Source: Balanoglossus misakiensis (Eukaryota; Animalia; Hemichordata). Taken from it: a stretch of 64,000 nucleotides of DNA. The position numbers and the translations under genes are program-made. Positions 1-64,000 of the stretch are shown here, in pieces. Where the stretch lies: contig CM082589.2 in NCBI GenBank assembly GCA_040954595.2, forward strand, positions 1,466,009 through 1,530,008. The letters run 5' to 3'. The number at the start of each line of letters is the position of its first letter. The stretch's first letter is position 1. Under the pieces are notes generated by a model. It made no database searches, was not told the DNA's origin, and saw only the letters and a program-made list of their open reading frames with translations.

Positions 1-1729
1 TTTACTGACACATATGAAAAAATACATCAAAATGTTGCCAAAAAATATAATAAAATATAACGAAATTTCAAAATGTGATGTTACAAATGAATGCTATAGT
101 GCACTGGCACAACAAAATGGTAGGGTGAAATCTCACAGAGTGATCTGTACACTTCTTGAAATGTTACAGTTACGTTCCGACAAAATGGTACTAATCTAAA
201 GACAGTAAAGTCAGTTAAAAATTATTTACTGCAAATTTATCCAACTGTGAATTTTTTGTCATGTTTGAAGTAGATTTCGAAAAAATCAGCGATGATGTTC
301 TGTAAACGTTTGACAAAAAGTAGACTGTGTCGTTACGGCTTGTGTCACACATCTTTGTTACAGCAATGCTAGAGGGGAAACTCCACTGCCAATGCAAAGA
401 GTTGTCAATGCCATTTTATCAAATAAAACAAGTTTTTAAAGGTCAAATCTCTCAGATTCAGTCGACAGTGGAGGTAGGCTTACCTTCATTGGAGTGAGTA
501 GTCATGTCACTTCACCGGTTGTGAAGTCCTTTTCATTTTTCCTCCTTTCAAAATGTCAAAACTCAGCGGTTGAGAAATCAGAGGATGCCATGTGTGAGAG
601 ATGATAGAAGTTGAGGTCCTGATGGACTAGCTTGAACTAAACTGGATGAGGAATAAACTGTGAGAGGCTAATACTTGGCCCACCTACTTCTTCTTGCAAC
701 CGGCCTGCATCACCTACACGTTGGCCTTGAAAAAATACAGGTTCTCAATGAGCTGCCTACCTTCCAGCCGGAATAGCTATCCCACACACTTTGATGGCGG
801 AATAATTCACTTTACTAGGAAAATCAAACAGAGTTATATCAGATAATTCAGTTTACAAGGAAAATCAAACGGAATCATATAACTGTGTAGGTTTTCAACT
901 TGGCTTTTTCTAGTTAAACACTTTCATGTGATGATTCTCAAAAGATCTATCAGCAGTTGACAGAGATGGAAATTTTCACAAATTACTGTCAGACAGTCTT
1001 GAGCAGTGGTTGGAAGCCATGTCATGCCCGTGTTTGACATTTAAGTGATAAATAGATTTTTTAGTTCAAACATTTCTTAATTTAATCCTGCCACAATCAG
1101 TCTGATCATTTTGTTCCCAGTGCTTAGTTTATCCCTCTCCATCCTATCTGTAACTTCCCTGCAATGCCAAGATTTTCCATGGAAAACAATGGACATATTC
1201 CATCATGCAGCAATGAATGATGAAGCCATAGATTTGATGTCTCAACACTATTATATGACACAGCAACCTGTTACATGTACATGTACTTTGTTGCAGTTTC
1301 TTACCTACGTTTTAAAACCACATGAAAAATCACGAGCTAAGCATTTTTAATTCAACCATAATGTGTTTGTGTAAACTTTGTATTGTGTAGTCTTGTTATT
1401 TAGTGCTACATAAATGACAAGGTCGTAGATTTGATTTTAGGGTGTACTTTCTTGACAAAAAAAATCCTACAAAATTAGACGGTAAGGTAGATAGAATGTT
1501 AGATAGAACTGATGCAGAGAGATTTGAGTGTTAGACTGCCCTCATTGTGACAATATAGCACGTCATTGATGTAGCATACCCTCTAAGCCAATACAGTGTG
1601 CCCTCTAAGCCTATATGACATGCTGCTCAGATTCTGTACACCATGTGTAGTTCTTTTTATAGTTCTGCACTGGGGAACGTCAAAAACAGATGAAAGATGG
1701 GAAAGAGTTAGATATTTTATGAGGTTGAG

Positions 1730-1885
1730 GGGAGAGAGAGGCGGAGAGAGCAAGGGAGAGAGAGAGAGAGAGTGTGTGTGTCTTATTCAGTGTTAGAGAG
1801 GAGGAGAGAGAGAGAGATGAGAGAGACAGACGAGAGAGACAGACAGATGGGTAGATCACAGAAGATAGATTGACAGACAGGTAGA
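1730..1885. repeat. (GA)n/(GACA)n low-complexity microsatellite
   Basis: Runs of gagaga, gtgtgt and gacagacag visible directly. Confidence 0.85.
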
Positions 1886-2356
1886 TCACAGGACAGTACA
1901 CTATACAGACAAGTAATGCAAATGTCGTGATGTGTGTTGGGGATGTTGAGGTGATTTCTTGGTTACATCTATCACTAGGGAATGATGTCTTTGCACAATA
2001 TCAGTACTGGCAATCGTGAGATGAGACACCCCAAAAACATAGACGTTCTCTTTGCTTTTTAAACAGGGAAGATATCTTTTCATCCGGCCTACATAAAGGG
2101 AAAGGTATTTGGTCAGATAAAATCTCAGGAGGATAAACTTCCTGTTTCCCCCAAAGCCCACTCAGTGTAACAGGATGGGCATAGACAGCTCAACCCACAT
2201 ATATACAACACTAGGCTGCAATTCACGACATGCATATTTCTTCAAAAGTCAGATATGTATGACAAAACCCACTCTAACCATAGAGGGCATTGTTTGTTTA
2301 AAAAATAATATCAAGTAATTGATCAGATTGAGGCACAACTTCAGTTAAACAAACTT

Positions 2357-2428
2357 TGATTGATTGATTGATTGATTGATGGATGGATGGATGGATGGAT
2401 GGATGGATAAAAAGTGAATTTGTTGATT

Positions 2429-2467
<39 letters not shown>

Positions 2468-2552
2468 TTAATAATTGGATTAATTGCTTGATTGATTGAT
2501 TGCTTGATTGATTGATTGATTGATTAAATGATTGATTGACTGACTGACTGAC
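2357..2552. repeat. Compound tetranucleotide microsatellite (GATT)n(GATG)n(GATA)n(GACT)n
   Basis: Successive tandem arrays of gatt, gatg, gata, gatt, gact. Confidence 0.95.
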
Positions 2553-5500
2553 AGCAAGTACTACACCAGACTATTATTATTTCAGACATTCAGGAGCTGT
2601 CACAGCTATTCAACAATGTCCATGTTTACAGCCTCTAAAAAATTCATCACCATGGTTCAAACTGATAGGATCTGTTTAAGCTCACCTAACTGAGAGACAG
2701 ACTTAATGTCTAGCCGTGACATTTACATTTTACATGCATTACTGTTCCTATTTGCCTGGTCAGCTGACAGTCACAGACAGTCAAGTGTCTATTTAGTGAC
2801 CTAGTAACCGAGTATTTTCAAGAGTCAAAAATCTATCCCTTATGCATGTAATTTTCTTCACTTTTATGACCTGTGCTTTCCTGCTTTTAGACCATATTGA
2901 TAGAGTGCTGCAAAGTCCTGTTTCTTATCAGAAATTTATTATTCTTATAAGAATCTTCTTAAAGAATTTAATAAGAATTTTTTTATTTAAAAAAGAGAAT
3001 AGATTAATATTAAGTTTCTTTGTGCAAAGTGTTTCAGTAACACAGAGAGAAAAGCAGTGTAGACACAACTCAGGGTCATTATTACTTGGCTGAGAGAGTT
3101 GGTGACATGGCAGGTGTTGTGATGGAGAAAGCTGTCTATAAAAAGGAAGTTGTGGAAATTAACAATAGGTGATGTGTCCAATCAGATGAGATCAAGTAGA
3201 TAAGATGACAGGTAGCTAGAGAAGGGGAGGGGGGGGGCTACCGTAGTAATAAATTGACTTTGATGTTTGAATGCCTGACTAGCTGATTTGTTAGAGATAC
3301 CTCTTTCTTGTCTTTGCATCATGAAAGCGAGAGACAGACGACAAGAAAGAGAGAGAGAGACGCACACACACACATGCACACCCACATGAGCTGCTTGCAC
3401 GAAATACCAGACATTCTCATTCTACTCTCTGGACATCATGGTCCAGTTGCTCAGGTACAGAACTCACTAGCAGAGGATTTGGGGTCTAAGACCATGAAAT
3501 TGTCAGGATCCTGTACCCGTAAACATGCTGGATAGAATAAATAAAAAAATAAAAATACTATGGATGTACGAAAAGCACAGCTGAAATATATTGTTAGGGA
3601 TTACTCTTTGTGAAGCTTCTGATCAGTGTCAAATCAATGCTATGTTTTATCAGACCCTGTTGATAAAATGAAATTAGAAATATCCAGCTGGTGAAATCCC
3701 AGTTGGACCATGGCAAATCATGGTAATTAGATCATAAATCAGTCTAGGAAATAAGAGTGTAATCGTTTTACTAATGACTTGAGTATGACTGCGCCAGGAC
3801 ACTTTGTGTGTATCAACCAGACATCATATATTTGACGTTAAATTGTTACAGATGTGGAGTTTCCTTTGGTCTGAGTGCTTTTCATTAGACTTTGAATAAG
3901 AAGTTAGGAGAGGTGACTGTGAGGAAATTATATCACACTTTGCATGTGAAATCTAAGTCAGTCACCTGAAATAATATCAGTATGAGTGCAAATCAGGGTT
4001 AAACATGAATGTGTAAAAGGCACTGTTGATCAAAATTTTCCACGTCATAATTTTATTAGACATTAGTAGCCTTATCAAGTCAGTAAACTTTTGTTCATTG
4101 AAATCTTTATCATAAGAACCGGTACAGCCAGTTTTGAGGTTAAATCCCATAAAAATACAAATCTGTAAGTATGCTGATAACAATAGATTTCATGTTTGGA
4201 CATGAACTGTATCGTTCGGGGCAACAAAATTATTTCAATCATGTGCTGTTTTCACAGTTTGTATTTTCCCTTTAAAGATATAATTTTGCGATCATGTACC
4301 TTAAAAAAAACTTTATGTAGACATATTCAGTGAAATTCACATGAACATAAGTAGGAGTTGTCGGCCATATTGAAAATCTAGTCGTCTACAATTGTTTTCC
4401 GTCTTCCGGTTGTGTAGGTGGCATAGCTGTGAACAGTTACCTAGTGCATGAAAGACTGTCCTGTGTGAAAATGGAGGTCGAATATTCTGGAAAGTGTAAA
4501 TCTGTATGTAGGCAGATTTATCATGTAGGAAGCATGTGTGGCTATGATAGTGGTATTTCAGCTCTGTATCAAAAGCTGTTTTAATTGTTAACAGGATGGA
4601 AACCTGAGATCATTCTACTCCTACTCTATAAAAAAGCAGTGATTAAAAATTCATAGACTATCATCTCTCTTTTCAGTTGGTTTCAGTGTTTTCCGTTTCA
4701 ATTACCACTGTACCTTAATGGTTCATTTTGCATTTTGAAGCACTGTGTAGTGTCTGTAGTCTTAGATGGTGTATCTACCATATTTTGAGTGTCCTCATGT
4801 GTAGTCACAGAGAGTCACATCTCCACATCACTAAATGTACTTGAAAAACGAAGTAGTAGACAATCCAGTCCATATTACTGCTAAATTACATCAGGAAATG
4901 TAGACACAAGAAGTTGCTGTTAATTCCCCATTCCCCCAACTGTTATCCATGCACATTGAAGACCTGAACTTACTGTTATGACAAATGCTATAAAAATGAA
5001 CAGTGCTAGTTTTGTGACTGCTTGTCTTTGCAACTGGCCATGTAAATACATGTACTGGATATTTTACCTATGAACTTTAGAATATGGATGAATATGATCA
5101 CAATTATTTATCTGTGTTAGGATGGAATTTGAGAAATGGAAAAGTTGTGTGGGTAGGACGCTTTGAATGATGACACATCGTTTCTATGTGTCATACACAA
5201 CAACAGTGTCCGTGCTAATGTTTATATGATCATGGGGATGATGTTGTTCTCATTCGGGTAAAAGTGCATGGGCCCGGGCAAGTGAGGTAATCAGTCAGAC
5301 CTACATGTCGATCCCTGTCAAGTTCTGCTGCAGAATAAACTCAAACAAGCTCTAATTTGATTATAACTTGACATAGCTATTTGCTGTTGTAAAATAAGAG
5401 AATATTCCTCTACAAACATTTATTACCATGTAGTATTTGCTTGTATAATTCTTGTATGTCTATGCATTAAGATAGATGAGAGTTGCCAAGCCTTATTTCA

Positions 5501-8500
5501 CAGTCACAAATCCAAGTAAATCTTTGTTACATATCAGTTTTCTGCCCGAAGGATTGTTATTCTTCAGAAGTGGTTGAAAATCTGTTTTCATTTTTGAGAC
5601 TGCATATGTGCCCGATAAGTGTCAGGATTAATGCATGTGTTTCTGGTATCAAAATCGATCGTTTTGAGTCGTGACAACCAGTCATCGCAATTATCCTTTC
5701 TACGAAAATTGCACAGGAAGTACGGATGATTGTGATATTTTCAGTAATTAATATTAAACTTTAATGCACATACAATTCTAGAGAGTAGGTGGTTTTGATC
5801 CGTTTCATAAGACGACTTCGTGGTCAGTCGGGTAGAACGGTAACTGTAGGTTGAGATTGGGTTGGGTTCATTAATACTTCCGCTGCCAGTGTTCAAAGAT
5901 GCGTGAATTAATATCCTTTCAAAGATTAATTGAGTATCATTAACGATTATGCAAATAATCATTGGAGGTTTTGTCACCAACAACCAGCTATGTGATGTTT
6001 TTATTTTTTCATGTCCAGTCGGCCATTTTGGATTACATTGCAATGCCTGATTTTGTTGCTTCCAAAAGTTAACACAATGACGCGGTACAGATTGATATGA
6101 CAAACTTTTACATGCATATCAATTTGCGTCGCAATATAATCCAGTAAAAATCAAGATGAATGTGAAAGAATTTATGATCTGAGTGACCGAACACGACTTG
6201 CTTCATATTAACCTTCGAACAGATGTCGTGCCACTTGCTATGTCTTGATCTGACGTTAAGTGGAACTAACTAACACATGAGTTACGGATTCGGAGAAAGG
6301 CAAAAGTCTTTATTAAACACTGTGTAGGCAGATTCATCACCCAAATATGACAGAGATTTACACTCAACACCCACCTATAAAAGTCCTGTTCACTCTTGAA
6401 GATCACAATTTAGGTCAACCGATTCATTGCCGTAAATTTTCCCGTGATGGGTATTTAATTCTGTACTGCATATCCACGGCAATAAAACAACAATCCTTTT
6501 ATTTTAAAGTCTGCTAATCATGTTGAATTTTTAGCACACCCTGCGTCAAGTTGCTCTTTTTAACGATGAGATCTCAGACTTAAAAGGACAGGAATACTAT
6601 CGGCGTATATCTGTATCTATCTCCATGTGACTGAGTTTGCATTTTGTCTTTGTGGGTGGGTGGGTTTCCATCTGTCTGTATGTGGGTGTGTGTTTCTGTT
6701 TATTGATGTATATCTCTGTGGGTGTGATGTTCCATCTCGTATATCATTCCACAATGTCACAAACTGAAATGCCAATGTCAAATTATACACTAATGTTTAC
6801 GCTCAAGTAGACAGGAACGTGTAGCTTAAATGAGATATTACCGGGAGTTTGTTTTTAATAGCTGTTATTTTTGTGAAGGTACTGTGACACATCCAAGCAT
6901 GGTTTATTATATGATAGGTATTTAATATTAATTTCATAACCATGAAAAATAAATAAATTTATAAATATAGAGATGTCTCATAAAGTTACCCTTTCAAACA
7001 CGAATTTAAATATGACTAGTCTAAGAGGAATTAATGGTCAGTATGATTCAATATGATAGTCCATATTTAGCATCATATATGACAAATTCCAAAATTATAT
7101 TTTTAAAAAGATGACCTTTGTTTTTGTTCTGATTCACTCTTGCTTTTGTGAGTTTGTATCTGAAAATCTTCAGTTCCCTATATAGAAGCTTGTCCACCAT
7201 TTTGAACAAGGGAGTATGTGTATAGGTTAGACTTCATCAAACTGTTGTTTGACATGTTTAAGTCAAGCCTTAAAGATCTATCTCAAGAAACAGACCACTC
7301 CGCACATCCATCAGTCAAGCAATAGACATTTTTTGTGCTCAGAAACAAAAATAGCCAGAATTTTGTGTCCGAGTCGTGGACTTTCAAGTAGAACGTCATT
7401 GCAGTTGAAGTTACCATGGCAATCAAAACAGTAATTCACCAACAGTTTGTGATTAAACTGGTTGTTTAATGCCAGTTCTGTATGATGCTGAAATGATAGC
7501 AACTGATGATGATGTAGGCAGATTGGTGAAGCCATAGGGAAGCCATCTTCCTCAATGTCAAATGAATGTTATATGACTAATATGTCTACAATTGAAATAA
7601 TATCTGTCTTTTGGCAGACAGTACAGGTTGACTTCTTGTAGTGATATTTTCTTATTAACAGTCTCATGATTTTCAATATTTTCTGCAACGTTTTGCTAAA
7701 ACTGACAAATTATACATTGAATGAGTGAGGATGTATCCACCATGTACTGATCTAACTGTTATTGAAAGATCGCCCTCGTTACTGCACACCAGAACTAGCA
7801 TGCGGTTTTTACAAAATAGCTTCCTAAAAGAATGAATAGACGTGAATGCAGTATTGGTGAATGAATATGTCAGTTTATTGGAGTGTGATTTTTATATGAA
7901 AATTTACGTTATTGTTACCATGGCAACCATAATCGTGTGTGTGTCTGTCTGTCTGTCTGTCTGTGTCTCTATGTAAAGTAACCAACAACTCTGAAGTTAT
8001 TGTAAATCTTTGACACATCACGTCAAATACAATCCCCATATATTGATAAAAATGAATAGTATCTTTCAGTATTGAGGGTTATTTTAGGATTTAAATTTAG
8101 TATGAACTAAATTACATTAATGACAAAATATACACGCGACATGTGATCACATACAATACAGACAGGAATGTGAAAATATAAAAGACTTTGAGGGGAACAA
8201 TTGATTCTGAATATTAGAACATTAAAATTCATCAAGCTTAATACAGCACAGTAAATTAACTGATAGAATTCTCAGAAGGATTTTGAGTCATACATTTATA
8301 ATGAATGGAGAAGTAATTTATTCAGAGATGAAATTAATACTGAGATTTTGGATGATAATCGTATTGTCAAACAATGCTGTTAATTAATTTGTACTTACCA
8401 GATTAAAATTGTTATGTGTTGTACTTGTAGTTGTGCCGTTCATAGTTGTTGACAGTAATTGGCGATTTCATTCATAAATACGTCACTGCCATGTGAGGCA

Positions 8501-9094
8501 AGCCGGCATGACACACTACTCCTTTTACATTGATAGTGTGTGTGATAGAGAGAGCACACACACACATACCAGTATATGTCACTGTCTACATGTGGTATGG
8601 CATGTTTTCACAAACATATTGCCATTTGCTAGTAAACCGCCCACACGAAACCTCTTGCCAATTTCAGTTTTTTTTCTCTCTTTAATTTACATATCCCCTT
8701 CTGTTCGATTTTTTTCTCTCAGTTCTGACATCAGAACCAACAAAACCTTTCCACCCACTACGTCCCGACTTCCTGTGTTCATAATAAATTCAACAGGCTG
8801 ACACAGACACTTCTTAACACGTTCAGGACTTTGCTGGTACATGTATATTCACTATGGCAACTTCAAAAGCAGGCAAGTTGTCATCACAAAAGTTCAAACT
8901 GACATTCAACAGTGTTACTAAAATGTAACCTAAACATTATTCCAAAATAAGAATGTATATATGTCAAGTGATGCTTTATATTTTCTGTCAATCTTCCCTC
9001 CACTGATCCATTGGCTATTCCACCATCATGTCATCTGGTTTTCCCATCTTCATGGAATGAAAACGCGACTAATCCCGGAATATTCGCTGATTCC

Positions 9095-9182
9095 TTCCCA
9101 CTAACAATACATACTTCATTACATTCCATACAGATTCAGAGGCAGGTATGGAGTGATAAGGAAGTATGTTCTGTAAACGGGA
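9095..9182 (-). ncRNA. mir-1: pre-microRNA mir-1 (mature 3p arm 9107-9128)
   Basis: Reverse complement of 9107-9128 is UGGAAUGUAAUGAAGUAUGUAU, one substitution (position 11) from canonical miR-1 UGGAAUGUAAAGAAGUAUGUAU with the seed intact. The 5p arm at 9147-9169 (ACAUACUUCCUUAUCACUCCAUA) pairs with it and resembles miR-1-5p. A lower stem (UCCC..UACA / UGUU..GGGA) and a CNNC motif (CAGC) about 18 nt 3' of the mature arm are present. Confidence 0.96.
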
Positions 9183-10714
9183 TAACAGCAATCCCATGTG
9201 TCCTATTCCCGTCTTTTCCCACTCGGTCGTTCCATTTTCCCGGAGTGATCCACACAATGGGTGATCTACGGAATTTCGCTTAATAAAACTAAATCTTGCC
9301 AAGCGAGGATAGCTGTCATATTCTGTTGGATTTCAGTCAGTCTCCACACATGTTGATTCCCATGTTAAGTTGGTCTTGATGCACAAACCACTGAAAGACA
9401 AGAAAAAATGTACCCTTCATCACATTCACACTAAAATGAAACAGGTCCTCCGATTTACATCCATTTGTTTCTGAAACTGACACATGATCTATATAGCACT
9501 CTTTTTATATTTAGATTCTGCTATTTTAAATACGTGAGTTTTAGTCTGAGTAAAGAATAAACAGTGAATCTGTGCGAGGCGGTCGGAGTGATGATGTCAT
9601 TGACTACACCCACCTAACTACTACTACGTCATCGGTGTTTATGTGGAGATCATTTCACGGCACATGTGAGAGGTTCATTAGTTTACACTGCAATGTTTCA
9701 CCAACTGAGAAAATCTAGTAATATTCGAAAATTACTATTGAAATCAATATCAAATACAATTATAGTGTATGAATGAATTCTCTCTCTCTGCACATAAAAT
9801 TCATAAATGACACTCCCTCTATATTCTTTCACAGCGTAAACATATACATTTCCTGATTCTGCCAAATTATATATAGGCCACTGTTGATTTCATATTTACA
9901 GGGCACATAAATTGGTCCACGGATTTCAATTAAACAGTTTTAATTTTGAAAATTAATAGCAATAACTAAATGGACTAAATAATGTAGGTAAAGTACCTGA
10001 ATTTGACATGGAGTAAAAATATGTCTGCTTGGAATGAATACCCATCTGTAATAAAATAATAGAAGTCGCTCTTAGATTCCTTCGGCGATTATAATTTCAA
10101 TATTTATGCAATGGCATAGATATTTATGATTTGTAAAATAATTCATCTGAGCCTGCGAAAAGGTCAGTTTGATTCGAGATAAGCTGTTGTATTTCCAGCC
10201 ACAAAATAATTTAATTCAGAATTTTAAACTGATGGCATCATCATGTTGTTCCACTTTAATGAAATGATGTACATAGTTTCATTTTGTCAAATAATTTTAA
10301 ATTAATTCTTGAACAATCATATATGTGTTTTTAAACATGAATTCCAATTTGTGTTAGTGTCCATGTTATTGTACACGTGTTCACTATTCCAACCCACGTC
10401 TTATTAATATTCATGAGCCATCATAAGCTGTTTCATTCATGTATCTTTCTGGATTGGTATTGGTATGCAAATTCATATTTAGCAATTTCCCTCAAACCGG
10501 ATGTACACTGTGTCAATACAGGTGACATATGTTGTAGTGATGCTGGTAAAAAAAAATGGTATGAATGAATGAATGAAAATTGACCGCTTGATTACACACT
10601 GCAGTATGGCAAAGGTGAAACACAGTTGAGGATTTTAGGTTTGTAGACTCAAAAAATGTAGCAATAAAGTTACAAGTAACAATGATTTGAGAGCAGAATG
10701 AGAACAAGAAAGAC

Positions 10715-10750
10715 AGATCAATAGATAGATAGATTGATTGATTGCTAGAC

Positions 10751-10793
<43 letters not shown>

Positions 10794-10858
10794 CAGATAG
10801 ACAGATAGACAGACAGATAGACAGACAGACAGATAGACAGATAGACAGACAGATCGAC

Positions 10859-10888
<30 letters not shown>
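10715..10888. repeat. (GATA)n/(GACA)n microsatellite
   Basis: Long tandem gata/gaca array. Confidence 0.95.
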
Positions 10889-10889
<1 letters not shown>

Positions 10890-13800
10890 GGGCACAGGAG
10901 ATATAATTGAAGATGTGGGCTGGTGTCGAGACAAGTGAGTGGGTGTGTTTACAATGGGAGAGAAAAAACAGCAGATGTTATAGTCTGTAAAAAAAGTTGG
11001 AAAAACTGATAAAAGGAAGGGAGACAGATTGGATGTAGGAGGAACTAAGGAGTTGCAAAGAGATATAGGTGAAGGGTGAAAAGATGGGCAAGGTTAGAGA
11101 GTGTATGGATGGCTGTGGGACATGTGGAGTAGAATGGAATGGTTCATGGCAGATGGGATGAGACAGAGAAAGGATGAGACATGCTGATTGACAGTACAAA
11201 ACAGACATGATTTGAAAGAGCTGGATGTGAAACAGGATAACATAAAATAAAATCCAGTCAAAGGGAGAATTTCTGACAAAGGGTAAGAGTTGATGCAGTT
11301 GTCTCCACTGTTGTCAAAGAGCTTGTACACTGCGGCTAAACTGACTGGAACAATTCATGAGTTATAAACAGAGCAGCTGAAAACGAAATCGGGGAAGGGA
11401 TTGACGTGACAGAAAGAAACGAATATATAATCCATGCAGGTATTCTTGTACGAATGTCAACCTAATGATGAAGTACCTGTATAATAAATCCAGTACGTCA
11501 ACAGCACAATAGATGAATACGAAATCACTTATTGAAAGCACGTGTTCAGTCGTCCGACCATCTCCATGTCTTATCATGTCTTATCGTATTCCTGTTAACT
11601 CTATAAATCTACTTTCTCTTTTTTTAGAGCTAAGAATTTAATTATCTGATGAAGAGAGGGGGCATTGATTGAAACACACAGATTTTGTCGCCTTGGAAAC
11701 AGTTGTTATAGCAACTGGAAAAGCCACTATGTGTCATGATGTGACATCACTTTACGCGATAGAAGGCACTAGCACTTTACTGTTTAAGTCTTGTGGTAAC
11801 CACTGCTATTTCCAAAGTAGGCCAAATTTTCCTTCCTCCCTCCTTCAAGGAAACTTCTTACACTAAACCACAGTAACACCTAAAACTTTAATAAATCTGC
11901 AACCTTTTATAAAATTTGACATTTGAGATGTGATCAAAAGTACTCATAGCTTTAAGGACAAAAGCTAACCGTATTACTCTATTCATTAATTGTGCAAGGA
12001 GTTTTCACTTATTCTTCTGTGAGAAGTTTGACGTCAGCCAAATGTCTACAGGTGATCTGCATTCAGAATTCTGCTGAAGAGTAAAATTTCAGATTATGCC
12101 AACAAATAATTTTGATAGGAAATCATCACAATGGTGATGACCTTAAAATATCAATTGTATGTTCCCACATTGCTTGCTGGTGAGTTATAAAATAAAAACA
12201 AAAAACTATCCGTCTGCATGATTATCTTACAATGGGGAACTCTATTAGGAAATCGTTTTTGTCGAAGACCGGTGAAGAGATGAACATGTCTTTAAGCGTT
12301 CTTATCTTTTGTTAAGATATTCAAAGCCATCAGCCATTTCAGGTCCATGATTTACTCGTCATGAATTTTTCAACTTGATGGCCAAAAAAGGGGAGGACTC
12401 ACGACAGACACCTAGTGACGGTTTGTAAATCAAGCTGAGTTTTACAAGTCGTAATTCTCATCCTACAGAGTAATTAGTTGATTTTATAATCTTCGTAGCA
12501 AGAACCAACGCGGCGTGGTCACTAGTCAGTACATTTCTCTTAAAAGCAGGGATGCGAGTGATATATAGAGTTAGGAGAAAAAATAAGTGAGCTTCACCAG
12601 TTGTTTAAAAAATAATAAATTAGAACGTGATAACTGTTGCGTGGCAATCGGAGAATCGTTGAACAGAATAAATAGAAGACGAATGTCCATTAAAATCCTA
12701 TTACTGACCTTCCTCTGATTCTAGTGGTGTGGAGAGAGACTACTTACCAGGAAATCGAGCGGACTACGACAGCTGATCAACCACATGCCTTTTTTTGCGC
12801 CGGGCAGAAAGGGATGTAGGGAGAAGAGGTGTGTCCGAGACGTTCTGTGTAGGCGGGATCCGACTTGAGAGAAAGTCGCATCATGAGCAGTCGAGATGCT
12901 GTGGCTATCTGGCTTGCTTGCGTGTTGAGTGAAGGTCTGACCTGAAAGATCAAGTTTTGAAAATGTTGTCGAGCACGTTTTCTTTATGTATGATGTCTGT
13001 CTGAGCAAATCCCTGGTGACTACGATGCATGGCTGTACGTGAATCAGCCTCTGCTGAACAATTGTCAACACAGGACACACATTAATGAGGCTCTGCAATA
13101 GAGAGTTATCGTCCATTCCACCCATATATATGCACCACACATCCGTTCATCACTTACATTCCCCTTGCAAATGGGACTTGGTTCACTGTCTGCAACCCAA
13201 TTGATTTACACCGTGACATTGAAAGGTTAAAGTTCGATTGCAGTGCATTTAGACAGATGAGGACATATTCCCTCTCTGGAGCAGTTCCGAGATCGCTTTA
13301 ATTTCATCGAAAAATTCTGCGTGCTGTGTTTCCGACAGACCGTATCAAAGATTTCCTTTGTAATTGCACTGGAAATCTGATGTCTGCTTACAAATCAATT
13401 ATTTTTACGAAATCTTAACCCACTCTGGTTATTTATAATACATTTCCAGATGGAGTCAGCTACTGATTACTGATCAAACTTGAAACAACATCCAACTTTT
13501 TGTTGTTTATCCCAAGAGTCCTAAATTACATTCTATGGCATGAAATGACAACTCACTCACAAACTTGGATGACTGACTGATGCAAAATCCAAAATTTTGG
13601 TTTCATTTTCTGGTGGATATGTTTATAGGGTCACTAGGTTGTGACATAAATATCTGATTGTAAATTAAGACAAGATAATATTCATGGCCATACTTGCCTA
13701 GTCATACACACTTTACACGTCTGTTGTCCTGAAAATGGCAAAGCAACACCTGCCAACTACAGTATTTACATATTTTCAACGATGATTAAGAAACAGGCCA

Positions 13801-16800
13801 GTCACGACTAACATGTCTGTATCATTAGAATTCATCCTGACAGGTCTTCGAGACGATTGTTATTCTGTACCCCGTCTACGTTATGCAGATAAATTGCAAA
13901 AAGATTCATTAAGAATTGATTGTAATTCTGAAGAAGGGGTCACTTGATTGAAACAATATTTCGACAAGGTCATCAATACTTTCCTCTAAGCTCAAAAGCT
14001 GTGAATCTTACAGTAGAGGCAGGCAATATGACACAGTTTTAATAGAATGAAGTTTAGGATTCATTCTCCCATAGCTAATTTGATGGTTTCACGATCACAG
14101 CAAAATTCTCATACCAATACAGTATAAAACTTGTTTCATCTAATACAATTTTAGTATAACAAAGTGGCATATTAGGCATGAAAAATGTGCAGTTGTATTT
14201 AGTTATGAAGTAAGACAAACAAAATAATCTGGGGAAAATACAAAAATGTTGAAGATAAAAATATTGTGTCATAGTGGTCACATGTGTTGTGAGTTTGGCT
14301 CGTTTGGATTCTGAGAGACATTGGTTGAATGGATGGCTGAGTACAGGTGGGTTTTGAGAGTGTTGGATAATCCACAAGGGGATTGGTGATCCTAGAATAT
14401 ACTCAGTTGTTTAATTAGAGAAACAGAAATGGTAGCATCATTTATCAAATGTACAGAGTGTCTTACCATCTGGGTACATTTTCAATGGGATTGAGATTGG
14501 TCTGTAATCATTCTTGATTGCCATGTGGAGTGATTGCAAATGACAAATGTTCACAAGGAATTTTCGACAGATGGAGACAGAAATGAAAAACGAACCGTAG
14601 ACTTCAAAACGTTATGCTAACTAAATCAGTAAAAATCAGCTTTTGATGCGACAATATAGGCTTGTAATATAATTGTGTATCTTTTATTATATAAACTGTT
14701 TGAAACTTAAAACATGTTAAAATACTCCTTAACAATTACCTTTAATATTCTCATTAAAGGCAGAGAATTCAAAAGCCTATTTTATGACATAGTATGTTAG
14801 CCATTTTGAATTCTGACTATAATTTGATGGCTAGTCTATAGCAATTTCACGTACAATGAACAGGTTATATGAATAAAAATTTTAATATTTTCAAAAGTTG
14901 CCATAGGATACCCCTGTTAGCTGCACATTCATTTCTACAACCTTGAGTTATTGAGTAAAAACCATAAACAGAGAAATATATTGTTGTTTATATTTCTTTG
15001 ATTCATTTTATAATCAGGTCACTGTTTCCACTTCATTTGAGAAGAGATTTGGTTTTGAATTTATCAATGGTGTCCACGTGTTTCAGTATTTTGAGGGGCT
15101 GTGTACCAGCTGGATTCTTTTTGCTGACTCATTTCGGATGAAAAAAATCCTGTTTTAATAATCAATTTCATTGCCGTTGAAATGATCTCTGAAAACAAAC
15201 CGACTAGTGTAGAACTACGAGCGAACTTGACATGGATCGTTTTGAAGTAAAGAATAGGTTTGTGGTTAATGCGTAAAAATGAACTATAAAACACGTGCGG
15301 CATTGTGGATGTTGCCTAGATTGTACATGTAACTAGATCACAGGTATGACCCCCTCCAGATATAAAATAAAGTTAATTTTCTACTTAATCTGACAAGCCT
15401 TTTCTATATTTAGCATTCATCTCGCCTGATATAGACCGAGCAACCTAAATATAGCCCTTTCAAGAACTGTGCAAACATGGAAGCATGATTCTCTGATAAG
15501 GAGGGCAACCATTCATAGAAAAAATACACTACAGCTTATCAAGAGGTGCTTGGTTTGAACACCCCTGTATTGTCTCACTTTGGTTTAGTCCTACTGTTCT
15601 CTGTGCTGGATCGTTCTAAACAACGGAAACACGAGGTGGGATGGGTTTACTTGTTACACAGTTGTAGAGTAACACGACTGTTGAGAATTAATGTAGTGAT
15701 TAAATTCAAACAAATACTAATTTTCAACCAAATGATTTCATTGAAAATTAATTAATTTCTTTGAATAATGTAATTTTACATGGCCATAAAAATCTTCAAA
15801 GGGAGATTTGAGAGAAACTGCTTTTACAGTGATTTCACGCTAGTACTCTACCATACATTGCACTGTCAGTTTATGTGTGTCTCTGTTTTTATAGTAAAGC
15901 AGATATTAAAACAGCAAATTTCATGTACAAGAGCCAAAATTAATTTTTATGTAGTGGAAATTTAAAAAAAAGGCATGAAAAGTTATTTCTTTGAGGAGTT
16001 GCCATGGTTTTGCCTGTTAGAGATCGGTTTTATTCCCGACGTAGAGTTTGTCATCAAAAGTGTGTGGGTGGTTGTGTGAATTACAATGCCTCAAACTCAT
16101 GTCGTCACCATTTGTGGATTCGCTTGATAACGTCAGCAAAAACCATTTTCACAATCACCACATCAATAACAGTAAAGAAAAAAACACTTCATCATTTTCT
16201 CGTGTCCAATTTGTAGGACCTACGTAACTAGATCGGAAAAAACAACTAGAGTTTCAGAATTCTCAGAGTCTGTTAACAGATCGTGAAAAGCACGGAGAAA
16301 GAAATCCATCTGGAAAAGCAGACTTACCTTGTGTGTTTTCATCTTCCCATCCTTTGACATCTCTGGATATAAAGCGAATATGAAAGATAAAATATAGGAG
16401 ATGACATATAGTGAAAGCATTGTCGAAGAAATGAATGAATGAATGAATGATTGTAGGTATGAATGAATGAATGTGCAGGTTTGTTTGGCAGTAACGGTAC
16501 ATGGCAAGTAAAACATACCAACCGATAATCTGGACTATACCATTGTCAAAATAGGGGGAATAGCTTGCAGTAATGTCATCAGCCCCTCCAGTGTTTCATC
16601 ACCAAAATTCAAGTAGTCTTTCGTTTGTTTTTGTTTTTTCCCGAAACGTAACATTATTAATGTACTATGTTGATAAATGATTCTGAAGGAACATTGAAAT
16701 CACTGGACTGAGAATGAAATTTTGACATCATGATAGTGTGTAATTTAGATAAGATAATTTTAATTCTGTTACTTCGATAAACTTTAACACCATCAATCAA

Positions 16801-17173
16801 AATTTTGATATTTATCTATTGCCAGTTTGATCTCCAGCAAGATTTGATGAAATACCTGTCATTGCATGTCATAGAATTTAAGTCCAATTTATGAAATTTC
16901 CTCATCTTTACCAGATGGTCTCTTCCCTTTTGAAAATATTCAGAAATTAGACCAGAATATTGGATTATTAACCCTTTTCAGACTATCATGTTTCTGTCAA
17001 TAAATAGAACAAAATGTGTGACAACATGTGAACTCAAAGACTCGTTACCCAATTCAAAGCCGAGTTTCTTTAAAGTTCAACGTTTGCCCTAGTTTTCAAG
17101 TTGAAAAATTATCATTATGAGATAAAACCTGCCAAAGTTGAACATTGGAATCTGTCAAATAAACGTGAACTTA

Positions 17174-17183
17174 CCAAATATGG
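17174..17183. promoter_or_regulatory. CArG box (SRF site) CCAAATATGG
   Basis: Perfect CC(A/T)6GG match upstream (minus-strand sense) of mir-1. A single 10-mer could be chance. Confidence 0.35.
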
Positions 17184-19785
17184 AAGTAGAGTTTAGTCTG
17201 CAGAACACTGCCACCCAAAGATGCAATACCAAAATCTCCACTACTATCACACCAACTGTAAGCATTCACATCCTGCAATTTATATAAAAATATTGTTTTG
17301 TTTACAAGTCAGGCTGTATAGCGATACATTATTGACTATTTCAGGATGTTTTGGGAGAAACTGGAGGGAAAAGTGGTTTCCACGTAGCCGCAACTATTAT
17401 TTGAATTTATTGATTCTCTGCGCCATTCTTACCGAGGCGTCGCTTCCTATTTCCATTAATGATTTCCTATTACCCGCCACTTCAAAACTATTTATAGATA
17501 TTCCTTCTATTAAAAGGACACCAGCAGTAACTTTTGATATTTTTTGCAGTATTTTTGGCCACAGTATCACACAAACTTTCCTTCTGCTTCCTGTATTATG
17601 TTGTAAGCCTCGTATTTGTGTGTACCCCTCAGGCAAGTGCCCAATATTAGTAACATCAGTGGAATACAGTTTTAGTATTAAGTATACTCTACGTATTATA
17701 CAGAAAGTATACTCTATGTATGTGTATATATGCATTATACATAAATAATATTCTATAAATGTATATAAAGTACTGTTCATGTATACTCGATGTACAGCAG
17801 CAAGAAAAAATTATCAAAACCAAAATCCATGGACTCAGACAATCTCGGAACATCCTCAGTGGAGTTAAGAGACCATATCAAGCAAACATGAAGGATTCTG
17901 GTTACTTTTAGTCGCAAATACCATGTCATCCGAAACTCAATTTTATAAGTGGCGAGCAGGATGTTTTTTAAAACAAATTGAAAGATGTCAAACAAATAAT
18001 TATTAGAATGGCCAACAAAGAAATGAAACATTATTTTCTCTGTTGCATTAGAAATGATATAGAGAATAAAATTAAGCAAATGCAATTGCTCTGAATTCAA
18101 GTGATGATTAGTAACCAAGAGATTATTCATGTCAATCTTCAGAAGTGACTTTTCAAATAATTAAAGTTTCAATTTCATAGGATTTGAAGTTATTTTCTGA
18201 AATGACACCATGTAATGCAGGAAAGTGCAAGTAAAACAAGACTACCTCATTACTTTATAATCCAACGAGAAATGTAAGCCACGGTGAAATTGCTGTTCAT
18301 TTTCAGAGAATGGACTCATTCAGTATGTTCATCGAGTTACAGAAAAAATGGCTGATGATCCAGTTGTGTCTTTTTAAGTGTCTTTAGTTCTTGTAAGTGA
18401 AGACATTAAAGGTCTTTGAGTTGATCTTCTTCATAATGTAGTAGATTCTCTCGTGTGAAATAAAAGTCTATAAATAGAATGAGAGAGTCACGGTTCTGGT
18501 CTACCCCCGTGAATAATAAAATTTGATCTTGATTATATTCGCAATAATCTCTTGGAAGGGCCATTTATTTTCTTCAAGGTATGATTATGATAAAGACACA
18601 CAGTATCTGTTTTTACAAGAATTTTGAGCCCTAGGAGATTTGATGCTATGGGTTGTGGTTTCAAGTCCCACAAGAAACTCATATATCACTTATATTTTGT
18701 AGCACATATTGTACCACTTTTTCAAGGATTTTATGGTTTAGATATAATCAATAAGAACAAGGGTAAACCAAAATAGGTAGTCAAATTCAACTGGTTGGTC
18801 GTTTTTAATTTGATTGGTGCTCATGTAAGGCTGTGTAAAAGTCACTAGGGCAAAGGGCATAGGTCGTGACATGATGGATGTGATGCTAATATGATATTTA
18901 GAGTGATTTCAAAATGTAGTGTTTCAGAGATTTATTTTAAGTGACCAGAGGTACATGATGTGAGAAAAGAAAATTTAAAATGTCATGATCAGGAGTAAAG
19001 TGAGATTTTTTATCGTTTTTGAAGAACATTTAATCTCGGCCAATACCTCCCTTCTCGTAACTCCGACAATCCATATCAATTTTAAACCAATTCTTTCTCA
19101 TCATGTTCCCAATCCAGCCGTACACGTATATGAACCCATACCTCCTGCAGCAGTTTTGTAACCATGACAACAGGATTGTATCCTCAAGTAGGGTTTTGAA
19201 ATCCAGAGAAAAAAAGATGACTTGGTTTGTTAATCAGTGGTGAATTAGACACGGCCCAGCTGTATTACAGGACAATTAATTCCATTTCAATGTAACTCAC
19301 ATCTCGTTGTAGATGAACGAGTATCATTAGGGGTCCAATACACAGTTTTCACATTTAGGGGTCCCTTTATCAAACCTTTTTTTGTTTCTTTACTTTTGAT
19401 AATATCATGTTACTTTGCAATCCAGTACACAGCCAGTCACAGTCAAATAAACTCTTGTGTTTTTGTGATTCTAATGAAAAGATTCTCAGAAAAAAATATG
19501 GTTCCTGGTGTTACCATGGTGACAATGAAGTTTATAGCATTTTACACAATATGGCTGACTGCAGTATTTGTGCAGGCAGGTTTTTTTTGAACATTTTTGA
19601 TCCAATATGGCGGCCTAACAAGAATCCAGACCATGTCAGCATTCCACACTGCGTTTAAAAGTGTGGTTTGGATTACTGTGGCCTGGTATTTGATCTTCAC
19701 ATATATTCTCAACTTCTGGTTTGATTTCCTGTGCTGTTGTTTCAAAAATCCTCTCCTGAAAATCCTCCAAGTTGATGTAACTGGT

Positions 19786-19878
19786 TTTACCCTTCCACCC
19801 CCAGTTCCCTCTTTAATGGTCCAACCGTACCAAAGAAAACAGTAGGTTTGGACTGAACCATTGTGGTGAAAGGGTTAA
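19786..19878. mobile_element. ~90-bp MITE, piggyBac-like TTAA/CCC termini (copy 1)
   Basis: Ends ttacccttccacc ... ggtgaaagggttaa are imperfect inverted repeats; aligns along its length with the reverse complement of 54353-54443. Confidence 0.65.
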
Positions 19879-22800
19879 ATTTGGCACATTTTGATGGCCT
19901 GAGTCAGTCATCTGCTGTGGTTGGAACTCTGACCTGACAAGTATTCAGCCATATTTCTTTTCAAGATGGCTTCTACAGAGAACTGCCACATCATGTCTAC
20001 AGAATTCAAAATTTCCCAAATGAGCCACTTTTTCGTGCAACCGACATTTCAATCATTTCATCGAACAGACGACACAGACAAACCACCACAAAATCATCTT
20101 GATATTCATAGAAATTTCAAAAAGAGACCCAGTCATCACAGCCCATCAAATCTCACACTTTTTGTCACCTCGCTGCCTGTTCCCAGGTTTTGACTTTGAT
20201 AAATTGTCCGTACATGTAAGCAGAAGGTACATAAAAACTTATCAGGATCCATCTTTCCATTCAACGATGACTTCATGAAACACCGATACCATATCAATCT
20301 CAAAACTGACAGAGTAACACCGTTTTCTCATTCTTTCCTGTAAAGGGAATCATAAATTTGTTCAATCATGTACTCCCTCCAGTGTTCACACAGACATATC
20401 ACCAGCGTGCTGTACTTGTATGCCGACTGACAGGGGATACATAATTTCCGACAGATTCCTGCTTTTTTTCCATGGGAATTTTTGTCAGAATCCAATAGTC
20501 TTCATCAGAACAATGACATATTCACATGCTGTAATCACCAGACTTGTTAAAACACGGCATATTAATTTTTTTTTCAATTAATTGCATTTCTCAAAGTTCC
20601 CTTTGAAAAGAAACAATGTAGCTCTTTGTGGTTTTTCCATTGAAAGAATCTGGCTGAGTTGACTGCAATAGTTGAGGTCTCTACCAAAGCTTAAATTCCT
20701 TTCAGAAAATCTGTAATCCGTAAAACCTAATAACAGTGGTTAGAAAACCTCTTTTGTACTTACTGTGTCATTACAAACCACGTTGTAAGAAAAGAACCCT
20801 TTTTTTTCTTGCGGTTAAAACGAGGATAGCTGTCCTGGGATCGGGTTGTCTTGTAGCTAAATGTAAGATGGCCTAAGCAGCTGGAGTGACATATTTCAAA
20901 TACCAATCTTGAGCTTATGTGATGCACTACTCTATGTATGGGCAAAATGAACCGATAAGATATGCCGGTCTTTTCCCACAGACCAATGGACTCCCAGCCA
21001 AAATCCTTGACTCGAGAGGTTGGGAAAAATAGGGAAAAATTCTGATATTTCCCAGTGTTTCTGAAAAAGGGATTGTCTTAATTGGTTGAGTTTCAAACTC
21101 GGATGAGAAATTTTCTGACTACCAGTAGCTTTTAGCAGGAATTCGAGGTTGAATGGTAATTTCATTCCGTGTTAAAAAATCATAACCGATGGAATTGATA
21201 TTCATATGAATTTAAAAAAAATAGTTGATGAAAACTAGTTTTTAAGTCTTTTTGTGTGTGAGTGTATCAGACCCTAAACCGCAGATGTGAGATAATGTTA
21301 GTTCACCGACACCCCTGATAAAAAAGTGACTTTATCAGAGATCATTCCATGAACCAAAAAAATTGACAGTAGTGAAGAATTCCAGTTAATCCTGGCAAAT
21401 CTGTACTGGGCACCCGAGTCTAGTCCCAGTGACCCATTTTTTTCCAGAAATGTTCCAAGTCTTATTGACTCAAGGCTACTGCTTTCAGTTGTGAGAAAAT
21501 AGCAGTGGGGGTACAAGGATCCATTTTCTCTCTCAACAAAACCACCCTGTGTTACTTGTGAAGAGTTTATATTCTAAAACTCTGTCGCTGAAAGGTTTAA
21601 ACACACTTACGATTTATATGTCCCGTCCACATCCTCTGCCTGACATGTTGGGGAAACGCATTCATACAAAGCTCTCTCACATTCCGAGAGAGTGCTGGGT
21701 CTTATAGACCAGCTTACATAACACTTTTTATTGACAGTGAAGTGGGACGTGTAGACAGTATATATATGCACAAACCATTCAGGATTGGCTTTGTCTGTCT
21801 GTGACTCTCCAAGAACAGATCAAACTCATGAACACTGTGGACTACCCCATGCTTAGTAGCAAACAGAAATTATCTCTGGGTTCATTGCTAATTTCTGTCA
21901 GCTTACACCCAAATCAAACAAGTCAACAATTTTCAAATATTTGTTCTCATAAAAGGCTATTCACACAAATACCAAGGCCTGATAAAATATGACTCAGAAT
22001 TCAGAGTTGACATTGACAGCAGAAGTCTTTTTTCCATGGCAGAACACTTCATCATCTTAAAACCAATCCTTAATTGAAAATGAGTCTGGATATAATTTTG
22101 AATAATTCATTTAGCCTACTCAGTTTGACTGTCAATGATTCAGCAACACGGACTAAATGCGTTTGAGTGATTGAGCGATTCATTCTACTCGATACATGGC
22201 AGTGCAGATACAAAACAGCTGATGTGTTGTCACAGAGGACAACTTGTATGCAAAATACCCGGACAAAAAACCCGGCAGAATGAATGGAAAATTCAACTCA
22301 CCCATAAACTGGAGTCAGGCGCTAGGCTGGTGTGCGGTCGGTGGTCTGTCTTGGAAGGCGTGGAAAAGAGAGGGGGAAAAAGAAACCAGAAAATGACTTG
22401 ATTGTAGAGGCAGAGATTAGTTGGGTGAAACAACTTTAAGAACTTTGCACACACTGGAAGAAAGTTGCACGTGTTTGATGGGAGAGGTAGGAAGGATTGT
22501 ACCTGTGTTAGATGTCCCAAGCACTGTGATAAATGAACGTAAGGGTGTTCGCAAAGTGACAGAAATAGAGAATTAGAAGTATGTTGAATGTACGTTGCAT
22601 GCCAACAGCTTGTCTCCACCAGCTGATCATCCCCAAAAAGGAGAGAACGCCAGTCGGTTAAAATTCCTTGCATTCTTGGTCTTCGGAGGATGCACGTCAC
22701 AAACACTCTGACACCACTCAGGTTGCAGCGAGACCGACAGACACACAGAGAGACATTGACACCACGGGATGGGGGATTACAGATGGATTTTACTGTTTAA

Positions 22801-23695
22801 AAATATGTCAACCATGCCACAGATCTGGAAACCCCGTTGTTGTCAAATTCGTTACGAAAATATAAGTTTTTGAATTAACTCTGAAATTTGTAATAGATAT
22901 CGCGGTCCTGGATGATAGTATAAACATGGTCCAAATGTGGAAAGGAAAAAAAAAGAAAATTAAATTGTACACATTCAAGATAATTGACTACACCCGTATT
23001 CATGCAACGTGGTTTCACCCTATTGTGCGTAGACTGCTGGGTGATTCCATATCTGGAGAAACGGGTAGGGCAACAAACACTTTCAGCAAGCTGTGCACAC
23101 AAGACCATTCCAATAACAGAAGTGGGTGATTTATGTGCAAGGCAATAAAATAAGCAAAACGGAAACAACTTCGGATGTTACAAAAGGAGGTATGAAAGAC
23201 TGAAACATGACATGATGATTGTTAGTAAACATCCTGGCTTGAATAACAATGCAGAATATGCTGAGATAAATTCCTACGAACCCTTTCGGTCGACACTCAA
23301 GTCACAGGATCTTGACGTGAAAGATATACAAACCTAGTGTGTTGAAACCATTGGCATTTACATGATCTTGGCCACAATGGCTGCAAGGAGAGCACATGGT
23401 CTTGCTTGCTCTCTCGATGACGCTTTCCCATCTCAGCATTTAAGCAGACCAGGATGGAAATGCCGGCTGAATTTGACCTTCTTCATTAGACATTATGTGA
23501 TTTTCACTTACATGTTTTAGAGCTGCTACAGGCATTTCAACTATGTAAGGAGTCCCATCTTTCCACACTCTACACCTTGTGTGCCTATTTTTTCACCATA
23601 TTTAGCCAAGACATCGTATATATAGAAATGCTGTATGTTTGCCAATGGCAGGCTGGGTTCCATTGATTAGACACAAAAATAGCACCTAATATGCG

Positions 23696-23778
23696 CTATA
23701 AATAGATCTATCCATAGAGGGAATCTGCCAACCCATGACTAATGAGCTGACATTTGTATGATTGGATGCTATTTATAG
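23696..23778. promoter_or_regulatory. Paired MEF2 sites (candidate muscle enhancer of mir-1)
   Basis: CTATAAATAG at 23696-23705 and its reverse complement CTATTTATAG at 23769-23778, both fitting YTA(A/T)4TAR; a third CTATAAATAG lies at 18468-18477. Confidence 0.5.
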
Positions 23779-26700
23779 CACTCCGTTCTGATTGTACAAT
23801 GTTCTTTCACATAAGAAATGAGTCCTCGTTTTGCATAAACATTTCGGAAGAAACCATTGTGAGGCTGTGGCGCGAGTTATTCGTCACAGGATGTGCGCTC
23901 TTATATTTAATTGGAGAGTGGACTGTTCAGATGGAAATCGGATACAACACCGATCACCAGGTCAGATTGTGAGTTTAAAACCCCCCTTTCAATGTGGTGG
24001 TACAATCAAGCGTCCAAGTGAATGGAAATTCAGCAATTGAGTCTTTCTGATGAATGAGTGTTTGTAGCTCCTGCTGAATAAAAACGCAAAAAAAACCCTG
24101 ACAGATAAAAGTTGATTTTATGATACTGTCGGTTAAAGCCATCCTTGAAATTTTCCATTTTTTCCAGTGTCTGTGTTAGCCGGAATCACAGATCCATGTT
24201 GTATACACAGTTGCCCTTCTTCAGTATAGTGCACATGGCAATGTCATTCAGGTTATCCACCAGGGTTTGACCCCAGGCAAGTCACGACCTATTGAGACAT
24301 ATTGACAGCGCCTCCAAGTGGCCAGACAATGACAGGCATATAAGATTTCAGGATACGTGTGTGGGAACAAAATCATGAATGAACTACATTAAATGGATCA
24401 TCTAGAAATCCCACATATTCCCAGAAACATTGATTAAGATATTTTTAACCTAATCATTGACATAAAAACTGGTTACATTAGACTTCGGTAAATCTGTTGT
24501 ATTAATTACATTTATAGCGAAATTACTCAGACATGTATATTTTGAATGTCTTAAATTGCACGCTGAATTTTTTTAATCAAACATTTGAGGAGGAGGGTTG
24601 TTTAACGGGATTGTGGGGGAGTTGTATGGGGGTGTAGATAATATTACGGACGTGGAATGTGTGGGTTTTTCACCATGAAGCAGATTTGTGAGGCTAAAGC
24701 TTCACCACCAGCTGGTTAAATTGAAAGCATGCCTTCAGTAGTAGAACTCGCCATTCCTGATGACATGATTGTGAAATTCCGCATAAGGGTCGGAGAAAAT
24801 TAGAAAATCCTGGATTCTTGTGGCCTATTGTCTGTGTTGATGAATGTACAGGGCGTATCAGATTACCCGTAGATTGCCATGGAATTGTCAATGGCATGTA
24901 GATTTTTAATCATCCTGTCATTCCATAAATACTAGCAGTGAACTTTGACCTCTGTGATTGATCTATGACCTCAAATTGAGACTCGTTCAAACTTATCCGG
25001 CAAGAATAGCATTGTTAGCGACAGAAATACAACCATTTAGCTTCTGTGGGAAAGTTGAGATACTTCTTCAAACACCTGCATGTCTGTTTGTAGTCAACCA
25101 ACCTGGTGCAGTTATTCTCGCTTAGTTCATACATTTTAATAGGCCTGCTCTGGAAAAAAAATAACTGCTTCAGAAAAACCAATCCATTTTTATATCCTAA
25201 CTGTGAATAGAACACAATGTGTGCTGAGCTGAAGAATGCATAAAAGTTTGTAATGTGTTTTCTGTGACATGTAACTGAGGTGGTTTCATTGTACACATCA
25301 TTCCAATTCCACGTTTAATCCTATAAAACCTGGAGCATATTTGCTCATTCAAGGAGGATTCAGATCACTCTTTATGAATGCGATGTCGAGTAGGACTTGA
25401 ACTGAATGGCAAACCATATGGGATGTGAGCCATAAGGTTTTTATGTGCATTCCTGGGTTGGGTAGAAATTGCTACGAAGTTGAGCCACAAAATATACGTT
25501 TGTGTGAATTCTCTTGTTCTATCCAGTACACTGCAACAAGGCATTCATTGTACCCCATTAATTGCCATAACTTTAAGAGGGGATTCAGACTTCTTAGCTT
25601 TGGGTGTGGAGAGGTTAATTGATTTTACACACGCAAGAATATTATGATATTGCACCCCAGATATTTCTTGAATATTCAACAAATTGTACAAAATCCCACG
25701 ACTTATAGATGAAATAATCCCTGAAACCAATCAATGTGAAAGATAAGTTTCTGTGAAATCCAAAGTGAGAATTACAATAATCTCATCTGTCCAGGGCTGA
25801 GTGAGGCTACTTTGCTTACTCCCATTTTAATATTAGGAAACAATACAGTCATTAATGTATTGAGGACTTATGTTATCATGCAAATGATTCAGGAATCCCG
25901 TAACACAATGCTGATTCTGATATAGGTTCATCAAAGCTGTGATAACTTCATTTGTGAATCATTGATTCATAAAAATGAAGAAAAATGAAATAGGTATTTG
26001 AACAAACAGAACTGTATTGGATGTACTTTTATTGGTTTGACCTTGTCTTCATGTACTTCGTATGCTTGTGATAATTTCACTCTCCTGGCCATATACTAAA
26101 ATGACGATTTATGGGCAGCCTAACCACAGGTCAAAGGTCAATCCAGGGCTGCAGCGTACATGTAGCTTACCAGCTAACCGCACCACACACTCAACAGCTC
26201 ATAAACCGTTTCCAGGCTTGAGACATTCCGTAGTCTTGGATGTAGGGAACAGACGCTGGAATGTGGGGGAATGCACACCGGAATGTACTCAGGAAACGCA
26301 CACACTAGAGACACGGATGAGATCCGGATTATTTATGCCTGTTGGTTAAACAGGGATAAGTGTTGCATCCAGGAGCTATATGTGTACATGTCTACTGTAT
26401 TCATGATACTAGTAGTTTACCTACATGTATAATCAACACAATAGCACCAATAACATAACTTTTCCAGTCAATCAATCATAAATACATACAAATACATGAC
26501 ATGAGAATTCGACAGACATATTTCATTGGGATCACCGAATGCAAGATGTTGTTTTATGCTGACAATCCTTTTTTATATTTCTGAGAAAAACCGGCGAAAT
26601 GTCATAGTTCATTCATAAGATACCTTTGAACGGATGCAAGAATGAATATAACGATGTAATTGAGCCTGAAAAGGCAGTCTCTGAGAATCTCGGCCCCATT

Positions 26701-29454
26701 TCAGTCCGGTCGCTCTCCCTCTACCAAAAGAGTTCCGACTAAACTCATCATCGTCTAACTTTACTGATATGTTTCATATCAAATTGAAAACACTGCTCGC
26801 AATGATGTCAGTCTCGGCGTTCGGTTTCACTGTAGTTCTAATTTTGAAATGCAGGTTGAATTAACTGCATTTTTCTGACCTAACTCATAGACAACATTGC
26901 ATTTTTACTGCAGCTGATGATTATCACTACTGCACATTCTCAGGAATTTGAATTTCTCAAGTGTCGGTGTCCATAGTAACCATCCGAAACCTCTTTTATT
27001 TTGTACAGTGAATTCCATTTAACACTTCTCTCTGTTCAGTTTGTAAAGAAATAAAAGTGTGTCTGCCAGACACTCGTAGTTCTGATAGTTTATCTCTTGG
27101 AATGTGGCTGGTATAGTTTTGCTCCAGTTTTGAGAAAATAGAAGGACCAATCAGAGTACCTCTGCCATCAGACGGGACAGTGTAACTTACACAACTGCTG
27201 ATTGGTCACTTCTTTGTCAAAGTAACCTGCATAATTCAAAGTGTTCCCTAATATGAAAAAGGGAACTAAGAATTGCCAAAATTTAAAGCATGAACTCAAA
27301 ATCTTGCCCATAATCAGAAACAGGCAATGCTCGTTCTTGAATTATGTTTTCAAAAATTCAGTTTTCAGGTTTCGTGATGAAGAATTGCAGCAGTTTGTCC
27401 AACTTCTGAGCTTTCTGCTGTAGTTCATAGTAATCCAAGAGAGTATTGATAATGTGTGCGGAACTCAACACATCAGAGTTTCATCTAAGATGCACGGAAT
27501 TGGGGGGGGGGGGGGGGTGTTAATATATGGGTGTTAAAATCCCTCTGTCTTGCAAAAAGACTAAAGTACAGTGCATCTCAGTTGGTTAAGACACGGTTAC
27601 TAAAAAAGTAACCATGGTTAAGAGAAGATGCCAGTGGCAAGAACTCGCCAAAGATGTGTTTGTAGTACGTTCTCACTATTTATACTGAAAGAGACCTTTT
27701 GACAAGTTGTGAAAAACTTTCTTGGTGTACTGTTTCTTGCTTTGAGAGTTCTAGTGTTCCATTTACATTGAGAAAGGCTTGATGTTTGAAACTTGACCAG
27801 AGGAATGTGTCATGGATCCCAAGGTCATCCCAGCCCTCTTGTAAATGGATATTGTCTGCATGCTTGGTGGTCACATGACTGGAAATGTCTGGTCACACAA
27901 ATGATGCATGCTGGGCAGTCAGAATTAAGACTATAAAGTCAGGTCACACGCATTCTCGGTGAAATCCAAGACTTCACTGGTATTGTCAGATGACCTTGAT
28001 TAGCCAATCACACCAGGCGGTCGGTCTGTACTTCTGTGTGACAAGATGATCCCTTGTCTTGAGAAATCCTGTCATGACATCTACACATACTGCAGAATTC
28101 CCAAACAGCTGCTTACTGTTTAGTTTCAGCAGACTTTACTGAGTTTAATCAGTTCATTTTCTTACTAACGTAACTACATGTATTGATATCTATAATACTA
28201 AACCCAGAAGCGTTTTATTTCCATCATTCAAACAAAGAAATGTCTAGTATTCATAACTGTATCGTATTATATAAGAACATTTTTGCCTATATAACACATG
28301 CCTAACCTTTGAACATCACTTACTGGCCAGGTCTAGAATTGGTACAGTTTGAGAATTTATGTGAAAGGTTAGACTATAAAAGATAGATGTTCTGGAGGTT
28401 GGTTTGGTTCAGTGCCCTACACCCACTTTGTGAGACGTGGGCAAAGAACATGTTGAGCGCCCCCATAAGAGTGGAGATTCAGTCCAGTGCAAGGTCACAT
28501 GAAAAGATTGATTAATTATCAACAAACGATATTGCCAGGAGATAGGGAAGAGCTAAAATTATACAGCAAGCTTTGATAATGACCATGCCATGAACTAATT
28601 AATAGTGAAGCCTGTTGTTCTTAGTATGATAAAAGAAATTTCCTTGGTGATCATGACAACTGGATGCCATGGTTACCATTTTCTAATGATAGCCATTTAT
28701 AGTCGTTTGCTAGGATTAACTCACCCAACAAAGATTTAATTTAATAAAGTTATCTTTTCATGTCATGCATGTACTTTATATATCCCAACATCCTGATTAT
28801 AATTTTGCATTGTAAAATGACAGATGCGTCACTATATTTAATATATGTAAAAACAATTGATCGAAGCATGGTGGCTAACTATAGATCTTATAATGTATGA
28901 GTCCCAAGAATGACCTGACCTAGTGAGGGAAATCTATTCCATATAAGTCGTCGTTTCTACCCCTGCTGAATGAGGTTGGGAAACCCCAAGTCATCTGACC
29001 ATGTTCTGCTTCTAATTACGGCCCATCCCATCCTAGACGAAGTGGCATATATCTGTCACCATAGCTTATCCTCCCATTGCTGGTTGTTGTTAGAAATGGA
29101 ATCCTTTCCAGCAATACTGAGTAGTTCGCTTCACCTGGTAGTTCATACAACTAATCTCTTAGTTGTCCGTGCCAAGAGTAGACCTCACTACTGTTGGTTA
29201 ACACAGCAGGTTTGCAAATATCACTGATATTTGCAAACCTCATTTCCGAAAAAATCCCTGTACTTTGTCGCAGGGGTTTAGTTTGCTCTCACTCTCAATG
29301 TCCTCTCATGTTTGAGTGGGTGTTGTGTTACATGGCCCTATTACCCCTGGCTTATCTTAAATGGAATAATCCATTCCTGATAAGCAGTGGGATTATTCCA
29401 TTACTAACAAAATATTAGGGTAGTTATTTTTACATACTAAAAACTGTGTGTTGA

Positions 29455-32276
<2,822 letters not shown>

Positions 32277-35200
32277 TCAACATCTCATTATCAAGATCTG
32301 ATATGTACAAACAAATATTAAAATCTGAAGTATTTAAATTTATCAGAACGGCTGAAGGAATGTAGGAACATGTATTTAGAGTAATCGATTGAGTGGAATT
32401 GAGGGTGATCGAATGATCTTCTACATCATCATACTGTAAACTATAGAACTGATACTATCCAATTTTTAGACTCGGCTTGCTGTATAATGAACAAAGCTTA
32501 TGACTTGGTTGACAAAACACACCATACAACTTTCATGTCAGAGTTTTTTGGCACAAAAAATGGGCATTAGTGGGATATAAAATAATCATTATGTTATCTG
32601 GAATGGTAAGCTTTAACTGTTTAATTATTCGTAAGATTTTTTGAGGCGAGGAGAGCACTTCATTCCCAGCAAATTCCCACTTTATTATTTAGAGTTTTTG
32701 ATATTGAAAGATATAAATTTATAGATCAGTAGACGAAATTTTATATAAGTTTTATGAGAGTTTTAATATCCAATCCTTAAAAAAGAATTATGAGATTGAA
32801 TCTTAAAATATAAAATGGTTATGAAGTTGAATGGAGGGAGGGAGAAAATTCTATAATTTCAGTTAAAAAGAGATCAGATTGCAAAACCACCTAATGCATG
32901 ACAACCCAGACAACCTAGCCTGCCTGAACCCAATTCAGCCTCAGTCACTATCGTCTAGCAAATCACCACCCAGCCCAGCTATGATGAATACGAAGGAAGA
33001 CGAGAATATCCAAGAGTTTTATTTTGGATGTCATCGCACAATCAATCCTTTCCTTCCAATCCATAACTTCCACTGCGCGTTGTGCCTAGCAACAGTAAGA
33101 CTCAGCCGAGGTGTAAGCGATAAATGTAACTGCTATTTGCATATTTTCTGATAATGAATGTTGCAGTGATAGTAATCCTTGTGGTAGTCGAAAATTATCC
33201 AAGTCATATTCTCTATTTTCTTCGTTCGACCAAAACTTAATTTCAGATTCAAAGGTACATGGGTGTCCTTTAAATTGTCACTGAGCAGCAGCTATATTAC
33301 CTATTCAGAAAAAATGCCTGTTTATTTGTGCACAAAGAACAGTATGTCACCATGTACCTTAGTAGCAAAGCAAAACTTTAAATATCCGTTATACCTTATG
33401 GCCTTACATTTCTTTATATAGCTGCCTTTTCCAGAATAATTTACACATAGCGAATTAACCAATTGGTGAAAGTTGGGAGTAGTGCATAACATTTGACCTT
33501 AAATTGGAGGTGGCTTCAATTTAAAAAATGTCACTTATTTACAATTTTGGGGGGACATGTGACAAAGGATTGTATTAACCCAAGCATTGTCACTTTTTCG
33601 TTGATGTATTTATAAAATATGTGGATAATTATTTAGCTGAATCAGTCCCATTGCTTTCATAACAATAGAAATGATTTATATGTTTTACTTCTTGTGTTCT
33701 GCATATTAATGAAGTAACTGCATATGCATACCATTTTGTAATTGTAGCTGATTGGAGGATAATAAAACCCAAGCTGAGCATAGTAAGTATTCACTTTTGA
33801 TTATTTATCTCAATAGTTTTTGTTAGCTTTTTTCTCTGAAAGTGTTAGTGTAATCTTTCCTTTGAAATGTTGGTCATGTAGGGGTCAAAACAGGAGGGCA
33901 CATGCAGCCAATCAAAGCTCGGCAAACAGATCGTTTGCAGTCTCAGTCAGGCAACCATCTGGTGGTGGATGGCGCCCTCTCTGGCTGACAGTGAAAGCTG
34001 TACACACCATTTCTTTGCATCATGATAAATTTGCACTGTAGACATCTTTTCCTCCAAAATTTTCCTTGAATGAGTTTGATCACGTCAATCGTCACACAGA
34101 TTTCCTGTGAGTAGTCCATACATTCCACACAGTTGCTGCCATTTGTCAACTGACCCCATCAGCTGCTATCTTCAGAGACACTCAGAAAGCACCACACACA
34201 AGGAACAAGATTTCGTTTATCATGATATATATTTTTAAGTTCACTGATGAAAAATAACAAAATGGTATTAAATATATGACATAAACTGTACAAAAAGCTT
34301 ACAAAATAACATTCAGATTGCCAGAAAATTCAGGCCTTTTCCACCCTGGCTTTTACATTCACTACCTTTTTCAAAAATGTTTCTACAAAAGGTATATACA
34401 TAATGCAGTCTGTAACAAAATTGCACAATATTTCCTCAAAGTTACAAGTAAATAAAAGGCAACCAAGTGAAGATAACATAAGATATTTGTAGAAAAAAAT
34501 GAATGCATGATACGAAAAACTGTTCATCTCAAAACTACCTTTGATTTGTGCGTAGAAAATTTGGAATTGGATTAAATTATTGTCCGTATACGTATGAAGA
34601 GAATTAGCAACATGTCACTTATTATCATATCAAATCTCCTGACTTCAACCCAGTGGTCGTTTTTTCTCCTTTTTGATGACAAACTACTAATTTTGCGTAG
34701 TCTTGAGATGACAGTTGATACATCTATAGTTCTACATAAACCCCATAACAATTTGTCTTGTTAAAAACTTCATTAACATTTCTGACAATTGCTGGAAGCC
34801 AAAGAAAAAATTATATTAAGTAGATTCCATCATTATTTACTGGCATACAACAATGATTTTATATTTTATGATTAACAAGTTGAAAGTTTCACCTTCATCA
34901 ATACTTAGAGACAAAGTTGTTCGTCTTTGTTACAAAACTTTGTTCATGCATTACACCAATTTTTCCTCTAAATGTCAGAATCATGATTATCACTACACTG
35001 ATTCAATTCGGATGGTAATTTATATACAAAATAATTACATAAATTGGCAGAATATAATTCCATGCAAAATGACATATAATCTCTCTTGTGCGTTTAACAG
35101 GAAAAATTTGAAAATTGTTCTGGTAATTATAAAGTGAGTGTAAATATATACATGAGGTACTCCATGATATGTTACTGCGTTACGATGAATGTTAATATAC

Positions 35201-35612
35201 ACATCCAATTCACAGAAGATTAGAATGAAGAATGTCAAGTAGTAGTTTTTGACTGAATACGAAGAATTGTGCAAGTTCAATTAAGTGACACCCACTTCTC
35301 ATAAACTGGATTTCATTTTGAATGAGGGAAGTACATTGTAGTCAAACATGACCTGCATTAAATGCATCTCAGAGTAAGGTCAAGATGTTCTTTGCATGCA
35401 AAGTTATTTTTACAAGAAAGGTGTTTGTTCTAACTCTTGTTTCCAAGGAAACAAATCATTTGCATATCGTCAAAATATGCAGCAACAATCTTGAAAAGTC
35501 TATCTCATCCTTTGATTGCAAGAGAATTGTGCAGAAGTGTTCTTGTAATGTACAGGAAAAGTTACGAGAGTTTCATCTTAGATGTCCGTACTGAATTTAA
35601 AGAGTTCAATGT

Positions 35613-38600
35613 TTACTGGGGTGCTGGCACTAGTCTGGGATTGGCCATGTTGCTGAGTTTACTGACTTCCATCAGCCAATTGGGGACTTTCTTGGTGGTC
35701 ATGTGACGGCGTGCATGCTTGGTCAGGTGATCACTGCGCATGAAGCGTCGATCGCACAGCGGACAGGCGAATTTCTTCTCCCCAGTGTGCGTGCGTTTGT
35801 GTCTGGAAAGTTCATCTGATCTTGCAAACGTCTTCTCGCAATCCTCCCAGGTACATTTGAAAGGTTTTTCACCTGTTGGCATCAAAAGGAAAAAAGTCAC
35901 ATCAGTTTTCTGTTTACAAAGACTTCACTTGCTGATAATCATAATCATTTAATAATTAATATTGTGGTCTCCACAGCAACTCGGAGGAAGATGTCCTTGA
36001 CATTGAAGGTAGACTCTTTGGAAGCACCCCAGTAACCAATGTATGTGATAGCCAAGATACACAGTGGTCAGACAAACAGTAGTTTTCCTGGTGTAGGTTT
36101 TGTGATACTGGTAACATTTCCAAGCCTAAGTGACTAGCTACATTGCTATCTGACTGATATAGTGACAATGCTCGCTCTTACAATGATAACCCCCAAGTTT
36201 AAAAATAGAAACTCAATTAACATAGTAACTAATTATGCAAATTAGCAAATACATATGGCAATGTTGAGATTATTCTACAACCTTTGTAAAATTATCAACT
36301 GTTATACCACTTCAAAGATAATCTTATCGTTTACAATAAATGGGTCTTAGAGGAGCATAAAGCCAATTTGTCTTCAGACTGACATTTTTACTGATAACTG
36401 AGATTAGGCGGGCTCACCTGTATGAGTTCTCACGTGTGCTTTCAAGTGGGAGCTTTTGAAGTATGTCTTTCCACAGTTCTTGTAAGTACACACATGACTG
36501 CGCCGTCTGGAGAATTCCGATGGGGGGATTTGCACTGCTGGATTCTGAGGGACGATGATTGGCGTTTGTGGAGATGACATCGGGGCAAGACGAAACTGTG
36601 AACTACAGTCCTGTTTTGTTGGGTTCACGATGACCATGACTGAGCCGGGCGGAATGATCGCGCCGGTCATGACGACTGGTTTCGGGAGAATGTCCGTGTG
36701 CCCCGGGGAGTGACTTGTCACAGGTTGCGGCGCGATCTGTCCACATGGAATGCTGGTGGTGGTCACAGCTTGGGTGAAGATGGCAGAGTTGTGTGCGTTG
36801 ATTGGTGACACTGTGCCTGCGATACAAACTGGTGACACTGCTGGTGCAATCGCCTGTAAAGGACTTGCTCTAGGAAAGTTTTTGGGTGCCACTGGACGTT
36901 GGACATTGTTTGTTGCCCTCGATGCTTCGCTACTAAGTCGAGGAATTTTCGCAGGTATCGGAGAGGCGTTGACACAGTCTGTGTTGTAAGAAATAGCTGC
37001 TGATGTAATAACACTTCTTGAACTGTTGACACGACTTATGACAGGCACTTTGGTGCTGGTCGGAACGACGCCCCGATTGACGACCAGAGCACTTGTTGTT
37101 GAGGCACTAGATGAAAATCTTGGTGTCTTTGGCAATGATAATGCTGACCCACTCTGGGTGGTAAAAGTTTTAGTCAAAGGAGGCAGTGGTAACTTGAGAG
37201 CTGAATTCGATGATGCGGTTGTTGGTGGTGATGGTGGCGACAGCGACAAAGGTGACGTTGATACAACGCCTGTAGTGTTCTTGGCTGGAAGTGTGAGACC
37301 TCCACATTTATTTGACAACGTCAGTGGACCTGAAGGCCCTCTTGGTGGAATCTGCAGATTGCCAAGATGAGGGACTGTGGTGGTTGGAACTGGAACTGTT
37401 CCCGGGAGTATCAACTGATGCGTTAATTTTGTTGGAGGTGGAGTCATTGGAGGCGTCTCCATTCCCTGCACAGAAAAAAAAATATTAAGTGGTTAATATT
37501 TAAGTACTTTTTGCACAGAAAAGTAAACCATTCACATTTTGATCAATACTACTTAGAAATATCAATTTTTCAACCCTCTGCAATTCTGCGTTAATTTGTT
37601 CAATATTTATTTAACTGAACTAAAGCTTTAGAAGTATTTACACTGACCAAGCATCTACCATTCAACAAACTGCAATCTTGTGTAAACATAATTATGTAAC
37701 TCTGGACAGTTCAACTGACTCTAACCATGAAATGAGGTATAACAAAGAACACCTTGGGGCAAAAATTGAAGGCAGTTACAGTGTTATGTAATGGAGAGAT
37801 CTTAGCCTAAGAGGTAAACTGACTTTTGACCCGAAACAAAATTTTCCATCACTTACATTAACACAGGCTGATAGTTTTCTTTTTCTGTCAATCTTTGGGT
37901 GTGGCGGGAAGCTGTCCATACTGTCTTCTCCGTCTTGCGATACAGGAGACGGTGGAGCGTGGGATACCGGTGAGCTTGGTGAAGATCTGCCGTCCGATTT
38001 CTGGGGAGACCACTGCCTCATTGATAACAGTGTGTTGACAGCATCGATGTCAGATTTATCCATTCTAGTTTTATGTTTCACTCTCCCACCCGATTCAGTG
38101 ACGACTTCTTCCTCCTGTGAAATACAGAGCCAAATATTTGGTGAAAAACAGAACTTTTACTTCTTTGTTTGTAATGATTTCAAGTGGCATTTTCAGCTGT
38201 AATTGTATGAAGCAATTTTAATATTGAGAAATACACGAATCATGACTGGAATACTGAAAGCAAATTTTAGAGCAGATGTGCTTCAGTGAAGCACGAAATT
38301 AAGAGCGATCTGTGTCTGGGATTGTGTACAATATATAGTCATCAGTCATGATGCTTGGGGCTCATTTTGCCTTGTGAATGTGATGAATTTATTTGAAGAG
38401 AGCGTCTTGAGTGTCATTGTGAGTACGGAACTGATGTACTTTCTGAAATGTAGGTCACAGTACAAGAGGTCTTACACAACTGAGGAACTGTTCATTGCCA
38501 TTCCTTGAATATATTTACTTTTAACCATGTTTTATAAGGCCATGAATATATTATGTTTAGAAACTGGAAATTTAAATAACTAAGTGAAAAGATTCCATTG

Positions 38601-41559
38601 TGGGTGTATGTCTATGTTGTCACAACACTTCCTAGACAGAGTGACAATAACAACTTTGATGCATGATTTCACAACTAATTAATATTCATTAGGAATCTGG
38701 ACGTGCCCCTACAGCTAACCAATCATGAGAACTATATGCAGTCACACCCTCACTGCATATTAATGTCTGTTTCAAATATCAGCCAATCACAAGGCGGCAA
38801 ACTCCCCCAGCCTTTATCACTCCTCCGAAGCATGATCTCTGGGCTGATGAAATCAACTTTCAACAAAAGACAATCGGTACAGTAAATGAAGTGAGTAGAT
38901 TGGTGGCTTTTGACTCATCTAAACCCAACCACTGATCACACATCATAGGCATGAACATATGCAAAAAAAAAAAAAAAAAAATACCCAATACAACCACAAC
39001 AACATCCACCGTTTTTAATCCAAACACATGATATCATCACTTTTTGGTGTACGTGGAAGGTTCCACATCAGCTGACGAAAAAAAACTCCATCTCATGGAG
39101 GATTGCCAAAACCAACTAGTTTAAACATGTCCAATATTATGAAGGCAAGCAGACATTTACACAAGCTACAAGTCCGTAGGCACATTGCTGTTTACTTTAT
39201 CCACACACAAATAACCTGAACAGTTAGACTTATTATGATTTCACTTTCATTATATTAAGTCACCTTTGCTCTAATTTCCGTACATTTCACTCAATTACAA
39301 CATATTATGATATCTTGTTTGTTAGATTTTTGGTCTGTTTCTTCCCTTTTTAGTTTTTTTTGTGTGAGAGATTTTTCAACATTTCACTACAAGTACAACC
39401 TTGAAACCGGAGAGGTTCATAGCAGGTAATTAATTATATTGTACATGTACATACATAATCTCGGTTCTCCCTTTTCACGAATTCCAGTTATTTCCCTATT
39501 TTTCACAGCAATTTAAATATTCCCTTGTTCACAAAAATTGTGTAACACAATAACTATTTTTTTATTTTTAACAATATAAAAGAAAGAATCCTGCCACTAT
39601 TATAATTATGGCGACAACCACATATCTAGACAAAAAAATATGATTTGACAAAAAAATGCATTTTTAATAAAAGGCAAATGCGTCACTCGCGTTTCAGGGG
39701 CCACCAGTGCTGCGTACGTGCAAAATTGTCTCGATTCAGCAACTCAACCCAGAAATACTCATTAGCATATTCATAAGCTCATTTGAATAAAGGCTGATGT
39801 CATTCCCTTGGTGGTCTATGTCAGACAATAGTAACATGTAGATATCCAAAGGTCAAACTGGTTCACCTGACTATTTCATGTGATGGAGGCATGTCAACTG
39901 ACTTCCCCATCAACTTCCAGTCCACAAGCAGAATACTTTAGCAAGGCCATCACTGATAGCTATTGCTGTTAAAATTTCATTTTAAGAAATAGATTGAATA
40001 ACTTGTGGTTAATTACAAAACAAAAGGCTACTTTTGTCATTAGTTGTAGAACTGATTAAATTATATGTGTTTGTTGCTTAGTTACAGAAATATCCTGAGA
40101 AAAAAGTATACACGCAGACCCACCATCTTTCTGGAAACATTTTTTCCATTATTTATTTCTGCGGTTTGTTTACTTGTTAAGTTAGATGTGATTGGCTGGT
40201 AGCCTTAACCCACTCTAGTCTGTTCAAGGCCTCTTCGACCACGACTTGTACAACTGATCGCATCAATTACACTACTGGCATTGTCCAATCACAGAATGTG
40301 GGATGCGGTCTTTCGCTGCTACGTGCGTAGTTGCAGGTGACGGTCCTACGCTAGTATTACATGTAAACGTATGGATTTATCACCATTCATCTTATAGATT
40401 TTATAATGTCAACCTTCGACTGCTAAGTTGAAGGTAGGTCAAATTAAGGGGGCGTAAACCCGACGTTAAAAAGGTGCAGCGAGAATAACACGCATCTCTA
40501 TCTCCAGAGTTGAAGTTCAATACTACTTTTAAAAAGATTTTTAATATTTTCGCAGGGGGGGGGGGGCAGCCTCTTGCCCTCCCTTCTAAGTTGACGCCCC
40601 CCCCCCCTTCCCATGGACGCAATAATTTGAATAGAAGATGCTACCTGGAGATAACGCTAAGAAACATACGGACATTTCTCTTTCAGAAAAGAAAATGCAA
40701 AAATGCGAGAGAAAAGAAGTGGAAAATCCGATGGGAGGCTAATGCGAGAAGTACCTTTAAAAGTCGCGTTATATGCGCGCATATCGTACCTAAATTTAGT
40801 CTTTCGCATCTTGTTATAAAAAATGTGAAAATCGTAATTCGCGATTTTAACTTTTGTTCTCAGTAATAACTTCTAAATAATCTTGCTTTTGCTCTTAAGC
40901 CTAATGACAAATAAAGAAGAAGCGCGATAGTCATCATGATGATCTTTTTTAACTCGAGAATCGCACAGGTTTAGGATGAAAATTGAAAAGGATTCTTTTC
41001 TATCAAAACGAGCACTTTTTCCACCAAAAAAGTTCTTGGATTCAGGATATAATTTCGTCAGAAACAATCCAAGTTGGTTTAAGATAAATAAAATTTGTTT
41101 CTATCACCAAAGAACTTTGAATTCGTACTTTGTTTTAATGTCAAAACGATCGAGGCGGTGAAGATGCGTTTCAAAAACAGCTGTTTCATAGACAACCACT
41201 TCCGCACTACATACTATAAAACGAAAACTCACGTAGCTTTTGCAGTTCTGCACTGCATTGCAGTGTGTGGACTATCGAATTCTTCTTTCACACAGTAGAA
41301 ATATTTTGGTAGCGAACAATCGCATTGGTTTTGCGATTAATTTTTAAGCGACTGATACAATGTTGGAAAGAAATTAACAAACAGGATACATGTACATTTC
41401 ACAAGCGCGCAGATACGCAGCTGAAACGCCCGCCCAAGAAAACAATAAGATCGTATTGAAAATAATAATCGAAAGCTGTCATCGATAGGAATAACATATA
41501 TAACTTACGCAGATCGGTTCAGGTGGGGTCTGTGGTGGTGATAGTGGCCTGAAATCCAT
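35613..41559 (-). CDS. klf10/11: Kruppel-like factor 10/11 (TIEG/cabut group), about 538 aa
   Basis: Exons 41559-41509 ([17 protein letters not shown]), 38114-37857 (Sin3-interaction motif [12 protein letters not shown]), 37465-36418 (METPPMTPP; [31 protein letters not shown]) and 35872-35613 ([56 protein letters not shown]...[10 protein letters not shown]). Intron phases are compatible and all introns are GT-AG. Confidence 0.95.
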
Positions 41560-41699
41560 GTAGTCTTTGCGAAACATAAAGAAGCTGTACGCGCTGCTAA
41601 CACATCGAGAAACCGAATGTCAGTATATTTTTGTGTGATGATCATACATCGGGTGTGTTTTTGTACATACATTGCTCTCATAACAGTTTCACGCGTGTC

Positions 41700-42360
41700 T
41701 GGTATGGTGGGTGTGTGAGAGGATTGACCAATCGCCATGAAGTAAGCAACGTCTTTTGACCAATAAGCGCTTAGTGTACTAGGTGTACATGTGATGCCAG
41801 CATGCACCAGCACGTGTAGTAAGGCTGGCTGAATGGATGGCAGGAAACCCTAGGTAAACAGGCCATCAGCAAAAGCGTATACATAACCATGCATTATTAA
41901 AAGCGAATCTTTTATAACTTTTCGATATAAAATTAAGGAATAATCCATTTGAAAGGCAATATCAAAGCGATGGTTGGCAAAAGCGCTTGTTATTTACAGT
42001 TACTTTGAAAACGCGTGACCTAAGGTCGCTCGCATATATAATTTGGCCTTTGAACCCTGATTTTCTGGGCGCGGTGAATGACGTCATGAAAATCTCGTCT
42101 TTTTCACACGATATCAATGGCGAGAATTAGGATTATTTACTAATCAAAATCCCTCCGCAATGTAATTCCAATATGGTTTTATTAAAGCTTGAAATACAAA
42201 CTTTTTATGAAAAAAATATTTGCCGTTTGATGCCAATTTTAATCTGTACGTAGACGTGTGCATTTATTGCTTTAGTTTTTCTATTACTTAGTTTTTTTAT
42301 GCATTGATCGACCACCCGCGCAATGAGTGATTCGGTTGCGATGGCACTTCATGTGTTAGT
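41700..42360. promoter_or_regulatory. Bidirectional promoter region between klf10/11 and odc1
   Basis: CpG-enriched gap of under 1 kb between divergent first exons; CCAAT boxes near 41728 and 41761, E-box CACGTG 41811-41816, full CRE TGACGTCA 42079-42086. Confidence 0.7.
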
Positions 42361-42396
42361 CCGTTACCACCACGCCGTCTTTTACCCGCCGCTGCG

Positions 42397-42420
42397 ATGA
42401 TTTGCAGAAGCTACAGCTGA
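42397..42420 (+). promoter_or_regulatory. Short AUG uORF (MICRSYS*) in odc1 leader exon 1
   Basis: ATG ATT TGC AGA AGC TAC AGC TGA, ending 51 nt before the uCC start. Depends on the TSS lying upstream of 42397. Confidence 0.5.
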
Positions 42421-42471
42421 CTATCTTCTTGCCAGGATTTTAACACTTTTTGGCCTCTAAAGTTCGCCAAA

Positions 42472-43605
42472 ATTCCCCCGAAAAGAGGAAGGAGCAACGG
42501 AGCGTGGGAATTACCTGTCCAGGTGAGTTTTAACCTTCTTTAATGCGACGATAAACGTCGGTGAAAATTGTGGAAAATGTGACTGACGTGTGCGTGTTCA
42601 TTGAAAAGGTTGAAAATATGCCACTCTCTGTGACTCACATTCACATTGCATTGGTATTGCTCAATGTTTTAGCATATTGTGACATTAAATTCCAACAAAC
42701 TGAACTGTCTTCTCGAAAATCTCACGACACAGTAAAGCCAAAATGACCGACAATGACCACTATTCGTGCGAGGGTAAGATGTCCATTGCTCCAATCAGAT
42801 TACATGTAATGGACATGTTTTCTTGCTTGAGGGAATTGTACATTTTGATGCCACGTTTTAAAATTAATCCAAAAGATTATCAATATTATATTTCCATAAT
42901 CCGGTGTCATTTCCGTGATTGTTTGCCATGGCTAAAACAAGCTGTTGCCTGGCAGAGAACTTGCGTAACGAGAACAAACCGCCGATGGCATGGCTTTCAA
43001 ATATGGGAGTTATGTCATGGCTTTGGTGCTTTCATACTGAAACTCACATGGTTGGAAACTCACAGAAATAACAGGAATTATGCTTAATCGCAGGCTATAG
43101 AACCGAATTTATTGGGCCAAATCACAAAGCCAGTTTAAAGTTGGTCTGTAAAATATAAAAAAGTGGACTAGTTTGTCGTTGATCAACCTGATCAGACTAT
43201 AAAAGTGGGCGTGTTCTGTCCGCACATAACTTGAGCCACAACGACCTTTTCATTGCGAAAGCGTGGCCTGTCCAAACTTTTAATATCGTCACTAAGGTAA
43301 ATAAAAGCTGAAAAGTAGCTATGTCGTTAAAGGGATAAAATGTGAATTGAATGTATTTTCATTCAAACTATTACATGATGAAAGCTTTTTCCAACTTCAT
43401 TTTGTCAGTGATCACAAAGTTTTGGAAAGGAAAGCAACATGCCTATGCACATTTAACAAATGAAAAAGCAGTTTTTCATATGAGTTTTATTTTTTTATTG
43501 CAGGGTGGGCACTGCAGTAAACTATACATCAAGCACCCTGAAGGGTTGTGCCTTTACCGTGAGCAGCTAGACTGCAACTTCGAAGCCCCTTGGAATCCCA
43601 GCTGA
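42472..43605 (+). CDS. AUU-initiated upstream conserved coding region (uCC) of the ODC/AZIN family, 50 codons, spliced
   Basis: Exon parts 42472-42522 (ATT in gccaaaATTc context; IPPKRGRSNGAWELPVQ, donor CAG|gtgagt) and 43504-43605 (GGHCSKLYIKHPEGLCLYREQLDCNFEAPWNPS*) join in phase 0. Matches the AZIN1 uCC pattern as I recall it (IPPKK...PEGL...LYREQFDFNAEPPWEPS*). Confidence 0.93.
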
Positions 43606-43931
43606 TATCTGCTGACGATACGACTCTTTGAGTTTGCTATGTAAGTAATCAGTAATCTAGCAGGGGGTTTGTACTTTGCACCCCTCCTTCCAAAGAGGTT
43701 GAAAAGTTTAATGTAAAAAGAAAAATATTTCACCAGTCGAGTTAAAAATATGGCTTCGTTAGTGACATTTATTTTAAGAAAATCTCGATAAATATATATT
43801 TTATCCATCAAAAAAGATTGACTACCCAACATATGTTTAACAGAATCATCTTTTTTACCCCCAGCTTGCTGCGTATTTCATAAAATCTCCCTGGACAGGG
43901 TCCCACATTTTGCTCCTTAAATATATTCATC

Positions 43932-46900
43932 ATGAAGAATATGATTGGAAAAGATATTGGTGTGGAAGTTGTCAGTGATGACAGTTTGGTCAAAGATGTT
44001 GTGGCCAAAAAGATGGCCCTTCATACCCTAGAGGTAAGTGACGACGACCGTTAAAAATAGAACACTTTCATCAAATTTATTATCTGAATTGTCAAATGAG
44101 TTATGATGTCCATATGGTAGAAACTGAGAAAAAATTCCCTTGAGCAATTTGAGCTTTTATAAAAACCTTACGCGATGCTTGTTGAATCTGCATATCATTA
44201 ATCAGTTTCTAGCGTTTGATGTTTATTTTCCCCTTACTGAAATGCTAAATTTAAAGTCGCAGAATTCATCAAAGGTGCTCCTTTTTGTGGTTTGCAGGAC
44301 AAAGATGAAGCTTTCTTTGTGTTGGACCTTGGGGATATTGTACGAAAATATGAAAAATGGAGGGAACTGCTGCCTCGAGTGGAACCTTTTTATGGTAAGT
44401 TAACATATTGTCTATAAAATTTGAGAGTATTTGCAGAAAACTAGAAGAGTTGCTACTTTCTCTTGAAAATGTGTCATGTCACTTATTCTGATGTTTTCTT
44501 TTTTTGGTCAATAGCTGTGAAGTGCAATGAATCCCCTGCAGTACTTCAGGTCCTGGCTGGTTTGGGAACAGGATTTGATTGTGCCAGTAAAGTAAGTACA
44601 AAAGTTCGGGTTTATATTTAAAAATTACTACAGCACACTGGTGGAGTTGTTTTGAGTTTAATGAATAACTTTAGCCACTGCATTCACTATGCAGGATATT
44701 TATTAGGTGTTGTATATCACGCGACATACGGAAGATGTAAATTCCATTCCAAGCATGTCTGAAGGGCAGGAATCGCCCTGACCCAACTAAGCGGGATAGA
44801 CCTACATTTTATAAGTCAAGGCCATAAGCAAGTACATGTAAACAAATCAAATTGACCTGGGACCTATGAAAGTGTGCATTAGTGACATATGTTGCCAATC
44901 TTGCTAATAAATAGTGATCAATCTGTTCCTTAACTTTTGCGAAAACAGTTATTACATGTTTATAAAATTATCGTATTTTCTCTACAGAGTGAAATCCAAA
45001 CAATGATTGACATGGGAGTGGAACCATCTCGGATTGTGTATGCGAATCCCTGTAAGCCAAACTCCCATCTGAAGCTTGCTGCTCAGAAGGATGTCAGTTT
45101 GATGACGTTCGACAATGAAATGGAACTTCACAAGATAAAACGCATCTACCCTAATGCGAAGTAAGTGTTGTTGTCAACAAATAATTGACGTCGGATACCT
45201 TTGCAGAAGCGTGGCTCTTTCCAATTCTACAAACTCTGCAAGACACAAGATTTCTTTCCATTGATTGGATGGTTTTCCTTTCATTTTCCAGATTGGTGTT
45301 GCGCATCCTTACTGATGATTCCTCTGCCCAATGTCAGCTAGGATTGAAGTATGGATGCCACCCACACCATACGCCCCACCTACTCAAAGTTGCGAAAGAA
45401 CTTGGACTGAATGTCGTGGGTGTCAGGTAAGCACATTTCAGTATCAGTACAGCTTTGCTGGGGTTCATAGTAAATCTTGCAAAAGTTGAGACAATGGTCT
45501 TGTCCAAATATTGGCTTTTGTGCCGAAGGCCTGTTCACCATTGTCAGTCGATGATCACCTGTGTGTAATTTTCCATCACACCCAACTCACAAGTCTGGGT
45601 TTATATTTGACTAAAGTACATATGGTACGAGTTATATAACACTCTAAATGTGTTTCATAATTGTACTGGAAAATGTAATGTGTAATGGCTATGATGACAA
45701 CTTGCCCTCATTGATAAACTGGTGAAAATAACAGCACTAGATCCTCATAATATTCTGAGCCAAAAACTGAACTAAGATTGTGTCGTGTAGTGTTGCAGTA
45801 GCCAAGATATTGGAGGTTTCATTATTGATTGCTATCGTTTTGTATCTTGGGCAGCTTCCATGTTGGAAGTGGGTGTCGAGAGGCCACAGCTTTCTCTGAG
45901 GCAATCCAGAGTGCAAGGATGGTCTTTGACTACGGAGAACAGCTGGGTTTCAATTTTGAACTGTTGGACATTGGCGGTGGATATCCTGGTCAAGTATCGG
46001 CTTCAATCACATTTGAAGAGGTAAGATGGAATTGCAAATCGTTCACTCTAATTTTTGTGTTTGCTCGTTCAGTTAGGCAGAGCTGAAGTGGTGTAGTGTC
46101 GAGTTTTCACCATAAATTGCTCTGTTTTCAGATTTTCATAATGTTATTCTATATCATTGCAGATGGCAGTTTGCATAAACCAGGCCTTGGAAGAGTACTT
46201 TCCCAAAAGCTGTGGTGTTCGTATCATTGCTGAGCCAGGCCGCTACTTCGTAGCATCTGCGTTTACACTGACTGTAAACGTCATTGCTAAACGCACTGTT
46301 GCAAGAGACATCAAGACCTTTGATGTGCCTGGAGCAGAAGGTTGGTATTCAAAAATTACATCCTGCCTCGATGTTCCTCTAATCAAGCTTTCTTTTGTCA
46401 GCCAGACAGCAGATCACGTCCTTAAGGCAGATTGACGTGATGTTTGAGTGGAAACTGACATTGTAGATTGTACCGGTCAAATTTGAGCCGTTATGAAAAA
46501 GTGCATTCAGATATCGTGTCCTGTATTCTATTTCTGATCAAGACTGACGTTCACTTTTGTGTTCTTCTCAAAGATGTTAATTATTTATGTTCACCTTTTC
46601 TGGACTTCTATGAACATGCGTCATCAGGGTGTCAGACGCAATTTCCTCTTTATTCAGCACGGGTACTCGTGCTGTAAAATGAAATGCACAAAAGCCACGT
46701 TCGTCACTGGAAGGATGTTTAGATGTCAGTCTGAGGAATGTTTGTTTGCACTGAACTCAAAGGGCTATGGCAATCTTTGATACTGGTAATCGTAAAGACT
46801 CCATGGGCTGTATTAAAAATGAATATCCATTCTGTTACAGATTTAGTATCCAACACCGTGGCACCAAGTCAAAGTGATGAGCCTGCGTTTATGTACTACT

Positions 46901-47873
46901 GCAACGATGGAGTTTACGGTTCATTCAACTGTTTGCTGTTTGACCATGCTTCTGTGAAACCGTCTCTCATCAAGGTAAATATATCATCATAGGGTAATAT
47001 TCAGTTTGTCATGATGTAGGAGTTTACTCTGCATTACATCATTCGGTGTGCATTATTGCAGAAATTCTTTTCAAGAAATTGTGCATATTTTGTGAAGCCA
47101 TACTTGAGAAAATATGAATCTGTTTTAATTTCCAATATTCCCGACTGATTGCAGAAGGTGGATGCAGAAGCACCAAGATATTCCTCGAGTGTCTGGGGTC
47201 CTTCCTGTGATGGCTTGGATCGTATCATGGAACATTGTCTGCTGCCTGAACTTGATGTTGGTGATTGGATTGTATTTGAAGGTAAGCAGAGGACTCTCTT
47301 TATGCATGCAGTATGAAATGGCTATGATGACATCTTGCCCTCATTGATAAACTGGTGAAAATAACAGCACTAGATCCTCATATATTCTGAGCCAAAAGAT
47401 TGTGCCATGTAGTATGTACAATTCACACATGGCAGCTATTTTCATGGAAAAGGGTTCTCTCCATTATAATACAAGGTGCTCTTTTTCCATTTTCAGACAT
47501 GGGTGCCTACACCATGTGTGCTGCGTCCACCTTCAATGGGTTTCCAAAACCTATATGTTACATCATGGCCAACGAGTCAGTCTGGTAAGTGATAATTTAT
47601 CGATCAGCTTAACATTCTTTCAATGTCATTATGGTTATGTGCCAGAAAGACCCTTACCATATTAAGTCTTTACTTACCATCTGCCTTTTCCTTTGCAGGA
47701 CATTCCTGAAACAACTGTTACCGAAGGAAGACAGATTTCAACCCACCAACATGGACACTGAGATGGCTGCTGCCTGTCCTACCATGAAGAGCGGTTTGAA
47801 CCAATCATACGCCGCCTCTTGTGACCTCCCTCGAATGACAAAGACACCCATTCCTATTGGGCCAGATTTTTGA
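43932..47873 (+). CDS. odc1: Ornithine decarboxylase
   Basis: Coding exons 43932-44033, 44298-44394, 44515-44591, 44988-45160, 45292-45426, 45855-46020, 46163-46340, 46841-46974, 47155-47281, 47497-47584, 47699-47873. Motifs PFYAVKCN (PLP lysine), [54 protein letters not shown] (catalytic Cys), DMGAYT. AATAAA at 48135 and 48415. Confidence 0.97.
45686..45762 (+). ncRNA. Intronic C/D-box snoRNA, copy 1 (SNORD103/SNORD85-like, 18S rRNA guide)
   Basis: Terminal stem TGGCT...AGCCA, box C ATGATGA 45691-45697, D' TTGA 45711-45714, box D CTGA 45755-45758. ACTTGCCCTC before D' is complementary to 18S GAGGGCAAGU. Ends about 90 nt before the 3' splice site. Confidence 0.9.
47319..47394 (+). ncRNA. Intronic C/D-box snoRNA, copy 2
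   Basis: Near-identical to 45686-45762 (one substitution, one indel) with unrelated flanks; box C 47324-47330, D' 47344-47347, box D 47387-47390. Confidence 0.9.
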
Positions 47874-49641
47874 CAGCTCTTTAGAACTTAGAGGTTGAAC
47901 TTTGACCCATCTTTTTGAATATTTATAATGTACAACCTGTCATTACTGGGCATTAGATCATTTAATTTATTTCTGATAAGATGCATTTTAAAATTTCATC
48001 ACTACTTTGAGTTGGTATGGAATTAAGGGTTTGAAATTTTTTACCCAATTATATTTCAAATCGCAGTTGAAATCTCACTGAAAATACAAGGTATACATTG
48101 GAAGCTGTTTTCTTAATGATCATGAATTGGTTAAAATAAATTCGCACCGCATCGCGCAGAACTTTGGGTAAAATGATATCTATAGTTTTGTCAGAGTTCA
48201 TATAGTTGTGCAGTTACTGTACAACTGTTTGAAAAAGTGACATTTTAATCACTGATTATTATAGAAAAAAAAACATGGAAAATTTTAACATGAACCTCAT
48301 TACCTGGTACACTTCTTACTGTACCTTTCGATTCAATCAAAATCTACAAGCTTGTTCATGTAAATTTGTTGCTTTTGACTTTTAAAAGTCTTTGAGATTG
48401 CATATTGTCATGTCAATAAATAGTTTGAGCATGTTTCTCATAAAATTCAGTTTTACTTTTGTCCATTGGCATTATTGTAGTTCAAAGTTCAATCTACTCT
48501 GTTGGTTTATTTTAAGAAGTGGAATATCTCTTTATGATTAGGCATGCGATTGGGGAATGTCGTAAACATTACATTTTATTTGGGTGATCGATCACCTTCC
48601 TACTGAAATACGCTGACTTCATTTTTTTCAGCTGAAGTCGCAACCTGTATGATGGTATAAAGCAACTTTCATGGCAATTTCATGTGTGACCAAAAAGAAT
48701 ATTGACTTTGACCCTTTCAACTGCCATTCAAGCGAAAACAAGCTGCTATGATTCTGTAAAGAGTTTTGAGCTTTTTAAAAGAAGCAACAGAATACAGCTG
48801 TACAAGTTATTGGCATTATATGGTACATAACATTTTCATTGCTGACATAGTAACTGTAATGGATTACTCCTGAAACTTCCATTTCAAGAATTTCTCAATG
48901 CTTGTTCATTATGTTGACATTCGTGGCAATTAAAACAAAAGTTACTCTTGTATACTTTGCTGTTGAAGTTTCTTCATTACATACACAACGCAGGGGTTGA
49001 GCACGAAATACCAGCCATATATTTGAGGGTGGGGATGAGTTTGTACACAGTAATTCAACTGTACAGTTTATCAAGAAATTTAATTACAGGTAGATAGAAT
49101 GCTTTCATAGGGCAATGTTGCATGAGTATATTTAGACTTGAAAATTACAAGAGTTATTTCTGGTACAATTTTATGCCACATAAAGCTTGCCTACCTGCAA
49201 ATCTGCAAACTTGATTGAAAGGTTCAAGGCAATAAACCCTGCGCCAATAACAACGTGATTACAAACCATTTTCTCGGTTGGGTGGTTGGCGGCGCTCGTT
49301 CACAAACCATAGGCGGAGCGATTTTATGACGTTTGTTGGTAAAATTGACATATCATGAATTGAGGTAAAATGCACTATTCACTTAAATAAATTCAGTAAT
49401 TGGAGTTGCAAAAAGGTGAAATTAAGGCGTCCATTTGACAAAATTTTCTTTCAGAATGATCGATGCCATCTTACAGAGCGAAACAAGTTGGACTACTTTT
49501 TTCACACTTAGTGCATGGATACTAGTATTTGAGTGGTGAAGTTACTGTTGATTCCGGCGAAATCATAATCTATTGCATCGCGTGCCATTTCCACTGTTTG
49601 TATCCCTTTCCCCTGAAAAGTACAAAATCAACGACACCAAT

Positions 49642-52055
49642 ATGGAAGACACAAAGGTTCTCGACCTCCTGTATAAAGAGAAAGAAGAGTGCGACAAAGC
49701 TGGTCTGACAAATGCGTCGAAGCTGGTTAACGAAGGTGAGCAAAAACAATCAACATGGCTTCTTTTGTCTGAGATTGTCATGTGTCATGTTATCACTTCG
49801 AAATAATTCATTTGTACACGCCGTATAGCTTTGAAACACAAGGAAGTGATCCTTCTTACTCGGTTACTGCGTTGGTTTATGTACATGAAGAGAACGCTTT
49901 GCAAATTCTGTGCAAATCCCCGTTTAAATAAATAACTCGAAGACGCGAACCGAAAAAGAAAATGGCGGACACAAGATGGCGGCCCACGTGTCAACAAAAC
50001 CCTTGTCTATTTCAGGCTACATCACACGAGTCCTGATCGTCGAGAATATTACACCAGAGCCTGTTTAATATTTGTTTTGCTCAACCCTTGAATTGTATTC
50101 ACAGAGATGAAGAAGATACAAGATTCAAAGGACCCTGAGAAAATGAAATCAAAGTTTTTGGAACTGACCAAAGATAAACCATTGAAATTAGTTGAAAAGA
50201 TCGTGGTTCCTGTCAGAGATCATCCAAAGGTAAGTCTGAAACTAGACAATTGACTGTTTTTAATCCTTTTACTCCATTTCCCTCTGTAGAGGTCCAACAT
50301 TACTATAAAAACAATGGATTTGGACCAAGCCAAATAAAGTAATAACTAAATATCCTCTTTTGCAGTTTAATTTTGTTGGGAAGATCCTTGGTCCAAGAGG
50401 TAACTCGCTGAAGCGATTGCAGGAAGATACAGGAACTAGAATTACCATCTTAGGAAAGGGGTCAATGAGGGACAAGAACAAGGTAAGTATCTTCTTTGAT
50501 TCAAGAGTCTAATCTGGACAGTTTGCAGATTTGTTAGTAAACAGATATGGGTTCTGGCAGTGTTTGTACAACTTTCTTTTTGACACTTAGGAAGAAGAAC
50601 TGAGGAAAGAAAATTCGTCCAAATATGCTCATTTGCATGATGATTTACATGTGATGGTTGAAGTATATGCGTTGCCTGGAGAAGCACATACCAGAATGGG
50701 ATATGCACTTGATGAAATCAAGAAGTATCTTGTCCCAGTAAGTATATGTTTTTGATATGCAATTTCCCACAGAAGCAGTATAACATTTCCCTCCTTAGAG
50801 GCCCATCCAGAATATTGTCTTCAAATCCATCCACAAATAATTAAATTATGTGTCCAAATTTCAAGGTGTAAACAGTGATTTATAATGTTTAATGTCTTTA
50901 CAGGATAATAATGATGATATCAGACAAGAACAGTTGAGGGAACTTGCTGTGATCAATGGGACCTTGGATGCGCCCCCAAGTGGTCGAGGTCGAGGAATGG
51001 GAGGTCCGGGTGGTCAGGGAGTTCGTGGACGAGGAGGAATGATGGGTCGTGGGGGGATGCAAGGACAGAGAGGAGGGATGGGGATGAGAGGGGGGCAGTC
51101 TGGTCGTGGGGGATCAATGGGAGGGAGAGGAGGGATGGGAATGGGAGGAGGAGGGGGTGGTGGTATGGGAATGGGGGGTGGCGGTGGTGGAATGGGAGGG
51201 GGAGGAGGTGGTATGGGGGGTGGGGGTAACATGGGAATGGGAGGACAGCGAGGAGGTCAACAGTATGATAACACTGGTGGAGCCAGGCAGTCTCAGATGA
51301 TGGAACAAGAATCCTATGTAAGTATCGTGGCAAGTGTTCCGCAGCCAGTTTCTTCATCTTGCATATGGAACTTTTTACAACCAATTCATATGTTGAACCT
51401 GTTGGTGTATCGCTTTATGTTTTTATCAATGAGGACTGATAGGGTTTTCTATTCCAGGGATATGATGAATCTTACGGTAACCAGGGTTACGGGCAGTCAT
51501 ATGATCAGTCGTATGGAGATAACAGTGGGTAAGTAATGAATTACTCTTGTATGAGTAATTACAAAATTGATCACCATTGAAATTTCAACAATTTTGGACA
51601 TTTCTTCAGTGTTTGCATTCTGAGATAATTATGTCCGATGCATTTAATTTGTCGCTGTTGCAGTACGGGTGAAGGTTATTATGAAGACTACAGTTCAGCT
51701 GGTGGTGATGATAGCTCAGGATTTGGGACTGGTGGCTATGGTAAGGAAACTGCATAACTATTTCAGAATCGGTGTTATTTATTTTAGCTGCATACATGAA
51801 TGAATAGATCCCAGATAATACAGACCTAACATGCATACCAAGAAACAGTCGTAAGTTTATTTCTGTTTGATTGACAAGTAAGAACACTGGAATGAATGAT
51901 TTGATTGATTGATTGTTGCAGGTGGTGGCAACAACCAGGGCTGGGGTACTGGAGCAGCAGCCGGGGGTGGCGGTGGTGGTGGTGGTGGACCCTCTCGTTT
52001 CAAATCACCAGGCATGAAACATGGAGTGGGAAGGAGCCACCCCTACCGATTCTAA
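49642..52055 (+). CDS. khdrbs: KH domain RNA-binding STAR protein (KHDRBS/Sam68/SLM family)
   Basis: Exons 49642-49735, 50105-50229, 50366-50482, 50591-50737, 50904-51317, 51458-51528, 51664-51740, 51922-52055. Qua1-like N-terminus, KH motif [61 protein letters not shown]/Gly-Met region, Tyr-rich tail and C-terminal RSHPYRF* (PY-NLS type). Confidence 0.95.
49961..49983 (+). promoter_or_regulatory. Tandem YY1-like motifs in khdrbs intron 1
   Basis: aaaATGGCGGac and caagATGGCGGc within 25 bp in a CpG-rich first intron. Confidence 0.4.
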
Positions 52056-54352
52056 AGTAAGCTGAAATGTTTTTTTTTTACAAAAAAAAACATACAACTG
52101 CCTACAGAACTAGGATACCGATACACCCAACAGAAATTGCCATCATCATCCCTCCATAACACTTCATGAACTTTAAAGCTTGTCGATTTCCCTGGCATTG
52201 TGTAATTTCCCTTAACGAGAAGACATAAAATAAGGCTGAAAATATAAAAAAAATACTTAAGACCATCCATAATAGTGACTGAGATTTTAGTACCGTCATA
52301 AAAACCATGGAGTAGGCATGTCTGAAAGAAACCACTTGGATTATGTTTTAACTTAATGTTGAAAGTTGATATATTGTAGTACTGAGAGAAATAAGTGACC
52401 AGAAATTTTATATGTATTTTTTATGAAAGAAAGTTTGTTTCCAATTTTGTAGGGTTTAATAGTTACCACGTTTTAGTGTAATGCTGAACTTGTCTCTCAA
52501 AGTAAATCCATGAACTGACCTTAAAGTATATTTGTAAACTTTTATAACTGTTGTTAATTAATACTTACCACTGATGTGTATAATCTTATTTCTCATTCAG
52601 GTTAAAAGTGTTCTAGCCAAGAATATGAACATTATAAAATCTTAAATATTATACAGGTGTAAGCGATACGGTAAACATTACATGTGATAGTGATATCTAG
52701 TAATAGTAGTGAAATTAGTTCATATATATTTGCTAGTCCATTCTTAACTTTATTGTTGACTGACTATATTGTGTGCAACTTAAAGATGATGTCAGATTTA
52801 CATAATCGCTAAGTTCATAAACCTTGTATATCCAGGCAGTCTCCTTGATTGTCACTGTTTAGGTATTCCATGTCAAAATGTAGTCATTTAAACATAATTT
52901 GCTAAATGTGTTTAGAAATGTAACAACAGGAAATAATGTCTGCGTGAACTCGAGTTGTATAAAGGATAGGCCTAACAGAACGTGAAACTGCCACACAGTT
53001 ATAATGTGCATATTTTATGTGTTATATAATTTGCTTTTGCATGGGACTGGAATAAAGACAGTGCTTTGCACCTTTTTGCCATGATGTTGATTTTAGAATA
53101 TATAATTCATTTTACAATTGCCTTTTCACATTTTAAGGTGGGTTCTCTATCCTGTTATAACGACCCTAGAATCTTGTCCTTTGCATCTGACTAGACAAAG
53201 TTTTTTTAGCTTCTGAGGATGAATGTTTTGATATAAATAAATGACATGTTATATTGTATTATGTAAACAATGGGTGATGTTTGCTCTTTGATATATTTTT
53301 GGGGGTTGGGGTTACCAGTCTTTGACCTTGTGGGATTCCATTGAATTGATTCAAAATGTTACTCGAACGCCTTTTGTTCTCATGTGGTCTGGTTTCAAAT
53401 TTGGCATGAGTAGCTCCAAAAAAATTAATGATCTGTAACATTTTACAAAGGCTTGTTGTTACAGTCATAATGCTTTTAATGTATGTATACATCTTGCAGT
53501 GCTTTGTAACCACCAAAGCACTTCACAATTCCGTTTTAGAAGTAAAAATCAAAGATAACCACTACAGCACTGTGCCATGAACATTGCTAGTTCGTACATT
53601 CTTTCTAACCTTGCAATATGAAAGAAGTTACATAGTAGAAACCATTCTTGATATGCATTAACATAGCCTTTTGCATCATCTGAAATATCCAATAGACAGG
53701 CTGAATTAAAAAGGTGTAAACCTGTAATGAGATGCATAATATGGCACAGAAATGTGTACATGTGTGCTTTTACTATAAGTGGTGTTTGTTATGTAGTAAT
53801 ATGTAGATGGACATGAACTGAATATGCTGCTTTTTAAAGTGCATTAAACCTGTTAATATGGATGCTGTAACCCAATGATGATCTTAATACGCCCAAGAAG
53901 CTTTGCCCACAAGGCTATAAGATGTCCTTTAAACCACAGCTATGTACAAGAAGAAATAAATGGACTTTAAATATACAGCAGTTACATATTCAGGTTACAG
54001 ACATTTTAAAAAATTCATGAGGCCAGGTACCAGGTATAACTACTGAAAGGTAATGTACTCTTTTATAATGGTATTTTTCATTTAAACATAGTGTCGCATG
54101 TAATGTCAGATATGAACAATAATATTTTCCCCTATGATACATGTTATTTTTAATTGTGTACGGTACTTCACAAGCATAACCTAGGAAAAATAATTTCATC
54201 TTAGCAAAATTGCTTATCCAAATTCAGATTTAATTATCGTCCATCTTAAATATAAATTGAAGTTTTTGCTCAGGAAAGTAATTTCTATTCATTAAAAACT
54301 TGAATTTTGACAATAATGCTATTGGAAAGCCAATCACACCTGATTGTAAACA

Positions 54353-54443
54353 TAACCCTTTCACCACCATACTTTGATACGACCACATTGTTTTCAATGG
54401 TTGGGTTGTACCATTATGAATATATTGGGGATGAAAGGGTTAA
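54353..54443. mobile_element. ~90-bp MITE, piggyBac-like termini (copy 2)
   Basis: taaccctttcacc ... gatgaaagggttaa terminal inverted repeats; homologous to 19786-19878 in the opposite orientation. Confidence 0.7.
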
Positions 54444-54883
54444 TGAGAAGGGGATATAATTTGGATGTATGTGTGACAGATTGTATTTTTGACAGTGGAT
54501 TTGTGAAAAATCTTATGACATTTTGAATGACGAGAGTTTTCATCATTGCATTATTTCCATCTCACTATTGTGGTCTTTTATGTTACTGTTGTTGTCTTTG
54601 ATTCATATTCATGTAATATGTTGGATCATTTCAACTACACTTGCAAGTTGAAACGGAAACTATTTGCAACGAACTGTGGAAACCATAGATGCAAGATGTG
54701 TCCAAAAATGGCCTCAGATTCTGTTCAGATATTGTTCTCATAATTTAGTTCACAATGTCCTCCAAACCAAAGAATACCACAGGCAGTAAAAAAATACAAG
54801 ACTGATGGTGTTTTCTTCCGTTTCATCCCGGGTACAATCAAGGGTCAGTTTTATAAACTGCTAACTTGTCCGTTTTTCTCTAG

Positions 54884-55920
54884 GTAACCAGTGAAGGAAT
54901 ACAAGTGACCTGCCTTGGAGTGCACCACATGTTATTCATCAAAACCATTGACAAAGAATTATGAACCTACAGGTATGCTAAGCAGGGAAATCCTGTTCTC
55001 TCTCCTATCACTTGTATTTGTATCCTGCTGGATTGAAATGTGATTATTCATAACTTGGAAAAACGTAGGCTATTATTCAAAATGTGATATTGTCTTGTTT
55101 TCAAAATGGCTGGCGTTTTGAATACTTGATAGTGATGTTATATGGTGGCCATTTTGTTACAGGACCACCAGGCTAGGTTGCAAGACCACTGGATTTACAA
55201 CGATACTGGTCCTTGCCATCATGAGGAGGAACTAATGTACTCACTCCTGGACTTGCACAGGTAGATAAAATTTAAGTTCTATTGCAGAAATATTTTCTGG
55301 TGAAAAAACCTTCACATCCTGAACAAAGATGCCAGGATACGATCCATTTTTAAATCACACTCACCTTGTCACATTTTCTTCCTTTACAGGGTAAAAGTGA
55401 TCAGCCATGTTAGGTATGGTGGATTATAGCTTGCCACGAACCATTGGTACAAGATCCAGTCACATCAGCTGTGATGACTCTATTGGTTTTTACGAATGTA
55501 GATTACCAGGATTTTGCCTAAGGACTTCATGCTTGTACAATTTGTAAAGGTCAGCGAAACAAGGGAGTGTTTTATTAAAAGATTTCCTGAAAAGTGTTTG
55601 AATGTACATTGAAGCACAATTATGTAAAGCGATCAGTATGTGAAGTTTTAAAATGAGACCCCAAAGGCTGTTGATTTTAATGTGTACATATATCTTCAAA
55701 TGATGGATCTTTTGTAAGTGGTACAAGTCTTGTAACTTGCAGATATTTTATTTGTTAAAATGAGACTGAGACATTTTATTGCCATGAAATTTTGTTATGT
55801 AACCTTTCTTGCAAAATGTCAGTTCAAACACTATGTTGTCACGTTTTTAGGGATATTTGATTATCATAATTCATATTTTAACTAGTGAGATGTATATGTG
55901 CAATTTGATTTTGTAATAAA
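54884..55920 (+). other. Probable non-coding spliced exons downstream of the khdrbs stop codon
   Basis: Exon-like units 54884-54972 (ctaac branch point, ttttctctag acceptor, CAG|gtatgc donor), 55163-55260 (ttttgttacag, CAG|gtagat) and 55390 onward (ttttcttcctttacag) to AATAAA at 55915. Confidence 0.6.
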
Positions 55921-56519
55921 ACTGACTTGTTTCACATGATAATATTTGTGTTGTATGTTTGTAATGAGGTCGTGCGATTTTCAAAATGGCGTCCATCAGC
56001 TGAAAACCATAGCAACAACGGGGAAAAAGCCATAGAACGTCTGAAATAGGTTTATTCATTAGCCAAATGGTGTAAAACTAATATTAAATTTTTCAGCAGA
56101 TAATATTTACTATTTTGACAAATTTCAATGTAAGAGTGATTTTGTCGGGCCGGGCGTCCGCTCCTGTGACCTAGACTACGACTGTGGCCGCGACGTTGAA
56201 CTTTGACCTTTGTCCCCAAAGTGAATTTTATATATGCAAAAGGATACGCGATTACGTGAAGAAGGATAGCCGTGCACACTTCAAGGAATACGGAAGACTT
56301 CTTCAAAATTCACCTACAATTGACACGTGTTGATGCAGGTTCGTATACTATAACTACACGTCACAAAGATTACCTCGACGAAAGAAATTAGAAGCGAGAC
56401 TGAGAGTGATATAGAGAGAGCTTAGTGATAGAGGATATTCGTGTACATATACTGACGCATTTTTTCGGCCGACGCGACGTTGTCTGTGTATAATGCTTAT
56501 AGGCACCTAGCCTGGTCCC

Positions 56520-56575
56520 AGACCAGTGTGTTTTAGATATATAGAAATTTCTATATATCTAAAACACACTGGTCT
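56520..56575. repeat. Perfect 56-bp palindrome in the putative first intron of the TPMT-like gene
   Basis: agaccagtgtgttttagatatatagaaa|tttctatatatctaaaacacactggtct, 28-bp arms with no spacer. Confidence 0.95.
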
Positions 56576-56751
56576 CTCACCGCACTGGGATAAAACAAAA
56601 GTGCTGAGTCATATCAAAACTTATATTATGGTTTCCCGTGTTTGTTTCAGAAATAAACAACCCTGATGACCTAATTTCTTTCAAATTTGGGTTACAACAA
56701 GGTCAAAGAAAGGTGTTCATTACTTTCACTATATAGATAAATTGGAAATCA

Positions 56752-59074
56752 ATGATGACAAGTCAGATGCCATTAGAGGAACGGGAGGGAGACTATTGGC
56801 ATAAAAAATGGGATAAAAACCAGATTGGATTTCACATAAATCGTGTAGATGAGTAAGTATTGTTTATTTATAATTGAAATTTTTAAATGGAAATGGATCA
56901 ATGAATAAAATGTTTCTGGGATTCATCCAAATTATTAGACGTTGAGTGTGAGGCCATCCTTGGTATATGGGAAAGTGTGGTTATTGACTCTCATACGTGT
57001 CGTTATCATTATGTATTCCGGACTTACTTGATTATTGTTATATATACAGAATCCTTGTGGAGCATATAGATTTGCTTACCGGAGGACGGGAAAATGTCAG
57101 TGTGTTTGTGTCACTGTCTGGAAAATCTCATGATCTGAAATGGTAAGTGTTTTCAAATTCAGTTCTTGTATCAAGAAGCTCTCAGCAAAAAAGTGAACAT
57201 TACTCTCTGTTTTATAGTTCAGATTGCAAAACGTGGTTAAAAAGTTGTGTAAAAAATGCCAGTTTCCTCAACTTTCACTTGTGCATAGCAGATCAAGCTA
57301 TTGTCCTCTTAAAGGTACTATGTGAAACTCAGACAGATGGATTCTGTATTCAGAATTCATTTTGTAATAATATTTCACTTGTTCACACAGGCTTGCCGAA
57401 CAGGGTCATGATGTCACAGGCCTTGAATTTTCAGATTTTGCGATAAAAACATTTTTTGAAGAACAGCACATTGATTATACTGTTTCACCAGTAGAGAACC
57501 TTGAAAATGGAACAGTTTACAAAGTAAGTTAAAAGTTTGCATTAATTGTACTTCATTAACCAGTTTTTCATATTCATACATTCAACATGTAATTTGTTTA
57601 AAAAATACCTACAAATGTTCACATGTCACCTTTAGTTCTAATGATGAGTACTGTATATTGAAATGTGACAATGACATGTGCCTGTCAATTTTACTACTAT
57701 TTCAGGCCAAAGACTACAAACTTAAAATATATTGTTGTGATTTCTTTGAGTTTTCAAGGTAAGTTTGCAACGGATTTAATAAATCTTGAGTATTTTTAAA
57801 TGTTTAAACGCCAAAGCTTACAGTGTACCATAAGTGTATGTTGAAATTTTTAAATTGTTTTGGGAGTCGAAGTACTTAATCAGGTAATTTCATCACCATG
57901 GGTGAAGAAGTAAAGGTTTTCTCATATATTTTTCTTGTTGACATAACAGTTCCATAGCTGGTCAGTTTGATGCAGTGTGGGATCGCCATGGATTTGGTGC
58001 CATGCTGCCTCATAGATGGACACAGTAAGCAATCATTAAAGATGGGGAAAAGCCACAATCTTTAGACATTAAAGGGTGAATGTATAACAGAATATCATGG
58101 AATACCACATTTTGCAAAATGGTGGCAAAACTTGGGTCAGAGTGTTAATATGGAGGGGGGGGGGTCATGATGATCAATCTTTGAACTAGAACATGTATTG
58201 CTTCAAGGTGAAAATCACTGCCAAATTTCAGCGATTTATAATCCAATGATAGCTTGATATTGTGACAGAATAAAATGATCTACAGGTATATCACAGAAAC
58301 ATTTTTTCTCTCTTCAGGTACCGTGATATTTTAATGTCGTTGATGAAACCAGGTGCAAATTGTTTGATGCTAACAGCTCACTATGATCCCAGTGTCATGG
58401 AAGGTATGTACTGCACTTATTTCTGTCATTGAAACTTTCGAGAATTTGGGAAGGGGGGAATCTTTTTGCCACAAATACCAGAGGTACACTTTCTGAAGCG
58501 GGGTTACTTGCTTACGCAATAATTTACATGCACGATACATGTCTAATAAATTTTTAAACTCTCATAACAGGCCCTCCAATGAATGTTCCAACAGAGGTTA
58601 TCCAGGAATATTTTGGTAAGTAAAATTAGTCTGGTACATCTGTGTAGTAAATGCATTAGTGTTCCACCATCTCAATCTCAGTACTTGTACTTTTGTAGAT
58701 ATTAAACTGATACTCCAGAAGATCATACTTTGAGTTTCCACGGTCCACATTGATTCAATGACATTTGCTGTGTGATGCTACTGGGTCAAATTGAAGTTGT
58801 TTGAGATTTTGATGTGATATAGACCCTTCTTTCATAGTGGACATAAAACAAAATTTATGACTTCGGCCTTATAAGGCAGACAGACATTCATCATTACAGG
58901 AAAAATCTTTATGGACAGATCTTACTGTCACAATTAATTGACTGGACTTTTTATGCAGGTGACAGGTGTGTCATAGAAAAGATTGCGCAAAGAGATTGGT
59001 TGACGGACATGTTCATTGCAATTGGACATAAGTGGATAGAAATGCTCGTACATCACTTGGTCTGCAAACAGTGA
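56752..59074 (+). CDS. tpmt: Thiopurine S-methyltransferase-like SAM-dependent methyltransferase
   Basis: Exons 56752-56852, 57050-57142, 57391-57523, 57706-57758, 57950-58024, 58318-58403, 58571-58615, 58959-59074. Motifs YWHKKWDKNQIGFH, VFVSLSGKSHDLKWLAEQGHDVTGLEFS, IYCCDFF, GQFDAVWDR, YDPSVMEGPPMNVP. Frame stays open across all junctions. Confidence 0.9.
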
Positions 59075-59907
59075 ATCCATTTCAGACACATCTTTTGCTG
59101 AGGGTTACGGGTTAATTAACACAACTACCTCTGACAGTTGCTGTATGCTATTTAGCAGAGCAGGCTGAAACTACTAGTAGAAGTAGAACTATCAATGGAT
59201 TACATTGGAACACTGTTTTTAATATCAGGGCTTCAAGAAAGTATATACTTTTGATGGGTAATTAAGACTTTGATTAATTGACAGAAAATTTCAATTTCTG
59301 TAATGGGTTGTTTTGTGTGTCATATCGTTCTTGAGAATACATCACAAGACAGCCCTGTTGAGATTAATTTTCTTCCGGAAATTACCTGTGCTACGGGGTA
59401 TGTGGTAGTTTGTGATAAGACGTGAGTGATGCAATTAAAGATAATTCACTCAATCGTGTGCTCTTGTCATTTGCCAAGTTTAATAGCATGCTTCAATTTT
59501 AAGGTTACCGTTTACAGAAAAAAATATACATGTACATCCATTACAATTCTTAGATCGGGAATACATTTGACAATGTTCCTGTTGAAGTTGACATGAAAGA
59601 CAATTGGTATATCATTTATCGAAACTTCAGACGTTTTAGTGATAAATGTAGTTGAAAACAACAAATATATATATGCATGCTGGCTGGATTTCATATCCAA
59701 AAAAGTAAACAGTTTCGGTTACTTCTGTTGTGAAAGCAGACTGAAAATCATTGTAAATACAAGAGAATACATTATCAAGTTCAGTAATGGACATTTGTTT
59801 CTGAAATCAGAGCTGAGAGATGATAAAAATGACAAACAGCTACAGCTTAGAAAGTCGAATTCCATATCTCAAATCTTAAGAAAGTCCCATCAGTGTCTAG
59901 CTATCAG

Positions 59908-62900
59908 TCAGTTGATTTCCTGTATTCGACAAGTGCAACATGTGTCAATGCTGATCCAATCCCAATCATATTGTTTTTTCTTCTCTGACCACACGTAGGC
60001 TATATTCCATGATGGCTTGACCAGACATTTCGATGTATATCTGCAGGTGGAAAAGAGTTTCACACATGATTAGGGTAAATCCATCTCTGTCTGTCTGTCT
60101 ATATATCTGTCTGTCTGTCTGTCTGCCTGCCTGTCTGTCTGTCTGTCTATCTATGTCTGTCTGTCTGCCTGTCTGTCTGTCTATTTATCTGTCTGTCTGT
60201 CTGTTCAGCCATCTGTCCGTGACTGATGTATATGTAATGTGGAATGTGTCTTGTTCTGTTTACCGATAAATATCATCAGAGATTATGCAAAGAGTGGATG
60301 GTGAATCTCTTTTATGCTTACCGGTAAGTGTTGTTTGCTGGCGTAAAACAAACAAGCCAGTAAACAAACAAATAAACAACACGAACAAAAAGAAAACCAC
60401 ACAAATATATATATTCACCTATGGGATGTCCCAGCACATGGTTGATCACCCTGAATACATCGCGTTACATGAAAGTATTGGGCTTCATGAAGCTTGACCC
60501 TCTCACCAGTTCGAGTTCTTCCGTGTGTAAATGGCACCCAGTCATTCGTACTTTGGCAGACCTCTTGGAAGGGGGCTACTCTTTTCTCCTGGAGTTTTAA
60601 ATATAATATTCAACCATCAGCAACATCAGAATGGAAGGGGAAAATCCTGCATGTGAATTTCTATAGACGTTTGTTATCAAATTTAAGTACATTAAAGGTA
60701 TACTGATGCGTCTTATTTGGGCCATGGAAAGTGTTGATATAGCCAATCAGGATTTTAAGTTGGGGCCACACGAAAATAGTGCGCCATCACATTGATTACA
60801 CACGCTCTTTTAACGTGTATGGATCTATGGGAATTCGAGGAGATTGTATTTCTTTTAAGCAGTCTTACCATAACTGCATTTTCCTCGGGTTCAGTGTCAT
60901 CAGGATGAGACGCAAAGTCTACAACGGGAAGGAAGTCGGGTTTTTGGGAAGAGAACAAGACACGCTGGGATTGTATAGAAGGATGATCTTTGATGGTATC
61001 GTAGAATCCGTTTATCCCGCGCCGTACGGTGTCTTCCTGAATGTCGCTTAGTTTCGTCTCGTCGCTTCCGGCCATCTTCTCAAGCATCCGTTCGGTCAAA
61101 TCTAAGCAGTCAAGGAAAAAGGAGAAGTGGAAAGCTAGTGAAAGCTAGTCATGTGTACACTTTGAAGGAATTTTGACTTGGAGGTCTGTCGTTGGAGACG
61201 CATCCAACGTAAGAGCGGGTAAAATATATTGTGCTTGAGAGAAGTCAATCATATACAAACTCACCTTTTAACACAAGTTGTAACATTCCATTATTATATC
61301 GTGGTAGTTGACCAGATTTCAAAGGAGGTACAAGGTTGCCGTGGGAACCCAAACCTACAAAATGTAATAAATTTCATTTGACTGAAAAAATATATGGAAC
61401 CATGTGGCCATTATGATGTGTACAAACGTTGCTTTGTATTCGTGTGTAGTAAGGTTTAATGACATGTGACTCATTGTTATACTGTAGCTAAACTTCAAGT
61501 TTCAAAGTCACAGGCGAAAAAATTAATGATTTTTAAGAAACTTACCTGATTCAGTCAGCGTAGTACAGTTTACTCCTACAAGAGAGAATGAAACAGCTTT
61601 TTATGTGGGCGCTAGTGTCGTAAGGTGATTTGAAATTGTTTTGTCAGGTTGGTTTTTAATTGGCCATTCATTGTAACTTTGAGCTAGTTGAATCATTTTT
61701 TTGTAATTAGTCTGAGACAAATATTAGCAGTTTTCCTTTCTGCAATCGTAAACTGTTGTCTGTACGTAAAGAGTTCATACAAAGAGAAGAAACAGTGAAC
61801 GACACCAAACGAACAAAAAGTGAACCTATATGCAAATTAGGCATATTATGCAATTGGAAGAATTGATGCCTCGACGAGATGTTTGGTTGAATCAGAGCAG
61901 ACAGAGCTGTAGGGTATATACGTGGGGAGAGCGAAAGTTTAAGAGATTCGTGTGGATATATGCAAATTGTAGCCGGTCGAGATTTTTGCAGATTGATTTC
62001 TGTGTTTCTGGAAGTGCCTATGGCTCTTGCTTGCGTGGATGTGTACTGTCATTAATATACTTCCTGAAATCTCTCTAAATTCTCCAGCAAGAGTGTACTG
62101 AGTTATGTAATGGTATACACCGAATGTGTCTTTCTCTATGTATTCAGATTAAGGGGCAGACCCCCAGGAACTGAATAGCTGTTAGCTGCACACTTCAGAA
62201 AAAGGGTAGAGAGAGTATATAACGACTGGGAAAAAGTCCAAGAAGACTTATCGGAAGAAGACCGGACTTGTGTGAGTCACATTTTCGATGAAATTCGGCA
62301 TTGTTAGGTCTTCTGGAAATTTTGTCGTGACGTCTGAAAAAGCTGGAAGTTAGGTGTGTAGAATTGACAAGGAAAAATCAGTCCTGTTTTTTTAAATTAT
62401 TTCCTTATGATTTTGCATGAGTATTCCTCAGTGGAATGGCCTCATTTATTTGATACAGTCAGAGACAAAAAATGGTAACATTTGGAGAAAACTTGTTAAA
62501 AAATAAAATCTTGTAAGTTTGCTAAAGATGGACATAAAAAGGGGACTCCAATCACAAAAACTGAATAGTTTCATTAAATTCAAAGACCTAACTAACCAAG
62601 CATAATGTTGAATCAGCACTTTCCCATACAGTTTTCGTATGTAAGAAATATCTTAATAGCGCATTTTTGATGGCTATTTAAATTTTCCTTTTTGACAGAC
62701 GATTTTGTCATGGAAGAATACTATATATGATATGCAGGAACTAGTTGGCACATTTGTCCTATTTCGAAATTTATCTGCCGTTTCCAAACTTATATTCTAG
62801 TGACTGAAAAACATGTAGTTGAACTTGCACCACCTGACATTGATAAACAGAATGTCTGCATCTTCTTCATGTGACCACTCAAAGAATGGGTGTAAGGTTT

Positions 62901-63255
62901 ATTTCCCATTTATCAGTATTGGTCATATTTTGTGGCCCAGCGAAACATGTAACTGGTACATTAGCTAAATGATACAATTTTCATGTACAAATTCCGTGCA
63001 TAACATAAACTTGAACATGCGATATATCAAAATCCTAGAGATATCAGGAATAGACCCTCCCCGGCAATATCTTGACTTAAACTTTATAAAGCTCTAAATT
63101 ATGACCAGGATTCACACCCACATTTAGTATAATGATCGTTTAAAATATAGAAAGATCAGTTAGAGTGAATGATAGTTGTAGCATCGCTTACCTTTTTCAT
63201 GCAGAATCAGGAGGCTGCAAAAAGCCAGAAAAACGAAACCACTTCTTCTGAACAT
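59908..63255 (-). CDS. Neurotrophin-like (NGF-family cystine-knot) secreted precursor, 209 aa
   Basis: Exons 63255-63192 (signal peptide MFRRSGFVFLAFCSLLILHEK), 61575-61546 (30-nt microexon), 61101-60869 (acidic prodomain), 60588-60419 (EKR VAPFQEVCQSTNDWV...QYFHVTRCIQGDQPCAG) and 60040-59908 (YTSKCLVKPSWNIAYV...WDWISIDTCCTCRIQEIN*). Phases 1,1,0,2 are consistent; Cys/Trp pattern matches neurotrophins (VC.S...WV, QYF..T.C, C.G, S.C, W..I.IDT.C.C). Confidence 0.88.
60085..60203. repeat. (TCTG)n microsatellite in the last intron of the neurotrophin-like gene
   Basis: Tandem tctg/tcta/cctg repeats. Confidence 0.9.
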
Positions 63256-64000
63256 CTTCAACACGACGAACTAAACCACAAACGATGACAGCTCTAGTTT
63301 TATATGATGATATTTCCGAAGTTTCCAACTTTTCTGGTGTGCTCATTTGCATGCAAGGTTATTTACATGCATAATCTTTCCTTGAGAGGGCGGGGCAACG
63401 GAAATGAAAGAGTGGCTTCCCGGAAAAAAGCCAATACTATAAAGTCACGAGCCGAGCTTGGAGAGATTCTGATTTTAATACGGGAAATTGAAACTTCCGC
63501 CTGAGAGAAAATTTGATTCTTGTCACCGAGGTTGGCCTTGGTACCCAGACATATGCGTCTACTTTTTTTTTGCAATAGGTGTGATCCTTATAAAGTTTTC
63601 TTTAAAAAATTGAAGAAATGGTTGATAAAGTTTGAAACATGGAGACTTTCATTGTATAACCGAAGAAACATTTGCTACGCCCAGAACGTCTTGTATTTCA
63701 CGAACCTTAAATTTACAAACCACTGCATGTAATAATCTATTGACAACTGGGGTTTGTGTGCTTTTTGACAAGTTTTAGCCATTTTGGATTGTACTCGTAT
63801 ACTAAAATTGTATTGTAATTTGTTGCATAGTAATTACCATCCTGTCATTCATGTCCATCTGGCTGGCTCTCAAACCAACAAATCATGACCATGCATGCAC
63901 CTGCTGTATATCTTAATCTACCAATAGGGTCGCTTGGCACTCACACCTGTTACACCTTTGCCAGTCACTCTGTCCTCTAGACGCCAAAATGCAAAGCAGC

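What the first reader, a model, noticed from the sequence alone, without database searches (positions are those of the whole stretch)
42472..43605. Hidden spliced AUU-initiated uORF (uCC) in front of a catalytically intact ODC, ending APW-x-PS* rather than PPW
Seen: a 50-codon frame starting at ATT in good context, split by a 981-nt intron, reading IPPKRGR...PEGLCLYREQLDCNFEAPWNPS*; the downstream ODC keeps its PLP lysine (AVKCN) and catalytic cysteine (GPSCD). Established: the uCC of AZIN1 and many non-vertebrate ODC homologs is a polyamine sensor in which eIF5A-dependent pausing at PPW (or at PS-stop) queues ribosomes and raises near-cognate initiation. Inference: this locus resembles the pre-duplication state with enzyme and sensor in one gene, and the EPPW to EAPW change may shift sensing onto the PS* termination pause. 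Standard annotation misses it.
Basis: partly seen in the sequence, partly recalled or inferred. Interest (0 to 1): 0.85.

Follow-up and report, generated by a model that had tools for sequence, protein, structure and literature searches.

The report
Acorn-worm polyamine brake without double proline
The leader of this acorn-worm-type ornithine decarboxylase gene holds a short, intron-split reading frame without a normal start codon, related to a known polyamine-sensing brake on translation; it lacks the usual double proline, so it likely stalls ribosomes at its stop codon instead, and a tail shared with amphioxus suggests that some ribosomes may read past that stop.

Summary
Observation confirmed. 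A 50-codon frame runs from ATT 42472 through a 981-nt intron to TGA 43605 and ends APWNPS*, upstream of an 11-exon, 483-aa acorn-worm-type ODC that keeps 18 of 18 catalytic key residues. It is a true homologue of the animal uCC: it matches amphioxus over its whole length (E 1.7e-7 for the second exon; the first exon ranks 1 of 1829 candidate stretches) and shows protein-level selection (pS 0.86, pN 0.09). A uCC before an active invertebrate ODC has been known since 2008, and this scan has found it on other DNA. Two things differ. (1) Ala replaces the first proline of PPW; this is seen in one sequence only, and no other acorn-worm leader could be reached. No RNA, ribosome or polyamine data could be examined. 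Verdict: new variant of a known kind.

The parts
42436..42522 (+). Leader exon that carries the uCC start (5' edge inferred: acceptor before 42436 with a CTGAC branch-like motif at 42417-42421; 42408 is an alternative acceptor; the transcription start is unknown)
   Evidence: an 89-nt internal exon with the AUU 41 nt in is seen in L003
42472..42522 (+). uCC codons 1-17, starting at ATT (AUU), A at -3
   Evidence: best match to the amphioxus uCC N-terminus among 1829 stop-free 17-codon stretches
42523..43503 (+). 981-nt phase-0 GT-AG intron after a Gln codon
   Evidence: same phase-0 position after Gln in L003
43504..43605 (+). uCC codons 18-50 and TGA; ends APWNPS*; Ala codon GCC at 43585-43587 where both outgroups have CCA
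43606..43640 (+). Post-stop frame, first part (same frame as the uCC), up to the donor AT|GTAAGT
43641..43864 (+). 224-nt leader intron (weaker sites: donor 5.4, acceptor 4.7 bits)
   Evidence: 43865 gives the best amphioxus match of 14 AG sites (48 against 29 or less)
43865..43883 (+). Post-stop frame, second part, and second stop TAA at 43881-43883
43932..47873 (+). Ornithine decarboxylase, 11 coding exons, 483 aa, 18 of 18 key residues; its AUG lies 102 spliced nt after the uCC stop

Best explanation
This is an AUU-started, intron-split upstream reading frame homologous to the animal uCC, placed before an ornithine decarboxylase with all key catalytic residues, and it likely works as a polyamine brake whose ribosome pause is predicted to fall mainly at the Pro-Ser-stop rather than at a Pro-Pro-Trp. 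Steps: (1, shown) the frame exists, is spliced-compatible and is under protein-level selection. (2, inferred from AZIN1) most scanning ribosomes would skip the weak AUU and start ODC 102 nt after the uCC stop. (3, inferred from AZIN1 and yeast HOL1) high polyamines would hinder eIF5A, termination at Pro-Ser-UGA would slow, helped by the invariant upstream residues of the nascent chain, a queue would form and more ribosomes would start at the AUU, so ODC synthesis falls. (4, weakest, inferred) some of the paused ribosomes would read through UGA and translate a conserved hydrophobic 17-residue tail to a second stop 48 nt before the ODC start. My odds: translated uCC 0.93; polyamine-dependent repression 0.75; pause mainly at termination 0.55 of that; read-through as the reason for the tail 0.45.
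For: Homology: 67% identity over all 33 residues of the second exon to Branchiostoma Hypp1198, E 1.7e-7; equal length of 50 codons without gaps against that peptide counted from its AUU-equivalent Ile; uCC copies upstream of ODC in 2 independent loci (L001; L002-L004, which are one locus at 99.8%). Selection: last 22 codons pS 0.86 / pN 0.09 against L001 and 0.85 / 0.15 against L003, no such excess in the two shifted frames. Conserved AUU with A at -3 in 3 of 3 DNA sequences. PS* kept while PP is lost; Trp and the last Ser invariant in 7 of 7 aligned rows, the two prolines not. PS* alone is a polyamine/eIF5A-sensitive termination pause in HOL1 (review passages). APW and EAP: 0 hits, PPW 1 and EPP 4 hits in the supplement of PMC5499558. 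Tail: 10 of 17 residues and 31 of 51 nt shared with L001, as conserved as ODC itself (59% aa), 5 of the 10 by synonymous codons, TAA/TAG at the same codon, background identity (16 of 48) after it; no RNA structure signal (z -0.35 and -0.13).
Against: No transcript, footprint or reporter evidence was examined for this organism. In AZIN1 the mapped pause and the essential motif is PPW (review passages), which this frame lacks; GCC is one base from a Pro codon and is seen in one assembly only; 2 of the last 6 residues are private changes of this sequence, which could mean recent relaxation. The yeast table is a machine-read PDF and rare tripeptides may lack counts. The two other PP-less peptides (P0032 cluster, P0035) have no DNA context, and P0032 also lacks Pro before the last Ser. 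The tail rests on one pair; L003 has an open 23-codon frame after its stop but no sequence likeness; the 36 nt before the AUU are also 53% identical without a coding pattern; first codon positions in the tail differ as often as third positions (8, 4, 8); the column-shuffle P for 5 or more synonymous codons is only 0.06.
Confidence: 0.5

Rival explanations
1. Same brake, same site as AZIN1: the APW still gives a polyamine-sensitive elongation pause in this peptide context, and the Ala is a tolerated substitution.
For: Pro-Trp and the upstream block are kept; many non-polyproline motifs depend on eIF5A and upstream residues tune the pause (PMC5499558 passages); the review says only 'almost all' uCCs have two prolines.
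Against: APW is not in the yeast motif table as read; both outgroup DNA loci keep the two prolines over saturated synonymous distance, so the change is unlikely to be neutral.
Confidence: 0.22
2. The Ala is a recent allele, an assembly error or the start of relaxation; the frame is a weakened or constitutive repressor in this lineage and tells nothing new on mechanism.
For: One base separates GCC from a Pro codon; one sequence only; window-private changes P>A and D>N both fall in the last six residues; selection measured against distant outgroups cannot see recent relaxation.
Against: Frame, AUU, length, both splice sites and the stop are intact; only 2 private amino-acid changes in 22 codons, no more than in L003 (2) and close to L001 (1).
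Confidence: 0.18
3. For the tail only: the conserved 17 codons are not read through from the uCC but are a second small frame begun at a near-cognate codon just after the stop (re-initiation), or an RNA-level element such as a protein-binding or splicing signal.
For: Near-cognate codons follow the stop in both sequences (CUG, CUG, ACG, AUA here; UUG, CUG, GUG in L001); vertebrate AZIN1 has position-conserved small uORFs beside the uCC; non-coding leader upstream of the AUU is also conserved (19 of 36); an intron lies inside the segment.
Against: The shared near-cognate positions have pyrimidines at -3; conservation starts at the first codon after UGA and stops at the second stop; given the observed number of base differences, an open frame with kept stop and 10 or more identities arises in 0.0017 of simulations; no fold signal.
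Confidence: 0.45
4. The frame is a vestige or chance open frame and is not translated.
For: No expression data were available; no AUG start.
Against: E 1.7e-7 homology, conserved position, length, intron phase and synonymous excess across at least three animal lineages.
Confidence: 0.04

Closest known systems
Animal uCC of ODC homologues (Ivanov, Loughran and Atkins 2008; seen only through the review PMC2811004, first two of four parts read, and passages of PMC4458265)
   Same: About 50 codons, no in-frame AUG start, AUU with A at -3, in the leader of an ODC homologue, conserved C-terminal block, ends Pro-Ser-stop.
   Different: One proline instead of two before the Trp; a conserved 17-codon frame follows the stop, which the texts I read do not mention.
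Vertebrate AZIN1 uCC, PPW/eIF5A ribosome-queuing sensor (Ivanov et al. 2018; primary paper not held, seen through passages of PMC8705083, PMC9082881, PMC11550727, PMC10855120 and bioRxiv 10.1101/710061)
   Same: AUU start, same length, Trp and PS* at the end; likely the same queuing logic.
   Different: The mapped stall motif PPW is absent; the main frame is an enzyme with 18 of 18 key residues, not an inactive antizyme inhibitor; no AUG uORF lies between 42400 and the ODC start in the spliced leader.
Yeast HOL1 uORF (MLLLPS*), polyamine/eIF5A-sensitive termination pause (Vindu et al. 2021; seen through review passages)
   Same: Ends Pro-Ser-stop; the proposed sensing step here.
   Different: Unrelated, six residues, AUG start, controls a transporter.
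Vertebrate AMD1 stop-codon read-through tail (Yordanova et al. 2018; one passage in bioRxiv 10.1101/710061)
   Same: Polyamine-pathway mRNA with a conserved in-frame extension behind a stop codon.
   Different: There it follows the main coding frame and is long enough to hold a ribosome queue; here it follows a uORF, is 17 codons long and read-through is only inferred.

Membership tests
Animal uCC of ODC homologues | Lies in the 5' leader of an ODC homologue | tested here: met
   102 spliced nt before the AUG of a 483-aa ODC
Animal uCC of ODC homologues | Non-AUG (mostly AUU) start in good context, about 50 codons | tested here: met
   ATT with A at -3, 50 codons; same start position in L001 and L003
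Animal uCC of ODC homologues | Sequence homology and coding-type conservation, strongest near the C-terminus | tested here: met
   E 1.7e-7; 18 of the last 22 residues shared with L001; pS 0.86, pN 0.09
Animal uCC of ODC homologues | Ends Pro-Ser-stop | tested here: met
   CCC AGC TGA at 43597-43605
Animal uCC of ODC homologues | Two adjacent prolines near the end (typical: 'almost all examples' in PMC2811004, not universal) | tested here: not met
   Ala-Pro-Trp
Animal uCC of ODC homologues | Translated and represses the main frame in a polyamine-dependent way | not testable with these tools
   no RNA holder listed; needs footprints and reporters
AZIN1-type PPW elongation-stall sensor | PPW tripeptide as the eIF5A-dependent pause site | tested here: not met
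   APW; not filed as a member
Active eukaryotic ODC (not an antizyme inhibitor) | 18 key residues in human ODC1 numbering (list from Table 2 of PMC5574924) | tested here: met
   18 of 18, mapped through the Ptychodera protein to human ODC; enzyme activity itself not tested
Programmed stop-codon read-through | Coding-type conservation continues in frame to a second stop | tested here: inconclusive
   met against L001 (P about 0.002, post hoc), not against L003
Programmed stop-codon read-through | Ribosomes or product seen beyond the first stop | not testable with these tools
   no reads
Selenocysteine insertion at UGA | SECIS element in the mRNA | tested here: not met
   no SECIS family match at E up to 1 in window 38000-50000 or in L001; L003 ends in TAG

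The most novel reading that the evidence does not exclude
In acorn worms and amphioxus the ODC uCC is a two-stop polyamine sensor: slowed termination at Pro-Ser-UGA both queues ribosomes and lets a regulated fraction read through into a hydrophobic 17-residue tail kept for over half a billion years, and acorn worms have dropped the PPW elongation stall altogether, giving a natural enzyme-linked case in which elongation and termination sensing are separated.
Probability: 0.25. Interest if true: 0.75.

Novelty: new variant of a known kind. Interest (0 to 1): 0.45.

Why it matters
The animal uCC carries two candidate pause signals, PPW and PS*, and only the AZIN1 copy has been dissected. A natural copy that keeps PS* but not PPW is a ready-made test of which step senses polyamines before an active ODC. 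If the tail is reached by read-through, it would add a recoding event inside a uORF to a pathway already known for frameshifting (antizyme) and read-through (AMD1), and it is directly testable with a dual reporter. If APW proves a private allele and the tail an RNA element, this is an ordinary new member of a family known since 2008.

Tried and rejected
No genome was held for the window, so paralogues and a second allele could not be checked. No RNA holder was listed; this is not evidence either way. No other acorn-worm uCC was reached: protein searches gave 3 hits among 609 candidates and the same 3 among 255; viral contigs 0 of 40 pattern matches and prokaryote genomes 0 of 54 confirmed; ESM Atlas gave no usable hit; Pfam 0 families for 5 of 5 uCC peptides. 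Dropped before counts: P0031 (1421-aa repeat protein, chance match), L005 (9-residue match, no ODC by tblastn), L002 and L004 (99.8% identical to L003). Rejected: alternative donor at 42516 (non-consensus, shortens the match to amphioxus); selenocysteine; RNA structure behind the stop; a +1 shift at the stop (frame closes after three codons here but not in L001). A search for papers on KLF10/11-AZIN1/ODC1 synteny gave one irrelevant paper, so that argument stays recalled. The primary papers (Ivanov 2008, 2018; a 2018 JBC review) were not held.

Full report
Observation. ATT at 42472 has A at -3 and C at +4; 17 codons later a consensus donor follows 42522; the intron is 981 nt; the acceptor opens at 43504 and 33 codons lead to TGA at 43603-43605, giving 50 codons that end APWNPS*. 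With a matrix trained on the ten ODC introns, this acceptor ranks 1 of 145 and this donor 3 of 169 candidate sites in 41000-43931. The main gene has 11 coding exons from 43932 to 47873 and gives 483 residues without a break. It aligns at 83% with Ptychodera flava, 77% with Glandiceps and 73% with Saccoglossus ODC and falls in a five-row group with them at 100/100 support (14 rows used of the 31 proteins at hand), so the host is an acorn worm or close kin. All 18 residues listed as essential for ODC activity (Table 2 of PMC5574924, section read) are present when mapped through the Ptychodera protein to human ODC.

The upstream frame is a real uCC homologue. Its second exon alone found 3 proteins among 1.84 billion; the best, at E 1.7e-7 and 67% identity over all 33 residues, is the C-terminus of Branchiostoma lanceolatum Hypp1198, a uCC annotated as a separate hypothetical protein. 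A scan of metagenome contigs gave 5 loci from 34 pattern matches: L001, an intronless amphioxus-like contig with uCC and ODC in order; L002-L004, three copies of one genomic locus of an unnamed animal with the uCC exon upstream of ODC exons; and L005, a chance match that I dropped. The first 17 codons here score best against the amphioxus N-terminus among 1829 stop-free stretches of the upstream 5 kb, which supports the AUU and the junction independently of the splice scores. L003 has its own AUU exon with A at -3 and a phase-0 intron after Gln at the matching place. Over the last 22 codons pS/pN is 0.86/0.09 against L001 and 0.85/0.15 against L003, with no such excess in the shifted frames.

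What is known. The review PMC2811004 (first two of four parts and the first part of its supplement read) reports uCCs before ODC homologues in animals of six phyla, mostly AUU-started, almost all with two adjacent prolines and ending Pro-Ser, with function shown only for AZIN1, and says that AZIN1 split from ODC early in vertebrates. Sensor and enzyme in one gene is therefore the described state, not a discovery. Passages of later papers place the AZIN1 pause at PPW and describe eIF5A-dependent queuing, and describe a PS* termination pause in yeast HOL1. The primary papers were not held, so I could not see their alignments, which may include a hemichordate. Earlier notes of this scan report uCCs before ODC in five other genomes.

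The APW change. Both outgroup DNA loci have CCA where this sequence has GCC, and it is one of two private amino-acid changes in the last 22 codons. In an alignment of 7 rows, Trp and the final Ser are invariant while the prolines are not: two unnamed peptides end EPEWGDIS and EREWDPS, but their DNA context could not be seen. In the supplement of a yeast eIF5A study (searched by term, main text passages read) PPW and EPP occur and APW and EAP do not; this is weak, since the table is machine-read and the full dataset was not held. A paper search for APW with PPW and stalling listed 13 of 15 papers, none of the 13 holding APW; a search for Saccoglossus with ODC and uORF found none. I could not reach a second acorn-worm leader, so whether APW is fixed is open. 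Termination sensing at PS* is the reading I favour, at modest odds.

The frame behind the stop. After TGA the same frame stays open for 17 codons across a second leader intron (43641-43864) to TAA at 43881-43883. I had fixed these splice sites from the window alone before L001 was fetched. L001 has a 17-codon frame at the same place, without gaps, 10 of 17 residues and 31 of 51 bases identical, closed by TAG at the same codon; five of the ten identities use different codons. That equals the conservation of ODC between the two (59% of 475 aligned residues) and exceeds that of uCC codons 1-17 (5 of 17); after the second stop identity drops to background (16 of 48). No 17-residue stretch among 49,389 in the six frames of the unspliced window reaches the score of 48 (best 36), and 43865 is the best of 14 possible acceptors. 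Two nulls that keep the number of base differences give P 0.002 and 0.0017 for an open frame with 10 or more identities. The distance from stop to ODC AUG is 102 nt in both and 104 in L003. Against: it is one pair and a post hoc test; L003 shows no likeness in its 23-codon post-stop frame; the 36 nt before the AUU are also 53% identical; and the synonymous count alone is not significant (0.06). There is no fold signal and no SECIS match. A search for AZIN1, uORF, read-through, polyamine and stop codon listed 7 of 8 papers; passages of the three that I opened do not describe read-through of a uCC stop.

Mechanism. Shown: the frame, its conservation, the intact enzyme. Inferred from AZIN1 and HOL1: leaky scanning past AUU at low polyamines; at high polyamines slowed eIF5A-dependent termination at Pro-Ser-UGA, queuing, more AUU starts, less ODC. 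Inferred from one comparison: part of the paused ribosomes read through into the tail, which could clear the stall or add a second one nearer the ODC start. Because many exon junctions lie downstream, termination in the uCC might also expose the message to nonsense-mediated decay; this is untested inference.

Verdict. A homologue of the known animal uCC, not a member of the PPW-stall type in the strict sense, with two unverified departures: APW and a conserved post-stop tail. New variant of a known kind; interest 0.45.

Noticed in passing
window 45684-45764 and 47317-47396 (+): Two near-identical C/D box snoRNA-like copies in ODC introns 5 and 9, matching Rfam SNORD103/SNORD85 at 32-33 bits (E 0.0002-0.002, below the gathering score of 45), with C and D boxes and terminal stem; none found in L003.
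   Followed up: partly
window 35616-38156 (-): A three-finger KLF-type gene lies head to head with ODC. Its N-terminal motif looks like that of KLF10/11, and vertebrate AZIN1 and ODC1 sit near KLF10 and KLF11; subfamily and synteny are recalled, not shown by a call (one search found no supporting paper).
   Followed up: partly
window 30720-32095 (+) and 49640-51533 (+): RING-finger exons that look like mind bomb (Pfam zf-C3HC4_3) upstream and a KHDRBS/Sam68-like gene with a Gly/Met-rich exon downstream; both names are recalled.
   Followed up: no
L001 2-85 and P0030 1-28: In amphioxus an AUG lies 28 codons upstream of the AUU in the same open frame, which is why the uCC was annotated as the 78-aa hypothetical protein Hypp1198.
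   Followed up: no
window 42397-42420 (+): An ATG in frame with the uCC opens a 7-codon frame that stops before the AUU; it falls in an intron if the acceptor at 42408 or 42436 is used, in the leader if transcription starts just upstream.
   Followed up: partly
window 41690-42086: Promoter-like motifs: CCAAT at 41728 and 41760, CACGTG at 41811, TATATAA at 42035, TGACGTCA at 42079, and a strong donor after 41741 that could end a first exon.
   Followed up: no
window 42436-42471 against L001 50-85: The 36 nt before the AUU are 19 of 36 identical to amphioxus without gaps (P 0.002) and without a coding pattern.
   Followed up: no
P0032-P0034, P0035: uCC-like peptides from unnamed assemblies that lack the double proline; their N-termini look like translated intron ends with Gln at the same junction position.
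   Followed up: partly
window 47150-47158: Tandem acceptor (CAG AAG) at ODC exon 9; the upstream one matches the length of the related proteins.
   Followed up: no
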